Source: Acidimicrobiia bacterium (GTDB lineage Bacteria > Actinomycetota > Acidimicrobiia > IMCC26256 > PALSA-555). From it: a stretch of DNA of 58,766 nt. The stretch is taken from NCBI GenBank assembly GCA_051986275.1, contig JBPYDT010000071.1:1-58766 (forward strand), written 5' to 3'. The translations under genes and the position numbers were made by a program. Under the pieces are notes generated by a model. That model saw nothing but the letters and a program-made list of their open reading frames with translations, ran no database searches and had not been told where the DNA came from. Shown piece by piece: positions 1 to 58,766 of the stretch (positions within the stretch are counted from its first letter, which is position 1; each line of letters opens with the position of its first letter).

Positions 1-552
1 GTCCACGCCGACGCCAAGGCCTACAAGCCGCTCAACTGGATGAGCCCGCCGTGCTCGATCATCGAGACCGACGGCGCACTCGTGGCCACCAACCCGGCCG
101 GGGAGCGACTCGCCGTCGAGCTGCACGAGGTCGTCTTCGATTCCTCCTTCGAGCTCGGTGACGACCCCGGGCTGGCGAAGGACGGCGTCGAGGCCGAGCT
201 CCAGGCGCTCCTCGCCGCGCAGGTCGAGATCCTCGGGGCGGGCTGGCGGCTGGTGCGCCGGGAGTACCCGACGGACGTCGGCCCGGTCGACCTGGTGTGT
301 CGCGACGAGGAGGGCCGAGCGGTGGCGGTCGAGGTGAAGCGGGTCGGCGAGATCGCTGGGGTCGAGCAGCTCCTCCGCTACCGGGAGCGCCTCGACCGGG
401 ACGGGTCGCTGGCCCCGATCCGAGCGATGCTCGTCGCCACCCGGGTGAAGCCCCAGGCACGGGTGTTCGCCGAGAGCCGCGGCGTGGACTGGCGCGAGAT
501 CGACCTCGAATCGCTGCGCGCCGACGCCCCGCCCGACCTGCGGCTCTTCTGA
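1..552 (+). CDS. nucS: Mismatch-specific endonuclease NucS/EndoMS (5'-partial)
   Basis: Frame is open from base 1 and reads VHADAKAYKPLNWMSPPC. It also has DPGLAKDGVEAELQ, REYPTDVGPVD and VEVKR...GVEQLLRY, all typical of actinobacterial NucS. Confidence 0.95.
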   Translation, partial: VHADAKAYKPLNWMSPPCSIIETDGALVATNPAGERLAVELHEVVFDSSFELGDDPGLAKDGVEAELQALLAAQVEILGAGWRLVRREYPTDVGPVDLVCRDEEGRAVAVEVKRVGEIAGVEQLLRYRERLDRDGSLAPIRAMLVATRVKPQARVFAESRGVDWREIDLESLRADAPPDLRLF

Positions 553-708
553 CCCCCTGACGCCTCACGGGCCCCTGACCGCAGGGTCGCCGACCCCTCA
601 CCGGGGGACGCGACGGTCGACGCGGTGGTCACGGGGCGGCCTCCGTGGCGTACCGTTGGGGGTGGCCGGGCCCCGTCCCGGCGCCGAACAGCAAGAGAGG
701 ACCTCCAA

Positions 709-894
709 ATGACTCCGATCCTTGGCGAGATCATCGGTTGGGAGGCGCTCCTCGTGCTCGGCCTGATCGCGCTGCTCTTCGGCAGCTCGCAGCTCCCGAA
801 GCTGGCCCGTTCGATCGGGCAGGCGAGCAAGGAGCTCAAGCGCGGGATGCACGAGGAGCCCGAAGAGACCGACGCGAAGGAAAAGGACGCCTGA
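709..894 (+). CDS. tatA: Twin-arginine translocase subunit TatA
   Basis: GWEALLVLGLIALLFGSSQLPKLARSIGQASKELKRG: TM helix, FG hinge, amphipathic helix. AGAGAGG SD-like sequence precedes the ATG at 709. Confidence 0.9.
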   Translation: MTPILGEIIGWEALLVLGLIALLFGSSQLPKLARSIGQASKELKRGMHEEPEETDAKEKDA

Positions 895-919
895 CCCGAG
901 TGCGGGTCACGGCTCGAAC

Positions 920-1165
920 ATGACGGGCCTCTTCTCGCCCGTCCACATCCTCATCGTCCTGACGGTCGCGCTGATCGTGCTGGGCCCCCAGGAGCTGCCG
1001 AAGGTCGCGCGCTCGACGGGCAAGGTGCTGCGGGAGCTGCGCGCCCTGCGGGCGCGGCTAGACGAGGAGCTCCACGTCTTGATCGACGACGGCGACGACC
1101 CGGATCCCGCGCCCCGCCCCGAGCAGCCGATCCCAGGGTCGGAGGACGGCGATTCGCCGGGCTGA
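920..1165 (+). CDS. tatB: TatA/TatB family subunit (TatB-like)
   Basis: HILIVLTVALIVLGPQELPKVARSTGKVLRELR matches the GP-x-x-LP motif of TatB. Adjacent to tatA. Confidence 0.75.
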   Translation: MTGLFSPVHILIVLTVALIVLGPQELPKVARSTGKVLRELRALRARLDEELHVLIDDGDDPDPAPRPEQPIPGSEDGDSPG

Positions 1166-1288
1166 GTTGCGTGGTCGGCGACCGCGCTTGCCGCCGCGCT
1201 TTCGGCGGCGGGTTCGATACGGTGCAGAGACCCGGCCGGGCGGCGCATCCCTGCCTCCGGGCGGCTTGAGGGTCATGCGGGACACGAA

Positions 1289-2194
1289 GTGACGTTGAGC
1301 CTGGCGCTCGCGATCGTCTTGGCGCTTTCGTCGGCGCTGCTGTTCGCGACCTCGAACGTCGTCGAGCAGCGGGTCGCGGCCCGAGCGCCCCAAGACGAAT
1401 CGATGCGGCCCAAGCTGCTGGTGACCCTGTTCCGTCAGCCGGCGTGGCTGGCCGGCTTCGCGGCCGACGTCGGCGGGTACGGCGCGCAGGCCGCGGCGCT
1501 GGCGTTCGGCGCGCTGCTCGTCGTCGCGCCGCTCGGCGCGTTCGGGCTGCTCTTCTCGCTCCTGCTCGACGCCGCGGTCAACGGCCGTCGGCTGTTCCGG
1601 TCGGACCTGGCCGCGGCGATCCTCCTGTGCGCCGGTCTGTCGATCTTCCTCGCGATCGGCGCCCCGAGCGAGGGCAGCGCGACGGCGTCGGCGGCATCGT
1701 GGGCGCCGGCGATTGTCGTGTTGGCGGCCGTCGTCGCCGTGGCGTCGCTGACGCGCCGCCACGTCCGGGGCCCGGCTCGGGCCACGCTGTTCGGGCTGGC
1801 GAGCGGCATGACCTTCGGCGTCAACGCCGCGCTGACGAAGGTGGTCGTGAACGTGCTCCGCGGCCCGAACCCCGTGTCGGTGTTCTGGCACTGGGAGCTC
1901 TACGGCGTGGCCGTGCTCTCGATCAGCGGACTCGTGATGGTGCAGAGCGCGCTGCAGGCCGGCTCGCTGGCCGCCGCGCTCCCTTCGATGGAGGTCGCCG
2001 AGCCCGTCGTGGCCGCGATCGTCGGGCTGGTGGTCCTCGGAGAGCACCTCCACGCCCACGGCAACGGGGACAAGGCGCTGATCGCGGCGTCGGCGCTCGC
2101 CATGCTCATCGGGCTCTTCGCGCTCGCCCGGTCCCGCGCCGCGCACTCACCGCCGACGCCCGCCCCCGTCGACCGGGCGATGTCGCAGGCCTGA
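1289..2194 (+). CDS. DMT-family membrane transporter
   Basis: About 9 hydrophobic helices; motifs LFRQPAWLAG, QAAALAFGALLVVAPL and QSALQAGSLAAALP...EPVVA resemble actinobacterial DMT proteins. Confidence 0.75.
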   Translation: MTLSLALAIVLALSSALLFATSNVVEQRVAARAPQDESMRPKLLVTLFRQPAWLAGFAADVGGYGAQAAALAFGALLVVAPLGAFGLLFSLLLDAAVNGRRLFRSDLAAAILLCAGLSIFLAIGAPSEGSATASAASWAPAIVVLAAVVAVASLTRRHVRGPARATLFGLASGMTFGVNAALTKVVVNVLRGPNPVSVFWHWELYGVAVLSISGLVMVQSALQAGSLAAALPSMEVAEPVVAAIVGLVVLGEHLHAHGNGDKALIAASALAMLIGLFALARSRAAHSPPTPAPVDRAMSQA

Positions 2195-2206
2195 CGTTCC
2201 CGGCGC

Positions 2207-2911
2207 TCAGGAGGTGCCGACCGGGCGGCGCAGCGCCACGCAGCACTCGTCGGCGCGAGGTTCGAGCACCGCCTCGAGCTCGTCTCCGATCCCGGCGACC
2301 AGGCCCTCGAGCAGGGCGTGGTTCATCCCGCAGACGAGCTCCCGGTGCTGGCGCGCGAGCGCGTTGTACGGGCAGTTCCGCAGCCGGATCCCCTCGCCCT
2401 CCGGCGTCGGCTCGTACCCGCAGTCGCGCATCGCCCGGACGAGCACGGCGCGCCGGTCTCCCCGTCGGTCCCGCGAGAGCCAGTCGGCACCCAGCCGCTC
2501 CCCGAAAGACCGGGCCGACACCAACACGGACGGGCGCGACACCGCGCCGTGCTCCACCGCGTCGACGAGGAGCCGCGCCGCCAGCTCGTAGTTGCGGGGC
2601 GGCAGCTGGACCGCGATCTCCCGCCGCGACCGCTGGTAGATCTTCGTCGGGCGGCCCGAGCCGGGGCCGCGCTTGGCCCCGCGGTGCTCGAAGCCCGCCT
2701 CGAGGAGGCCGTCGTCCACCAGCCGGTCGAGGTGGTACGCGGCGAGCGCTCGGCTCACGTCGACGCCCGCTGCCGCCTCGTTGCGCCCCACCGGTCGCGC
2801 CGCGTCGACGACGAACTCGTACAGGGCCCGGCGGACGGCGTCGTGGAGGCTCGCCACGCCCGCGACCTGGGCGGCGAACGGCTCGAGAGGCGGCCGACGT
2901 CTCTGCGGCAT
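2207..2911 (-). CDS. HTH transcriptional regulator with Cys-rich C-terminal domain (ArsR/SufR-like)
   Basis: wHTH (SRALAAYHLDRLVDDGLL...GSGRPTKIY) followed by C-terminal LRNCPY...LVCGMN...ECCV. Confidence 0.85.
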   Translation of the reverse strand: MPQRRRPPLEPFAAQVAGVASLHDAVRRALYEFVVDAARPVGRNEAAAGVDVSRALAAYHLDRLVDDGLLEAGFEHRGAKRGPGSGRPTKIYQRSRREIAVQLPPRNYELAARLLVDAVEHGAVSRPSVLVSARSFGERLGADWLSRDRRGDRRAVLVRAMRDCGYEPTPEGEGIRLRNCPYNALARQHRELVCGMNHALLEGLVAGIGDELEAVLEPRADECCVALRRPVGTS

Positions 2912-2970
2912 GCGACCATTCTATAACTAATGGGCATTGACAGTCGATGCCCGTGACCCCTAGAGTCGGC
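2912..2970. promoter_or_regulatory. Divergent promoters for the regulator and folE with a palindromic operator
   Basis: Plus strand: TTGACA (2937-2942), 18 bp spacer, TAGAGT (2961-2966). Minus strand: TAGAAT (2923-2918) 6 nt before the regulator ATG. Inverted repeat GGGCAT-N9-ATGCCC at 2932-2952. Confidence 0.7.
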
Positions 2971-3003
2971 CAGACCTTGGTCGTTCGGCGCTGGAGGGCC
3001 GGG

Positions 3004-3627
3004 ATGGTCAGTGTCGTGACCGACGAGGCAGCCCGGTCCCCGCTTCGCCTCGTCTCGGAGCCCCACGGCGTGGACACCGAGGCCGCCGCGCGGGCGGTCG
3101 CCGACCTGCTCGAGGCGCTGGGCTACGACATGGACGGCCCCCACCGCGCGGAGACGCCGCGCCGGGTCGCCGAGGCGTACGCCGAGCTGCTCACGCCGGA
3201 GCCATTCGAGCTCACCACGTTCCCGAACGAGGACGGCTACGACGAGCTCGTGATCGCCCGGGGGATCCCGGTGCGGTCCCTCTGCGAGCACCACCTCCTG
3301 CCGTTCGTCGGCGTGGCCCACGTCGGCTACCTGCCGGGCGAGCGCATCGTCGGGCTCTCGAAGCTCGCCCGCGTCGTCGAGCACTGCGCCCGCGGGCTCC
3401 AGGTCCAAGAGCGCCTCACAATGGACGTGGCCGCCCTGCTCGAGGAGCATCTGCACCCCAAGGGGGTTGGCGTGGTGATCGAGGCGGAGCACCTGTGCAT
3501 GACGTTGCGGGGCGTGCGCGCCACCGGCGCGAAGACGCTCACGTCGACGTTGCGCGGGCTGCTGCGCCGCGATGGGCGGTCACGCCACGAGTTCTTGTCG
3601 CTGGCCCACGGCGGTGGGTCCGTCTAG
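3004..3627 (+). CDS. folE: GTP cyclohydrolase I
   Basis: ETPRRVA, SLCEHHLLPF, GLSKLAR, QVQERLT and HLCMTLRGV motifs. GGAGG 6 nt before the ATG at 3004. Confidence 0.95.
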   Translation: MVSVVTDEAARSPLRLVSEPHGVDTEAAARAVADLLEALGYDMDGPHRAETPRRVAEAYAELLTPEPFELTTFPNEDGYDELVIARGIPVRSLCEHHLLPFVGVAHVGYLPGERIVGLSKLARVVEHCARGLQVQERLTMDVAALLEEHLHPKGVGVVIEAEHLCMTLRGVRATGAKTLTSTLRGLLRRDGRSRHEFLSLAHGGGSV

Positions 3628-3636
3628 GGAGGTCCG

Positions 3637-4200
3637 ATGCGTCACTTCTCGTTCCGTCCGGCGCTCACGCTGAGCGGCCGCAAGTTCAAGGGCCTCCGCG
3701 GCTGGGCGGGAAAGCCGTTCCATCCGCCGCTCACCGACGTGCCGGTCGGCGCGTACGTGCTCGCTGCGGCGTTCGACCTGATCTCGGCGCTGGGGCACAC
3801 GAACAGCTGGGCGCGTGACTACTACCGGGCCGGCACGTTCACGCTCGTCGGCGGCGCGGCGATCTCGCTGCTCGCGGCGCTGACCGGCTTCTGGGACTGG
3901 CTGCGCTCGACCGAGGCGGGGACGCAGGCGCGCCGGACGGCCAACGCGCACGCCGTGACGATGCTCACGGTCACGGCCCTGGTCCTGGCGGACATCGCCG
4001 TCCGGATCCTCGTCTACCCGTCCAACCACTCGACGCCGCCCGTGGCGCTCGGGCTGAGCCTCGCCGCGGCCTTCCTGACCGTGATCGGCGGGACGCTCGG
4101 CGGGACGCTCGGCTTCGACTACGGCTTCAACGTCGAGACGGCCGGGGACAGCCCCGTGTGGCACCAGTCGGAGGTGGACGTCTTCCCCGGCCAGCACTGA
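3637..4200 (+). CDS. DUF2231-type membrane protein
   Basis: PFHPPLTDVPVGA, ALTGFWDW, ANAHA and GGTLGGTLGFDYG motifs; 4 TM helices. Confidence 0.75.
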   Translation: MRHFSFRPALTLSGRKFKGLRGWAGKPFHPPLTDVPVGAYVLAAAFDLISALGHTNSWARDYYRAGTFTLVGGAAISLLAALTGFWDWLRSTEAGTQARRTANAHAVTMLTVTALVLADIAVRILVYPSNHSTPPVALGLSLAAAFLTVIGGTLGGTLGFDYGFNVETAGDSPVWHQSEVDVFPGQH

Positions 4201-4210
4201 CCGGCGCCCC

Positions 4211-4894
4211 TCACGGGCCGTACTCGAGGGACGCGAACCAGTCGCCTCGCCCTTGCGGCGTGAGGTCGAGCAGGTGCCAGAGCGGGCTCAGGAGGTCGAT
4301 CCCGCGCTGGTCGATGTCGGGCGCCATCCTCGGGTGCGTCGTGTAGGTGTGCCGCGGGCGCCCCTCGCCGTCGAGCGTGAACACCGAGATCGCCGAGTCC
4401 TGCTCGCCCCGCTCGTCCTCGCTGCCGAGCTCGAACTTGAACGTGTTGCCCGCGCAGCCGAGGAGGCGCAGGCGATCCCAGCCGCGCCACCGAGCGTGGG
4501 CGCGCAGCGCCGGGAGGTCGGCCGCGGCCGCGATCGCGAAGTCGGCGTTCTGCGACAGGTGGGTCGCCACGCTGTTGAAGCCGTCGATCCACAGCGTGCA
4601 CATCGGACAGGCCTCGGTCTGCGCCTTCCCGTACATGAAGTGGTAGATGACGAGGGGCCGCTCGGGGCTACCGAAGAGCTCCGTCAGGCGCACGGTCGTG
4701 ACCGGCGCGTCGCCGTCGTCGAGGCGCCGCGGCCCCTCCTCGAAGACGTAGTCGTCGACGACCGCGCCGGGCGGCAGCGCCCGGCGGAGCGCCGCCACAC
4801 GCTCGCGCTGGCGCATGAGGTCGATCTCGGCGAGCCGGAGCTCCTCGCGCCGCTGCGCGTACTCCGGCGATTCCGCGAGCCGGGTCTGGTCCAT
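4211..4894 (-). CDS. DUF899 family protein (thioredoxin-like)
   Basis: RERVAALRRALP, YVFEEG, YHFMYG, CPMCT and WHLLDLTPQGR motifs. Confidence 0.85.
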   Translation of the reverse strand: MDQTRLAESPEYAQRREELRLAEIDLMRQRERVAALRRALPPGAVVDDYVFEEGPRRLDDGDAPVTTVRLTELFGSPERPLVIYHFMYGKAQTEACPMCTLWIDGFNSVATHLSQNADFAIAAAADLPALRAHARWRGWDRLRLLGCAGNTFKFELGSEDERGEQDSAISVFTLDGEGRPRHTYTTHPRMAPDIDQRGIDLLSPLWHLLDLTPQGRGDWFASLEYGP

Positions 4895-4904
4895 CGCCGC
4901 CTCC

Positions 4905-5339
4905 TCAGGCCGCCGGACGGAAGGGCTGACCCGTGCCGGTCGTGCAGAGCCGGCGCAGGCTCTCGAGGTAGTACCCCCAGTTGAAGTTGTAGACGCCGTA
5001 GGCGTCGTCGCTGAGCTCGACGGCGTACTCCTGCCAGAACCGCAGCCGCGTCCCGCCCCCGTCGGAGGACGCCAGGGCGAACCGGAACGTGCCGTCCTGC
5101 CACGGCCCGTGCCCGGCGACGCAGCGCCACACCAGCTCCCGCTCCGGGTCGAGGCCGGTGATCTCCATCACCGGGTTGAAGTCGCCGGCGAACGTCCATT
5201 CGACCCGGGCGCCGAGCGCCGCGGCCGGCGTTCGGACCTGCGTCGACCACCAGCTCGCCATCTGGTCGTGCTCGGTGAGCGCGGCCCAGACCGCGGCGGG
5301 CCCGGCGTCGACGTCGACGACGTGGTGGATGGTCTTCAC
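4905..5339 (-). CDS. SRPBCC/AHSA1-like domain protein
   Basis: VKTIHHVVDVDAGPAAVWAALT...ASWW...LVWRC...NWGYYLESL. The GTG start overlaps the upstream stop codon. Confidence 0.8.
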   Translation of the reverse strand: MKTIHHVVDVDAGPAAVWAALTEHDQMASWWSTQVRTPAAALGARVEWTFAGDFNPVMEITGLDPERELVWRCVAGHGPWQDGTFRFALASSDGGGTRLRFWQEYAVELSDDAYGVYNFNWGYYLESLRRLCTTGTGQPFRPAA

Positions 5340-5830
5340 GGGGCGTCCTCCTCGGGGTCGGTCTCGTTGCGCGGACGTGGGGGAAGGTCGGGATGACGGA
5401 GCAGGCCGTGGTCGTCGACGGCGCGGCCCTGGTCGCGCCCGCCGGTCAGCACGAGGGGCAGGTCGTGCTCGAACTTGCTGCCCCACCCGCCGTCGAAGCT
5501 CGTCGCCGTGTCGGGACCAAGGCCGTCGTGCTCGAGGTGCAGCACCGTCCCGGGTCCGTCGGGGCGCAGGCGGAACGTGACCGTCGACGGCCGGCCCGCG
5601 GTAACCCACCGACACGTGAGGAGGTGCGGAGGGTCGACGGCCAGCACCTCGCCGTCGACGATCCCGAACCCGGGCGACGCGTCGAACCGGAACCGCTGCC
5701 CGACGGCCGGCGCGAAGTCGTTCGGCATCAGCCACGTCGCGAGCGCGGCGCGGTCGGTCAGCGCGCGCCACACCGCCGACACTGGGTGCGAATAGCGCAC
5801 CTCGTGGACGATCCGCCCGTTCTCGATCAC
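5336..5830 (-). CDS. SRPBCC/AHSA1-like domain protein
   Basis: YSHPVSAVWRALTDRAALATWLMPNDF...VGQRFRF...GTVLHLEHDG...GGW. Confidence 0.85.
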   Translation of the reverse strand: MIENGRIVHEVRYSHPVSAVWRALTDRAALATWLMPNDFAPAVGQRFRFDASPGFGIVDGEVLAVDPPHLLTCRWVTAGRPSTVTFRLRPDGPGTVLHLEHDGLGPDTATSFDGGWGSKFEHDLPLVLTGGRDQGRAVDDHGLLRHPDLPPRPRNETDPEEDAP

Positions 5831-6156
5831 GCCCGCGTGTCCAGGTGCGCACCGAGCCGACGCAGGCCGTCGGCCCAGAACTCGTCGAGTCGGGCGAGCC
5901 ATCGGTCGACGTCGCCGAGCCGCTCGCGCCGCAGCGAGTAGTAGCGCTCGCGACCCTGGCGGCGCTCGACGACCACGCCCACGGCCAGCATGAGGCGCAG
6001 GTGCTGGGAGACGGCCGGCCGGCTCACCGGCACCAGCGACGCCAGCTCGGACACCCGGGCCTCGCCGACCGCCAGCCGCTGCAGGAGCTCGCGCCGCAGC
6101 GGGTGGGCGATCACCCCGAAGGCGTCGTCGACCGCGGGAGCGCCGGCGCGAGGCAC
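5827..6156 (-). CDS. ArsR/SmtB family transcriptional regulator
   Basis: FGVIAHPLRRELL, VSRPAVSQHL and GRERYYSL motifs. First gene of the ArsR-SRPBCC-SRPBCC-DUF899 operon. Confidence 0.9.
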   Translation of the reverse strand: MPRAGAPAVDDAFGVIAHPLRRELLQRLAVGEARVSELASLVPVSRPAVSQHLRLMLAVGVVVERRQGRERYYSLRRERLGDVDRWLARLDEFWADGLRRLGAHLDTRA

Positions 6157-6192
6157 CGGCCGAGATTAGGTAAGGGATTTCTAACGAGTCAA
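6157..6192 (-). promoter_or_regulatory. Sigma70-type leaderless promoter with putative ArsR operator
   Basis: Minus strand: TTGACT (6192-6187), 18 bp spacer, TAATCT (6168-6163), 6 nt, then GTG. Imperfect palindrome GTAAG-GGATTT-CTAAC (6170-6185) lies in the spacer. Confidence 0.7.
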
Positions 6193-6196
6193 GCCC

Positions 6197-7552
6197 CTAG
6201 TCGGGGGCCATGTCGGCGAACTTGGTGAGCCGGTCGACGAAGGCGAGGCGCGTCGTGCCGGTGGGGCCGTTGCGGTGCTTCGCCACGATGATCTCGGCTG
6301 TGCCGCGCTGGTCCGAGTCGGGGTTGTAGATGTCGTCGCGGTAGATGAACGCGACGACGTCGGCGTCCTGCTCGAGCGAGCCGGACTCGCGCAGGTCGGC
6401 GAGCATCGGCCGCTTGTCCGACCGGTACTCGAGCTGGCGGTTCAGCTGCGAGCACGCCATCACCGGGCAGTTCAGCTCCCGGGCGAGGATCTTCAGCCCG
6501 CGGGAGATCTCGGCCACCTCCACCTGGCGGTTCTCCGCCCGCTTGCCCATGGGCGTCATGAGCTGGAGGTAGTCGACGACGACGAGCCCGAGGTCTCCGT
6601 GCCGGGCCTTCGTGCGCCGCGCCTTCGCCCGCATCTCCATCACCGTGCAGTGCGGGTTGTCGTCGATGAAGAGCGGCGCCTCGGCGAGCCGGCCGACCGC
6701 GTGGCTGAGCTTCGTCCAGTCCTGCTCCGGGATGTTGCCCGTCTGGAGGCGCCGGGCGTCGACGCGTGCCTCGCCCGCGAGGAGGCGCTTCGTGAGCTCG
6801 AGCGTCCCCATCTCCATCGAGAAGAACAGCACCGGGCGGCGCGCCGCCATCGCGACATTGGCCGCGGCTCCGAGGGCGAAGCTCGTCTTCCCTGCGCCCG
6901 GGCGGGCGGCCACCACGACGAGGTTCGACGGCTGGAGCCCGAGCAGCAGGCGGTCGAGGTCGCTGTACCCGGTGGGGACGCCGGTGATCTCGCCGGTGCT
7001 GGCGTAGAGCGCCTCGAGCTCGTCGAGCGTGTTTTGCAGCGCTTCGGCCATCTTGATCATCGAGTCGGTGACGCGATGCTCGGCGACCTCGAAGACCAGT
7101 GACTCGGCGCGGTCAACGGTCTCCTGGACGTCCTGGGAGTCGTCGTAGCCCATCTCGGCGATGTCGCCGGCGACCCCGATGAGCCGTCGCAGGAGGGCGA
7201 GCTCGTTGACGATCTTGGCGTAGTGCGCCGCGTTCGCCGAGGCAGGGGTCGCGGCCTGGAGGCGCAGGAGCGTCTGGCGGCCGCCGAGCGCGTCGAGCAG
7301 GTCGGCGCGGCGCAGCTCCTCGGCCACCGTGACCGGGTCGATGGGCTCGCCCTGCCCGTACAGGCTGAGGACGGCCTCGAAGACGTGGGTGTGCGCTGGC
7401 TTGTAGAAGTCCTCCGCCGCGACCCCGGTCTCGACCGCGACCGTGATCGCGTCGCGGGAGAGCAACATCGCCCCGAGCAGCGATTCCTCCGCTTCGAGGT
7501 TGTGCGGCGGGACACGACCCGACCGCCGCACTGATTCCAGCGCCTGCACCAC
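6197..7552 (-). CDS. dnaB: Replicative DNA helicase
   Basis: PPHNLEAEESLLG, AARPGAGKT (Walker A), VVDYLQL, SQLNR, DLRESGSLEQDAD and KHRNGPTG. No intein. Confidence 0.98.
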   Translation of the reverse strand: MVQALESVRRSGRVPPHNLEAEESLLGAMLLSRDAITVAVETGVAAEDFYKPAHTHVFEAVLSLYGQGEPIDPVTVAEELRRADLLDALGGRQTLLRLQAATPASANAAHYAKIVNELALLRRLIGVAGDIAEMGYDDSQDVQETVDRAESLVFEVAEHRVTDSMIKMAEALQNTLDELEALYASTGEITGVPTGYSDLDRLLLGLQPSNLVVVAARPGAGKTSFALGAAANVAMAARRPVLFFSMEMGTLELTKRLLAGEARVDARRLQTGNIPEQDWTKLSHAVGRLAEAPLFIDDNPHCTVMEMRAKARRTKARHGDLGLVVVDYLQLMTPMGKRAENRQVEVAEISRGLKILARELNCPVMACSQLNRQLEYRSDKRPMLADLRESGSLEQDADVVAFIYRDDIYNPDSDQRGTAEIIVAKHRNGPTGTTRLAFVDRLTKFADMAPD

Positions 7553-7629
7553 GAGTCCCGCTCCCGTTCGCCGCCCGTCTACCGGGCGTTCAACCCCGTG
7601 CCAGAAGCGACAGCATGAACGGTCGGGCT

Positions 7630-7716
7630 TGGGGATTGATAGTGCGAAAACCGTGTGGATTGCAGTGGACGACGCCGTGGATAACGGCGCCGCTCATCCC
7701 CAGGCAGCGGGAAAAC
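7630..7716. promoter_or_regulatory. Cluster of DnaA-box-like 9-mers upstream of dnaB
   Basis: TGGGGATTG 7630, TGTGGATTG 7654, AGTGGACGA 7664, CGTGGATAA 7676, TCATCCCCA 7694. Confidence 0.6.
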
Positions 7717-7757
7717 TGGCGAATGCACCCCGCGAGGAAACCACGGGCCTAGGACAG

Positions 7758-8204
7758 CTAGTCGGCCTGCACTTCGACGTGCAGTGTGGCGCTGACCTCG
7801 GGGTGCAAGCGCACGGCGAGGTCGAGCGCGCCGAGATCGCGGATCGGCTCGGCAAGCTCGATCGCGCGTCGGTCGAGCTCGATGCCGAGCTGGTCGTGCA
7901 CCGCCGCGGTGATGTCGGCGTTCGTGACCGATCCGAAGAGCTTCCCGCCCTCGCCAGCGCGCGCGACGACACGCAGCGTCTGCGCGCCGAGCTGCGTCGC
8001 CGTGGCTTCGGCGGCCTCGCGGTCGCGAACGTCGCGTGCGGCGCGGTTGCGCCGCATCGCCTCGGCCTGCGCGACCGCGCCCTTCGTGGCCTTGATCGCC
8101 ATGCCGCGCGGCACGAGGTAGTTGCGCGCGTACCCGTCCGTGACCTCGAGCAGGTCGCCCTTGGTGCCGAGGTGCTCAACGTCGGTCCGCAGCACGACCT
8201 TCAC
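7758..8204 (-). CDS. rplI: 50S ribosomal protein L9
   Basis: [23 protein letters not shown] and GKLFGSVT motifs. Confidence 0.97.
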
Positions 8205-8653
8205 GACACGTCCTCACCATCCGGCGCGGACACTGCGACGGCTTCCTCGGCGGCTGCGGGCGCCTCGCCCTCGCTGTCCTCGGGGACGTCAACGTCCGGT
8301 GGGCGCGGCGGCGCCTCGGCGTCCGACGGGCTCGGGGAGCTTTCGAGCCGGGGCGGCCCGCCGTCCCCCCGGTCCCGCTTGCCCTTGCTGCGGTGTGTGA
8401 CCTGGCGCACCGAGTAGGGCAGCAGGGCCATCTCGCGCGCGACGCGGATCGCTCGGGCCACGGCGCGCTGCTGCTGCGCGTCGTTCCCGGTGACCCGGCG
8501 GGCGCGGATCTTGGCCCGCTCGGACATGAAACGGCGCAGGAGGGCCACGTCCTTGTAGTCGACCCAGTCGATCCCTTCGCTGTCGAGGATCGACACCTTC
8601 TTCTTGGGCTTGCGCTCGGGCGCGTCGCGCTTCGGGCGGCGAGGTCGGGCCAT
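8201..8653 (-). CDS. rpsR: 30S ribosomal protein S18 (Cys-less form with long C-terminal extension)
   Basis: [26 protein letters not shown]...[13 protein letters not shown]. Lies between ssb and rplI. Confidence 0.95.
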
Positions 8654-8655
8654 GG

Positions 8656-9138
8656 CTAGAACGGCTCCTCGAGGTCGTCGGCCGTGTCACTGCGACCCGC
8701 GGGCGCGGTCACGCGCTCGCTCCCACCGCCGGCACCGCCGCCGCCGCCGCCACCGCCGCCACTGTCGAAGCTGCCGCGGCGCTCGTTGCGCCGCACCTCG
8801 GCGGTCGCCCACCGCAGGCTCGGGCCGATGTCGTCGGCCACGATCTCGACGACGCTGCGCTTGTCGCCGCTCTCGGTCTCCCACGACCGCTGCTCGAGTC
8901 GGCCGTTCACGACCACGCGCGCGCCCTTGCCGATCGACTCGCAGACGTTCTCGGCCATGTCGCGCCAACAGACGACGTTGAAGAAGCTCGTCTGCTCCTC
9001 CCACTCTTGGGTGTTGCGGTTCTGCCAGCGTCGGCTGACCGCGACGCCGAACGTGGCCTTCGCGACGCCGCTCGGCGTGTAGCGCATCTCCGGGTCACGG
9101 GTGACGTTTCCCACGATCGTGACGGTGCTGTCGGCCAT
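8656..9138 (-). CDS. ssb: Single-stranded DNA-binding protein
   Basis: [19 protein letters not shown], Gly-rich linker and acidic EEPF tail. GAGGAGG SD before the ATG at 9138. Confidence 0.97.
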
Positions 9139-9185
9139 CTGGACCTCCTCAAATCGTCCTGGCCCGGGACCAGGCTCCCGCTCCC

Positions 9186-9512
9186 CTAATCGCCCGCCGG
9201 GGTGCCGAGCGTCTTGCCGTACACCGCGTCGGGTATCCGCAGGGCCTTGTGGCGCAGCACCTCGTCGGCGAGGGTCAGCGTCCGGCCGAGCTCGGCCATG
9301 GCCTCGGGCTCGGCGCGGGCCTGCAGGACGACGTAGTAGCCCTCCCACCGGCGCTTGAGCCGGTACGCGAAGGTCCGCTTGCCCCAGTAGTCGACCGGGC
9401 CGAGCTCGGCGCCCCTCGAGGAGAGCAACGTCGTCGCCTGCCCGACCGCGGCCTTGATGTCGGCCTCGTCGAGCTCGGCGTCGTAGATGACCATGACTTC
9501 GTACGGCCGCAT
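9186..9512 (-). CDS. rpsF: 30S ribosomal protein S6
   Basis: MRPYEVMVI...DYWGKRTFAY...EGYY...EVLRHK. Confidence 0.97.
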   Translation of the reverse strand: MRPYEVMVIYDAELDEADIKAAVGQATTLLSSRGAELGPVDYWGKRTFAYRLKRRWEGYYVVLQARAEPEAMAELGRTLTLADEVLRHKALRIPDAVYGKTLGTPAGD

Positions 9513-9625
9513 GGGCCGTGCCTCCTTCGGACCGGCGGGCTGGGCCGGCGGTGCGCCGGGTCGCCTGCGGGCTCACCGGGACCGCCGTGTCAGAGACACG
9601 CCCGGGCGGTGAGCAGGACGTTGTC
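9513..9625 (-). promoter_or_regulatory. Structured 5' leader of rpsF (candidate S6:S18 autoregulatory element)
   Basis: On the minus strand a TCCTGC segment is complementary to the GAAGGAGG SD region, with GC-rich hairpins (e.g. CGTGTC-TCT-GACACG) between. TAGCAT -10-like hexamer lies upstream. Position matches known S6:S18 leaders. Confidence 0.4.
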
Positions 9626-9684
9626 GAGCGCGAGATGCTACCCGGCTGGTCCGTGGCCGATCGTACGGGTCGGGTGCGACAGGT

Positions 9685-10170
9685 TCAGCCGGAGAGCGAG
9701 CCGCGCGGCAGCCGCCCGGCGAGCGTCTCCACCGCGTACCGGAAGGAGTGGCTCGCCGCGTAGACCGGGCACTCGTCCTCGGGGTGGGGGCACGGCGTCA
9801 TCCGGAGGCGGTCGACCGATCGGCCGTTGGCGCCGTAGAAGCCGATGTCGAGCGCGACCGGCACGGTCGACATGGTGAAGCCGACGCTCGAATCGCCCTG
9901 GAAGACGAAGAGCATCCCTCGGTACGGACCGAGCGTCGCCCGCTGCCGGAGACCGGCCTCCCGCTCGGCCTCCGTCTGGGCGATCACGACGAGGAAGGAC
10001 CGCCCGCCGACGCGGATGGTCGTCTGGGTCAGATCGGGGAACGGCTGCGTGGCGGGCGTCGCAGTGCGCACCGCGCTGCTGACGGGCGGGGCCGACGCGC
10101 CGGCCGGGGGCGCGCCGAGGAGGCCCAGCGCCAGCCCGGCGCCGACGAGCGCGGCGGCAGCCCGCCTCAC
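9685..10170 (-). CDS. DUF192 domain exported protein
   Basis: Signal peptide, then IAQTEAEREAGL, GMLFVF, FTMSTVPVALDIGFY, PCP...CPVY and YAVE. Confidence 0.85.
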   Translation of the reverse strand: MRRAAAALVGAGLALGLLGAPPAGASAPPVSSAVRTATPATQPFPDLTQTTIRVGGRSFLVVIAQTEAEREAGLRQRATLGPYRGMLFVFQGDSSVGFTMSTVPVALDIGFYGANGRSVDRLRMTPCPHPEDECPVYAASHSFRYAVETLAGRLPRGSLSG

Positions 10171-11048
10171 GCCGGGGCGTGCTCGGCGGGCGACCCGCCG
10201 TACAGCTCGAGCGCGTCGGCGACGCCGTCGGCCGCGTGGTAGGTCTCGCCGCTCGACGGGAAGCGGCCAGCGCGCACGTCGTCGGCGAAGTGGCTGACCG
10301 CCGCGGCGGCGTCACCCGCCAGGTCGGCGTAGCGGCGGACGAACTTCGGCGTGACCCGGGTCTCGAGCCCGACGAGGTCGTGGAAGACGAGCACCTGGCC
10401 GTCGCAGTGCCGTCCCGCGCCGATGCCGATCGTCGGCACGGCGACGGTGTCGGTGACGAGGCGGGCGACGGCGTCCGGGACGCACTCGAGCACGATCGCG
10501 AAGCAGCCCGCCTCGGCGAGCGCGATCGCGTCGTCCACGATCGCCCGCGCCGCGTCGAGGTCGCGGCCCTGGACGCGGAACCCTCCGAGGGCGTGGAACG
10601 ACTGCGGCGTGAGGCCGAGGTGGCCCATCACCGGGATCTCGGCGTCGAGGATCGCGCCGACCGCGGCCAGGCGCTTGCGGCCGCCCTCGAGCTTCACCGC
10701 GGCGGCTCCGGCGCGCACGAGCGCGGCCGCGTTCCGGACGGCGTCTTCGGGCCCGAGGTGATAGCTCATCCACGGCAGATCGGCGACGACGAGCGCGCCC
10801 GGGCGGGCCCGTGCCACGGCACCGACGTGGTGCGCCATGTCGGCGGTGGTCACCTGGAGGGTGTCCTCGTAGCCGAGCACGACCATGGCGACCGAGTCGC
10901 CGACGAGGATCATGTCGACGCCGGCCGCGTCGACGGCGCGCGCGGACGGCGCGTCGTAGGCCGTGACCATCACGAGGGGGGTGTCGCTGCCTTTGGCGGC
11001 GCTCACCGCGGGGGCGGTCGTCCGACGGGACCCGGTCAGGTCGGTCAT
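10167..11048 (-). CDS. panB: 3-methyl-2-oxobutanoate hydroxymethyltransferase
   Basis: MVTAYDAP, ILVGDS, VKLEGG, MGHLGLTPQS and IGIGAG...DGQVLV motifs. Confidence 0.97.
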   Translation of the reverse strand: MTDLTGSRRTTAPAVSAAKGSDTPLVMVTAYDAPSARAVDAAGVDMILVGDSVAMVVLGYEDTLQVTTADMAHHVGAVARARPGALVVADLPWMSYHLGPEDAVRNAAALVRAGAAAVKLEGGRKRLAAVGAILDAEIPVMGHLGLTPQSFHALGGFRVQGRDLDAARAIVDDAIALAEAGCFAIVLECVPDAVARLVTDTVAVPTIGIGAGRHCDGQVLVFHDLVGLETRVTPKFVRRYADLAGDAAAAVSHFADDVRAGRFPSSGETYHAADGVADALELYGGSPAEHAPA

Positions 11049-11117
11049 CGCCTCGTCTCCACCGTCCAGGGCACGCACGGCTCCCGGCGGCCCCCGCAGC
11101 GTAATCCCGTGGTGGGC

Positions 11118-11483
11118 TCAGCCGGCGTGGTGGCGCCCGTGCAGCTCGTGGCGCTGCAGGTGGTTCCAATGGCAGTCGAGGCAGACCTCGACCACGTACC
11201 GAGTGAACTCCTCGTGGGCCGCATCCAGGCGCTCGAGCTCGCCGACCGACGCGATGCAGCGCCCGTTCGCCCGGGCGAGTGCGTCGCCGTAGACGTAGGA
11301 GACGAGCCGCAGGCTGCGGCGGCCGCAGACCGGGCAGGGCGTCGGGGCGTCCTGGCCCACGTGGCGCCCGGCTCGGAGCAGCTCGGGGTGGGCGTCGCAG
11401 ACGTCGTCGCGCTCGATCCTTCCGGCACGCAGGTCCCGCAGCACGGACCGCCGAGCGAGGGCGTAGTCGACGTGCCGTCGCAC
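11118..11483 (-). CDS. DUF5318 family protein (Zn-ribbon-like, Rv0049-like)
   Basis: VDYALARRSVL, DVCDAHPELLRA, CPVC and YVVEVCLDCHWNHL. TACACT -10 lies 7 nt before the GTG at 11483. Confidence 0.85.
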   Translation of the reverse strand: MRRHVDYALARRSVLRDLRAGRIERDDVCDAHPELLRAGRHVGQDAPTPCPVCGRRSLRLVSYVYGDALARANGRCIASVGELERLDAAHEEFTRYVVEVCLDCHWNHLQRHELHGRHHAG

Positions 11484-11571
11484 GGGGGCGAGTGTACGCA
11501 TGGGCGTCCGCCCGACCGTTGGTCTGCCGGGCTCGGGGGCCCTGGCTTGCTCGCGCTCCGCGAGCGCGGCA

Positions 11572-11605
11572 TACTGTGCCTCGATATATCGACCCGATAT
11601 ATCGG
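11572..11605 (+). promoter_or_regulatory. -10 element followed by tandem palindromic operator (putative PadR sites)
   Basis: TACTGT at 11572, then TCGATATATCGA (11581-11592) and CCGATATATCGG (11594-11605). Confidence 0.7.
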
Positions 11606-11628
11606 ATCGTTGCAGAGGAGAGGTTCCC

Positions 11629-12258
11629 GTGCTGGAGCTCGCGGTGCTCGGCTTGCTGAAAGACCAGCCGCTGCACGGCTACGAGCTGAAGAAGCGGCTC
11701 GGCGAGACCCTCGGGTTCCTCTGGGGGGTCTCGTACGGCTCGCTCTACCCGGCGCTCCGGCGCCTCGAGCGGGCGGGTGCGATCGCGAGCGTGCCGGGCG
11801 CACCGGTGCCGGCGCCCGCGCCGTCGACCGGGTCGATCACCGGCGACCTCGCCGCGGCCCGGCTGCGGACGATGGCCGGGCGGCTGTCGGGCACCGGCCG
11901 ACGGACCCGGAAGGCGTACCAGATCACCCCGGCCGGCGAGGCGCTCTTCGCCGAGCTGCTGCTGGACGACGACGCGCACGGCGACGACGAGAAGACGTTC
12001 GCCGTGAAGCTCGCGTTCTGCCGGCACCTGGCGCCGGCCGACCGGCTCACGCTGCTCGAGCGGCGCCGCCGGGTGCTCGCCGAGCGCCTCGAACGCCAGC
12101 TGCACAGCCGTGCGGCGCGCGACGACCGGTACACACGCGCCCTCGTGGAGCACCGGACGAAGTCCACACAGCGCGACCTCGAGTGGGTCGCGGAGCTGAT
12201 CGCCGCGGAGGAGGCGGCCCGGGAGGACTCCCCGGGCGCCGTTCGCCCCGCGGTCTAG
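11629..12258 (+). CDS. PadR family transcriptional regulator (Rv0047c-like)
   Basis: [23 protein letters not shown]...[12 protein letters not shown]...[10 protein letters not shown]. Directly upstream of ino1. Confidence 0.9.
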
Positions 12259-12268
12259 GAGGATCACG

Positions 12269-13354
12269 ATGAGCCCAACCAAACCGACCCGGACCGTCCG
12301 TCTGGCGATCGCCGGCGTCGGCAACTGTGCGTCGAGCCTGGTGCAAGGCGTGACGTACTACCGGGACGCTGCACCCGACGACGAGGTGCCCGGCCTCATG
12401 CACGTGGTGCTCGGCGGCTACCACGTCCGCGACGTCGAGTTCGTCGCGGCGTTCGACGTCGACGCCGCGAAGGTCGGCCTCGACCTCGGCAAGGCCGTGT
12501 TCGCGGGCAACAACAACACGATCAAGTTCGCCGACCCGGGCGAGCAGGGCGTGCAGGTCCAGCGGGGCCCGACGTTCGACGGCCTCGGCGAGTTCTACCG
12601 GGACGCGGTCGAGGAGTCGCCCGCCGAGCCGGTCGACGTGGCGCAGGCGCTGAGCGACGCCCGGGCCGACGTGCTCGTCAGCTACCTCCCCGTCGGTTCG
12701 GAGGAGGCGCAGCGGCACTACGCGGCGGCCTGCCTCGAGGCGGGCGTCGCGTTCGTGAACGCCATCCCCGTGTTCATCGCCAGCGACCCCAAGTGGGCGC
12801 AGCGCTTCGAGGACGCGGGCGTCCCGATCGTCGGCGACGACATCAAGAGCCAGGTGGGCGCCACGATCGTCCACCGGATCCTCACCCGTCTCTTCGAGGA
12901 CCGCGGCGTCGAGCTGGACCGCACCTACCAGCTCAACTTCGGCGGGAACATGGACTTCAAGAACATGCTCGAGCGCAAGCGCCTGAAGTCGAAGAAGATC
13001 TCCAAGACGCAGTCGGTGACGAGCCAGCTCGACCGGGGCATCGAGAGCGACAACGTGCACATCGGCCCGTCGGACCACGTGCCGTGGCTCGACGACCGGA
13101 AGTGGTGCTACATCCGCATGGAGGGCCGCAACTTCGGCGACGTGCCGCTGAACCTCGAGCTCAAGCTCGAGGTCTGGGACTCCCCGAACTCGGCCGGGGT
13201 GATCATCGACGCGGTGCGCTGCGCCAAGCTCGCGCTCGACCGGGGCATCGGCGGCCCGCTCGAGGGACCGAGCGCCTACTTCATGAAGTCGCCCCCCGTG
13301 CAGCACCGGGACGAGGACGCCCGCGAGATGGTGGAGGCGTTCGCCCGGGGCTGA
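12269..13354 (+). CDS. ino1: Inositol-3-phosphate synthase
   Basis: [36 protein letters not shown] and WDSPNSAG motifs. Confidence 0.97.
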
Positions 13355-13357
13355 CCC

Positions 13358-14773
13358 TCACGGGGCCGGGTCGCGCCGGCCCTCCGGCGTCAAGCCCCGC
13401 TCGCGGGCCCAGCGGTCGAGGCGCGAGTAGGCGTCGTCGCGCTCGATCGGACCCTCGTCGAGGCGGGCCTCGAGGAGGAAGTCGAGGGCCTCGCCCACGA
13501 CCGGGCCCGGCGGCACGCCGAGGTAGGCCATGACGTCGCGCCCGTCGAGGGGTGGCCGGATCGCGTCGAGCTCCTCGCGCGCCCGCAGCTCGGCGATGCG
13601 TGCCTCGAGGTCGTCCATCCGGCGGGCGAGGCCCGCGGCCTTGCGCTGGTTGCGGGTCGTGCAGTCCGCCCGCTGGAGCTCGTTGAGCTCACCGAGCAGC
13701 GGGCCGGCGTCGCGGACGTAGCGCCGCACCGCCCGGTCGCTCCACCCCATCGCGTAGGTGTGGATGCGCAGGTGGAGGTACACGAGCGTCGTCACGTCGT
13801 GGACGCACTCGTTGCTGAAGCGCAGGGCCCGCAGCCGCTCCTCGGTCATGCGGGCGCCGACGACCTCGTGGTGGTGGAAGCTCACGCCGTCGGGGCCGAT
13901 CGAGCGCGTCTTGGGCTTGCCGACGTCGTGGAAGAGCGCGGCGAGCCGCACCGTGAGGTGTGCCGGGTCCGTGTTCGCGACGACGGCGATCGTGTGCGCG
14001 AGGACGTCCTTGTGGGTGTGGATCGGGTCCTGCTCGAGGCGCATCGCGTTGAGCTCGGGGACGAACTCGTCGGCGAGCCGCGTCTCGCAGAGCAGCCACA
14101 GCCCGACGCTCGGGTCCGCGACGCCGAGGAGGCGGCTCAGCTCGTCGCGCAGCCGCTCCGGGCTCACGATCTCGAGCCGGTGGCGCAGCGCGCCCATCGC
14201 GTCGACGAGCTCGGGGCGCGGCTCGAGCGTGAACGCGGCGACGAATCGGGCCGCGCGGAGCATCCGCAGGGGGTCGGCCTCAAACGACACCGCGGGCAGC
14301 TGGGGGGTCCGCAGCACCCGCGCCGCGAGGTCCGCCGCGCCCCCGAAGGGGTCGACGAGCACCGGCTCGGGCAGGCGCAGCGCCATCGCGTTGATGGTGA
14401 AGTCCCGCCGGGCGAGGTCCTCCTCGATCCGCGTGCCGTAGGAGACGGTCGGCTTGCGGCTGTCGGGCTGGTAGGCGTCGGCCCGGTACGTGGTCACCTC
14501 GAGGCGCAGCCCGCCCTTGTGCATGGCCACGGTGCCGAAGCGCGCCCCCTGGAGCCACAGGTGCTCGGCCCAGCCCGTGGCGAGGCGCTCGACCTCGTTG
14601 GGCGGGGCGTCGGTGGACAGGTCGACGTCGGGCGAGGTGGCGCCGAGGAAGGCGTCGCGGACCGTGCCACCGACCAGGTAGCACTCGTGGCCCGCGCCGG
14701 CGAGCCGCTCGGCGAGCTCGAGCGTCGGGGAGCCCGCCTCGTAGTAGGCGCGCAGCCGCGCGGGGACCTCCAT
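13358..14773 (-). CDS. cca: CCA tRNA nucleotidyltransferase with HD domain
   Basis: LVGGTVRD, DVDLST, EVTTYR, DLARRDFTINAMA, DPLRMLRAARF and LFHDVGKP motifs. Confidence 0.93.
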   Translation of the reverse strand: MEVPARLRAYYEAGSPTLELAERLAGAGHECYLVGGTVRDAFLGATSPDVDLSTDAPPNEVERLATGWAEHLWLQGARFGTVAMHKGGLRLEVTTYRADAYQPDSRKPTVSYGTRIEEDLARRDFTINAMALRLPEPVLVDPFGGAADLAARVLRTPQLPAVSFEADPLRMLRAARFVAAFTLEPRPELVDAMGALRHRLEIVSPERLRDELSRLLGVADPSVGLWLLCETRLADEFVPELNAMRLEQDPIHTHKDVLAHTIAVVANTDPAHLTVRLAALFHDVGKPKTRSIGPDGVSFHHHEVVGARMTEERLRALRFSNECVHDVTTLVYLHLRIHTYAMGWSDRAVRRYVRDAGPLLGELNELQRADCTTRNQRKAAGLARRMDDLEARIAELRAREELDAIRPPLDGRDVMAYLGVPPGPVVGEALDFLLEARLDEGPIERDDAYSRLDRWARERGLTPEGRRDPAP

Positions 14774-14825
14774 GCCCTGCCCATTCTCGCGGCCGGTGCC
14801 CCGCCGGACGGGCAGGTTCGGGCCG

Positions 14826-15926
14826 CTACGCGGGCGCCGGGACCGGCTGGGCCCGCTCGCGGTCGATGCGCTCGAGCTCGAGGCGCATCTCCGGACCCGC
14901 CGACGCGTGCTCGAGCGCGGCATCGCGGTCGATGAGGCCCCGCTGGTAGAGGCGGGTGACCGCCTGGTCGAACGTCTGCATCCCGTAGTAGTCGCCGTCG
15001 CGCATGAGCTGCTCGAGCTTCGCGGGCTCCCGTCCGTCCGCGATCGCCTCGGCGATCGCCCCGTTGGCGACGAGCACCTCGGCCGCGACGACGCGGCCCC
15101 GGCCGCCGGCCCGGCCGAGCAGGCGCTGGCACACGACGCCGCGCAGTGCGCGCGCCAGAACGGTGCGCATGGCGACCGAGCGGTCGTTCGGGAACAGCTC
15201 CAGGATGCGGTCGATGGCCTCGGCGGCGCCGGTCGTCGCCATCGCGGCAAGGACGAGGTGGCCCGTGTCGGCCGCCTCGATCACGCGCCGCGCGGCGCCC
15301 TCGTCGGCGAGCTCCCCGACGACGATGAGGTCGGGGTCCTGGCGCACGACGCGCGCGAGGGCGTCGCTCACGCTCATGACGTCCACGCCGACCTCGCGCT
15401 GGTCGACGATCGACTGCTTGTCGGCGTGCAGCACCTCGATCGGGTCCTCGATCGTGACGATGTGGCGGCGCGCCGTGGAGTTCACGTGGTCGACGAGGGC
15501 GGCCATCGTCGACGTGCGGCCCGAGCCGGCGAGCCCGGTGACCAGGACGAGGCCGCCGGCCGCGTCCATCAGCGACGCGACGACGGCGGGCAGGCCGAGC
15601 GCCTCGACGCCGGGGACGCCGGGCACGACCCGGCGCAGCACGAGACCGACCTGGCCGCGCTGGCGGTACGCGCTCACGCGGAACCGGCACAGCCCGGGGA
15701 CGGCGTAGACGCAGCCCGCGTCGCCGGTGCGGCGCAGCGCGTCAGCCTGGCCGTCGGTCAGCAGCCGAGTGGCGGCCCGGTCGGTGTCGTCGGGCTCGAG
15801 CACGTCGCTCGGCGCCTCGACGAGCGCCCCGTCCACCCGCAACCAGGGCCGCGAGCCGACCTTGAGGTGCACGTCGGACGCCCGCTGCTCGACAGCGAGG
15901 CGGAGGAGACGGTCGACGTCGAGCAC
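14826..15926 (-). CDS. PilT/PilU-family ATPase-like protein with degenerate motifs
   Basis: ASDVHLKVG, RFRVSAYRQRG, TIEDPIE, QREVG, RQDPD and GMQTFDQ. Walker A reads GSGRT rather than GSGKT/S. Confidence 0.85.
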   Translation of the reverse strand: MLDVDRLLRLAVEQRASDVHLKVGSRPWLRVDGALVEAPSDVLEPDDTDRAATRLLTDGQADALRRTGDAGCVYAVPGLCRFRVSAYRQRGQVGLVLRRVVPGVPGVEALGLPAVVASLMDAAGGLVLVTGLAGSGRTSTMAALVDHVNSTARRHIVTIEDPIEVLHADKQSIVDQREVGVDVMSVSDALARVVRQDPDLIVVGELADEGAARRVIEAADTGHLVLAAMATTGAAEAIDRILELFPNDRSVAMRTVLARALRGVVCQRLLGRAGGRGRVVAAEVLVANGAIAEAIADGREPAKLEQLMRDGDYYGMQTFDQAVTRLYQRGLIDRDAALEHASAGPEMRLELERIDRERAQPVPAPA

Positions 15927-15963
15927 GCCTGAGGTATCGGCGCCGGGCTGCGCCGGCTGAACC

Positions 15964-16971
15964 TCAGGCCCGGGCCGCCCACTGGCGCCGGGCGGCGGCG
16001 ACCGCGTCGTCGCCCGGCCCGCCGCTCGTCGGCGCCTCGGTGGGCCGCGGGGTCGCCTCGACGAGCACCGGCAGGGTCGCCGCCACCGAGTCGCGGACCG
16101 CCGTGAGGTCGTAGCCGCCCTCGAGGAACACGATCGTGCGGCCCGGGCGGGGGGCGAGCGCGACGGCCCGGGAGGCGAGCGCGGCGTAGTCCCCCGACGA
16201 CAGCGAGAGCCCGGTGAGCGGGTCGGCGCGGTGCGCGTCGAAGCCGCAGGAGACCAGGAGCCAGTCGGGCGCGAACTCGGCGACGAGCGGCTCGACGACC
16301 GCGTCGAACGCTCGCTGGTACACGTCGCCGGTGGCGCCCGCCGGGAGCGGCAGGTTGCACGTCGTGCCCTCGCCGGCACCGGCGCCGACCTCGGTGAGCC
16401 GCCCGGTCCCCGGGTAGAGCGGCCACTCGTGGAGCGACACGTAGAGGACGCCGGGGTCCTCCCAGAAGATGTCTTGTGTGCCGTTGCCGTGGTGCGCGTC
16501 GTAGTCGATCACGCACACGCGCGCGCCTCGCTCGACGAGCGCGGCCGCGGCGACCGCGACGTTGTTGAAGAGGCAGAACCCCATCGGGCGGACACCCGTC
16601 GCGTGGTGGCCTGGCGGCCGCACGCCGAGGAACGCCGCCGTCCCTCGTCCGGCGTCGAGCTCGTCGACCGCCGCCAGTCCGGCGCCCGCGGCGGCGACCG
16701 CGGCGTCGTACGAGCCGGGCGAGACGCGCGTGTCCGGGTCGAGCGCGCGGCGCGCCGCGCTGCTCGCGGCCACGGCGTCGAGCACCGTCGCGTCATGAAC
16801 GCGTGTCAGCTCCTTGCGCGTCGCCTCGCGCGCGGGCAGCGGGACGAGCGCGTCGACCACGTCGCTCGCGGCCGTCCCCGCGGCGACCGCCTCGAGACGC
16901 GCGATCCGCTCGGGGTGGCCGGGCCCGGGATCGTGGCACGCGAACGCCGGGTCGTCCGCGATCAGCAGCAC
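15964..16971 (-). CDS. Zn-dependent deacetylase (HDAC/AcuC/AphA family)
   Basis: HPERIARL, RPPGHHA, GFCLFNN, DYDAHHGNGTQDIF, GFDAH and LEGGY, all intact. Confidence 0.95.
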   Translation of the reverse strand: MLLIADDPAFACHDPGPGHPERIARLEAVAAGTAASDVVDALVPLPAREATRKELTRVHDATVLDAVAASSAARRALDPDTRVSPGSYDAAVAAAGAGLAAVDELDAGRGTAAFLGVRPPGHHATGVRPMGFCLFNNVAVAAAALVERGARVCVIDYDAHHGNGTQDIFWEDPGVLYVSLHEWPLYPGTGRLTEVGAGAGEGTTCNLPLPAGATGDVYQRAFDAVVEPLVAEFAPDWLLVSCGFDAHRADPLTGLSLSSGDYAALASRAVALAPRPGRTIVFLEGGYDLTAVRDSVAATLPVLVEATPRPTEAPTSGGPGDDAVAAARRQWAARA

Positions 16972-17036
16972 GCCGCGCAGGGTACGTCGGCGTGGCGAAA
17001 GGGTGGCGGAGGGACCGGCAGGTACGCTGCGGTCCC

Positions 17037-17756
17037 GTGGCTTCGCGCACCGGTGAGCGAACGCTGCGATTCGCCGGGGGATGGGCCCGCGTCGGGCCGT
17101 GGCACGACCAGCCCGACGTCGCGCACGTCGTCGTCGCGACCGATCAGCGCCTCAGCCCACCCGCCGTGCGCGACTGCGTGGCCCGCGTCCGCGCCGCCGG
17201 GTACCGGGCCGCTGTGACGAGCCCGCTCACCGCGGCCGCCGCGGTGCCGTTCCTCTCGGAGGGCTTCGAGTCCCGGGAGCACCTGCACGTCCTCGAGCAC
17301 CCACTGTCCGACCTCGCGCGACGCTCGGGGGCGGGTCCCGAGCTGCGCCGCGGCTGGCGGCGTGACCGGGCCGAGGTGATCGCGCTCGACCGGCGGGCGT
17401 TCCCGCCCGACTGGCAGCTCGGCGAGTCGGGGCTGCGGGAGGCGCTGCGCGCCACCCCGTCGGTGCGCTTCCGTATCGCTCACCGTCCGGGGGACACGCG
17501 CATCGCCGCCTTCGCCATCACCGGCCGCGCCGGGCGGCAGGGCTACCTGCAGCGGCTCGCGGTCGACCCCGACGCGCGGCGCGGCGGCCTCGGGCGCGCC
17601 CTCGTCGTCGACGCGCTGCGCTGGGTGCGCCGCTCCGGCGGGCGCAGCTGCCTCGTGAACACCCAAACCGACAACCAGGACGCGCTCGCGCTGTACGAGG
17701 CGTGCGGGTTCCGACGACTCCCGTCGGGGCTCGGCGTGCTCGGCTGCGCCTGGTGA
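17037..17756 (+). CDS. GNAT family N-acetyltransferase
   Basis: YLQRLAVDPDARRGGLGRALV...VNTQTDNQDALALYEACGF. TACGCT -10 lies 8 nt before the GTG. Confidence 0.88.
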   Translation: MASRTGERTLRFAGGWARVGPWHDQPDVAHVVVATDQRLSPPAVRDCVARVRAAGYRAAVTSPLTAAAAVPFLSEGFESREHLHVLEHPLSDLARRSGAGPELRRGWRRDRAEVIALDRRAFPPDWQLGESGLREALRATPSVRFRIAHRPGDTRIAAFAITGRAGRQGYLQRLAVDPDARRGGLGRALVVDALRWVRRSGGRSCLVNTQTDNQDALALYEACGFRRLPSGLGVLGCAW

Positions 17757-19777
17757 CGCGCGGCGCCGCCCGCGCGGTCGCGATCGCGGCGTTCGTCGCC
17801 GCGCTGGCCGGGAGCGGCGTGCGGCTCGCGGCGGCGGCCGGGCCGGCACCGACGGTGCCGCCCGACGTGCCGAGCCGGTTGGCGCTGGTCTCGCAGGACG
17901 CGTGGACGGTGCTGGGCGGGACGTTCCACGCGTGCCTGCAGATCGCGGAGCTCGGCCCGGGTGAGCAGCTCCTCGTCGCGGTGCACCAGAGCGTGCCGAC
18001 GCGTTCGAGCTTCGACTCGCAGCAGTCCGGGCCCGTGCTGACCCAGGTCGTGCTGCCCGTCGACGCGCTGCCGACGTCGACCGCGGGCTGCCGCAGCGTC
18101 GCGATCCCGCTCTCCGCCGCGGCGGGCGCGTTCGCCGGTCAGCTCGCCGTGCCCGGCGAGGGCGTCTACCCGCTCGACGTCGAGCTACGCGACAACCAGG
18201 AGACCGGGCTCGCCCGCTTCGTCAGCTACCTCGTCGCGGTCGCGGCCGGGCCGGGCGGCCAGCCGACACCACTCACCAACAAGCTCGGCGTCGCGTGGGT
18301 GTGGCCGCTCGCGACACGGCCCGGGCTGAACCCCGACGGCTCGATCAACGCGACGACGGCCGCCGCCGTAGATCCGGCGGGAACCCTGGGCCGCCAGGTC
18401 GCCGAGCTGGCCGCCCACCCGACCGTGCCGGTGACGCTCGCGCCGTCGCCCGAGACCCTCGACAGCTGGAGCACGCTGGCCCGCACCGACCCGGGCGCGG
18501 CGCTCGGCGCCGGGACGCTGCGCGCCGCGCAGCAGGCCGGACCGGACCAGGTGATCGGCGGGCCTTACGTGCCGATCGACCTGCCGTCCCTGCTGCACGG
18601 CGGGCTGGGCTCCGCGGCCGACGCCGAGGCCGCCCAAGGCCAGACGTCGATCGACCGCTTCTTCGGCGCCCACGTCGACGAGCGCACGGCGCTCGCCCTG
18701 CCCGCCGACGGCGAATCGATCGACCGGCTCCGCTCCCAGGGCGTCGACCAGGTAGTGGTCACCGCCTCGGCCGCCGCCGCGGGGCACAGTCGACTCACGT
18801 CCACCTCACCGTTCTCGTTGGAGCCGTCCGCCAACCTGACCGCGACCGGCCCGGTCGCCGCAGTCGCCGACGACGACGCGCTCGCGGCGACCCTCACCGC
18901 ACCCGGCGCCCCGGCGCTGCGCGCCCAGCGCTTCCTCGCCGGGTTGGCCCTCACCGCGCTCGAGGCGCCCGGCGTGAGCCGGGCGGACGTGGTGGTGAAC
19001 CCGGACGGGTACGACGGTGCCGCGGCGCTTGTTGACGCGGTGCTCACCGGCTTGACCAACAACCCGTGGCTCGCGCCGACGACGCTCGCGAACGCGTTCT
19101 CGACGTCGGCCGCGGGCGACGACGTTCGCGCGCTCGCGCCGTACACGCCGCCGGAACCGCCGGTGTCGGCGGGCGCGTACGGCGCGACCGGCAACCGGCT
19201 GCTCTCCTTCGGGTCGCTCGTGGCGCCGGCCGACGTGCGGCTGCTGCGGGGTGAGCGGTTCCTGCTGTCCTCGGTCTCCTCGGCGTGGGCCGAGGCCGGG
19301 GGCTCGGCCGCGGCCCACGCGCAGCTCGCGGCGGTGAACGCGACGATCACGACCTTCCTCGCCGGCATCCAGATCCCCGCGCCGGGGACGATCACGCTGA
19401 CGGCGCGCTCGGGCGCCGTCCCGATCACGTTCCGCAACGACACCGGTCAGCCCATCCGGGTCCTCGTGACCCTGTCGAGCCACAAGCTCGACTTCCCGGC
19501 GGGCTCGTCGCAGACGATCGCGCTGCCCACGCGCAGCACCACGATCCGCTTCGAGGTTCGCTCGCGCACGTCGGGCACGTTCCCGCTGGCCATGAGCGTC
19601 CACTCGGCCGACGGCTCGCTGCTGATCGCCGAAGGTCGCTTCAAGGTGCGCTCCACCGTCGTGAGCAGCGTGGGGCTGGCGCTGGCGGTCGGCGCTGGCG
19701 TGTTCCTCATCGGCTGGTGGGCCCTCGACTTCCTCCACCGCCGGCGCCGCCGGCGGGCGACCCCGGCGGTCGTGTGA
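17753..19777 (+). CDS. Large exported membrane-anchored protein (DUF6049-like)
   Basis: Signal peptide, GVYPLDVEL, C-terminal VPITFRND Ig-like segment, TM helix plus poly-Arg. Occupies the conserved position upstream of murJ. Confidence 0.7.
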   Translation: MTRGAARAVAIAAFVAALAGSGVRLAAAAGPAPTVPPDVPSRLALVSQDAWTVLGGTFHACLQIAELGPGEQLLVAVHQSVPTRSSFDSQQSGPVLTQVVLPVDALPTSTAGCRSVAIPLSAAAGAFAGQLAVPGEGVYPLDVELRDNQETGLARFVSYLVAVAAGPGGQPTPLTNKLGVAWVWPLATRPGLNPDGSINATTAAAVDPAGTLGRQVAELAAHPTVPVTLAPSPETLDSWSTLARTDPGAALGAGTLRAAQQAGPDQVIGGPYVPIDLPSLLHGGLGSAADAEAAQGQTSIDRFFGAHVDERTALALPADGESIDRLRSQGVDQVVVTASAAAAGHSRLTSTSPFSLEPSANLTATGPVAAVADDDALAATLTAPGAPALRAQRFLAGLALTALEAPGVSRADVVVNPDGYDGAAALVDAVLTGLTNNPWLAPTTLANAFSTSAAGDDVRALAPYTPPEPPVSAGAYGATGNRLLSFGSLVAPADVRLLRGERFLLSSVSSAWAEAGGSAAAHAQLAAVNATITTFLAGIQIPAPGTITLTARSGAVPITFRNDTGQPIRVLVTLSSHKLDFPAGSSQTIALPTRSTTIRFEVRSRTSGTFPLAMSVHSADGSLLIAEGRFKVRSTVVSSVGLALAVGAGVFLIGWWALDFLHRRRRRRATPAVV

Positions 19778-21411
19778 GCCCTCGCGGGCGAGGCCGGCGG
19801 CGGGCGCACGACACCGGGCGACTCGTCCGGTCGAGCGTCGTCGTCGGGGTCGGCACCGCGGCGTCGCGGGTGACCGGGCTGCTGTGGCGCGCCGCGGCCG
19901 CGTACGCGATCGGCATCACGGCGCTGTCGGGCACCTACGCGTTCGCGAACGAGACGCCGAACATGCTCTACGAGCTGCTCATCGGCGGCGTGCTCACCGC
20001 GACGCTCGTGCCCCAGTTCGTGCGGCTCTTCGAGCACGACGACGAGGAGGGCATGAACTCGGTCGTCACGGTGTCGTGCCTCGCCCTGATCGGCTTCTCG
20101 GTGGTCGGGGTGCTGCTCGCGCCGTGGATCGCGACGCTGCTGACCTTGCGGGTCGCCGGCGCGCAGCACGCCCAGGAGCAGCGTCTTGCGACCGACCTGG
20201 TGCGGCTCTTCATGCCCCAGATCGCCTTCTACGGCTTCACCGCGCTCGCCACCGCGCTCCTGCAGGCGCGCCGGCGCTTCGCCGCGGCGGCGTTCGCCCC
20301 CATCCTCAACAACGTGGTGCTCATCGCGCTGTTCCTCGCGCTGCCCCAGCTGGCCAAGCGGCCGATCACCGTCCAGCACGTGCTCGACAACACGTGGCTG
20401 CTCCTCTACCTGGGGCTCGGGACGACGGCGGCGGTGGCCGCGATGGCCCTCGCGCTCGTCCCGGCGCTGCGCGGCGCGGGCATCCATCTGCGCTTCCTCG
20501 CGTCGTTCCGCAACCGGGCGGTGGCCACGGTGCTGCGTCTGTCGGGCTGGACGGTCGGGTACGTCATCGCGAACCAGGTCGCGCTCTGGGTCGTGCTCGT
20601 GCTCGCCAACGTGCAGCCCGGCGGCCCGGCCGCCTACCTGCTCGCGTACACGCTGTTCCAGCTCCCCCACGGCCTGCTCGCGGTGTCGATCATGACCACC
20701 GCGGCGCCCGAGCTCGCGGCGGTGGCCGACGACCTCCCGGCGCTCCGCCACCGGTTCGCGCGCGCCCTGCGGCTCATCCTCACAATCGTGATCCCCGCCG
20801 CCGCGCTGTCGGTCGCCCTCGCGCGGCCGGCGGTGGTCGCGCTCCTGCAGCGCGGCGCGTTCTCGGCGGCCGACTCAGCGCTCGTGGCGCACACCGTCGT
20901 GGCGTTCGCCGTCGGGCTGCCCTTCTTCTCCATCTACCTGTTCGCGATGCGCGCCTTCTACTCGATCCACGACACCCGGACGCCGTTCCTGCTCAACTGC
21001 CTCGAGAACGCAGTGAACATCGTGCTGGCGCTGGCGCTCATCGGGCCGCTCGGCATCCCGGGGCTCGCGTACTCGTTCTCCGCGGCGTACGCCGTCGCGG
21101 CCGTCGTGACGCTCGTCGTGCTCGGCCGCCGGATCGGCAGCATGCAAGGGCGCGGCATCGAGACCACGGTGGTGAAGGTCGGGCTCGTGAGCGCCGCGGC
21201 CGGCACGGCCGCGTGGGTGGCCGCGGCGACGATCGGGTGGGCGGGCGGCCTCCGAGCCGTGGCGGCGACGCTCGCCGGGCTGGTCCTCGGCGCCACGGTG
21301 CTCGCCGTCGGGCTCACGATCACCCGGGTCGAGGAGTGGGCCGAGCTCGTCAGCGGGTTCCGTCCCGCGGCCCGGCGAGGCGCAGTGGGGGGCGCCGGCG
21401 TGCGACGATGA
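19774..21411 (+). CDS. murJ: Lipid II flippase MurJ/MviN
   Basis: GTAASRVTG, ANETPNMLYELLIGGVL, APILNNVV, FQLPHGL and RAFYSIHDTRTP. No fused kinase domain. Confidence 0.93.
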   Translation: MSPRGRGRRRAHDTGRLVRSSVVVGVGTAASRVTGLLWRAAAAYAIGITALSGTYAFANETPNMLYELLIGGVLTATLVPQFVRLFEHDDEEGMNSVVTVSCLALIGFSVVGVLLAPWIATLLTLRVAGAQHAQEQRLATDLVRLFMPQIAFYGFTALATALLQARRRFAAAAFAPILNNVVLIALFLALPQLAKRPITVQHVLDNTWLLLYLGLGTTAAVAAMALALVPALRGAGIHLRFLASFRNRAVATVLRLSGWTVGYVIANQVALWVVLVLANVQPGGPAAYLLAYTLFQLPHGLLAVSIMTTAAPELAAVADDLPALRHRFARALRLILTIVIPAAALSVALARPAVVALLQRGAFSAADSALVAHTVVAFAVGLPFFSIYLFAMRAFYSIHDTRTPFLLNCLENAVNIVLALALIGPLGIPGLAYSFSAAYAVAAVVTLVVLGRRIGSMQGRGIETTVVKVGLVSAAAGTAAWVAAATIGWAGGLRAVAATLAGLVLGATVLAVGLTITRVEEWAELVSGFRPAARRGAVGGAGVRR

Positions 21412-21439
21412 TGGTCGCGGCGGGAGCGAGGAGGCGGCC

Positions 21440-22276
21440 GTGCCAGTCCGAGTCGTGACCGACAGCGCCTGCGACCTCCCCGAGCCGGTGGTCGCCGAGC
21501 TCGGCATCGAGATCGTGCCGCTCACCATCCGCTTCGGGCCCGAGGAGCTCGTCGACCGCGAGGAGCTCTCGAACCGGGCGTTCTGGGAGCGCCTGGTCGA
21601 CGCGCCGGCCCTGCCGGAGACCGCCGCACCGTCCGCCGGCGCCTTCGAGGCCCGCTTCCGGGCCCTCGCCGACGACGGCGCCGACGGGATCGTGTGCATC
21701 AACCTCTCGTCACGCCTCTCGGCGACGATGCAGGCCGCCCAGGTGGCGGCCGCGGCCGTGGCGGACCGCTGCCCGGTCGAGGTGGTCGATTCGCTGACGT
21801 GCTCGATGGGGCTCGGCAACCTCTGCCTCGCGGCCGGCCGGCGCGCGAAGGACGGCGCGTCGCTCGCCGACGTCGTCACCGAGGTCACCGACCGGCGGGC
21901 CCGCACCCGCCTCTTCGGCACGCTCGACACGCTCGAGTACCTGAAGCGCGGCGGCCGGGTCGGCAACGCACGGGCGCTGCTCGGCTCCATGCTCGCCGTG
22001 AAGCCCGTCGTCGAGGTGCGTGACGGCGTCGTCGAGGAGGCGGGCAAGGTCCGCACCCGCTCCAAGGCCCTCCATCTGCTCGCCGACAAGGTCCACGACC
22101 AGTCGGTCGAGGCCGTCGCCGTCCTGCAGGGCAACGCGGCGGACCTCGACACCTTCCTCGACCTGATCGACGACGTCGCCCCCCGCGACAAGATCGTCGT
22201 CGGCGACGTCGGCCCGGTGATCGGGACCCACGCCGGGCCCGGCGTGCTCGGCGTCACCTTCCAGACCACGGACTGA
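21440..22276 (+). CDS. DegV/FakB family fatty acid-binding protein
   Basis: VVTDSACDLP, TAAPS, LSSRLSAT, LEYLKRGGR and GPVIGTHAGPG motifs. Confidence 0.93.
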   Translation: MPVRVVTDSACDLPEPVVAELGIEIVPLTIRFGPEELVDREELSNRAFWERLVDAPALPETAAPSAGAFEARFRALADDGADGIVCINLSSRLSATMQAAQVAAAAVADRCPVEVVDSLTCSMGLGNLCLAAGRRAKDGASLADVVTEVTDRRARTRLFGTLDTLEYLKRGGRVGNARALLGSMLAVKPVVEVRDGVVEEAGKVRTRSKALHLLADKVHDQSVEAVAVLQGNAADLDTFLDLIDDVAPRDKIVVGDVGPVIGTHAGPGVLGVTFQTTD

Positions 22277-22330
22277 TCGGCCCCGACCCTGGCGGCCGGT
22301 CGCCCGGCCGTCTGGGTAGCGTCGCGGTCC

Positions 22331-23392
22331 GTGCCCGACCCGCCCCAGCCCGGCCGCGTCCTCGACGGCCGGTACCGGCTGGTGAGCCCGGTGGCGCGTG
22401 GGGGCATGGCGACCGTCTGGGACGCCGAGGACACACTGCTCGCCCGGCGGGTCGCGGTGAAGATCCTCCACCCCGAGCTCGCCTTCGACGAGGCGCTCCG
22501 GGCCCGGTTCCGGAACGAGGCCGTCGCCGCGGCGCGCCTCGCCGACCCGGGCATCGTCGCCACCTACGACACGGGCGACGACGACGGCGTCGGGTACATC
22601 GTGATGGAGTTCGTCGACGGGCCGACCCTGCGGCGCATCCTCGACGTCCGGGGGCGGCTGCCCGTCATCGAATCCGTGCGGATCGGCCGGGAGGTGGCGT
22701 CCGCGCTCGCCGCGGCCCACCGCGAGGGGATCGTCCACCGCGACGTGAAGCCGGCGAACGTGCTCGTGCCGCCCGACGGGCCGGTGAAGGTCACGGACTT
22801 CGGCATCGCCAAGGCCGGGGCGGGCGCCGAGCTGACCCGCACCGGCACCGTCGTGGGCACGGCCCGCTACCTCGCCCCGGAGCAGCTGCGGGGCGAGCCG
22901 GTCGACCCGCGCACCGACCTCTACGCGCTCGGGCTCGTGCTCTACGAGATGCTCGCCGGCGAGCTGCCGTTCCACGGCGACACCGAGATGGCGGTGGCCG
23001 TCGCCCGGCTGAGCAACCCGCCCGCCCCCATTCGCCAGCTGCGTCCCGACGTCCCGGCCGGCCTCGCCCGCCTCGTCATGGCCTGCCTCGCGCTCGAGCC
23101 CGCGGACCGACCCCCGACGGCCCGGGCGGTGGCCGAGTTCCTGTCCGACCGGCCCCCCGACGCCAGCCGGGAGCGCCCCCGCACCGAGGGGACGCGCACG
23201 GTCGTCATGCCCCCGCCCGAGGCGGCGCCCGCCCGCCCGCGCGCTGCCCCGCCGCCGCGGCGGCGGCGCGGCCCGATTGCCGTGCTCGCGGTCATCCTCT
23301 TCATCGCGGGCGCGGCCGCCGGCTACCTCCTCGTCCGGGCCGCCGACGCCGGCGCGGCCACGACGCCCCCGGCCGCGACGGCAGGACGCTGA
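22331..23392 (+). CDS. Membrane-anchored Hanks-type Ser/Thr protein kinase
   Basis: GGMATV, VAVK, HRDVKPANVL, DFG and YLAPE all intact. One TM helix and a very short C-terminal tail. Confidence 0.92.
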   Translation: MPDPPQPGRVLDGRYRLVSPVARGGMATVWDAEDTLLARRVAVKILHPELAFDEALRARFRNEAVAAARLADPGIVATYDTGDDDGVGYIVMEFVDGPTLRRILDVRGRLPVIESVRIGREVASALAAAHREGIVHRDVKPANVLVPPDGPVKVTDFGIAKAGAGAELTRTGTVVGTARYLAPEQLRGEPVDPRTDLYALGLVLYEMLAGELPFHGDTEMAVAVARLSNPPAPIRQLRPDVPAGLARLVMACLALEPADRPPTARAVAEFLSDRPPDASRERPRTEGTRTVVMPPPEAAPARPRAAPPPRRRRGPIAVLAVILFIAGAAAGYLLVRAADAGAATTPPAATAGR

Positions 23393-23456
23393 GACCTCAG
23401 GGGTCCCGAGGGCCGCTTGGGTACGCTCCGATGCCCTGACGGACCACTGAGAGCCG

Positions 23457-23738
23457 ATGGCCGACTGGACCACCCAAGCCGCCGACGCGATCGAGGCCGC
23501 GGTCAGCGCCGTCCGCGACCGGACCGTCGTCCCCGCGCAGCGGGCGACGCGGGCCGTCGTCTACGGCCTGCTCGTCGCGTTCTTCGTCGGCACGGCGCTC
23601 GTCCTGCTCGTCGTCGGCGCGTTCCGCGGTCTCGTGCTCCTCACTGGCCGCACCTGGATCGCCTACCTCATCGTCGGCGGAATGCTCGTCGCCGGAGGCG
23701 CGTTCTGCTGGTCGCGGCGGTCGAAGCGAGCGGCATGA
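23457..23738 (+). CDS. Small two-TM hypothetical protein
   Basis: Coding-like GC3 bias; amphipathic N-terminus and two hydrophobic helices. Upstream of trxB. Confidence 0.7.
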   Translation: MADWTTQAADAIEAAVSAVRDRTVVPAQRATRAVVYGLLVAFFVGTALVLLVVGAFRGLVLLTGRTWIAYLIVGGMLVAGGAFCWSRRSKRAA

Positions 23739-23760
23739 CCGACGCAGGAGGGAAGGGTCG

Positions 23761-24699
23761 ATGACGGACGCCGCGCCCCTCGTGATCGTGGGGTCCGGAC
23801 CGGCGGGGCTCACGGCGGCGGTCTACGCCGCGCGGGCGAACCTGCGACCGATCGTCATCGAGGGCCTCGCCGCGGGTGGACAGCTCATGCTGACCACCGA
23901 CGTCGAGAACTACCCGGGCTTCCCCGACGGGATCCTCGGCCCGGAGCTGATGACGAAGTTCCGCGAGCAGGCGGCGCGGTTCGGCGCGGAGTTCGTCACA
24001 GCCGACGCCGACCGCCTCGACGTCAGCGCGCCGCCGTTCGGCGCGTGGGTCGACGGGCGCGAGTACCGCGGCGACGCCATGATCCTCTCGACCGGCGCGA
24101 CGGCGCGGATGCTCGGCCTCGAATCCGAGCGGCGGCTCCTCGGGCGCGGCGTTTCGACCTGCGCCACGTGCGACGGCTTCTTCTTCCGCGGTCAGCCCCT
24201 CGCGGTCGTGGGCGGCGGCGACTCGGCCGTCGAGGAGGCGCTGTTCCTCACCAAGTTCGCCACCGAGGTGACCGTCATCCACCGCCGCGACCAGCTGCGG
24301 GCCTCGGCGATCATGGCCGACCGCGCGGCCGCGAACCCCAAGATCTCCTTCCGGTGGAACGCCGTCGTCGAGGAGGTGCTCGGCAACGGCTCGGTCGAGG
24401 CCGTCCGCCTGCGCGACACGAAGACCGACGAGCGATCGGACCTCGAGGTGGGCGCGGTGTTCGTCGCCATCGGACACGACCCGAACACGGCGCTGGTGCG
24501 CGACCAGCTCGACCTCGACGAAGGCGGCTACGTCGTGACCGCGGGCGACTCCACCCGCACCTCGGTCGAGGGCGTGTTCGCCGCGGGCGACGTGCAGGAC
24601 CACGTCTTCCGGCAGGCGGTCACCGCCGCGGGGAGCGGCTGCATGGCCGCGATCGAGGCCGAGCGCTGGCTCGCCGCTCGGGAGCGGCCGTCGGGGTGA
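23761..24699 (+). CDS. trxB: Thioredoxin-disulfide reductase
   Basis: GSGPAG, GGQL, CATCDG, GGGDSA, HRRD and FAAGD motifs. Confidence 0.97.
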
Positions 24700-24790
24700 C
24701 GCCCGGCCCGGAATGCGCGGCCGGGGCGCGCGGTTGCCCCCTCAGTACACTCGTCGGCACCCCGGCGAGAACCGCCGAAAGGTCAAGGCC

Positions 24791-25126
24791 GTGTCCAACA
24801 TCACGAAGCTCACCGACGCGACGTTCGACGAGACGATCAGCGGCTCCGAGCAGCCGGTGCTCGTCGACTTCTGGGCGGAGTGGTGCGGGCCCTGCAAGAT
24901 GATCGCCCCCGTGCTTGAGGAGCTCGCCCACGAGAACGGCACCAAGCTGCGCATCGCGAAGCTGAACGTTGACGAGAACCCGAACACGGCGATGCGGTAC
25001 AACGTGATGAGCATCCCGACGCTGCTCGTGTTCAAGCCGGGCGAGACCGGGCAAGAGGCGCGGCGCCTCGTCGGCGCCAAGGGCAAGGCTCAGCTTCTTC
25101 AGGAACTCGCCGAGTTCGTCGCCTGA
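24791..25126 (+). CDS. trxA: Thioredoxin
   Basis: [12 protein letters not shown] and SIPT motifs. Confidence 0.97.
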
Positions 25127-25131
25127 GCGGC

Positions 25132-26124
25132 GTGCCCGCGCCGTTGCGGGCGGGCGCCCGCGGGGAGGCCGTCCGGGACCTGCAGCGGCGCCTCGCCGCG
25201 GGGGGCCACGAGGTCGCGCCTGACCCGATCGGTGAGTACGCCGACGGCACCGCCGGCGCGGTCCGTGCGTTCCAGGAGGCGCGGGGCCTGCGGGTCGACG
25301 GGATCGTCGGCCGCCAGACCTGGTCCGCCCTCGTCGAGAGCGGCTACCGCCTCGGCGACCGACTCCTCTACCGGCGCCGCCCGATGGTGCGCGGCGACGA
25401 CGTCCTCGAGCTGCAGCGCCGGCTGAACGCGCTCGGCTTCGACGCCGGGCGCGAGGACGGGATCCTCGGCGACGACACGTACCGGGCGGTCGGGGCGTTC
25501 CAGCACGACGCCGGGCTGGCGGCCGACGGAATCTGCGGGCCGGCCACCGTCGCAGCGCTCGACCGGGTGGGCACGATGGCCGACGGGTCGATCGCCGCCG
25601 TCCGGGAGCGGGACCGGCTGCGGCGGGACCGCCGACGCCTCGCCGGGCACCGCACTTACATCGCCGCCGCCCCTGGCCTCGCCGTCCTCGGCGAGGAGGT
25701 CACCCGGGGGCTGCTCGACACCGGCGCCCAGGTGCTCCTCGACGCCTCGGGCGACGAGGACTCCCTGCTGGCCGCCGCCGCGAACCGCTTCGATGCCCAC
25801 CTCTTCCTCGGCCTGCGACCCGGCGATTCGGTCGGCTGCCGCTGCGCCTACTTCGAGTCCGGCCGGTTCCGCTCCGAGGCGGGCCATGCCGTCGCGAGGG
25901 CGATCCACGACGAGCTGCGCGGCGTCCTGCCGATCGAGGTCGGGATCTCCGGGCGGACCTACGCCGCGCTCCGCGAGACCCGCATGGCCGCGGTCGTCTG
26001 CGAGATCGTGCCCGACGGCGACGTGGCCGCCATGCGGGGGGTGGTGGCGCGCGCCGGCGGAGTCGGGCGGGCGATCGTGCGCGGCGTGCGCCGCGCGGTG
26101 GAGGAGCCCGCGGTCGCGCTCTGA
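25132..26124 (+). CDS. CwlM-like protein: two peptidoglycan-binding domains plus degenerate amidase domain
   Basis: VRDLQRRL...FQEARGLRVDGIVGRQTW and GDDVLELQRRLNALGF...DGICGPAT. C-terminal LRETRMAAV amidase-like motif. Syntenic with cwlM (between trxA and parB). Confidence 0.8.
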   Translation: MPAPLRAGARGEAVRDLQRRLAAGGHEVAPDPIGEYADGTAGAVRAFQEARGLRVDGIVGRQTWSALVESGYRLGDRLLYRRRPMVRGDDVLELQRRLNALGFDAGREDGILGDDTYRAVGAFQHDAGLAADGICGPATVAALDRVGTMADGSIAAVRERDRLRRDRRRLAGHRTYIAAAPGLAVLGEEVTRGLLDTGAQVLLDASGDEDSLLAAAANRFDAHLFLGLRPGDSVGCRCAYFESGRFRSEAGHAVARAIHDELRGVLPIEVGISGRTYAALRETRMAAVVCEIVPDGDVAAMRGVVARAGGVGRAIVRGVRRAVEEPAVAL

Positions 26125-26125
26125 G

Positions 26126-27025
26126 CTACGCCGACGCGGCGCTCGGGCTGCGCCCGTCGGTCATGCGCTTGTAGATGCGCTCGAGGTCGTCGAGGCCGGC
26201 GAACTCCACGCTGAGGGTGCCCTTGCCGCCCGCTCCCAGCTTGATGCGGACGCGGGTCTCGAGATGGTCGCCGAGCAGCTCCTCGAGCTGGAGCAGCCCG
26301 GGGGGACGCATGCGCGCCGGCGCGCGCTCCGCGGCCTCGGGCTCGCTCGTGTCGCTCCGCGCGCGCACCGCCTCCTCGACGGCGCGCACCGAGAGGTCCT
26401 CTTTGATCGCGCGGCGCGCGAGCGCCTCCTGGAACGCGCGGTCGGGTGTGCCGAGCAGCGCGCGCGCGTGACCCATCGAGAGACGGTCTTCGCGCAGCGC
26501 GCGCTGGATGGACGGTGGCAGCTGCAGCAGCCGCAGCGTGTTCGACACCGCAGCGCGGCTCTTCCCGATGGTCGTGGCGACCTGCTCGTGGGTCATCGAG
26601 AAGTCCTCGATCATCTGCTGGTAGGCCGCGGCCTCCTCGAGCGGGTTGAGGTCGTCGCGCTGGAGGTTCTCGACGAGCGCGGCCTGCAGCGCGCGGCGGT
26701 CCTCGGTCTGGCGCACGATCGCCGGGATCATCTGGAGCCCGGCCCGGTGCGCGGCGCGCCAGCGGCGCTCGCCGGCGACGAGCTCGTAGCCGTCGCCCGC
26801 CGGTCGGACGAGCACGGGCTGGAGCAGGCCGACCTCGCGGATCGAGTCGGCCAGCGCGCCGATGCCCTCCTCGTCGAACCGATCGCGTGGTTGGTAAGGG
26901 TTTGGGCGAATCGCGGCAACCGGGAGCTCCTGCAGGCCAGGTGCCGTCGCGGCCCCGCCGTGGTCGGTCGCCGTGCTCGGGATCAGGGCGCCGAGGCCCT
27001 TACCGAGTCCGCCGGGTCGCGCCAT
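26126..27025 (-). CDS. parB: Chromosome partitioning protein ParB
   Basis: GLGKGLGALI, PNPYQPR, GLLQP, AGERRWRA, ENLQRDDL and KSRAAVSNTLRLL motifs. Confidence 0.97.
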   Translation of the reverse strand: MARPGGLGKGLGALIPSTATDHGGAATAPGLQELPVAAIRPNPYQPRDRFDEEGIGALADSIREVGLLQPVLVRPAGDGYELVAGERRWRAAHRAGLQMIPAIVRQTEDRRALQAALVENLQRDDLNPLEEAAAYQQMIEDFSMTHEQVATTIGKSRAAVSNTLRLLQLPPSIQRALREDRLSMGHARALLGTPDRAFQEALARRAIKEDLSVRAVEEAVRARSDTSEPEAAERAPARMRPPGLLQLEELLGDHLETRVRIKLGAGGKGTLSVEFAGLDDLERIYKRMTDGRSPSAASA

Positions 27026-27893
27026 GGCTCACCTCCTTCGCCAGCTCGCGGTAGGCACGGGCGCCCCGGGAGGTGGAGTCGAACACGATGATGGGCTGGC
27101 CGAACGACGGCGCCTCCGACAGCCTCACCGTGCGGGGCACCACCGTGCGGTACACCCGCGGCCCGAAGTACTCGCGCACCTCGGCCTCGACCTGGTCGGC
27201 GAGCTTGGTGCGCGCGTCGTACATGGTGAGCACGATCCCGCGGACCTCGAGCGACGGGTTGAGGTTGGCGTGCACCAGGGCGACGTTGCGCAGCAGCTGG
27301 CCGAGACCCTCGAGCGCGTAGTACTCGCACTGGATCGGGACGATCACGTCGTCCGCCGCGGCGAGGCCGTTCACGGTGAGCAGGCCGAGCGACGGCGGGC
27401 AGTCGATGAGGACCAGGTCGTACTGGTCCTTCACCGACTCGATCGCACGCTTGAGACGCTGCTCGCGGCTCATCTGGGCCACGAGCTCGATCTCGGCGCC
27501 GGCGAGGTCGATCGTCGCCGGCGCGACGAAGAGGTTCTTCAGGCTCGTCGGCTCGACGCAGTCCTCGAGCGGCATGTCGTTGAGCATGACGTCGTAAATA
27601 GAGCCGCTCACGTCGCGGGGGTTGAGGCCGAGCCCGGTGGTGGCGTTCCCCTGCGGGTCGAGGTCGACGACCAGGAGGCGGTAACCCGCCTCGGCGAGCG
27701 CCGCGCCGAGGTTCACGGCCGTCGTCGTCTTTCCGACCCCGCCCTTCTGGTTCGCGATGGCGATGACCTCGGGCAGCTCGAGCGGCCGCGCTGACCGGGC
27801 CGATCCCTCCGTCGGCATCGTGTCGGGATCGAGGATCGGGCCGTCCGGCAAGCGCGGCGCCGCGTGGTCGTCCTCGAGCCTGGTGTCGCTCAC
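27000..27893 (-). CDS. parA: Chromosome partitioning ATPase ParA/Soj (start uncertain)
   Basis: NQKGGVGKTT, DLDPQGN, IDCPPSLG, PIQCEYYALEG and EAPSFG. GGGAG precedes the GTG at 27893; alternative ATG at 27818. Confidence 0.95.
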   Translation of the reverse strand: MSDTRLEDDHAAPRLPDGPILDPDTMPTEGSARSARPLELPEVIAIANQKGGVGKTTTAVNLGAALAEAGYRLLVVDLDPQGNATTGLGLNPRDVSGSIYDVMLNDMPLEDCVEPTSLKNLFVAPATIDLAGAEIELVAQMSREQRLKRAIESVKDQYDLVLIDCPPSLGLLTVNGLAAADDVIVPIQCEYYALEGLGQLLRNVALVHANLNPSLEVRGIVLTMYDARTKLADQVEAEVREYFGPRVYRTVVPRTVRLSEAPSFGQPIIVFDSTSRGARAYRELAKEVSHGATRRTR

Positions 27894-28020
27894 TGCCGCT
27901 CCCGCGTGCTCGCGCCGCCGCCCGACGCGAGCCTCGACGTCGACTTGAGGCTGGGGTTGGAGGATACGCCCTGGCCGCGGGATTCGCCAGCGTTGCACGC
28001 GGCGCGAGCCTAGGCCATGA

Positions 28021-28034
28021 GTTCCACGTGGAAC
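28021..28034. promoter_or_regulatory. parS site 1
   Basis: Perfect palindrome GTTCCACGTGGAAC, matching the parS consensus core, upstream of parA. Confidence 0.9.
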
Positions 28035-28054
28035 GGGACGGGGGTCCGCCCCCC

Positions 28055-28070
28055 GGTTCCACGTGGAACC
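28055..28070. promoter_or_regulatory. parS site 2
   Basis: Perfect 16-bp palindrome GGTTCCACGTGGAACC. Confidence 0.92.
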
Positions 28071-28685
28071 TCAGCGCCAGAGGGGCCGTCGGGCCGGGAG
28101 GCCCGGGCGCCGGGGCCACCGGGGCTCCGGCTCGTGCACCCGGCGCAGCACGGCGACCGAGGCCCCGTGCCCGCTGAGGACCTCCGGGCCGGCCATCCCC
28201 AGACGAGCCAGGCCCTCCCCCGGCCACCGCGTGGCGTCGCCGCCGGGCGGCTCGGACACGGCCAGCCGCCCCCCCGCGGCCAGGAAGCCGGCCCCGCACT
28301 CCGCGGTGACCGCCGGCGGACCGAAGGCCCGGGCGACGACAAGCGGAAAGCGGCCCCGCCAGCGGGCGTCGTGGGCCGCGTCCTCGGCCCGGGCCACGAC
28401 CACCTCGACACGGTCGCCGATCGCCAGGTCGGCGCAGGCCGCCTCGAGGTGGGCGCCCCGCCGCTGGTTCGAATCGAGCAGGACAGCACGGGCCGCGGGC
28501 CAGGCGAGGGCGAGCGCGAGCCCCGGGAGCCCGCCGCCCGCACCGAGGTCGAGGAACGAGTCCGTGGATGGGCCGATCAGGTCGACGAACGCGTCGGCGT
28601 GCGAGAGCTGGTCCTCGAGCGACCCCGGGCCGAGGAAGCCCAGGCGCTGGGCGCGGGCGAGGGCAGCGCGCAGGCCACCCGCCAC
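28071..28685 (-). CDS. rsmG: 16S rRNA m7G527 methyltransferase RsmG/GidB
   Basis: LDLGAGGGLPGL, LLDSNQRR, RAED and VVARAF motifs, plus synteny. Confidence 0.88.
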   Translation of the reverse strand: MAGGLRAALARAQRLGFLGPGSLEDQLSHADAFVDLIGPSTDSFLDLGAGGGLPGLALALAWPAARAVLLDSNQRRGAHLEAACADLAIGDRVEVVVARAEDAAHDARWRGRFPLVVARAFGPPAVTAECGAGFLAAGGRLAVSEPPGGDATRWPGEGLARLGMAGPEVLSGHGASVAVLRRVHEPEPRWPRRPGLPARRPLWR

Positions 28686-28690
28686 GGGGT

Positions 28691-29545
28691 TCAGGCCGGG
28701 CGTACGACGACGCGCCGGTTCGGCTCCTCGCCCTCCGAGATCGTGTCGACCCCGTCCAGGGCGGCGATGGCGTCGTGGACGACCTTGCGGTCGGCCGCCG
28801 GCATGGGCTCGAGCGCCTGGTCCCGTCCGCTCTCCCGCACCTTGTCGGCGAGCTCCTCCGCGAAGCGGGCGAGTGCGGCCCGCCGCTTCGCCCGGTACCC
28901 GCCGACGTCCACGTTGATGCGCGTGCCGTGACCCTCGGTTCGCCGCTGCACCACCGTCCGCACGAGCTCTTCGATGGCCTGCAGCGTCGCACCCCGGGGG
29001 CCGACGAGCAGCCCGAGGTTCTCACCCGTTACGTCGACGAGCACCCCGCCCTCCTCGTCGATCGTCGTCGCAATCGTGGCCGGGGCCCCGAAGGCGTCCA
29101 CCAGACCGCGGGTGAACTCCTCGGCCTCCCGTGCTTGCTCCTGCACCGACACCTCACTCACCGGTTCCTCCCTGCTGGTGTCGTCCGATCCCGGGGCGCC
29201 ACCGTTGGCCCGTGGGCGGCCGCCGCCGCGCCGCCGCCGCTGCCCGTCGCGGGGCGTCGTCGCCACGGCACCCGCGTTCGACCGGCTGCGCGGCTCGGCA
29301 CGGCTGGCGCTGCGGGCTTCCCCACCGCTCCGGCTGCGCCGGGGTCGTCGGTGCCGCTCGGTCGGCTTCTCGCGCGAGATGGGGCGAACCCGGGCCCGGA
29401 TGCGGGCCGGCCGGCGCCCGAGGAGCCCGGCCCGCGGCTCCTCGAGCACTTCGAATTCGACCTCGTCCTCGTCGACGCCGAGCGTGTCGAGCGCCACGTC
29501 GAGCGCCGCTTCGACCGTCCGTCCTGTTGTCTCGACCCACTCCAT
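28691..29545 (-). CDS. khpB: RNA-binding protein Jag/KhpB/EloR
   Basis: Jag_N (VETTGRTVEAAL), KH (LVGPRGATLQAI) and R3H (MPAADRKVVH, SEGEEPNRRVV) domains. Confidence 0.93.
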   Translation of the reverse strand: MEWVETTGRTVEAALDVALDTLGVDEDEVEFEVLEEPRAGLLGRRPARIRARVRPISREKPTERHRRPRRSRSGGEARSASRAEPRSRSNAGAVATTPRDGQRRRRGGGRPRANGGAPGSDDTSREEPVSEVSVQEQAREAEEFTRGLVDAFGAPATIATTIDEEGGVLVDVTGENLGLLVGPRGATLQAIEELVRTVVQRRTEGHGTRINVDVGGYRAKRRAALARFAEELADKVRESGRDQALEPMPAADRKVVHDAIAALDGVDTISEGEEPNRRVVVRPA

Positions 29546-29555
29546 TGGGTTGGCC

Positions 29556-30821
29556 TCAGCGCTTCCGCTTCTTCTTGTTGGTGGGTCCGCGCCGACCCGG
29601 GGGCTGGGTGCCGCCGTTGCTCCCCGACGGGTTGCGGGTCGAGCCGGCCGGAGGCCGCGCCCCGCCGTTCCCGGCGGGCGGCGGCGGGAGCTGGAACAGC
29701 CCGCGCAGGCCGCTCCCCCGGGGACGCTGCTCTTGCACGAGGGCGCGCTGCGGGAGCGCACGGGCCGGCGCCCGCTTCGCGGCCGGCTGCCGCGGCCCCG
29801 GCTTGGGGGCGGGCTTCGCCGCCGGTTTGGGCGTCGGTTTGGGTGCCGGCGCCCGGGCCTTCCCCCGAGCCACGGGTTTGGCTGGGCCCGGGCTCCCCCG
29901 ACCGTTGCCCGGGCTCACGTCCTCGTCGTCCGGACTTCGTTCCGTGCTGGCCACGTCGATCGCCGCGGTCTTGCCCCCGCCCTTCGTCGTGCCACCGGCA
30001 GCCGTCGCCGCCGCCATATGGCGGAACACCACCTCCTGCTGGCCGAGACGCCAGGTGTTGCTCACCACGAAGTACAGGACCAAGCCGGCCGGGAAGCTGA
30101 GCGAGATGAGGCCGAAGAAGACCGGGAGGATCTTCATCACGGTGTTCATCTGGGTGTTCGCGGCCGGCGTGCGGGCCTGCGCCTGCTTCGTCTGCAGGTA
30201 CCCGGTGAACACCACGAGGGCGACCAGCACGAAGTAGGGGATCGCCGAGACGAACCCGAGGCTGGCGTCGGTGGCCGTCTTGAACAAGTCGACGCCCAGG
30301 AAGTTGATGTGGGTCAGGTGGGCGGTGGCGCCCCCCGGGGGGATGACCTTCTGCGTCCCGTTGGAGAGCGTGACCGTCATCGCCTTCGTCGTCGCCTTGC
30401 CGCAGAGGCTGCCCCACTCGCTGCACATCGCGTTGTAGAGCTGGGTGAACGACCCGGTCTTGGGGACGTGCTGCCACGGCGTGCGGAGCACGCGGTAGAG
30501 GACGAAGAAGATGGGCAGCTGGACCAGGAGCGGCAAGCACCCGGAGAGCGGGTTGATCTTGTTCTCCTGGTAGAACTTCATCATCTCTTCGTTGAGCTTC
30601 TGGCGGTCGCCCTTGTACTTCGCTTGCAACTTCTTGATCTCGGGCTGGACGCGCTGCATGGCGATCATCGACTTCGCCTGTTTCGCCGTCAGCGGGTAAA
30701 GGATCAACATCACCACGAGGGTGAGGAGGATGATCGCGACGCCCAGGTTGGGGATGATCGAGTAGACGAACGCCAGCGCGGCGCCCATCGCGTCGTAGAG
30801 GGAGTTCAGGAAGGACTGCAT
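29556..30821 (-). CDS. yidC: Membrane protein insertase YidC
   Basis: AIILLTLVVMLILYPL, QPEIKKLQAKYK, NPLSGCLPLLVQLPIF and PAGLVLYFVVSN. Long basic C-terminal tail. Confidence 0.95.
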   Translation of the reverse strand: MQSFLNSLYDAMGAALAFVYSIIPNLGVAIILLTLVVMLILYPLTAKQAKSMIAMQRVQPEIKKLQAKYKGDRQKLNEEMMKFYQENKINPLSGCLPLLVQLPIFFVLYRVLRTPWQHVPKTGSFTQLYNAMCSEWGSLCGKATTKAMTVTLSNGTQKVIPPGGATAHLTHINFLGVDLFKTATDASLGFVSAIPYFVLVALVVFTGYLQTKQAQARTPAANTQMNTVMKILPVFFGLISLSFPAGLVLYFVVSNTWRLGQQEVVFRHMAAATAAGGTTKGGGKTAAIDVASTERSPDDEDVSPGNGRGSPGPAKPVARGKARAPAPKPTPKPAAKPAPKPGPRQPAAKRAPARALPQRALVQEQRPRGSGLRGLFQLPPPPAGNGGARPPAGSTRNPSGSNGGTQPPGRRGPTNKKKRKR

Positions 30822-30831
30822 TCACGGCCTC

Positions 30832-31107
30832 TCAGGAGGAGGGGGCGGCCGAGGCCGCAGATCGGGAACGTCTGTTCGAAGGCGGAACCGGGTCGAGCCC
30901 GCCGGCGTGCCACGGATGGCAGCGCCCGACCCGGCGGACGGCGAGCCAGGAGCCCCGGACGGCGCCGTGCACCTCGAGCGCCTCGAGGGCGTAGGCCGAG
31001 CAGGAGGGGTAGAAGCGGCACCGGGGCGGCAAGTACTGGCTGACCAACCGCCAGGCCCGGATCGGCCGCATCAGCAGCCGGGCCGCCGGCGTCGGCCGAC
31101 CGCTCAC
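30832..31107 (-). CDS. yidD: Membrane protein insertion efficiency factor YidD
   Basis: [15 protein letters not shown]...HG...[14 protein letters not shown]. Confidence 0.95.
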
Positions 31108-31562
31108 GGCGACCCGTCCCGCAAGAGCTCCCCCACACGCCGGTGGAGCGCGTCGAAGGGCATCGTCATCGCCTCCCGCCCGGCGCCGAACAGGTAGCTG
31201 GCCCGCGGGTCGAGCGCGTCGGCGTGGGCTCGCACCGCGGCGCGCAGGCGGCGACGGACGCGGTTGCGCTCCACCGCGCCGCCGACACGGCGGCTGACCG
31301 CGTACGCGACGCGTGGCCCATCGGTCGAGCTGCTCGCGTGCACCCGCATGCTGACAGGACCGCGTCGCTTCGCTCGTGTCCGAGCGAGCGTGTTGAACGT
31401 CGCACGGTCGCGGATCCGCCGCGTCAGGCGCCGAGCCGCTTGCGGCCGCGCGCGCGTCGTGCTTTGAGCACCGCACGCCCACCCCGCGTGCGCATCCGGA
31501 CGCGGAATCCGTGCGTCTTCTTTCGCTTGCGGTTGTTCGGCTGGTACGTGCGCTTCACGCAT
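31104..31562 (-). CDS. rnpA: Ribonuclease P protein component (start either ATG 31562 overlapping rpmH, or CTG 31427)
   Basis: [32 protein letters not shown] (RNR motif) and synteny. No ATG/GTG/TTG lies between the rpmH stop and the conserved N-terminal core. Confidence 0.9.
31424..31558 (-). CDS. rpmH: 50S ribosomal protein L34 (44 aa, not in the ORF track)
   Basis: Translated by hand: [52 protein letters not shown] lies 6 nt before the GTG. Confidence 0.98.
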
Positions 31563-31863
31563 GGCCTCCTGGGGCACGTCGATGCGACTCGGTCGCCGCC
31601 GGTGTGGGGGCGGCTCGCTCACGAGTGCGACGCGTGACGATCAGGGCGCAGTGTAACGGCCGCTCGAAACGCCAGCCCAACGCGCGTCGTGCCCCACCTC
31701 GGCCCCTCCCCGGGCCCTCCCGACGACCTCTTGTCGGTGCTCGGAGGCCGGTGCTACGTTCCGCCCCGCTGTCGATCCGGCCTACGACGGCAGACTTCCC
31801 CAAGGGGCTTCGCCCGCGACCGGCCGGTCCGCCCTGAGGGGGGAGGGGCCCCGGGCCCTCCCG

Positions 31864-31895
31864 TTCTCCACAACTGTGGACGCGCCTGTGGACAA
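31864..31895. promoter_or_regulatory. DnaA boxes at the dnaA start (likely autoregulation)
   Basis: TTCTCCACA 31864, TGTGGACGC 31875, TGTGGACAA 31887. Confidence 0.65.
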
Positions 31896-33318
31896 CGAGC
31901 ACCCGGCCGAGTCTCCCGCCGACGACCCCGCTGCCCAGCACGTCTGGGACCAGGTCCAGCCCCGGGTCCGATCCGAGCTCGCCGAGTCCACCTGGGCGAC
32001 CCGGTTCCACGGCATCCACGCCCTCCGGGTCGTCGACGGCGTCCTGGTCCTCGGCGTCCCCAACGCCCTCGCTGCGGAGACAATCCGCTCCCAGTACCTC
32101 CCGATCCTCGAGTCGGCCCTCCTCCAGGTCACCGGGGCCCCCTTCGGGGTCGCCCTCCAGGTCGACACCGACGCCCGGCCGGACGAGCCCCTCGCCGCCC
32201 CGGACCCGGCGCCGCTCCCCGTCGCCGCCGCGCCGCCGCCGGCCCCCGCGAGCGACGCGCCCTACGCCTCCGGCTCGTCACTGAACCCGCGTTACACCTT
32301 CAACCAGTTCGTGATCGGGGCCTCGAACCGCTTCGCGCACGCTGCGGCGCTGTCCGTCGCGGAGGACCCCGCCCAGGCCTACAACCCGCTCTTCATCTAC
32401 GGGCGCGCCGGCCTTGGCAAGACGCACCTGTTGCACGCGATCGGGCACCACGTGCGCGCGGTGCGCCCCAAGCTGCGCGTGCGCTACCTCACGACCGAAG
32501 CGTTCATGAACGACTTCGTCGAGGCCATCCGCGACCGCACGCGCATGCCGGTGTTCAAGCGGCGCTACCGCGAACTCGACGTCCTCCTCATCGACGACAT
32601 CCAGTTCCTCGAGCGCACGCAGGAACTCCAAGAGGAGTTCTTCCACACGTTCAACCAGATCCACAACGCCGGCGGCCAGATCGTTATCTCGTCCGACCGC
32701 TCGCCGAAGTCGATCGCGACGCTCGAAGACCGGCTGCGCAGCCGCTTCGAGTGGGGTCTCATCACCGACGTCCAGCCCCCGGAGTTCGAGACCCGGCTGG
32801 CCATCGTCCGCAAGAAGGCCGAGGCGGAGCACCTCCACGGCATCCCCGACGAGGTGCTGGGCTTCATCGCCAGCAGCATCGAGGACAACATCCGCGAGCT
32901 CGAGGGCGCGCTCATCCGCGTCGCGGCGTACTCCAGCCTCAACCGAGCCCAGCTGTCGGAGGAGGTCGCTCGGACCGTCCTGGCCGACCTCCTGCCGGAG
33001 ACCAAGCAGCGCGTGATCACACCCCAGCTGATCCTGGAGGAAACCGCGAAGCAGTTCGGCTGGACCACCGAGGAGCTGTGCGGCAAGAGCCGCCGCCGGC
33101 CGCTCGTCACCGCCCGCCAGATCAGCATGTACGTGATGCGCCAGCTGACGGACTTCAGCTACCCCCGCATCGCCGAGGAGTTCGGTGGGCGCGACCACAC
33201 CACCGTCATGTACGCCGTCGAGAAGATCCGACTCCAGATGCACGAGCGTCACCACACGTTCGACCAGGTCAACGAGCTGATCACCCGCATCCGGGTCGGC
33301 AGCACCACCGCGACCTGA
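31876..33318 (+). CDS. dnaA: Chromosomal replication initiator DnaA (start may be 31888)
   Basis: [65 protein letters not shown] and GGRDHTTV motifs. Confidence 0.98.
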
Positions 33319-33555
33319 GGGGTATGTGGACAACGTTGTGGACTACTGGGGAAACCCTCGCCTGTGCTCTGGATAGCGTGGGCCTCTCCGCCACGCCCCA
33401 CGCTCGCCCGGTGGATCCCGAGGCGAAGCTGGGGAAACCTGGGGATGACAAATCTGGCCTCTGACCTGCGCTAATGGGCTCCTCGTCCACAGTGCACAGG
33501 CCCTACAGCAACGACAAACCTTGGTACTAATAGCAGTGCAGAATCAGGAGCGACC
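33319..33555. other. Replication origin oriC (dnaA-dnaN intergenic)
   Basis: DnaA-box-like 9-mers TGTGGACAA 33325, TGTGGACTA 33337, TGGGGAAAC 33347 and 33430, TGGGGATGA 33440, TCGTCCACA 33483. These are followed by GTGCACAGGCC, a trio-like run CTA CAG CAA CGA CAA, and a short AT-richer patch before dnaN. Confidence 0.85.
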
Positions 33556-34659
33556 GTGAAGTTCAGATGCGAACGCGACACCCTCGCCGAGGCTGTGGGC
33601 ACGGCGTACCGGGCGGTCGCGTCGCGCACGGGGGCGCTCCCGGTTTTGTCGGGTCTGCTCGTCCGTCTCCAGGCCGGCCAGGTCGAACTCGTCGGCTCGG
33701 ACCTGGAGCTCACCATCCGGGTGCGAGTCCCCGCGGAGGTCGACGGGGTCGGGAGCGCCGTCCTGGTCGCCCGCTTGCTGCAGGAGCTGATGGGACGCCT
33801 CGCGGCGGGCGTCGTCCGGGTCGAGATCGGCGATGACCAGGCGAAGATCGAGGCCGGCCGGTTCCGGTCCGAGCTCCGCACGCTCGCCGCGTCGGACTTC
33901 CCGCGTCTGCCCGAGCCGGAAGGGCCGGGTGTGACGGTGGCCGCGGGGCCGCTGGCGCAGGGTCTCCGTCAGGTCGTGCCCGCGGCGTCGAAGGACGACG
34001 CGCGACCGATCCTCACGGGCGTGCTCGTCGCGGCGACAGGCGACGGGGTCCGTCTCGTGGCGACGGACTCGTATCGCCTCGCCGTGCGCGACCTTCCCGG
34101 CGTGAGCCTCCTCGAGGAGGGACGGTCGGTGCTCGTCGGCGCGAAGGGGCTGAGCGAACTGCAGCGACTGCTCCCGTCGGACGGCGACGTGGAGGTGTTC
34201 CTCGGTGAGCGTGAGGTCACGTTCCGCCTCGACACGACGGAGCTCACGGCGCGACTGGTGGAGGGCGAGTTCCCCAACTACCAGCAACTCGTCCCGAGCG
34301 GCTACCCGAACCGGCTCACCGTGGAACGCGAGGCGCTCGCCGACGCGCTGAACCGCGTTCGTCTCGTCGCGGGCCAGAACCGCGACTCGAGCCCGGTGCG
34401 GCTCGCGATGAGCTCCGACGGCCTCGAGCTCTCCGCCACGGCCCAGGACGTCGGGCAGTCGTACGAGCCGGTGGAAGCCAAGTACGAAGGCAGCGAGCTC
34501 ACGGTGGCGTTCAACTCGCAGTTCCTCCTCGACGGCCTGGAGGCCGCCGGCTCCTCGGAGATCGTCATCGAGAGCGTCGATCCGCTGAAGCCGGCCGTCC
34601 TCCGGGGCAGCGACGGGCCGGAGTTCCTGTACCTGCTGATGCCGGTCCGGATCGCCTGA
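33556..34659 (+). CDS. dnaN: DNA polymerase III beta clamp
   Basis: GSDLEL, DDARPILTGV, VATDSYRLA, EGEFPNY and YLLMPVR motifs. Confidence 0.97.
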   Translation: MKFRCERDTLAEAVGTAYRAVASRTGALPVLSGLLVRLQAGQVELVGSDLELTIRVRVPAEVDGVGSAVLVARLLQELMGRLAAGVVRVEIGDDQAKIEAGRFRSELRTLAASDFPRLPEPEGPGVTVAAGPLAQGLRQVVPAASKDDARPILTGVLVAATGDGVRLVATDSYRLAVRDLPGVSLLEEGRSVLVGAKGLSELQRLLPSDGDVEVFLGEREVTFRLDTTELTARLVEGEFPNYQQLVPSGYPNRLTVEREALADALNRVRLVAGQNRDSSPVRLAMSSDGLELSATAQDVGQSYEPVEAKYEGSELTVAFNSQFLLDGLEAAGSSEIVIESVDPLKPAVLRGSDGPEFLYLLMPVRIA

Positions 34660-34693
34660 GGCCGCCGGCGGGTCGTCCCCGCGCCGGTCCGCC

Positions 34694-35815
34694 GTGCACC
34701 TGACGACCCTCTCACTCAGCGAGTTCCGCTGCTACCCCGAGGCGGAGCTGACCTTCCCGCCGGCCGTCACCGTCGTCACCGGCGCCAACGGCCAGGGCAA
34801 GACGAGCCTCCTCGAGGCGATCGGCTGGCTCGCGCTCGGTCGCTCGTTTCGCGGGGTACCCGACGCCGCGCTGGTCCGCGAGCACGCCGACCGAGCCATC
34901 GTGCGGGGGAGTGTGGTCCATGACGCGAACGTGCGCCGCGTCGATGTCGAGCTGCGCGCCGCGGGGCGTCATCGCATCCTGCTGAACGGCCATCCCGCGG
35001 CGCGGACGCGTGACCTCCTGGGCAGCCTGCGGGTCACGGTCTTCGCGCCGGATGACCTCCAGCTCGTGAAGGGGCCGCCCGCGCAGCGGCGCGAGTACCT
35101 CGACGATCTCCTCGTCGCGGCGGCGCCTCGCTACGCCGGGGTGCGCGCCGACTTCGATCGCGTGCTCCGCCACCGCAACGCGCTGCTCCGCGGCGGCGTG
35201 CAGGACGCCGAGGCGCGCGCGACGCTCGGGGTGTTCAACGACCAGCTCGTCACCGTGGGAGGGGAACTCACGCGCGGGAGGCTCCGCGTCGTGGCACGGC
35301 TCACCCCGTTGGTCGATGCCGCGTACCGGGCGCTCGCCCGTGAGACGGACGGCGTCACCGCCCGCTACGAGCCCGGCTGGGATTCGAACGTCGCCGAGTT
35401 CAGCCCCGAGATGGTCGACGACCGGCTGCGCGACGCACTGGCGCGTGTGGATGCCACCGAGCGCGCACGCGGCGTGACCCTCGTCGGACCACACCGCGAC
35501 GAGTGGCGGCTCGCCATCGACCGCCGGGACAGCCGGACGCACGCGTCGCAGGGCGAACAGCGCACCCTCGCCCTCGCGCTGCGCCTCGCGGCCCATCAGG
35601 TCATGGCCGACGTCGTCGGGAGCGAGCCAGTGCTGCTGCTCGACGACGTGTTCAGCGAGCTCGACGCCGAACGGTCCCGAGCGCTCATCGAAGCCTTGCC
35701 GGCCCACGCGCAAACCGTCATCACAACGGCGGGCACCGTCCCATCGGGGATCCAGCCGGCGGCCCACCTCGAGGTGCGCGACGGTCGGATCGCTTCGCCG
35801 GCGTCGACGTCATGA
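34694..35815 (+). CDS. recF: DNA replication/repair protein RecF
   Basis: GANGQGKTSLLEAI, SFRG, GPHRD, SQGEQR and LLLDDVFSELD motifs. Confidence 0.96.
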   Translation: MHLTTLSLSEFRCYPEAELTFPPAVTVVTGANGQGKTSLLEAIGWLALGRSFRGVPDAALVREHADRAIVRGSVVHDANVRRVDVELRAAGRHRILLNGHPAARTRDLLGSLRVTVFAPDDLQLVKGPPAQRREYLDDLLVAAAPRYAGVRADFDRVLRHRNALLRGGVQDAEARATLGVFNDQLVTVGGELTRGRLRVVARLTPLVDAAYRALARETDGVTARYEPGWDSNVAEFSPEMVDDRLRDALARVDATERARGVTLVGPHRDEWRLAIDRRDSRTHASQGEQRTLALALRLAAHQVMADVVGSEPVLLLDDVFSELDAERSRALIEALPAHAQTVITTAGTVPSGIQPAAHLEVRDGRIASPASTS

Positions 35816-36141
35816 GGACCCCGCGACGGCCCGGCGACGATCCCGACGCGCCGACGCCCCTCGGTGACGCGCTCCGCGCGGTCGGCGATGAGCTCGGTTT
35901 GCCCGAACCCGACCTCGTCGCGTCGCTGGTAGAGCGCTGGCCCGAGGTCGTCGGCGCCGCAGTCGCGGCCCACGCCCGGCCGCGGAGCATCCGCGAGGGG
36001 GTGCTGACCGTTGCGGTCGACGCGCCGCCCTGGGCGACGCAGCTGCGCTACCTCGAGAACGACATCCGCGCGCGGCTCCGGGAGATCAGCGGCCGCGACA
36101 GCGTCCACTCCGTCCGAATCGTCGTCGAACCGCCGCGCTGA
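35812..36141 (+). CDS. DUF721/DciA family protein
   Basis: WPEVVGAAVAAHARP...GVLTVAVDAPPWATQLRY. Located between recF and gyrB. Confidence 0.88.
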   Translation: MRTPRRPGDDPDAPTPLGDALRAVGDELGLPEPDLVASLVERWPEVVGAAVAAHARPRSIREGVLTVAVDAPPWATQLRYLENDIRARLREISGRDSVHSVRIVVEPPR

Positions 36142-36283
36142 CTGCGCGTGCAACCGGAGGCGCGCAGAGGCCTCTGGTAAACTGTCGAGTGTCGTTCGGG
36201 CTCGTAGACCACGTAAAGCGCCCAGCTGGTGGTCGGCGAGACCGGGAAACGCCCCTTCCCCCGAGGCCCCCGCTCGACTGTGA

Positions 36284-40672
<4,389 letters not shown>

Positions 40673-40676
<4 letters not shown>

Positions 40677-41796
40677 GCACCCCGTCTGAGGAGTTGCCGG
40701 CGTCCGAGACGGACGAACCGAAGCAGCCCTCGCGCGCCCGTCGCACGAACGACGGCGGCAAGTCCTCGTCGAACGCACCGGTTGCCGTCGCGTCGGCGAA
40801 CGATGCGCCGGCCCCGCCGCGCCGACGCGGCGCGGGCGCGGCAGCCCCCGCCATCGCCGCGGCGTCCTCGGCGGCCCCGCCGACTACCGGCGAATCGACC
40901 GCGGCACTGAAGCCGCCGGACGGTGATGGCTCGCCGCGGCGTGCTCGGCGCAGCAACGCCGCGTCCGCCGACGGCGGACCCGCGGCCGCGAAGACGGACG
41001 GCGACGCCAAGGGCGATGGGAAGGGCGACGGGAAGCGCGACGGTGCGGCAGCGCCCGTGGCTTCGGCGGTGACCGACGCCGCCGAGAAGCCCGACGCGAA
41101 GTCGCCGAAGGAATCGACCGCGACGCGCCAGGCGTCGAGCGACGGCTCAACGACCGCGCCACCGCGCCGCTCGCGGCGCGGCGATGCGGAAGCCCCCGTG
41201 GCGGCCAGCGCCAGCTCAGTCGACGCGCCGTCGCCGGCGACGTCGGAGGCCGACGCGGAGGCGGAGCTCGTCGACGAGACGGAGGCACCCCCGCGGCGTC
41301 GCTTCGGGCGCTTCGGACGGACGGTCAGCGCCTCGATCCCGGCCGTCCCCGCGGTGGAGTCCCCGCCGGTCACGGTCGTGCCGCCCAAGCCGATCACCGG
41401 ACCGACGATGGCGGTCGCGCGCCCCGACCGCACGTACCGCCAGACGGTCACGAAGGTCGACCTGTGGTCGGTGACGAAGCTGTCGCTGTGCTTCTACCTG
41501 AGCGCCATGTTCGTCACGGTCGTCGCCTTCGTCGCGCTCTGGATCATCGCCGACGCCGCCGGCATCATCCACAGCGTCGAGAAGTTCCTCGGCGACCTGC
41601 TGTCGGCCAAGAACTTCCACTTCCTGTCCGCCACGGTGCTCCGCGGCGCCATCCTCATCGGGCTCGTCGTCGTGGCGCTGCAGGTCGTGATCACGGTGAT
41701 CGCGGCGTCCTTCTACAACATCTTCGCTGAGCTGTTCGGCGGCGTGGAGATCACCGTGAAGGAAGAGGGCCCCGCCGAGTACCTTGACCCTTCCCT

Positions 41797-41806
<10 letters not shown>
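40673..41806 (+). CDS. DUF3566 domain membrane protein with long disordered N-terminus
   Basis: C-terminal [13 protein letters not shown]...[15 protein letters not shown], in the conserved position after gyrA. Confidence 0.8.
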
Positions 41807-41870
<64 letters not shown>

Positions 41871-41872
41871 CG

Positions 41873-42010
41873 ATGAGAAACGCTCGCCGCATCGCCCTGG
41901 TCGTTCTGTGCGCGCTGCTCGCCGGCATCGTCGTGCGCCTGCGCGGGAAGGGCAGCGTGCCGCCGACGAACGGCGGCTGGCGCGAGCTCGAGGGCCCCGA
42001 CTTCCGGTGA
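41873..42010 (+). CDS. 45-aa single-TM small protein (not in the ORF track)
   Basis: MRNARRIALVVLCALLAGIVVRLRGKGSVPPTNGGWRELEGPDFR. High GC3; the stop overlaps the next GTG (GTGA). Confidence 0.65.
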   Translation: MRNARRIALVVLCALLAGIVVRLRGKGSVPPTNGGWRELEGPDFR

Positions 42011-42990
42011 CGACCGCTCTGCTGGTCGGCGCGGGCGCCGTGGGCGTGCGGGCCGGCCGACAGCTCGTCGACACCCCGGGGCTGGAGCGGCTCCTCGTCG
42101 CGGACCGCCACCCCGACCGAGCGCGCGAGCTCGCCGAGGTGCTCGGAGGCACTGCGGTGCCCTACGGCCCGTTGCCCGCCGACGTGGACGCGGTCGCGCT
42201 CGCGATCCCGGGTGATCCCGCCGTCCCGTACGCGCACCGGGCGGCCGTGGCGCGCGTGCCGGTCGCCGCGGTCAGCGACGACCCGACCGGCCTGACCGGG
42301 CTCCTCGCGCTGGATCCGCTCGCACGGGAGCAGGGCGTGGCGGTCGTGGTGGGCTGCGCGCTGGCGCCGGGTCTCACCGACGTGCTGGCGCGCCACGCCG
42401 CCGACGCGCTCGACGAGGCCGACGAGGTCCACGTGGCACGCGTCGGTGCCGCCGGCGAGGCGTGCGCGGTGGCGCTGCGTCGCGCCCGACGAGAGCGGCC
42501 CATCGAGTGGCGTGACGGTCGCGCTCGCAGCGCCCGGCGGCTCGGTCCCGAGCTCGTCTGGTTCCCCGACCCGGTGGGGGCGCGCGAGTGCATGAGCATC
42601 GCCGGCGTCGAGACGATCCACCAGGCCGTCCCGACGGTCACGCGCGCCACGCTGCGGGCCGCGGACGTCCCGCCCCCGCGGCGCCGTGTGCTGGGTCCAC
42701 CGCGCCCGCGTGATGACTGGGGCGCGGCGCGCGTCGAGGTCTGGGGCTGGCGCGCCGCCGTCCGTGACGCGGTCGTGTACGGCGTCATCGAGCGGCCCGG
42801 CGTGGCCGCGGGCACGGTCCTCGCGGTCGCGGCGGCGAAGATCGCCGGGCTGTTGCCGTCGGTGCGGCTCCGCAGCCCCGAGCCGGGGGCGCGTGCGCTC
42901 GGGGCCGTGGTGGAGCCAGCGCCGTTCCTTGCCGAGCTCGCGCGTCGCGGGGTGAAGGCCGCGGCGTTCGAGGGCGTCACCGTTCCCTGA
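42007..42990 (+). CDS. NAD(P)-binding Rossmann protein (saccharopine dehydrogenase-like)
   Basis: LLVGAGAVG, LLVADR, VVVGCALAPGLTDVLA and a C-terminal EPAPFLAELARRG. Confidence 0.7.
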   Translation: MTTALLVGAGAVGVRAGRQLVDTPGLERLLVADRHPDRARELAEVLGGTAVPYGPLPADVDAVALAIPGDPAVPYAHRAAVARVPVAAVSDDPTGLTGLLALDPLAREQGVAVVVGCALAPGLTDVLARHAADALDEADEVHVARVGAAGEACAVALRRARRERPIEWRDGRARSARRLGPELVWFPDPVGARECMSIAGVETIHQAVPTVTRATLRAADVPPPRRRVLGPPRPRDDWGAARVEVWGWRAAVRDAVVYGVIERPGVAAGTVLAVAAAKIAGLLPSVRLRSPEPGARALGAVVEPAPFLAELARRGVKAAAFEGVTVP

Positions 42991-43029
42991 CGTCGCCGGC
43001 GCGACGGCCGGTACGCTCGGGTCGCCGCG

Positions 43030-43102
43030 GGGGCGGTAGCTCAGCTGGTAGAGCGTCGGCTTTGCAAGCCGAAGGTCGCCGGTTCGACCCCGGTCCGCTC
43101 CA
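43030..43102 (+). tRNA. tRNA-Ala(TGC)
   Basis: Acceptor stem GGGGCGG/CCGCTCC with G3:U70, anticodon arm TCGGC-TTTGCAA-GCCGA, GGTTCGACCC. No encoded CCA. Confidence 0.97.
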
Positions 43103-43159
43103 CCCTTCGACGCCGCGTGTCCCGATACGCGCCCTTGGCGTGGATGCGAGAATGTTCGC

Positions 43160-44320
43160 GTGGTGGGTCGGATCACGGGCGGGGCGGCCGCCCGGCTCGG
43201 GGGCCTCACGCTGCTCGGCGCCGCGCTCGTCGTCGTCGGCTTCGCGGCGCCGGCCGCGGCCGACGTCGCGTCGCCGCCGGGCCCGAACACGCCGCCCGCG
43301 GCCCCCGGTTGGATCGCGTTCCAGCTGTCGAGCACCAACCTCACGGTGGGCAGCACGGTGCAGATCGGGGTCGCCGATGGCAGCACGGTCGGCCCAGCCC
43401 AGTTCTTCACCGGCCCCGATTGGCCGTCGTCGTGGTCGGGTGACGGGCTGAGCCTCCAGTACCAGGGCAACACGCCGTGCGACTTCATCAACCACCCGGG
43501 TGTGTCGTGCGACTACACGGTGACGGGCAACGCGGGCACGTTCGACAACGTCCTGTTCGCCTCCGGCGCGCTCACGCCGGACCAGGTCACGGCGCTCGAG
43601 CAGACGGTCACGGTGACGACGCCGACCACGCAGCCGACCACGCCGCCGGCCCCCCCGAGCACCAACTTCACGGGTCCGCCGAACGGGCTGCTCACCGGCC
43701 CGGGCCAGTTCCAGTTCCAGGCGCCGAGCCAGTTCGGCGTGACGTACACCTGGACCCTGCTCTTCAACGGCCACCAGGTCGACCAGCAGCAAGGCCCGAC
43801 CTACACGCCGCCGCCGAGCATCTTCAGCACGCCGGGGCAGTACACGCTGACCCTCCGCGCCAGTAACTCCGCGTTCCCGAACGGGGTCACGTCCCAGCCG
43901 GTGCAGTTCGAGATCAGCCCGCCGACGAACCCGACGCCACCGCCCGCGCCGACGCCCGCGCCGCAGCCTGGAGGGCCCATGGCCCCGTCGGCCCCGCCGC
44001 CGGTGACCCCGCCCGCGCTGACCCACCTGTCGACGGTGTCGTACGTGCCGCTCTCGAACTTCGACGTGCCGACGCCCGCCGCGATCCGACCGGTGACCGT
44101 GATCTGGCTCTGGCGGCCGGACTGGTTCCAGACGGCCGAGGCGGCGCGCACCGCGGGTCGCCCCAGCGCGGTGAAGCGGGCCAGCGTCAGCGTCGACGCG
44201 AAGGGCAGCGCGGGGCCGAGCGCGACGCCGTGGCTCGCTGGTCTTGCCACGTTCGGGATCTTCGGGTTCGCGTGGATCCTCGTCCGGCGCCGTCGGGTCC
44301 GGACCTCGATCCTCGACTGA
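43160..44320 (+). CDS. Secreted, C-terminally anchored surface protein with PKD/Ig-like segment
   Basis: Signal peptide (AAPAAA-D), TYTWTL...FSTPGQYTLTLRASN, Pro/Thr linkers, C-terminal TM helix plus RRRR. Confidence 0.7.
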   Translation: MVGRITGGAAARLGGLTLLGAALVVVGFAAPAAADVASPPGPNTPPAAPGWIAFQLSSTNLTVGSTVQIGVADGSTVGPAQFFTGPDWPSSWSGDGLSLQYQGNTPCDFINHPGVSCDYTVTGNAGTFDNVLFASGALTPDQVTALEQTVTVTTPTTQPTTPPAPPSTNFTGPPNGLLTGPGQFQFQAPSQFGVTYTWTLLFNGHQVDQQQGPTYTPPPSIFSTPGQYTLTLRASNSAFPNGVTSQPVQFEISPPTNPTPPPAPTPAPQPGGPMAPSAPPPVTPPALTHLSTVSYVPLSNFDVPTPAAIRPVTVIWLWRPDWFQTAEAARTAGRPSAVKRASVSVDAKGSAGPSATPWLAGLATFGIFGFAWILVRRRRVRTSILD

Positions 44321-44332
44321 CGGCGGGCGCGG

Positions 44333-44746
44333 CTACGCGCTGCGGCGGCGGACGAAGAACGTGCCGGTCGCCCGTGACACGAGGGCCCGGTCGCGGTCGC
44401 GCACGGTCGCCTCGAGATACGCCACGCTGCCGGTGAGCCGGATCACCTCGCCGCGGACGACGAGCGCTTGACCGGACTCGCTCGCGCGCATCGTCTGGTA
44501 CGAGATGTCGAGCGTCGCCACGCGGTCCCCCCGCTCGAGCGCGCTGCTGGCGGCGAAGTTCATCGCCGCGTCGTGCACCACGCCGTACACGCCGCCGTGG
44601 ACGGTGCCGAGCGGGTTGCACGCGAGCGCCGTCGGCGTCCACGTCGCCTCCGCCCATCCGTCGCCGTAGTGCTCGAACGACAGCCCGAGTTGGGAGAGCA
44701 GCGGCATCCCGCCGTCGCCGAGCGCCTGGTCGAGGTTTCGAGGCAT
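44333..44746 (-). CDS. PaaI family thioesterase
   Basis: NPLGTVHGGVYGVVHDAAM hotdog-fold motif. TACGCT -10 lies 7 nt before the ATG. Confidence 0.9.
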   Translation of the reverse strand: MPRNLDQALGDGGMPLLSQLGLSFEHYGDGWAEATWTPTALACNPLGTVHGGVYGVVHDAAMNFAASSALERGDRVATLDISYQTMRASESGQALVVRGEVIRLTGSVAYLEATVRDRDRALVSRATGTFFVRRRSA

Positions 44747-44796
44747 TCGGCGGAGCGTATCGTTGGCCCGACGCGCCGACATGGTGGGAGGTTCCG

Positions 44797-45951
44797 ATGA
44801 CGAGCGCCGTGGTCGTCGATGCGGTGCGCACCCCGTTGGGTCGCCGCAACGGCAAGCTCAAGGACTGGCATCCGGTCGATCTCGCGGCGTTCGTGCTCCA
44901 GAGCCTGGTCGAGCGCAACGACCTCGACCCCGCAGTGGTGGACGACGTGATCATGGGCTGCGTCTCCCAGGTCGGGGAGCAGGCCATCAACATCGGCCGG
45001 GACGCGCTGCTCGCCGCCGGCTTCCCGGAGTCGGTGCCTGGGACGACCGTCGACCGCCAGTGCGGCTCGTCGCAGCAGGCCGCCCACTTCGCGGCGCAGG
45101 GCGTCATAGCCGGCGCGTACGACATCGTGATCGCCGCCGGCGTCGAGAGCATGACCCGCGTCCCCATGGGCTCCTCGCTCCTGCCCGGCACGAACCCGTT
45201 CGGGACGGTGCTGCCGACCCGCTACGACCTCGTCCCGCAGGGGATCTCCGCCGAGCTCATCGCGGAGAAGTGGAGCATCTCGCGCGAGGAGAACGACGCC
45301 TTCTCGGTCGAGTCGCACCACCGGGCGGCCCGCGCCACCCAGGAGGGCCGCTTCGAGCAGGAGATCCTCCCCGTTCGCGTCCAGACCGACGAGGGCGCGG
45401 AGACGATGACGACCGACGAGGGCATCCGCCCCGACTCGAGCCTCGAGGCGCTGGCGAAGCTCAAGCCCGCGTTCAAGGCCGACGGCGTGATCACGGCGGG
45501 CAACTCGTCGCAGATCAGCGACGGGGCGGCCGCCATGCTGGTGATGAGCGAGGAGCGCGCCGCGGCGCTGGGCCTCACCCCCCGGGCGCGCTTCCACGCC
45601 TTCGCGCTCGCCGGCGTCGACCCCGTGCTCATGCTCACCGGCCCCATCCCGGCGACGAGCAAGGTGCTCGACCGGGCCGGCATGACGCTCGACGACATCG
45701 ACCTGGTCGAGATCAACGAGGCGTTCGCTCCGGTGGTGCTCGCGTGGGCGCGGGAGCACCACCCCGACATGGCGAAGGTCAACGTGAACGGCGGCGCGAT
45801 TGCGCTCGGTCACCCGCTCGGGTGCTCCGGCGCGCGGCTGCTCGCGACGCTCGTGAACGAGCTCGAGCGCACCGGTGGTCGGTGGGGTCTCCAGACGATG
45901 TGCGAGGGCGGCGGCCTGGCGAACGCCACCATCCTCGAGCGCCTCGGCTGA
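44797..45951 (+). CDS. Acetyl-CoA acyltransferase (thiolase)
   Basis: VDRQCGSSQQA, TAGNSSQISDGA, EINEAFA, GGAIALGHPLG and TMCEGGG motifs. Confidence 0.95.
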   Translation: MTSAVVVDAVRTPLGRRNGKLKDWHPVDLAAFVLQSLVERNDLDPAVVDDVIMGCVSQVGEQAINIGRDALLAAGFPESVPGTTVDRQCGSSQQAAHFAAQGVIAGAYDIVIAAGVESMTRVPMGSSLLPGTNPFGTVLPTRYDLVPQGISAELIAEKWSISREENDAFSVESHHRAARATQEGRFEQEILPVRVQTDEGAETMTTDEGIRPDSSLEALAKLKPAFKADGVITAGNSSQISDGAAAMLVMSEERAAALGLTPRARFHAFALAGVDPVLMLTGPIPATSKVLDRAGMTLDDIDLVEINEAFAPVVLAWAREHHPDMAKVNVNGGAIALGHPLGCSGARLLATLVNELERTGGRWGLQTMCEGGGLANATILERLG

Positions 45952-45969
45952 GGAGGCGCCCCGCTCCCG

Positions 45970-46254
45970 ATGGCACCGTCGCTGCTTGCGGTCTCCGTCA
46001 TCGGGTGGATCCTGCGGGGCGCCGTCGCGCTCGTCGCGATGTTGGCGATCTACACGATCGGCGCCGGGATCCTGCGGAAGTTCAAGATCTCGCCCGACGA
46101 GCCCGACCCGGAGCAGGTCGTGCCGGTCAACGCTCGGTTCCGCTGCACCGTGTGCGGCGCCGAGGTCACGATGACCGCGGCGCAGGCCGGTGACGAGATC
46201 GACGCGCCGCGCCACTGCCGCGAGGACATGGTGCGCGTCGGCCCCGTGGCGTAG
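45970..46254 (+). CDS. Small membrane protein with C-terminal metal-ribbon motif
   Basis: TM helix followed by FRCTVCGAEV...PRHCREDM. Confidence 0.75.
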   Translation: MAPSLLAVSVIGWILRGAVALVAMLAIYTIGAGILRKFKISPDEPDPEQVVPVNARFRCTVCGAEVTMTAAQAGDEIDAPRHCREDMVRVGPVA

Positions 46255-46289
46255 CAGCCGCCGCATCCGGCCAGCATGGGTGTCTCGGG

Positions 46290-46466
46290 TCAGTGGCGAA
46301 TGAAGTAGGCGTCGGCCGCGCTGTCTTGTGGGCGCACCGCGACGTCGAGCACTTCGGCGTCATCGCCCAGCGACTCCACCGCGGCGGCCAGCTGACGGAA
46401 GAGGGCGGGCAGGTCGGCCGCCTGGTAGCCGAACTGGAGCACCGTTCCCGGCTCACGCTTGGTCAC
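46290..46466 (-). CDS. 58-aa hypothetical protein (not in the ORF track)
   Basis: MTKREPGTVLQFGYQAADLPALFRQLAAAVESLGDDAEVLDVAVRPQDSAADAYFIRH. High GC3; TACGCT -10 lies 6 nt before the GTG. Confidence 0.6.
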   Translation of the reverse strand: MTKREPGTVLQFGYQAADLPALFRQLAAAVESLGDDAEVLDVAVRPQDSAADAYFIRH

Positions 46467-46575
46467 GTCGCGAGCGTACGCAGGACGGTGGGTGGGGCTC
46501 TGGGGGTATCCCCGTTATGCGGCGACGTCGAGGGTGACCAACCCGGCGCAACCGTGGGGATGGATGCATCTCGGA

Positions 46576-47052
46576 CTACCCGGCGGCGAACCGGCGCTTC
46601 AATCGAGTGTGGCGATTCCGGAGTGCCCAGCGGATTGACCGGCGCAGGATCGAGCTGAGCAACCGCACCCGGGGTGTGATTTCCAGGGTGTCTCGAACGA
46701 TGCAGGCCCCGTCGTCGCGGTCGATCACCTCGCGCTGATGCCGCCAGGCGTACAGCCGACTGGTGGAGGTCTCGCGGTAACTGCCGTGGGTGATCTGCTC
46801 GAAGCCGAACCGGTGACGGTTGATAGGGAACACCCCCAGCAGCAGGATCCAACTCGCCAGCCCTGGGGTTTGCCATGGCGCGCTTTCGAACTGTGCGCCT
46901 CGGGTCGGATCGGTCATCCGCACGAACCGGGGCAGTTCTCGGTTGACGCCCCGCATGGTGGAGACAGCAGCCCAGACCTCCTCGCGGTCGGCGCGAAGCT
47001 CGGACTCGACGACCACGGATTCCGGCGCCGACGGGCGAGGTTCTGTGCCCAC
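46576..47052 (-). CDS. SRPBCC-like hypothetical protein (start uncertain)
   Basis: ESELRADREEVWAAVSTMRGVNRELP...WRHQREV...DTLEITPR...RHTRL. Confidence 0.6.
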   Translation of the reverse strand: MGTEPRPSAPESVVVESELRADREEVWAAVSTMRGVNRELPRFVRMTDPTRGAQFESAPWQTPGLASWILLLGVFPINRHRFGFEQITHGSYRETSTSRLYAWRHQREVIDRDDGACIVRDTLEITPRVRLLSSILRRSIRWALRNRHTRLKRRFAAG

Positions 47053-47080
47053 GGACTCGCCGTCGATCGCGGGGAACTGG

Positions 47081-47132
47081 TTATCCACAGTCTGGGGAGA
47101 ACCTTGGGGAGAAATGACAGTTGTGTGGTTCC
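47081..47132. promoter_or_regulatory. DnaA-box cluster immediately downstream of crgA
   Basis: Perfect TTATCCACA at 47081-47089, TGGGGAGAA at 47093 and 47105, TGTGGTTCC at 47124. Confidence 0.7.
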
Positions 47133-47384
47133 TCAGCGGAGCTGCGTTGACAGCACGAACCCGCCGACGAGCAGTCCGAGCCCGACGAACAGGTAGCCGT
47201 TGCGAGCCGTGCCGCCCGGGAGGAGCTGGAGGTAGTTGCCCAGGATCACGATCAGCCCGAGCCCGAGCGCGGTGAACATGGTCGCCGGGACCCAGAGCGG
47301 GCTGCGCTTGGCCGTCTTGGGCTTCGGTGGCGTGTACCGAGACGGCTTCGGCGGGGGTGGCTTCCGACGCTTCGTCTTGGGCAC
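47133..47384 (-). CDS. crgA: Cell division protein CrgA
   Basis: MPKTKRRK...SPLWVPATMFTALGLGLIVI...N.YLFVGLGLLVGGFVLSTQLR. Divergent from pabA/trpG. Confidence 0.85.
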   Translation of the reverse strand: MPKTKRRKPPPPKPSRYTPPKPKTAKRSPLWVPATMFTALGLGLIVILGNYLQLLPGGTARNGYLFVGLGLLVGGFVLSTQLR

Positions 47385-47433
47385 CGCGGGAACCCTAGCC
47401 GTCACCCTCGCGGCTGCCACGTAGAGTGCCGCG

Positions 47434-48024
47434 ATGCCGCGCGTCGTGGTCATCGACAACTACGACTCGTTCGTCTACAACCTCGTGCAGTACCTCGGGG
47501 AGCTCGGCGCGACGCCGCTCGTGTACCGACACGACGCGATCGACGTCGACGGCGTGCGCGACCTGCAGCCGGACGCGGTGCTCGTCTCGCCCGGTCCGCG
47601 CCGACCGGAGGACGCCGGCGTCTCGAACGCGGTCATCCGCGACTGCGGGTCCCGCGGCGTCCCGGTCCTCGGCGTGTGCCTCGGCTTGCAGTGCATCGGC
47701 CAGGTGTACGGCGGCGAGGTCGTGCGTGCGCCTCGGGTGATGCACGGCAAGACGTCGGTGATCACCCATGACGGCGAGGGCGTGTTCGCCGGACTGCCGA
47801 ACCCGCTCCAGGCGACCCGCTATCACTCGCTCGTCGTCGGACGCGACTCCGTGCCTCCCGATCTTGTGGTGAGCGCGGAGAGCGAGGACGGGCTCGTGAT
47901 GGGCCTACGCCACCGGCACGAGCCGGTGGAGGGCGTGCAGTTCCACCCCGAGTCGATCCTCACCGAGTCGGGGCACGCGCTCCTCCAGAACTTCCTCGAC
48001 GGCGCCGGAGCGGTCCGGGCCTAG
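47434..48024 (+). CDS. pabA: Anthranilate/aminodeoxychorismate synthase component II (glutamine amidotransferase)
   Basis: IDNYDSFVYNL, SPGP, GVCLG, MHGK, RYHSL and GVQFHPES motifs. Confidence 0.93.
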   Translation: MPRVVVIDNYDSFVYNLVQYLGELGATPLVYRHDAIDVDGVRDLQPDAVLVSPGPRRPEDAGVSNAVIRDCGSRGVPVLGVCLGLQCIGQVYGGEVVRAPRVMHGKTSVITHDGEGVFAGLPNPLQATRYHSLVVGRDSVPPDLVVSAESEDGLVMGLRHRHEPVEGVQFHPESILTESGHALLQNFLDGAGAVRA

Positions 48025-48025
48025 C

Positions 48026-48808
48026 TCACGGCAGCCGCGCCGTCCCCTGTTCGACGACGGCGAGCCCGTCTCGCCGGAGTGACGCGAGCGCGTCGGCGTC
48101 GAGCAAGGCGGCGGGCGTGGGCCCGGCGCGCAAGCGCGCCAGCACATCACCGCGGCGCTGGCGGAACGACCCGTCGTAGGGCTGGGCACGCGGCCGGTGT
48201 TCGGACGGCAGCGGGCCGCGCGTCGCGCAGCGCCGCCGCAGGGGACACGCCGGACAGCGGGGCGCGGTCGGGTGGCACACCAGCGCGCCCACGTCCATGA
48301 GGGCAAGGAGCCGGTCCCGTCCGGTGAGGGGCCGGCCAACCTCCACCATCGCGGCGTCGGCCTGCCGCGGGGTCAACGCGCGACCGGTCACGCGCTCGAG
48401 CACGCGCCGCACGTTCGTCTCGACGGCGGGGACGTCGAGGTCGTCGGCCTGCGCCCGCACGGCGCCTGCGGTGTACCGGCCGACGCCGGGCAGCTCGGTG
48501 AGGTCGTCCGGCCACCCCTCGGTGGCAATGCGAGTCGCGGCGTCCCAGAGGCGCCGGGCGCGGCGCGGGTAGCCGAGCCGGCCCCACGCCTGGATGACCT
48601 CGCCCGGCGTCGCGGCGGCCATGGCCTCCGGCGTCGGGAAGCGCTCGATGAAGGCGGCGTACACCGGCTCGACGCGGGGGACCTGGGTCTGGTGGAGCAT
48701 CACCTCCGAGACCAGGACGGCCCAGCGGTCGCGCGTCGCGCGCCACGGCAGGTCGTGGCGGCCGTGCTCCTCGTACCAGGTGCCGAGCGCGGACGCGCGT
48801 TCGGGCAC
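48026..48808 (-). CDS. mutY: A/G-specific adenine glycosylase (short MutY-like)
   Basis: DLPWR, VSEVMLHQTQV, LGYPRRA, LPGVGRYTA, and Fe-S motif CHPTAPRCPACPLRRRC. Confidence 0.85.
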   Translation of the reverse strand: MPERASALGTWYEEHGRHDLPWRATRDRWAVLVSEVMLHQTQVPRVEPVYAAFIERFPTPEAMAAATPGEVIQAWGRLGYPRRARRLWDAATRIATEGWPDDLTELPGVGRYTAGAVRAQADDLDVPAVETNVRRVLERVTGRALTPRQADAAMVEVGRPLTGRDRLLALMDVGALVCHPTAPRCPACPLRRRCATRGPLPSEHRPRAQPYDGSFRQRRGDVLARLRAGPTPAALLDADALASLRRDGLAVVEQGTARLP

Positions 48809-50628
48809 TACGCGACGCAGGCGATCATCACGACCGTGTTCGGGGCGACCTGGGTCCCGGCGGGCGGGTTCTGGGAGATGATCGGGGAGTTCGAGCCGCA
48901 GGTGGCCTGGACGCTCAGCCCGGCGCCGGTGAGCGCGGCGATACCGGTGTCGCGCGGCTGACCGATCACGTTCGGCACCGCGACCGTCTGCGGTCCGGTC
49001 GAGACGAACAGCTGCACGGTCGAGCCCTTCGCGACCATCGTGCCCGCGGCGGGGTTGGTGGCAATGACCTTGCCCGCGGGCACGGTGTTGCTGTTCTGGC
49101 CGACGATCGCCGGCTGCAGGCCGGCCTGGGTGATCGTGTTCGACGCGGTGACCTGGTCCTGGCCCGTCACGGCCGGGACCGACACCTGTGGCGCCTGGGA
49201 GACGGTGAGCGTCACCACCGAGCCGCGGGTCACCTTCGTGTTGGGCGCGGGCGTCATGGCCAGCACGGTGTCGGGCGCCTGCGCAGTCGTCGGCGTGTCC
49301 ATGCGCATGATCTGGACGCCGAGCGTCGCGAGGGTCTGCTGGCCCTGCTCGAAGGTCTGCCCGACGACGTTGGGGAGCGTCACGAGGTTGTTCGCGACCT
49401 GGAGGGTGACGGTGTCGCCCTTCGTGAGGAGCGTGCCGGCGGCCGGGCTCTGGCTCACGACCTTCCCGGGCGGCACCGACGTCGACTCGACGGACACCTG
49501 CTTCGCATGGAACCCGACGTGGACGAGCCGGGCCTCCGCGGTCGCGAACGTCGGATTGCCCGTCGTCACGTCGGGCACGGTGAGCTTCGGCGGCGCGTTG
49601 GACGTCCCGAGCACCGAGTTCCGGAACGAGGGCACGAGCAGGACGATGATCACCGCGGCGAGCAGGCCGAGCCCGATCACGACGGCCGTGATCGCGCCCC
49701 ACCGGCGCTTCGGCTCCTCCCACAGCTGCGCGGCCTGCGTCGCGGCGGCGGCGGCCGCGACGGTGTCCGCGTCGGGCCGGTAGGAGGCGGTGACGGGCCG
49801 GCCGCGCTCGAACCGGATGAGGTCCTCGCGCATGTCCTCGGCGGACTGGTAACGGTTGGCAAGGTTCTTCGCCATGGCGGCGAGGATGATGCGCTCGAGG
49901 TCGGGCGGCAGGTCGAGCGCGTACTGCGACGGCGGCACCGGAGCCTCGCGGACGTGCTTCATCGCGACGGCGACGGGCGTGTCGGCCTGGAAGGGCGCCT
50001 GGCCCGTCACCATCTCGTAGAGCACGACGCCGAGCGCGTAGACGTCGGTACGCCCGTCCACCGCGAAGCCCTGGGCCTGCTCGGGGGAGAAGTAGGTGGC
50101 GGTTCCCATGACGGCGCCCGTCTGCGTCAGGCCCTGCGAGGGGTTGGTCGGGTTGGCGGCGATCCCGAAGTCGGCGACCTTCACCTGGCCCGTCGAAGTG
50201 ATGAGCACGTTCCCGGGCTTGATGTCGCGGTGCACGACGCCGTTGCGGTGGGCGAACGCCAGCGCGTCGGCGATCTCGGCCGCGAGCCCCGCGGCCTGCA
50301 TCGCGGGGATGCGGCCCTCGGCGCGCATGATGTCGCGCAGCGATCGCCCCTCGACGTACTCCATCACGATGAAGTACGTGCCGTGCTCCTGGCCCCAGTC
50401 GTAGATGCCGACGATGTTGGGGTGGTTCAGCGCTGCGGCGTTCTGCGCCTCGCGGCGGAAGCGCTCGACGAAGCTTGGGTCGCGGGCGTACTCCTGGAAG
50501 AGCACCTTGACCGCGACGGGGCGGTCGAGCACCTGATCCTGCGCGAGGTACACCTCGGCCATGCCGCCGCGCGCGATGGGCCGCTCGATGGTGTAACGGC
50601 TCGCGAAGACGTCCCCGGCCCTTGCCAT
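48808..50628 (-). CDS. pknB: PASTA-domain Ser/Thr kinase PknB
   Basis: GGMAEV, HRDIKPGN, DFG, LTQTGAVMGTATYFSPEQ, TM helix, and four PASTA repeats (VPDVT/LPNVVG/VPAVTG/VPNVIG). Confidence 0.95.
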   Translation of the reverse strand: MARAGDVFASRYTIERPIARGGMAEVYLAQDQVLDRPVAVKVLFQEYARDPSFVERFRREAQNAAALNHPNIVGIYDWGQEHGTYFIVMEYVEGRSLRDIMRAEGRIPAMQAAGLAAEIADALAFAHRNGVVHRDIKPGNVLITSTGQVKVADFGIAANPTNPSQGLTQTGAVMGTATYFSPEQAQGFAVDGRTDVYALGVVLYEMVTGQAPFQADTPVAVAMKHVREAPVPPSQYALDLPPDLERIILAAMAKNLANRYQSAEDMREDLIRFERGRPVTASYRPDADTVAAAAAATQAAQLWEEPKRRWGAITAVVIGLGLLAAVIIVLLVPSFRNSVLGTSNAPPKLTVPDVTTGNPTFATAEARLVHVGFHAKQVSVESTSVPPGKVVSQSPAAGTLLTKGDTVTLQVANNLVTLPNVVGQTFEQGQQTLATLGVQIMRMDTPTTAQAPDTVLAMTPAPNTKVTRGSVVTLTVSQAPQVSVPAVTGQDQVTASNTITQAGLQPAIVGQNSNTVPAGKVIATNPAAGTMVAKGSTVQLFVSTGPQTVAVPNVIGQPRDTGIAALTGAGLSVQATCGSNSPIISQNPPAGTQVAPNTVVMIACVA

Positions 50629-50679
50629 GTGCCGAATCAGGCTACAGGTCGGCCTTGAGGCTGCGGCGTTTCGCGTCGG

Positions 50680-52143
50680 TCACGGCAGACCGAGCGCGGT
50701 GCGCAGCATGCGGGACGCGATCGGCGCGGCGACCGCGCCGCCCGTCGCGTCACTGCCTTGGCTACCGCCGTGCTCGACGAGCACCGCGACCGCGTACTTC
50801 GGAGCCTGGGCCGGCGCGAACGCGACGAACCAGGCGTGAGGTGCCTGACCGGGCAAGTTCTGCGCGGTGCCGGTCTTGCCTGCGACCGTGACGCCGGGGA
50901 TCTGCGCCGCGGTGCCGGTGCCGCTCTGGACGACGTCGATCATCATCTGGGTGACGGCCGCCGCGACCTGCGGCGTGGTCGCGGTCGTCCAGGGGGCCGG
51001 GTTGATCCGCTCGACGAGCTTGCCGTTGGCGTCCTGGATCTCGCTCGCCACGTGGGGCGTCATGATGACGCCGCCGTTGGCGACGCCCTCGGCGACGAGC
51101 GCCATCTGCAGCGGCGTCACCGCGACGACGCCCTGGCCGATCCCGGCGAACGCGAACTGGGGCATGTTCTGGGCAAAGGAGCCGGCGGCCGGACCGACGC
51201 TCGCCACCGCACCGGGGGCGTCGTCGAGCGGCGGCGCCGAGCCGATCCCGAACTTCGCCATGCCGGGCACGAACTGCTCTCCGAGCTGGAGGCCGAGCTG
51301 GCCGAACACGGCGTTGCACGACTCGGTGAAGGCCTGGGTCAAGCTCCCACCGCAGGACTCGCCGCCGAAGTTCTGCAGCGTCGCGTTGGTCTGGGGGAGC
51401 GGGAGCTCGTTGCGGACGGGGAACTCGGTGTCCGGGGTGGCGACGCCGTCCTCGAGCGCGACCGACGAGGTGATGGTCTTGAAGCTCGACCCCGGCGGGT
51501 ACAACTCCCGGTAAGCGCGCGCGAGCGACGGCTTGTCCGCGCTGGCGTTCAGGAACGTGAACACGCTCTGCGCGCTCTGGGTGTTGTGCACGACGAGCGG
51601 GTTCGGGTCGTACGTCGGGTTCGAGTACATCGCCAGGACGGCGCCGGTCTGGACGTCGAGCATCACGACCGATCCCTTCTGGAACCCCAGCGCCTGCTGC
51701 GCCGTGCGCTGGAGGTCGTCGCGCAGCGAGAGCACGACCGTGCCGGTGCCCTGGGTCCCGGAGAGCAGGTCACCGAGGCTGTGGAGCTGCAGTCGGAGGC
51801 TCTGCCCGGTGAGGTCGCTGTTGTACGTGTTCTCGACGCCGGTCGAGCCGAACACGAAGGACTGGTAGCCGACGACCTGCGCGAACAGCCCACCGGTCGG
51901 GTACTCCCGCAGGTACTTGAACTCGGTGCCGTCGTTGACCCGGACCGAGTGCGCGAGGACCGTCCCGTCGGCGGCGACGATGTCGCCGCGGGGCCGGTTG
52001 GCGTTCTGCAGCAGCGTCCGCACGTTGTGCGGGTTGTGGTTGAGGTTGTTGGCGTCGACGAGCTGGAGGTAGGTGAGCTGCCCGACGAGGACGAGCAGCA
52101 ACAGGATCAGCCCGACGCCGACCTTGCGAATGGCGGGGTTCAC
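50680..52143 (-). CDS. pbpA: Class B penicillin-binding protein PbpA
   Basis: RGDIVAADG, PPGSSFK (SxxK), SCN, GIGQ and AGKTGTA motifs. Confidence 0.93.
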   Translation of the reverse strand: MNPAIRKVGVGLILLLLVLVGQLTYLQLVDANNLNHNPHNVRTLLQNANRPRGDIVAADGTVLAHSVRVNDGTEFKYLREYPTGGLFAQVVGYQSFVFGSTGVENTYNSDLTGQSLRLQLHSLGDLLSGTQGTGTVVLSLRDDLQRTAQQALGFQKGSVVMLDVQTGAVLAMYSNPTYDPNPLVVHNTQSAQSVFTFLNASADKPSLARAYRELYPPGSSFKTITSSVALEDGVATPDTEFPVRNELPLPQTNATLQNFGGESCGGSLTQAFTESCNAVFGQLGLQLGEQFVPGMAKFGIGSAPPLDDAPGAVASVGPAAGSFAQNMPQFAFAGIGQGVVAVTPLQMALVAEGVANGGVIMTPHVASEIQDANGKLVERINPAPWTTATTPQVAAAVTQMMIDVVQSGTGTAAQIPGVTVAGKTGTAQNLPGQAPHAWFVAFAPAQAPKYAVAVLVEHGGSQGSDATGGAVAAPIASRMLRTALGLP

Positions 52144-53459
52144 GGGGCCCGGGCGGTGATCCGGCCGCGGCGCGCCGCGCCGCCGCGGGCGTTGTCGTCG
52201 GAGATGCGCAGCAGCAGCGCGAGGATCACCCAGTTCGCGACGAGCGACGAGCCGCCGTAGGAGATGAACGGGAGGGTCACGCCGGTCAGGGGGATCGTCC
52301 GGGTGACACCGCCGATGATCACGAAGCTCTGCAGGCCGATGATCGTCGTGAGGCCGGCGGCGAACAGCTTCGGGAAGGGCTGCTCGGCGCGCATCGCGAT
52401 CCGCAACCCGGTGCCGACGAACAGCAGCAGCGCGATGAGGATCGCCACCGTCCCGATGAGGCCGAGCTCTTCGCCGATCGCGGCGAACACGAAGTCGGTG
52501 GCCACGTTGGGGATCACCTTCGGGTTCCCGAGCCCGAGGCCGGTCCCGGAGAAGCCGCCGGCGGCGAAGCCGAAGAGGCCCTGGACCAGCTGGTAGCCCT
52601 TGTCGTTCGCGTACTTGAACGGGTCGAGCCAGACGACGACGCGGCTCTGCACGTGCGAGAACAGCTCGTAGGCCGCGAACGATGCGCCGACGAACAGGAC
52701 CAGGGCGAAGAGGGTGTAGGCCGCGCGGTCCGTCGCCACGTAGAGCATCACCCCCGCGAGCGCGAACACGATCATCGCCTGACCGAGGTCGGTCTCGCGC
52801 ACCATGATGAGGATCGAGATTCCCCACACCACGAGGAGCGGGCCGAGATGGCGGATCTCGGGCAGGAGCAGCCCACCGAGCCGCCGCGTGCCGCGTGCGA
52901 GCAGCTCACGCTTGTCGACGAGGTACGCCGCGAAGAAGAGCACGAGCAGCACCTTCGCGGCCTCGCCAGGTTGGAAGTTCACCGGCCCGACCCCGACCCA
53001 CAGGCGCGCACCGTTGATTGTCTTGCCGATCCCGGGCGCGAGCGGCAGCAGCAGGGCGATCATCCCGAAGAGGAGGAACGTGTACCGGTAGCGCTCGAGC
53101 GTGCGGATGCGTCGCACGAACAGGAGGGTCAGGACGAACGCGACGACGCTGATCGCCGTCCAGATCGCCTGGATGCGGCCGAGGTTGCTGTCGAGCCGGG
53201 CGACCGTGACGAAGCCGAGCCCGTTGAGGAGCGCGGCGATCGGGAGGAGCACCGGGTCGGCCTGGCGCGCCAGTCGCCGCACCGCGAGGTGCGCCACGAC
53301 GAAGAGCCCGAGGACGGCCACGAAGATCACCCACAGGTCGGCGGGCACGCTCGGCTTCTGGGCCAGCTCGACCAGCGCGTAGCCGAACGCGGCCACGATC
53401 ACGGCGAGGACGCCGAGGCCGAGCTCGGACGCTCGGCGGTGGATCACCGCGGTCGTCAC
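52140..53459 (-). CDS. rodA: SEDS glycosyltransferase RodA
   Basis: NGARLW, FQPGEAAK, DLG, TDFVFAAIGEELG and PLTGVTLPFISYGGSS motifs. Confidence 0.93.
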   Translation of the reverse strand: MTTAVIHRRASELGLGVLAVIVAAFGYALVELAQKPSVPADLWVIFVAVLGLFVVAHLAVRRLARQADPVLLPIAALLNGLGFVTVARLDSNLGRIQAIWTAISVVAFVLTLLFVRRIRTLERYRYTFLLFGMIALLLPLAPGIGKTINGARLWVGVGPVNFQPGEAAKVLLVLFFAAYLVDKRELLARGTRRLGGLLLPEIRHLGPLLVVWGISILIMVRETDLGQAMIVFALAGVMLYVATDRAAYTLFALVLFVGASFAAYELFSHVQSRVVVWLDPFKYANDKGYQLVQGLFGFAAGGFSGTGLGLGNPKVIPNVATDFVFAAIGEELGLIGTVAILIALLLFVGTGLRIAMRAEQPFPKLFAAGLTTIIGLQSFVIIGGVTRTIPLTGVTLPFISYGGSSLVANWVILALLLRISDDNARGGAARRGRITARAP

Positions 53460-54688
53460 GGCGCGGCGGGTGCGGCGGGGGGCGCCGTCGTCGGCGGGAC
53501 GGTCGTGTTCGGGGGGGTCTGGCGCCGGCGCTGGGCGGCCCGCGCCCGCAGCTCCGAGATGTAGGAGTTGGCTCCGCCGACCGAGCCGAACTGGCCGTGG
53601 CCGGCGCTCACTTGTGACGCGTCGGCGGGGGTCAGGGTCGTGGTCCGCAGCGACGTCCGGTCCTTCACCGTCGGGTTCCAGAACAGGAGTCCGCCGGGCC
53701 GGCCCTGGAACACCGTGACGCGTCCGCGGTCGCTGCCCACGAAGTAGGTGTGGTGCGCGTAGTAGTACACGACGCCGAACGCGACACCGAGCACGACGAC
53801 GACGGGCAGGGCCCAGAGCAGAACGCGGCGCAGGCGATGTCGGGCCGCCGGACGAGCCCGCCCCGTTCGGCCGGCCGGCGGCTCCTCGTTCGCCTCGTCG
53901 GCCGGCTCTTCCGCGGGCTCCTCGGGCGGTGCCCGCTGCTCGTCGGTGACGACGGGGACGGCGGCCGTCACGCTGTCGGCGTCGACGACGTCGAGGATGA
54001 GCACCGTGATGTTGTCGATCCCACCGGCCGCGTTCGCCTCGTCGACGAGGCGGTGCGCGGCCTGGGCCGGGTCGCGGACCTCGGTGAGCACCTGCTGGAT
54101 CTCGTCCTCGCCGACCATGCCGGTGAGGCCGTCGGAGCAGAGCAGGACTCGGTCGCCATCGTGCAGCTGGATCGGGTAGAGGTCGACCTCGACGGTCGGC
54201 TCGATGCCGAGCGCCCGCGTGATCATCGACCGTCGAGGGTCGTGCTCGGCTTGGGCCTCGGTGAGCTCGCCGGCCTGGATCAGCTCCTCGACGAGGCTGT
54301 GGTCGACGGTGAGTCGGTCGAGCTGGTGGTCGCGCAGCACGTAGGCGCGTGAGTCGCCGACGTGGCCGAGCAGCAGCGTGTCGCCGGCCGCGAGCGTGCC
54401 GGCGGTGAGGGTCGTCCCCATGCCGCGCAGACGGTCGTCGGAGGTCGACTTCTCGTAGACCGCGTCGTTGGCGCTCGTCACGGCGTCGCGGATCCCCTCC
54501 CCCGAGGTCACGGCGGCCCGGAGCGCCTCGAGGGCGATCGCGCTCGCGACCTCGCCCGCCTGGTGGCCGCCCATGCCGTCGGCCACGGCGAAGAGCCCGA
54601 GCTGGTCGTCCACGAGGAACGCGTCCTCGTTGTGGTCCCGGACCCGACCGGTGTCGGTCGCGGCGCCGACGACGGCCTGCAGCGTCAC
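53456..54688 (-). CDS. pstP: PP2C-type Ser/Thr phosphatase PstP
   Basis: GRVRDHNED, VADGMGGH, GMGTT, HVGDSRAY, CSDGL, GGIDNIT and a TM helix. Confidence 0.93.
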   Translation of the reverse strand: MTLQAVVGAATDTGRVRDHNEDAFLVDDQLGLFAVADGMGGHQAGEVASAIALEALRAAVTSGEGIRDAVTSANDAVYEKSTSDDRLRGMGTTLTAGTLAAGDTLLLGHVGDSRAYVLRDHQLDRLTVDHSLVEELIQAGELTEAQAEHDPRRSMITRALGIEPTVEVDLYPIQLHDGDRVLLCSDGLTGMVGEDEIQQVLTEVRDPAQAAHRLVDEANAAGGIDNITVLILDVVDADSVTAAVPVVTDEQRAPPEEPAEEPADEANEEPPAGRTGRARPAARHRLRRVLLWALPVVVVLGVAFGVVYYYAHHTYFVGSDRGRVTVFQGRPGGLLFWNPTVKDRTSLRTTTLTPADASQVSAGHGQFGSVGGANSYISELRARAAQRRRQTPPNTTVPPTTAPPAAPAAP

Positions 54689-55131
54689 CGCACGACCTCG
54701 GCGACGGTCTCACCGAACTGGACGCGGTCGCCCCGCCGCAGCCGGATCGGCGACGCGACCGGGGCGCCGTTCACGTACGTGCCGTTCCGGGACCCCAGGT
54801 CCTCGACGTACACCTCGTCGCCCCGGCGGAACACGCGGGCGTGCACCGTCGAGACGAAGTGGTCGTCGGGCAGCACGATCCCGCACCCACCGCCCCGGCC
54901 CACCGTGATCTCCTCTCCCAGCGGGTACAGCTCGCCCTCGTGGGCCGCCGGCTCCAGGATCTGGAGCCGGACACCCTTGCGAGTCTTACGCCCCCGACCC
55001 CGGTCGGCGGCGTCGTCAACGGTGGCGGGGGCGCGCAGCTCCCGCGCCACCACCTGGACCACCCGGAACAAGAACAGATAGAGGAGGGCCAGGAAGCAGT
55101 ACTTCAGGATCGTCAGGACCGACTCGGGCAC
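54685..55131 (-). CDS. fhaB: FHA domain protein FhaB/FipA
   Basis: N-terminal TM (FLALLYLFL) and FHA motifs VGR, VSTVHA and DLGSRNGT. Confidence 0.88.
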   Translation of the reverse strand: MPESVLTILKYCFLALLYLFLFRVVQVVARELRAPATVDDAADRGRGRKTRKGVRLQILEPAAHEGELYPLGEEITVGRGGGCGIVLPDDHFVSTVHARVFRRGDEVYVEDLGSRNGTYVNGAPVASPIRLRRGDRVQFGETVAEVVR

Positions 55132-55177
55132 GGCACCCCCGCGTCCGGCGTTCGCTCGCTTGGCCGCCCCTGCGCCC

Positions 55178-55828
55178 TCACGACTGCTCGAAGCGCAGCG
55201 ATGTCGAGCCGATCCGGAGCTCGTCGCCGTCCTGCAGGACGTGCTCGCGCACCGGATTCCCGTTCACGACCGTGCCGTTCATCGACCCCAGGTCGATCAC
55301 CGCGAAGCCGTGGCCTGACGGGCGGATCTCGGCATGACGGCGCGACGCGCGCGGGTCGGCGACGACGACCGTCGAGTCGGGTGACCGTCCGATGAGCGCG
55401 ACCTCCTCGCCGAGCGGGATGCGCCGGCCGTCCGGGAGCACGAGCGAGCCGACGCGGCCCCCCTCGTGGATCTCGGCGGCGATGTCACATTCGCCCGCCT
55501 TCAGCTCGTCGTCGGCGACGAGCGTGACCGTGACCGGGCCGACGAAGTGGTAGCCCTCGGCGCGGGCGTACTCCCGCGCCACCTCGGCGAGCTCGCGGGC
55601 GAGCGCGTCCGCGAAGTCCTGGAACCGGTCGAAGTCCTCGGGGGACAGGTACACACCGAGGTTGTTGGGCGCGATCGGCACCCCGTCGACCCCGACCGTC
55701 CGCTCGGAGTCGAGGGTCCGGGTCACCTTGCGGCCCACCTCGACCGGTTGGAGGCCGCTCGGGAAGACCTTGCCGAAGCTCCCCTCGACCAGCTGCTCGA
55801 GGCGGCGTTCGAATCCTTGGAGTCCCAC
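55178..55828 (-). CDS. fhaA: DUF3662-FHA protein FhaA (short form)
   Basis: FERRLEQLVEGSF...LQPVEV...APN, then FHA motifs IGR, SRRHA and DLGSMNGT. Confidence 0.88.
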   Translation of the reverse strand: MGLQGFERRLEQLVEGSFGKVFPSGLQPVEVGRKVTRTLDSERTVGVDGVPIAPNNLGVYLSPEDFDRFQDFADALARELAEVAREYARAEGYHFVGPVTVTLVADDELKAGECDIAAEIHEGGRVGSLVLPDGRRIPLGEEVALIGRSPDSTVVVADPRASRRHAEIRPSGHGFAVIDLGSMNGTVVNGNPVREHVLQDGDELRIGSTSLRFEQS

Positions 55829-55911
55829 GGCGAACGAGTGTATTTCGGGACGGGTGGCCCGACGCTGCTGGAGCAGCGACGTCCAGCCCGGGTGCGGCCC
55901 GCGCCGCGCCG

Positions 55912-55920
55912 TGTGGATAA
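55912..55920. promoter_or_regulatory. Perfect DnaA box between fhaA and tRNA-Leu
   Basis: TGTGGATAA. Confidence 0.55.
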
Positions 55921-56061
55921 CCGCTCACCCGCTTGGACGCTGCGCCCGGCGGCGCTGGCCTCGCAGGGGTGGGGACGGACGACCGCGACGTTCGCGCCGT
56001 GCGCGCGGCGATGGGCCGAAAGGCCTGCGTAGCACGACTGGTACCGTGTCGTGCTTTCGCC

Positions 56062-56145
<84 letters not shown>

Positions 56146-56395
56146 CTCACCGCACGCGGTCCTGCCGTATCGGTCGGCCACCTGGCGCGGACTTGGTCGC
56201 GCTCTGGCCTCGGGGTGCATGCGCCGGTCAAGATGGCGCGATGCGCGGGTCGGTCGGGCCCCGGAGACCCTCGCCGCCACCGATTGCCGCCCGCGCCCCT
56301 GGGCTCGGTTGCGCTCGTTGGCCCACGTCGGCCGGGTCGCGGGCTACCGCCGCAGGCCGCGGGCAGATCCCCTCCTAGGGACGCGACCGTCCTCC

Positions 56396-57850
56396 ATGTT
56401 CCGACGGCGCCCGCGATCACGACCAACGCGCGCTGAGGGCGCCGGCCCCGATCGCCGGCCGGCACGCGCGCCGGCCCGCGGACTCATGACCTGGACGGCG
56501 TTGGCGATGATGACCGTCGGATCGGTCGGTTATCTCGGTTCAGCGCCGACGATGTCGGTCTACGGACTCGCCTCGGTGTTTCTGTACGTCCTTCCGGCGT
56601 TCGTCTTCTTGGTGCCGGTGTCACTGGTGGCCGCGGAGCTGGCCTCTGGCTGGCCAGGTGGCGTCTACAACTGGGTGGAGCAGGGCGTCTCACCCGGGAT
56701 GGGGCTGCTCGCGGTGTGGTGCGAGTTCGCCCAGACGATCTTCTACTACCCCGCGCTGCTCGCCTATGTCGCGAGCACGCTCGCCTACGTCATCGCGCCC
56801 GATCTCGCAGCGAACGGCGTCTACAACGCCGCCGTGATCGTGCTGCTGTTCTGGGCTGGCGTCCTGGTGTCGTCCCGCGGGGTCGGACTCGTGGCGAAAC
56901 TCTCGTCGAGCGGGACTCTGATCGGAACGCTCATCCCGGGAGGGATCCTCGTCGTTCTGGGGCTCGCCTACCTCGTCCAGGGAAACCAGTCGGCCGCGCC
57001 CATGACCATTCACCACGTCCTGCCTGCGTGGACCGGCCTCGCCAGCATCGTGCTGATCGTGAACAGCTTCTTCACCTACGCCGGCATCGAGGTCACGGCG
57101 GTGCACGTCGACGAGCTTCGAGACCCTGGCCGCGAGTATCCGAAGGCGATCTTTCTGGCGATGGCGCTGGTCCTGGCTGTCTTCATCCTGCCGACGCTCG
57201 CGATCTCGTGGGTGATTCCGTCACACCAGATCAGCTTTACCGCGGGCGTGATGCAGGCCTTCGACGGGCTCTTCACCCACTTCGGCGTCGGCTTCGCCGT
57301 GCCGGTGATCGCGCTCGCGCTCGCGATCGGGGCGCTGGCCGGGATGATGGCCTGGCTCGACGGGCCGTCCGAGGGGCTGCTCAGGATCGGGCGCGAGCAG
57401 GGGTTTCTCCCGCCCTACTTTCAGAAGGTCAACCGCGAGGGCATCGAGGTGCGAATCCTCGCAGCACAAGGCGTCGTGATCACGATCATCGCCCTGCTCT
57501 ACGCCCTCATACCGAGTGTCTCACGGGCCTACTGGATCTTCGCTGTGATGGCCACGCAGGTCTACCTGATCATGTACGTGCTCATGTTCGTCGCGGCGAT
57601 GAAGCTGCGTCGTTCGCAACCGGATCACACACGCGGCTACCGAGCTCCGGCGCTCCGCTTGCTGTGCGTGGTGGGCGCGCTGTCATCAGTGGCGGCGCTC
57701 GCGATCGGGTTCATCTCTCCTTCGCAGTTCGGCCACACGAACCCGCTCGTGTACGCCGCTCTGATCCTTGCGGGGATCATGGCCATCGGCATCGTCCCGC
57801 CCTTCTTGCTGGACCGGTTCCGCAAGCCGAGGTGGAAGTCGACGGACTAG
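56396..57850 (+). CDS. APC-family amino acid permease (GadC-like; start 56396 or 56486)
   Basis: SLVAAELASGW, GGVYNWV, YAGIEVTAVH, YPKAI and GFLPPYFQKVN motifs; about 12 TM helices. Confidence 0.85.
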   Translation: MFRRRPRSRPTRAEGAGPDRRPARAPARGLMTWTALAMMTVGSVGYLGSAPTMSVYGLASVFLYVLPAFVFLVPVSLVAAELASGWPGGVYNWVEQGVSPGMGLLAVWCEFAQTIFYYPALLAYVASTLAYVIAPDLAANGVYNAAVIVLLFWAGVLVSSRGVGLVAKLSSSGTLIGTLIPGGILVVLGLAYLVQGNQSAAPMTIHHVLPAWTGLASIVLIVNSFFTYAGIEVTAVHVDELRDPGREYPKAIFLAMALVLAVFILPTLAISWVIPSHQISFTAGVMQAFDGLFTHFGVGFAVPVIALALAIGALAGMMAWLDGPSEGLLRIGREQGFLPPYFQKVNREGIEVRILAAQGVVITIIALLYALIPSVSRAYWIFAVMATQVYLIMYVLMFVAAMKLRRSQPDHTRGYRAPALRLLCVVGALSSVAALAIGFISPSQFGHTNPLVYAALILAGIMAIGIVPPFLLDRFRKPRWKSTD

Positions 57851-57920
57851 CGGTCCTCGTGGCGTCGAGTGCCCCGGCGCCGTCCGGGGCGCCGGAGGGG
57901 GCAGCGGTTAGCGTCTCGGC

Positions 57921-58766
57921 GTGATCAGCTACTTCCAGGCGATCATCATCGGGCTGCTCCAGGGCGTGACGGAGCTGTTCCCGATCTCGAGCCTCGGGCA
58001 CTCGGTGATCGTCCCGGCCCTGTTTGGCTGGCACTCGGTGGTGAACGCCGAGTCCGCCCAGGAGAGCTTCTACCTGGCGTTCCTCGTGGGGCTGCACGTC
58101 GCGACCGCGCTTGCGCTCCTCTGGTACTTCCGGGCCGACTGGGTGCGCATCATCGCCGGCTTCTTTCGGACGCTGCGCACCCACCGCATCGAGACGAGCG
58201 ACGAGCGCCTCGCCTGGCTGCTCGTCGTGGCGACGATCCCCGCCGGGATCATGGGGCTGCTCCTCGAGCACAGCCTCCGGACGCTGCTCGCCACCCCCGT
58301 CGCGGCGTCGGCCCTCCTCACCGTGAACGGTGTCATCCTCGCCGCGGGCGAGAAGGCCCGGCGCCGCCAGGAGGTGCACGCCCTCGCCGTGGCGCGGGGG
58401 ACCACCGAGGAGGGCACCCGGCGCCTCGACACGCTGGACTTCAAGGAGTCCGGGATCATCGGCGTGTCCCAGGTGTTCGCCCTCATGGCCGGGATCAGCC
58501 GCTCCGGGATCACGATGGTCGCCGGGCTCGTGCGGGGGCTCGACCACGAGGACGCCGCCCGCTTCTCGTTCCTGCTCGCCACGCCGATCATCCTCGCCGC
58601 CGGCGTCTACAAGATCCCCGACTTGACCGGCGTGAACGGCCACGACGTGCGGGGCCAGATCCTCGTCGGCTCGCTCTGCGCCGCGGGCACCGCCTACCTC
58701 GCGGTGCGGTTCCTCATGCGCTTCTTCGAGACCCGCACCCTCACCCCGTTCGCGATCTACTGCCTC
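57921..58766 (+). CDS. uppP: Undecaprenyl-diphosphatase (3'-partial; not in the ORF track)
   Basis: Translated by hand: MISYFQAIIIGLLQGVTELFPISSLGHS...ATIPAG...GISRSG...AARFSFLLATP. TAGCGT -10 lies 6 nt before the GTG. Confidence 0.93.
   Translation, partial: MISYFQAIIIGLLQGVTELFPISSLGHSVIVPALFGWHSVVNAESAQESFYLAFLVGLHVATALALLWYFRADWVRIIAGFFRTLRTHRIETSDERLAWLLVVATIPAGIMGLLLEHSLRTLLATPVAASALLTVNGVILAAGEKARRRQEVHALAVARGTTEEGTRRLDTLDFKESGIIGVSQVFALMAGISRSGITMVAGLVRGLDHEDAARFSFLLATPIILAAGVYKIPDLTGVNGHDVRGQILVGSLCAAGTAYLAVRFLMRFFETRTLTPFAIYCL

Follow-up and report, generated by a model that had tools for sequence, protein, structure and literature searches.

The RNase P protein (RnpA) of this Acidimicrobiia bacterium is likely to be made by a gene-inside-gene route like that of Thermus, with rpmH, encoding ribosomal protein L34, lying out of frame inside an extended rnpA. 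We consider it probable that a single Shine-Dalgarno (SD) sequence serves two starts, the GTG of rpmH being chosen most of the time and an ATG 4 nt upstream (the -4 ATG) only sometimes; the latter would yield a 152-residue RnpA at a low RnpA:L34 ratio, with a CTG at the rpmH stop possibly adding a short form. This reading draws on the anatomy of the locus, its conservation, the avoidance of stop codons in the overlap frame and a trade-off between the -4 ATG and downstream starts, all of which were observed directly. From the selection acting on these features we infer that initiation occurs at position 31562.

The locus lies on the minus strand of the 58,766-nt contig (the window). An AGGAGG sequence (31565..31570) is followed after 2 nt by the -4 ATG (31560..31562), the candidate main start of the extended RnpA, then by a single C and the GTG (31558) that opens rpmH (31424..31558; 44 aa; PF00468, E 1e-21) 6 nt from the SD. 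Direct reading of the minus strand thus bore out the AGGAGG-CC-ATG-C-GTG arrangement described in the original prediction. The frame opened by the -4 ATG (31104..31562, minus strand) runs for 152 codons without a stop, terminating at the TGA at 31106-31104, and encodes a 107-residue core preceded by 45 residues that come from out-of-frame reading of rpmH; the predicted passage of this frame across rpmH into RnpA was borne out by its translation and a PF00825 match. As in Thermus-type nesting, rpmH is contained entirely within the open, out-of-frame rnpA frame, and as far as sequence can tell a single SD precedes both starts. A further in-frame GTG at 31622 has no SD.

The rpmH gene ends with a TGA (31426-31424) that is overlapped by a CTG (31425..31427, minus strand) in the form CTGA. 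This codon is a possible second, weak start that would give a complete 107-aa RnpA. In many Acidimicrobiia, TTGA or GTGA occupies the same position. Overlap of the rpmH stop and the rnpA start as NTGA is a form of translational coupling, and the RnpA core of this genome begins exactly at the CTGA overlap, with no intervening linker. The locus differs from an ordinary coupled rnpA, however, in that the junction codon is a non-canonical CTG and an upstream in-frame ATG is present, with an open frame that is under selection. The codons directly after CTG 31427 are ACG and ATC, and the earliest ATG, GTG or TTG after the rpmH stop in the rnpA frame is the ATG at 31349 (residue 72), within the core. 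The earlier claim that no such codon lies between the rpmH stop and the core, leaving CTG 31427 as the sole alternative there, was thus correct.

The next ORF downstream (30832..31107, minus strand), which is probably yidD by its position and likeness, has a GTG that overlaps the rnpA stop as GTGA (31104-31107), a canonical overlap one gene further along the same operon. The rpmH-rnpA locus has the usual arrangement of an origin operon, transcribed divergently from dnaA. DnaA-box-like matches flank dnaA on both sides (31864-31895 and 33325-33491), with 9 in the window vs. 4.4 expected, as fits a replication origin. A scan for sigma-70 promoters returned no sites. The gene for the partner RNA, rnpB, was not found in this assembly, which is 74% complete, and is present in all five congeners searched.

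Residues 48-148 of the extended protein (31119..31421, minus strand) form an RNase P protein domain with an intact RNR motif (PF00825, 65.5 bits vs. a curated cut-off of 22.3, E 5e-18). Residues R99, N100, R104 and R107 are invariant across 59 extended RnpA proteins, and weak PDB matches were obtained (1a6f, 4jg4); we presume that the long form is functional. The 45 extra residues probably ride along as a passenger, as selection on them is visible only in the absence of stops. No constraint on their amino acids could be seen: substitution counts in rpmH were essentially equal on branches with and without the -4 ATG (633 vs. 611 synonymous and 220 vs. 216 non-synonymous changes, respectively). 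The Thermus extension is reported to be dispensable or weakly constrained. A protein database search with residues 1-50 of the long form returned only four long forms; the naming of some of these as RNase P protein by JGI reflects gene calling and was not counted as evidence.

To follow the -4 ATG among relatives, we searched 186 genomes of the order, 168 of which yielded an rpmH. Seven genomes of the AT-rich family f11, five unpublished genomes and second copies were left out and two congeners added, for a final sample of 158. The codon 4 nt upstream of rpmH was ATG in 93 of these, GTG or TTG in 4 and another codon in 61. Carriers span 10 of the 22 families and 30 of the 59 genera, and include 8 of 10 congeners, this genome counted. 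Within the family of this genome, 12 of 30 members are without it, indicating repeated loss. It is rare in the other orders of the class (3/177 loci, obtained from 226 genomes drawn). Nor is a -4 ATG a habit of this genome: in a crude set of its genes, 0 of 29 start sites preceded by GGAGG plus 6 nt have one.

Scanning 24 of the 64 parts of a genome collection with a pattern that required GGAG and a -4 ATG, and so would miss other start distances, gave 120 loci. Among the 9 from Thermus/Thermaceae, 8 had an open overlap frame and 1 was cut; the 76 assigned to Acidimicrobiia by title or sequence comprised 72 open, 3 closed and 1 cut. The 35 others comprised 33 closed, 1 cut and 1 that was open but stopped before any RnpA. 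The method thus recovers the known Thermus case and one other large group. Erysipelotrichaceae/Solobacterium (L175, L197, L203 and others) and Bacillaceae (L209, L211) showed a recurrent GGAGG-4nt-ATG-N-ATG before rpmH, with a -4 frame that closes after 8-29 codons, a conserved-looking out-of-frame start unlinked to RnpA. One second rpmH copy (L087, in genome G090) carries a frameshift that fuses the first 31 L34 residues to the RnpA frame, probably an assembly error since the other copy in that genome is normal.

The overlap frame was open in 92 of the 93 carriers vs. 46 of the 61 non-carriers of the order sample. The caveat made at the outset, that this frame is often free of stops by chance, was therefore justified, and an open frame in a single genome was rejected as evidence. 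The difference between the two groups persisted when genus-state units were counted (29/30 vs. 22/32 open, p=0.006) and at third-position T contents below 0.3 (92/92 carriers vs. 44/53 non-carriers open). Any rpmH codon with a third-position T followed by AA, AG or GA puts a stop into the overlap frame. In a first pass with 154 genomes, such risk sites had a T in 2/536 cases in carriers (both in G063) and 23/342 in non-carriers; at control sites, followed by AC or AT, the counts were 23/306 and 26/205, respectively. T before AA, AG or GA is not avoided genome-wide, as judged from a crude set of 1946 ORFs of this genome; among its Arg codons, T occurs at 6.9% before AA/AG/GA and 1.4% before AC/AT.

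The same changes were counted on a taxonomy-constrained tree (413 columns, with rpmH third positions excluded). Stop-creating gains of T occurred once on branches with the -4 ATG and 18 times on those without it, for a summed length of 25.8 each, while control gains of T numbered 181 and 197, respectively (Fisher p 2e-4 to 4e-3). The lone gain on an ATG branch sits at an internal node, with no stop in any tip below it, and one or two of the 18 gains on non-ATG branches may be artefacts of the same kind. The history of the -4 ATG on this tree involves 11 gains and 9 losses, with an ambiguous root state. These comparisons point to selection keeping the overlap frame open in carriers of the -4 ATG. 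The outcome that would have refuted the original prediction (relatives without the -4 ATG, or with stops in the overlap frame, that conserve an NTG at the rpmH stop) was checked for and does not apply to carriers, 92 of 93 of which keep the frame open, stop gains being confined to non-ATG lineages.

Family f13 is a case apart: it has no -4 ATG and yet all 17 members are open, with CGT at 0/41 risk sites vs. 7/52 control sites, which speaks against the main reading. Its loci (e.g. L045, L047, L048, L054) have no -4 start codon and a CTG-only junction, and their rpmH often starts with TTG. No upstream start was shared by the open non-carriers, except that seven loci (L079, L024, L070, L063, L051, L146, L013) have an ACG or ATT at -4; their frame is open and their SD spacing unchanged or nearly so, and these codons could be near-cognate starts or reflect recent decay of an ATG.

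We next turn to the junction between rpmH and the RnpA core, for which 415 unique loci were collected. Counting was restricted to loci whose rnpA continues from the junction in the overlap frame (153 carriers and 138 non-carriers), which excluded 109 where rnpA is in a different frame, 5 that have a stop beyond the junction, 1 that gave no match and 9 whose -4 codon is GTG or TTG. A canonical start preceded the core in 10/153 carriers vs. 61/138 non-carriers, figures in which the pattern scan has enriched carriers and related loci are not independent; the overlap frame was closed in 5 of the 153 carriers. In family f10, none of the 26 carriers has a junction GTG, while 7 of the 8 non-carriers do and the eighth has an ATG of its own. 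On three branches of the tree, loss of the -4 ATG coincides with the gain of a canonical start.

Among loci whose rpmH ends in TAA or TAG, a canonical start before the core was found in 0 of 7 distinct complete carriers vs. 10 of 11 non-carriers, and 3 of these 7 carriers also lack CTG (hence any NTG) and ATT, ATC or ATA; several carriers of this type have extra linker codons inserted in frame after the rpmH stop, ahead of the core. Four genome loci (L198, L263, L279, L511) have a -4 ATG, an open frame and not a single NTG ahead of the core. When metagenomes were scanned for carriers with rpmH ending in TAA or TAG, 7 matches were obtained, all open and none with a canonical start before the core, of which one is incomplete, one duplicates L279 and three are one sequence in separate assemblies. 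In the carriers that lack all of these codons, the -4 ATG is, from the sequence, the only start that seems plausible. The loci concerned belong to other Acidimicrobiia lineages or to contigs outside the order sample, so what they establish is the mechanism in the wider group, not in this genome.

The original prediction had relied on the -4 ATG plus the missing downstream start. The comparison of -4 ATG carriers and non-carriers upheld the first part, but a missing canonical start had to be rejected as evidence by itself, for CTG-only loci with a closed overlap frame exist. In 15 non-carriers and 2 carriers, all with closed frames, no start other than the CTG at the rpmH stop is available; the congener G006 and three more members of the family of this genome are among them. 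Since CTG is the sole start in these 17 loci, CTG initiation is likely to be real in this family, and CTG 31427 is a possible second start here.

The anti-SD sequence, GAUCACCUCCUUUCU in 5/5 relatives, pairs with the AGGAGG. Positions -12 to -5 have undergone 0-2 changes each on ATG branches vs. 13-22 on non-ATG branches. Among the 153 carriers, the spacing between SD and ATG is 2 nt in 135 and 1 nt in 10. Such spacing is tight: in E. coli reporters with UAAGGAGG and a spacer of 2 or 3 nt, activity came 'exclusively' from the downstream GUG (PMC9841429), and the -4 ATG here has the 2-nt geometry. On the distance scale of that paper, the ATG here lies at 10 and the rpmH GTG at the optimal 14, the Thermus values being 11 and 15 by our own count. 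Weak initiation at -4 could nonetheless be enough, as judged by analogy with E. coli, where RnpA is about 130-fold less abundant than L34 (PMC9945441); one RnpA per 130 L34 might be at or below the detection level of such a reporter. The E. coli tamA gene uses two SD registers (PMC9841429), and by analogy the GA preceding GGAG in 123/145 carriers (GAGGAGG) could offer a second register 3 nt upstream. This register would be weak in this genome, which has CAGGAGG.

These spacing data imply very weak initiation at -4, and with the sufficiency of CTG in the 17 closed-frame loci and the repeated loss of the -4 ATG in the family of this genome they speak for an alternative in which the junction CTG supplies most RnpA by termination-reinitiation, with the -4 ATG a real but minor route that is still selected open. 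The CTG is moreover retained in 92 of the 93 order carriers, and its Ala codon has undergone one synonymous change on ATG branches vs. 18 at Ala29. Retention need not mean use, however, because GTG, ATG or TTG would result from every synonymous change at that Ala codon; the benefit of keeping the CTG may lie in avoiding another strong start. A minor route should also tolerate more than the 0-1 stop gains seen, no junction NTG is left in some carriers from other parts of the class, and the coincidence of ATG loss with canonical-start gain on three branches also speaks against this alternative. Anti-SD pairing upstream of the CTG is, if anything, slightly weaker in carriers (mean -2.8 vs. -3.3 to -3.8 kcal/mol, where kin are not independent). 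We therefore regard a predominant role of the CTG as unlikely, though it is the most serious competitor to predominant use of the -4 ATG.

A stricter version, which we find distinctly improbable, has RnpA made from the CTG only, the -4 ATG being kept as part of a start hairpin or as a decoy that dampens L34 synthesis, and the frame staying open through GC-rich codons and shared ancestry. Openness in 75% of non-carriers and in family f13 without a -4 ATG, the retention of a -4 ATG with a closed frame in Erysipelotrichaceae and a UGCGUG/CACGUA hairpin predicted over the start are all compatible with it. Stop avoidance nevertheless follows the ATG, both at matched T content and on the tree, a decoy start needs no open frame, and carriers without any junction NTG exist. 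The hairpin was rejected as the reason for the -4 ATG: the -1 base varies among the 153 carriers (C85/G39/A29), and the G or A present in 68 of them breaks the central hairpin pair. A further idea, that ribosomes initiating at the GTG of rpmH undergo a -1 slip within that gene into the RnpA frame, would account for both an open frame without -4 initiation and family f13, but leaves unexplained why stop avoidance and the loss of downstream starts follow the -4 ATG. An informal look at the locus tables revealed no conserved slippery site, and we give slippage very little credence.

The nested, out-of-frame rnpA/rpmH genes of Thermus thermophilus (Feltens et al. 2003, PNAS 100:5724, as cited in PMC9841429, bioRxiv 520783 and PMC11230408) resemble the present locus in having rpmH wholly inside rnpA, an ATG 4 nt upstream of the rpmH start and one GGAGG before both. 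Thermus records show ATG-N-ATG and open frames of 162-163 aa, and all 8 readable Thermus/Thermaceae loci are open. The predicted Thermus-style spacing held for the single SD and the -4 ATG, but the spacer is not identical (2 nt here vs. 3 nt in Thermus). The two cases also differ in phylum, in the GTG start of rpmH and the absence of a linker after its stop here, in the second route offered by the CTG, between which and the -4 ATG lineages switch, and in that the present case is known from comparative data. A more distant parallel is found in the AUGUG/GUGUG ambiguous start sites of E. coli pqiA, tamA and narQ (PMC9841429), where one initiation region likewise serves two frames; the starts are 2 nt apart there and 4 nt here, where both products are housekeeping proteins.

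PMC9841429 (2022) describes the Thermus site as the only bacterial case of its kind, and bioRxiv 520783 and PMC11230408, in the passages concerned, cite Thermus alone. In agreement with the expectation that the layout was not known outside Thermus, our literature search, which covered few subscription papers, found no report of a nested rpmH/rnpA elsewhere. The same search did not turn up an unusual Burkholderia rnpA that may have been reported. By BLAST ranking, the RnpA core is nearest to non-nested Acidimicrobiia proteins (up to 67% identity), with Thermus at ranks 112-131 of 140. This does not support transfer from Thermus, and an independent origin is likely, because the core is closest to non-nested relatives and Thermus falls near the bottom of the ranking.

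The proposal that an actinobacterial lineage uses a Thermus-like mechanism is thus supported by the 92 open frames among 93 carriers and by carriers elsewhere in the class that have no downstream start. According to the mechanism we envisage, most 30S subunits bound at the single SD would make L34 from the well-spaced GTG. A few would instead select the cramped -4 ATG, read through all of rpmH out of frame and produce the 152-residue RnpA with its 45-residue passenger extension. The poor spacing between SD and ATG would set a fixed, low RnpA:L34 ratio. The CTG at the rpmH stop would be the likely ancestral coupled start; here it may add a minor 107-residue form, and in lineages that lose the -4 ATG it would take over or be upgraded to GTG.

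More broadly, and somewhat less firmly, we favor the view that this one-SD, two-start route had a separate origin in Acidimicrobiia, not shared with Thermus, is the commoner state in the order, works at SD spacings of 1-2 nt that went unused in E. coli reporters and is interchangeable with a CTG, TTG or GTG junction start, both arrangements holding RnpA at a small fixed fraction of L34. The start of RnpA is ambiguous in the annotation of this abundant group. Its natural paired variants, with the -4 ATG present or lost and with CTG, GTG or no junction start, offer tests of the lower limit of SD spacing and of the strength of CTG reinitiation. A clear signal of selection in a second lineage would make the nested arrangement a repeatable means of coupling tRNA maturation to ribosome synthesis.
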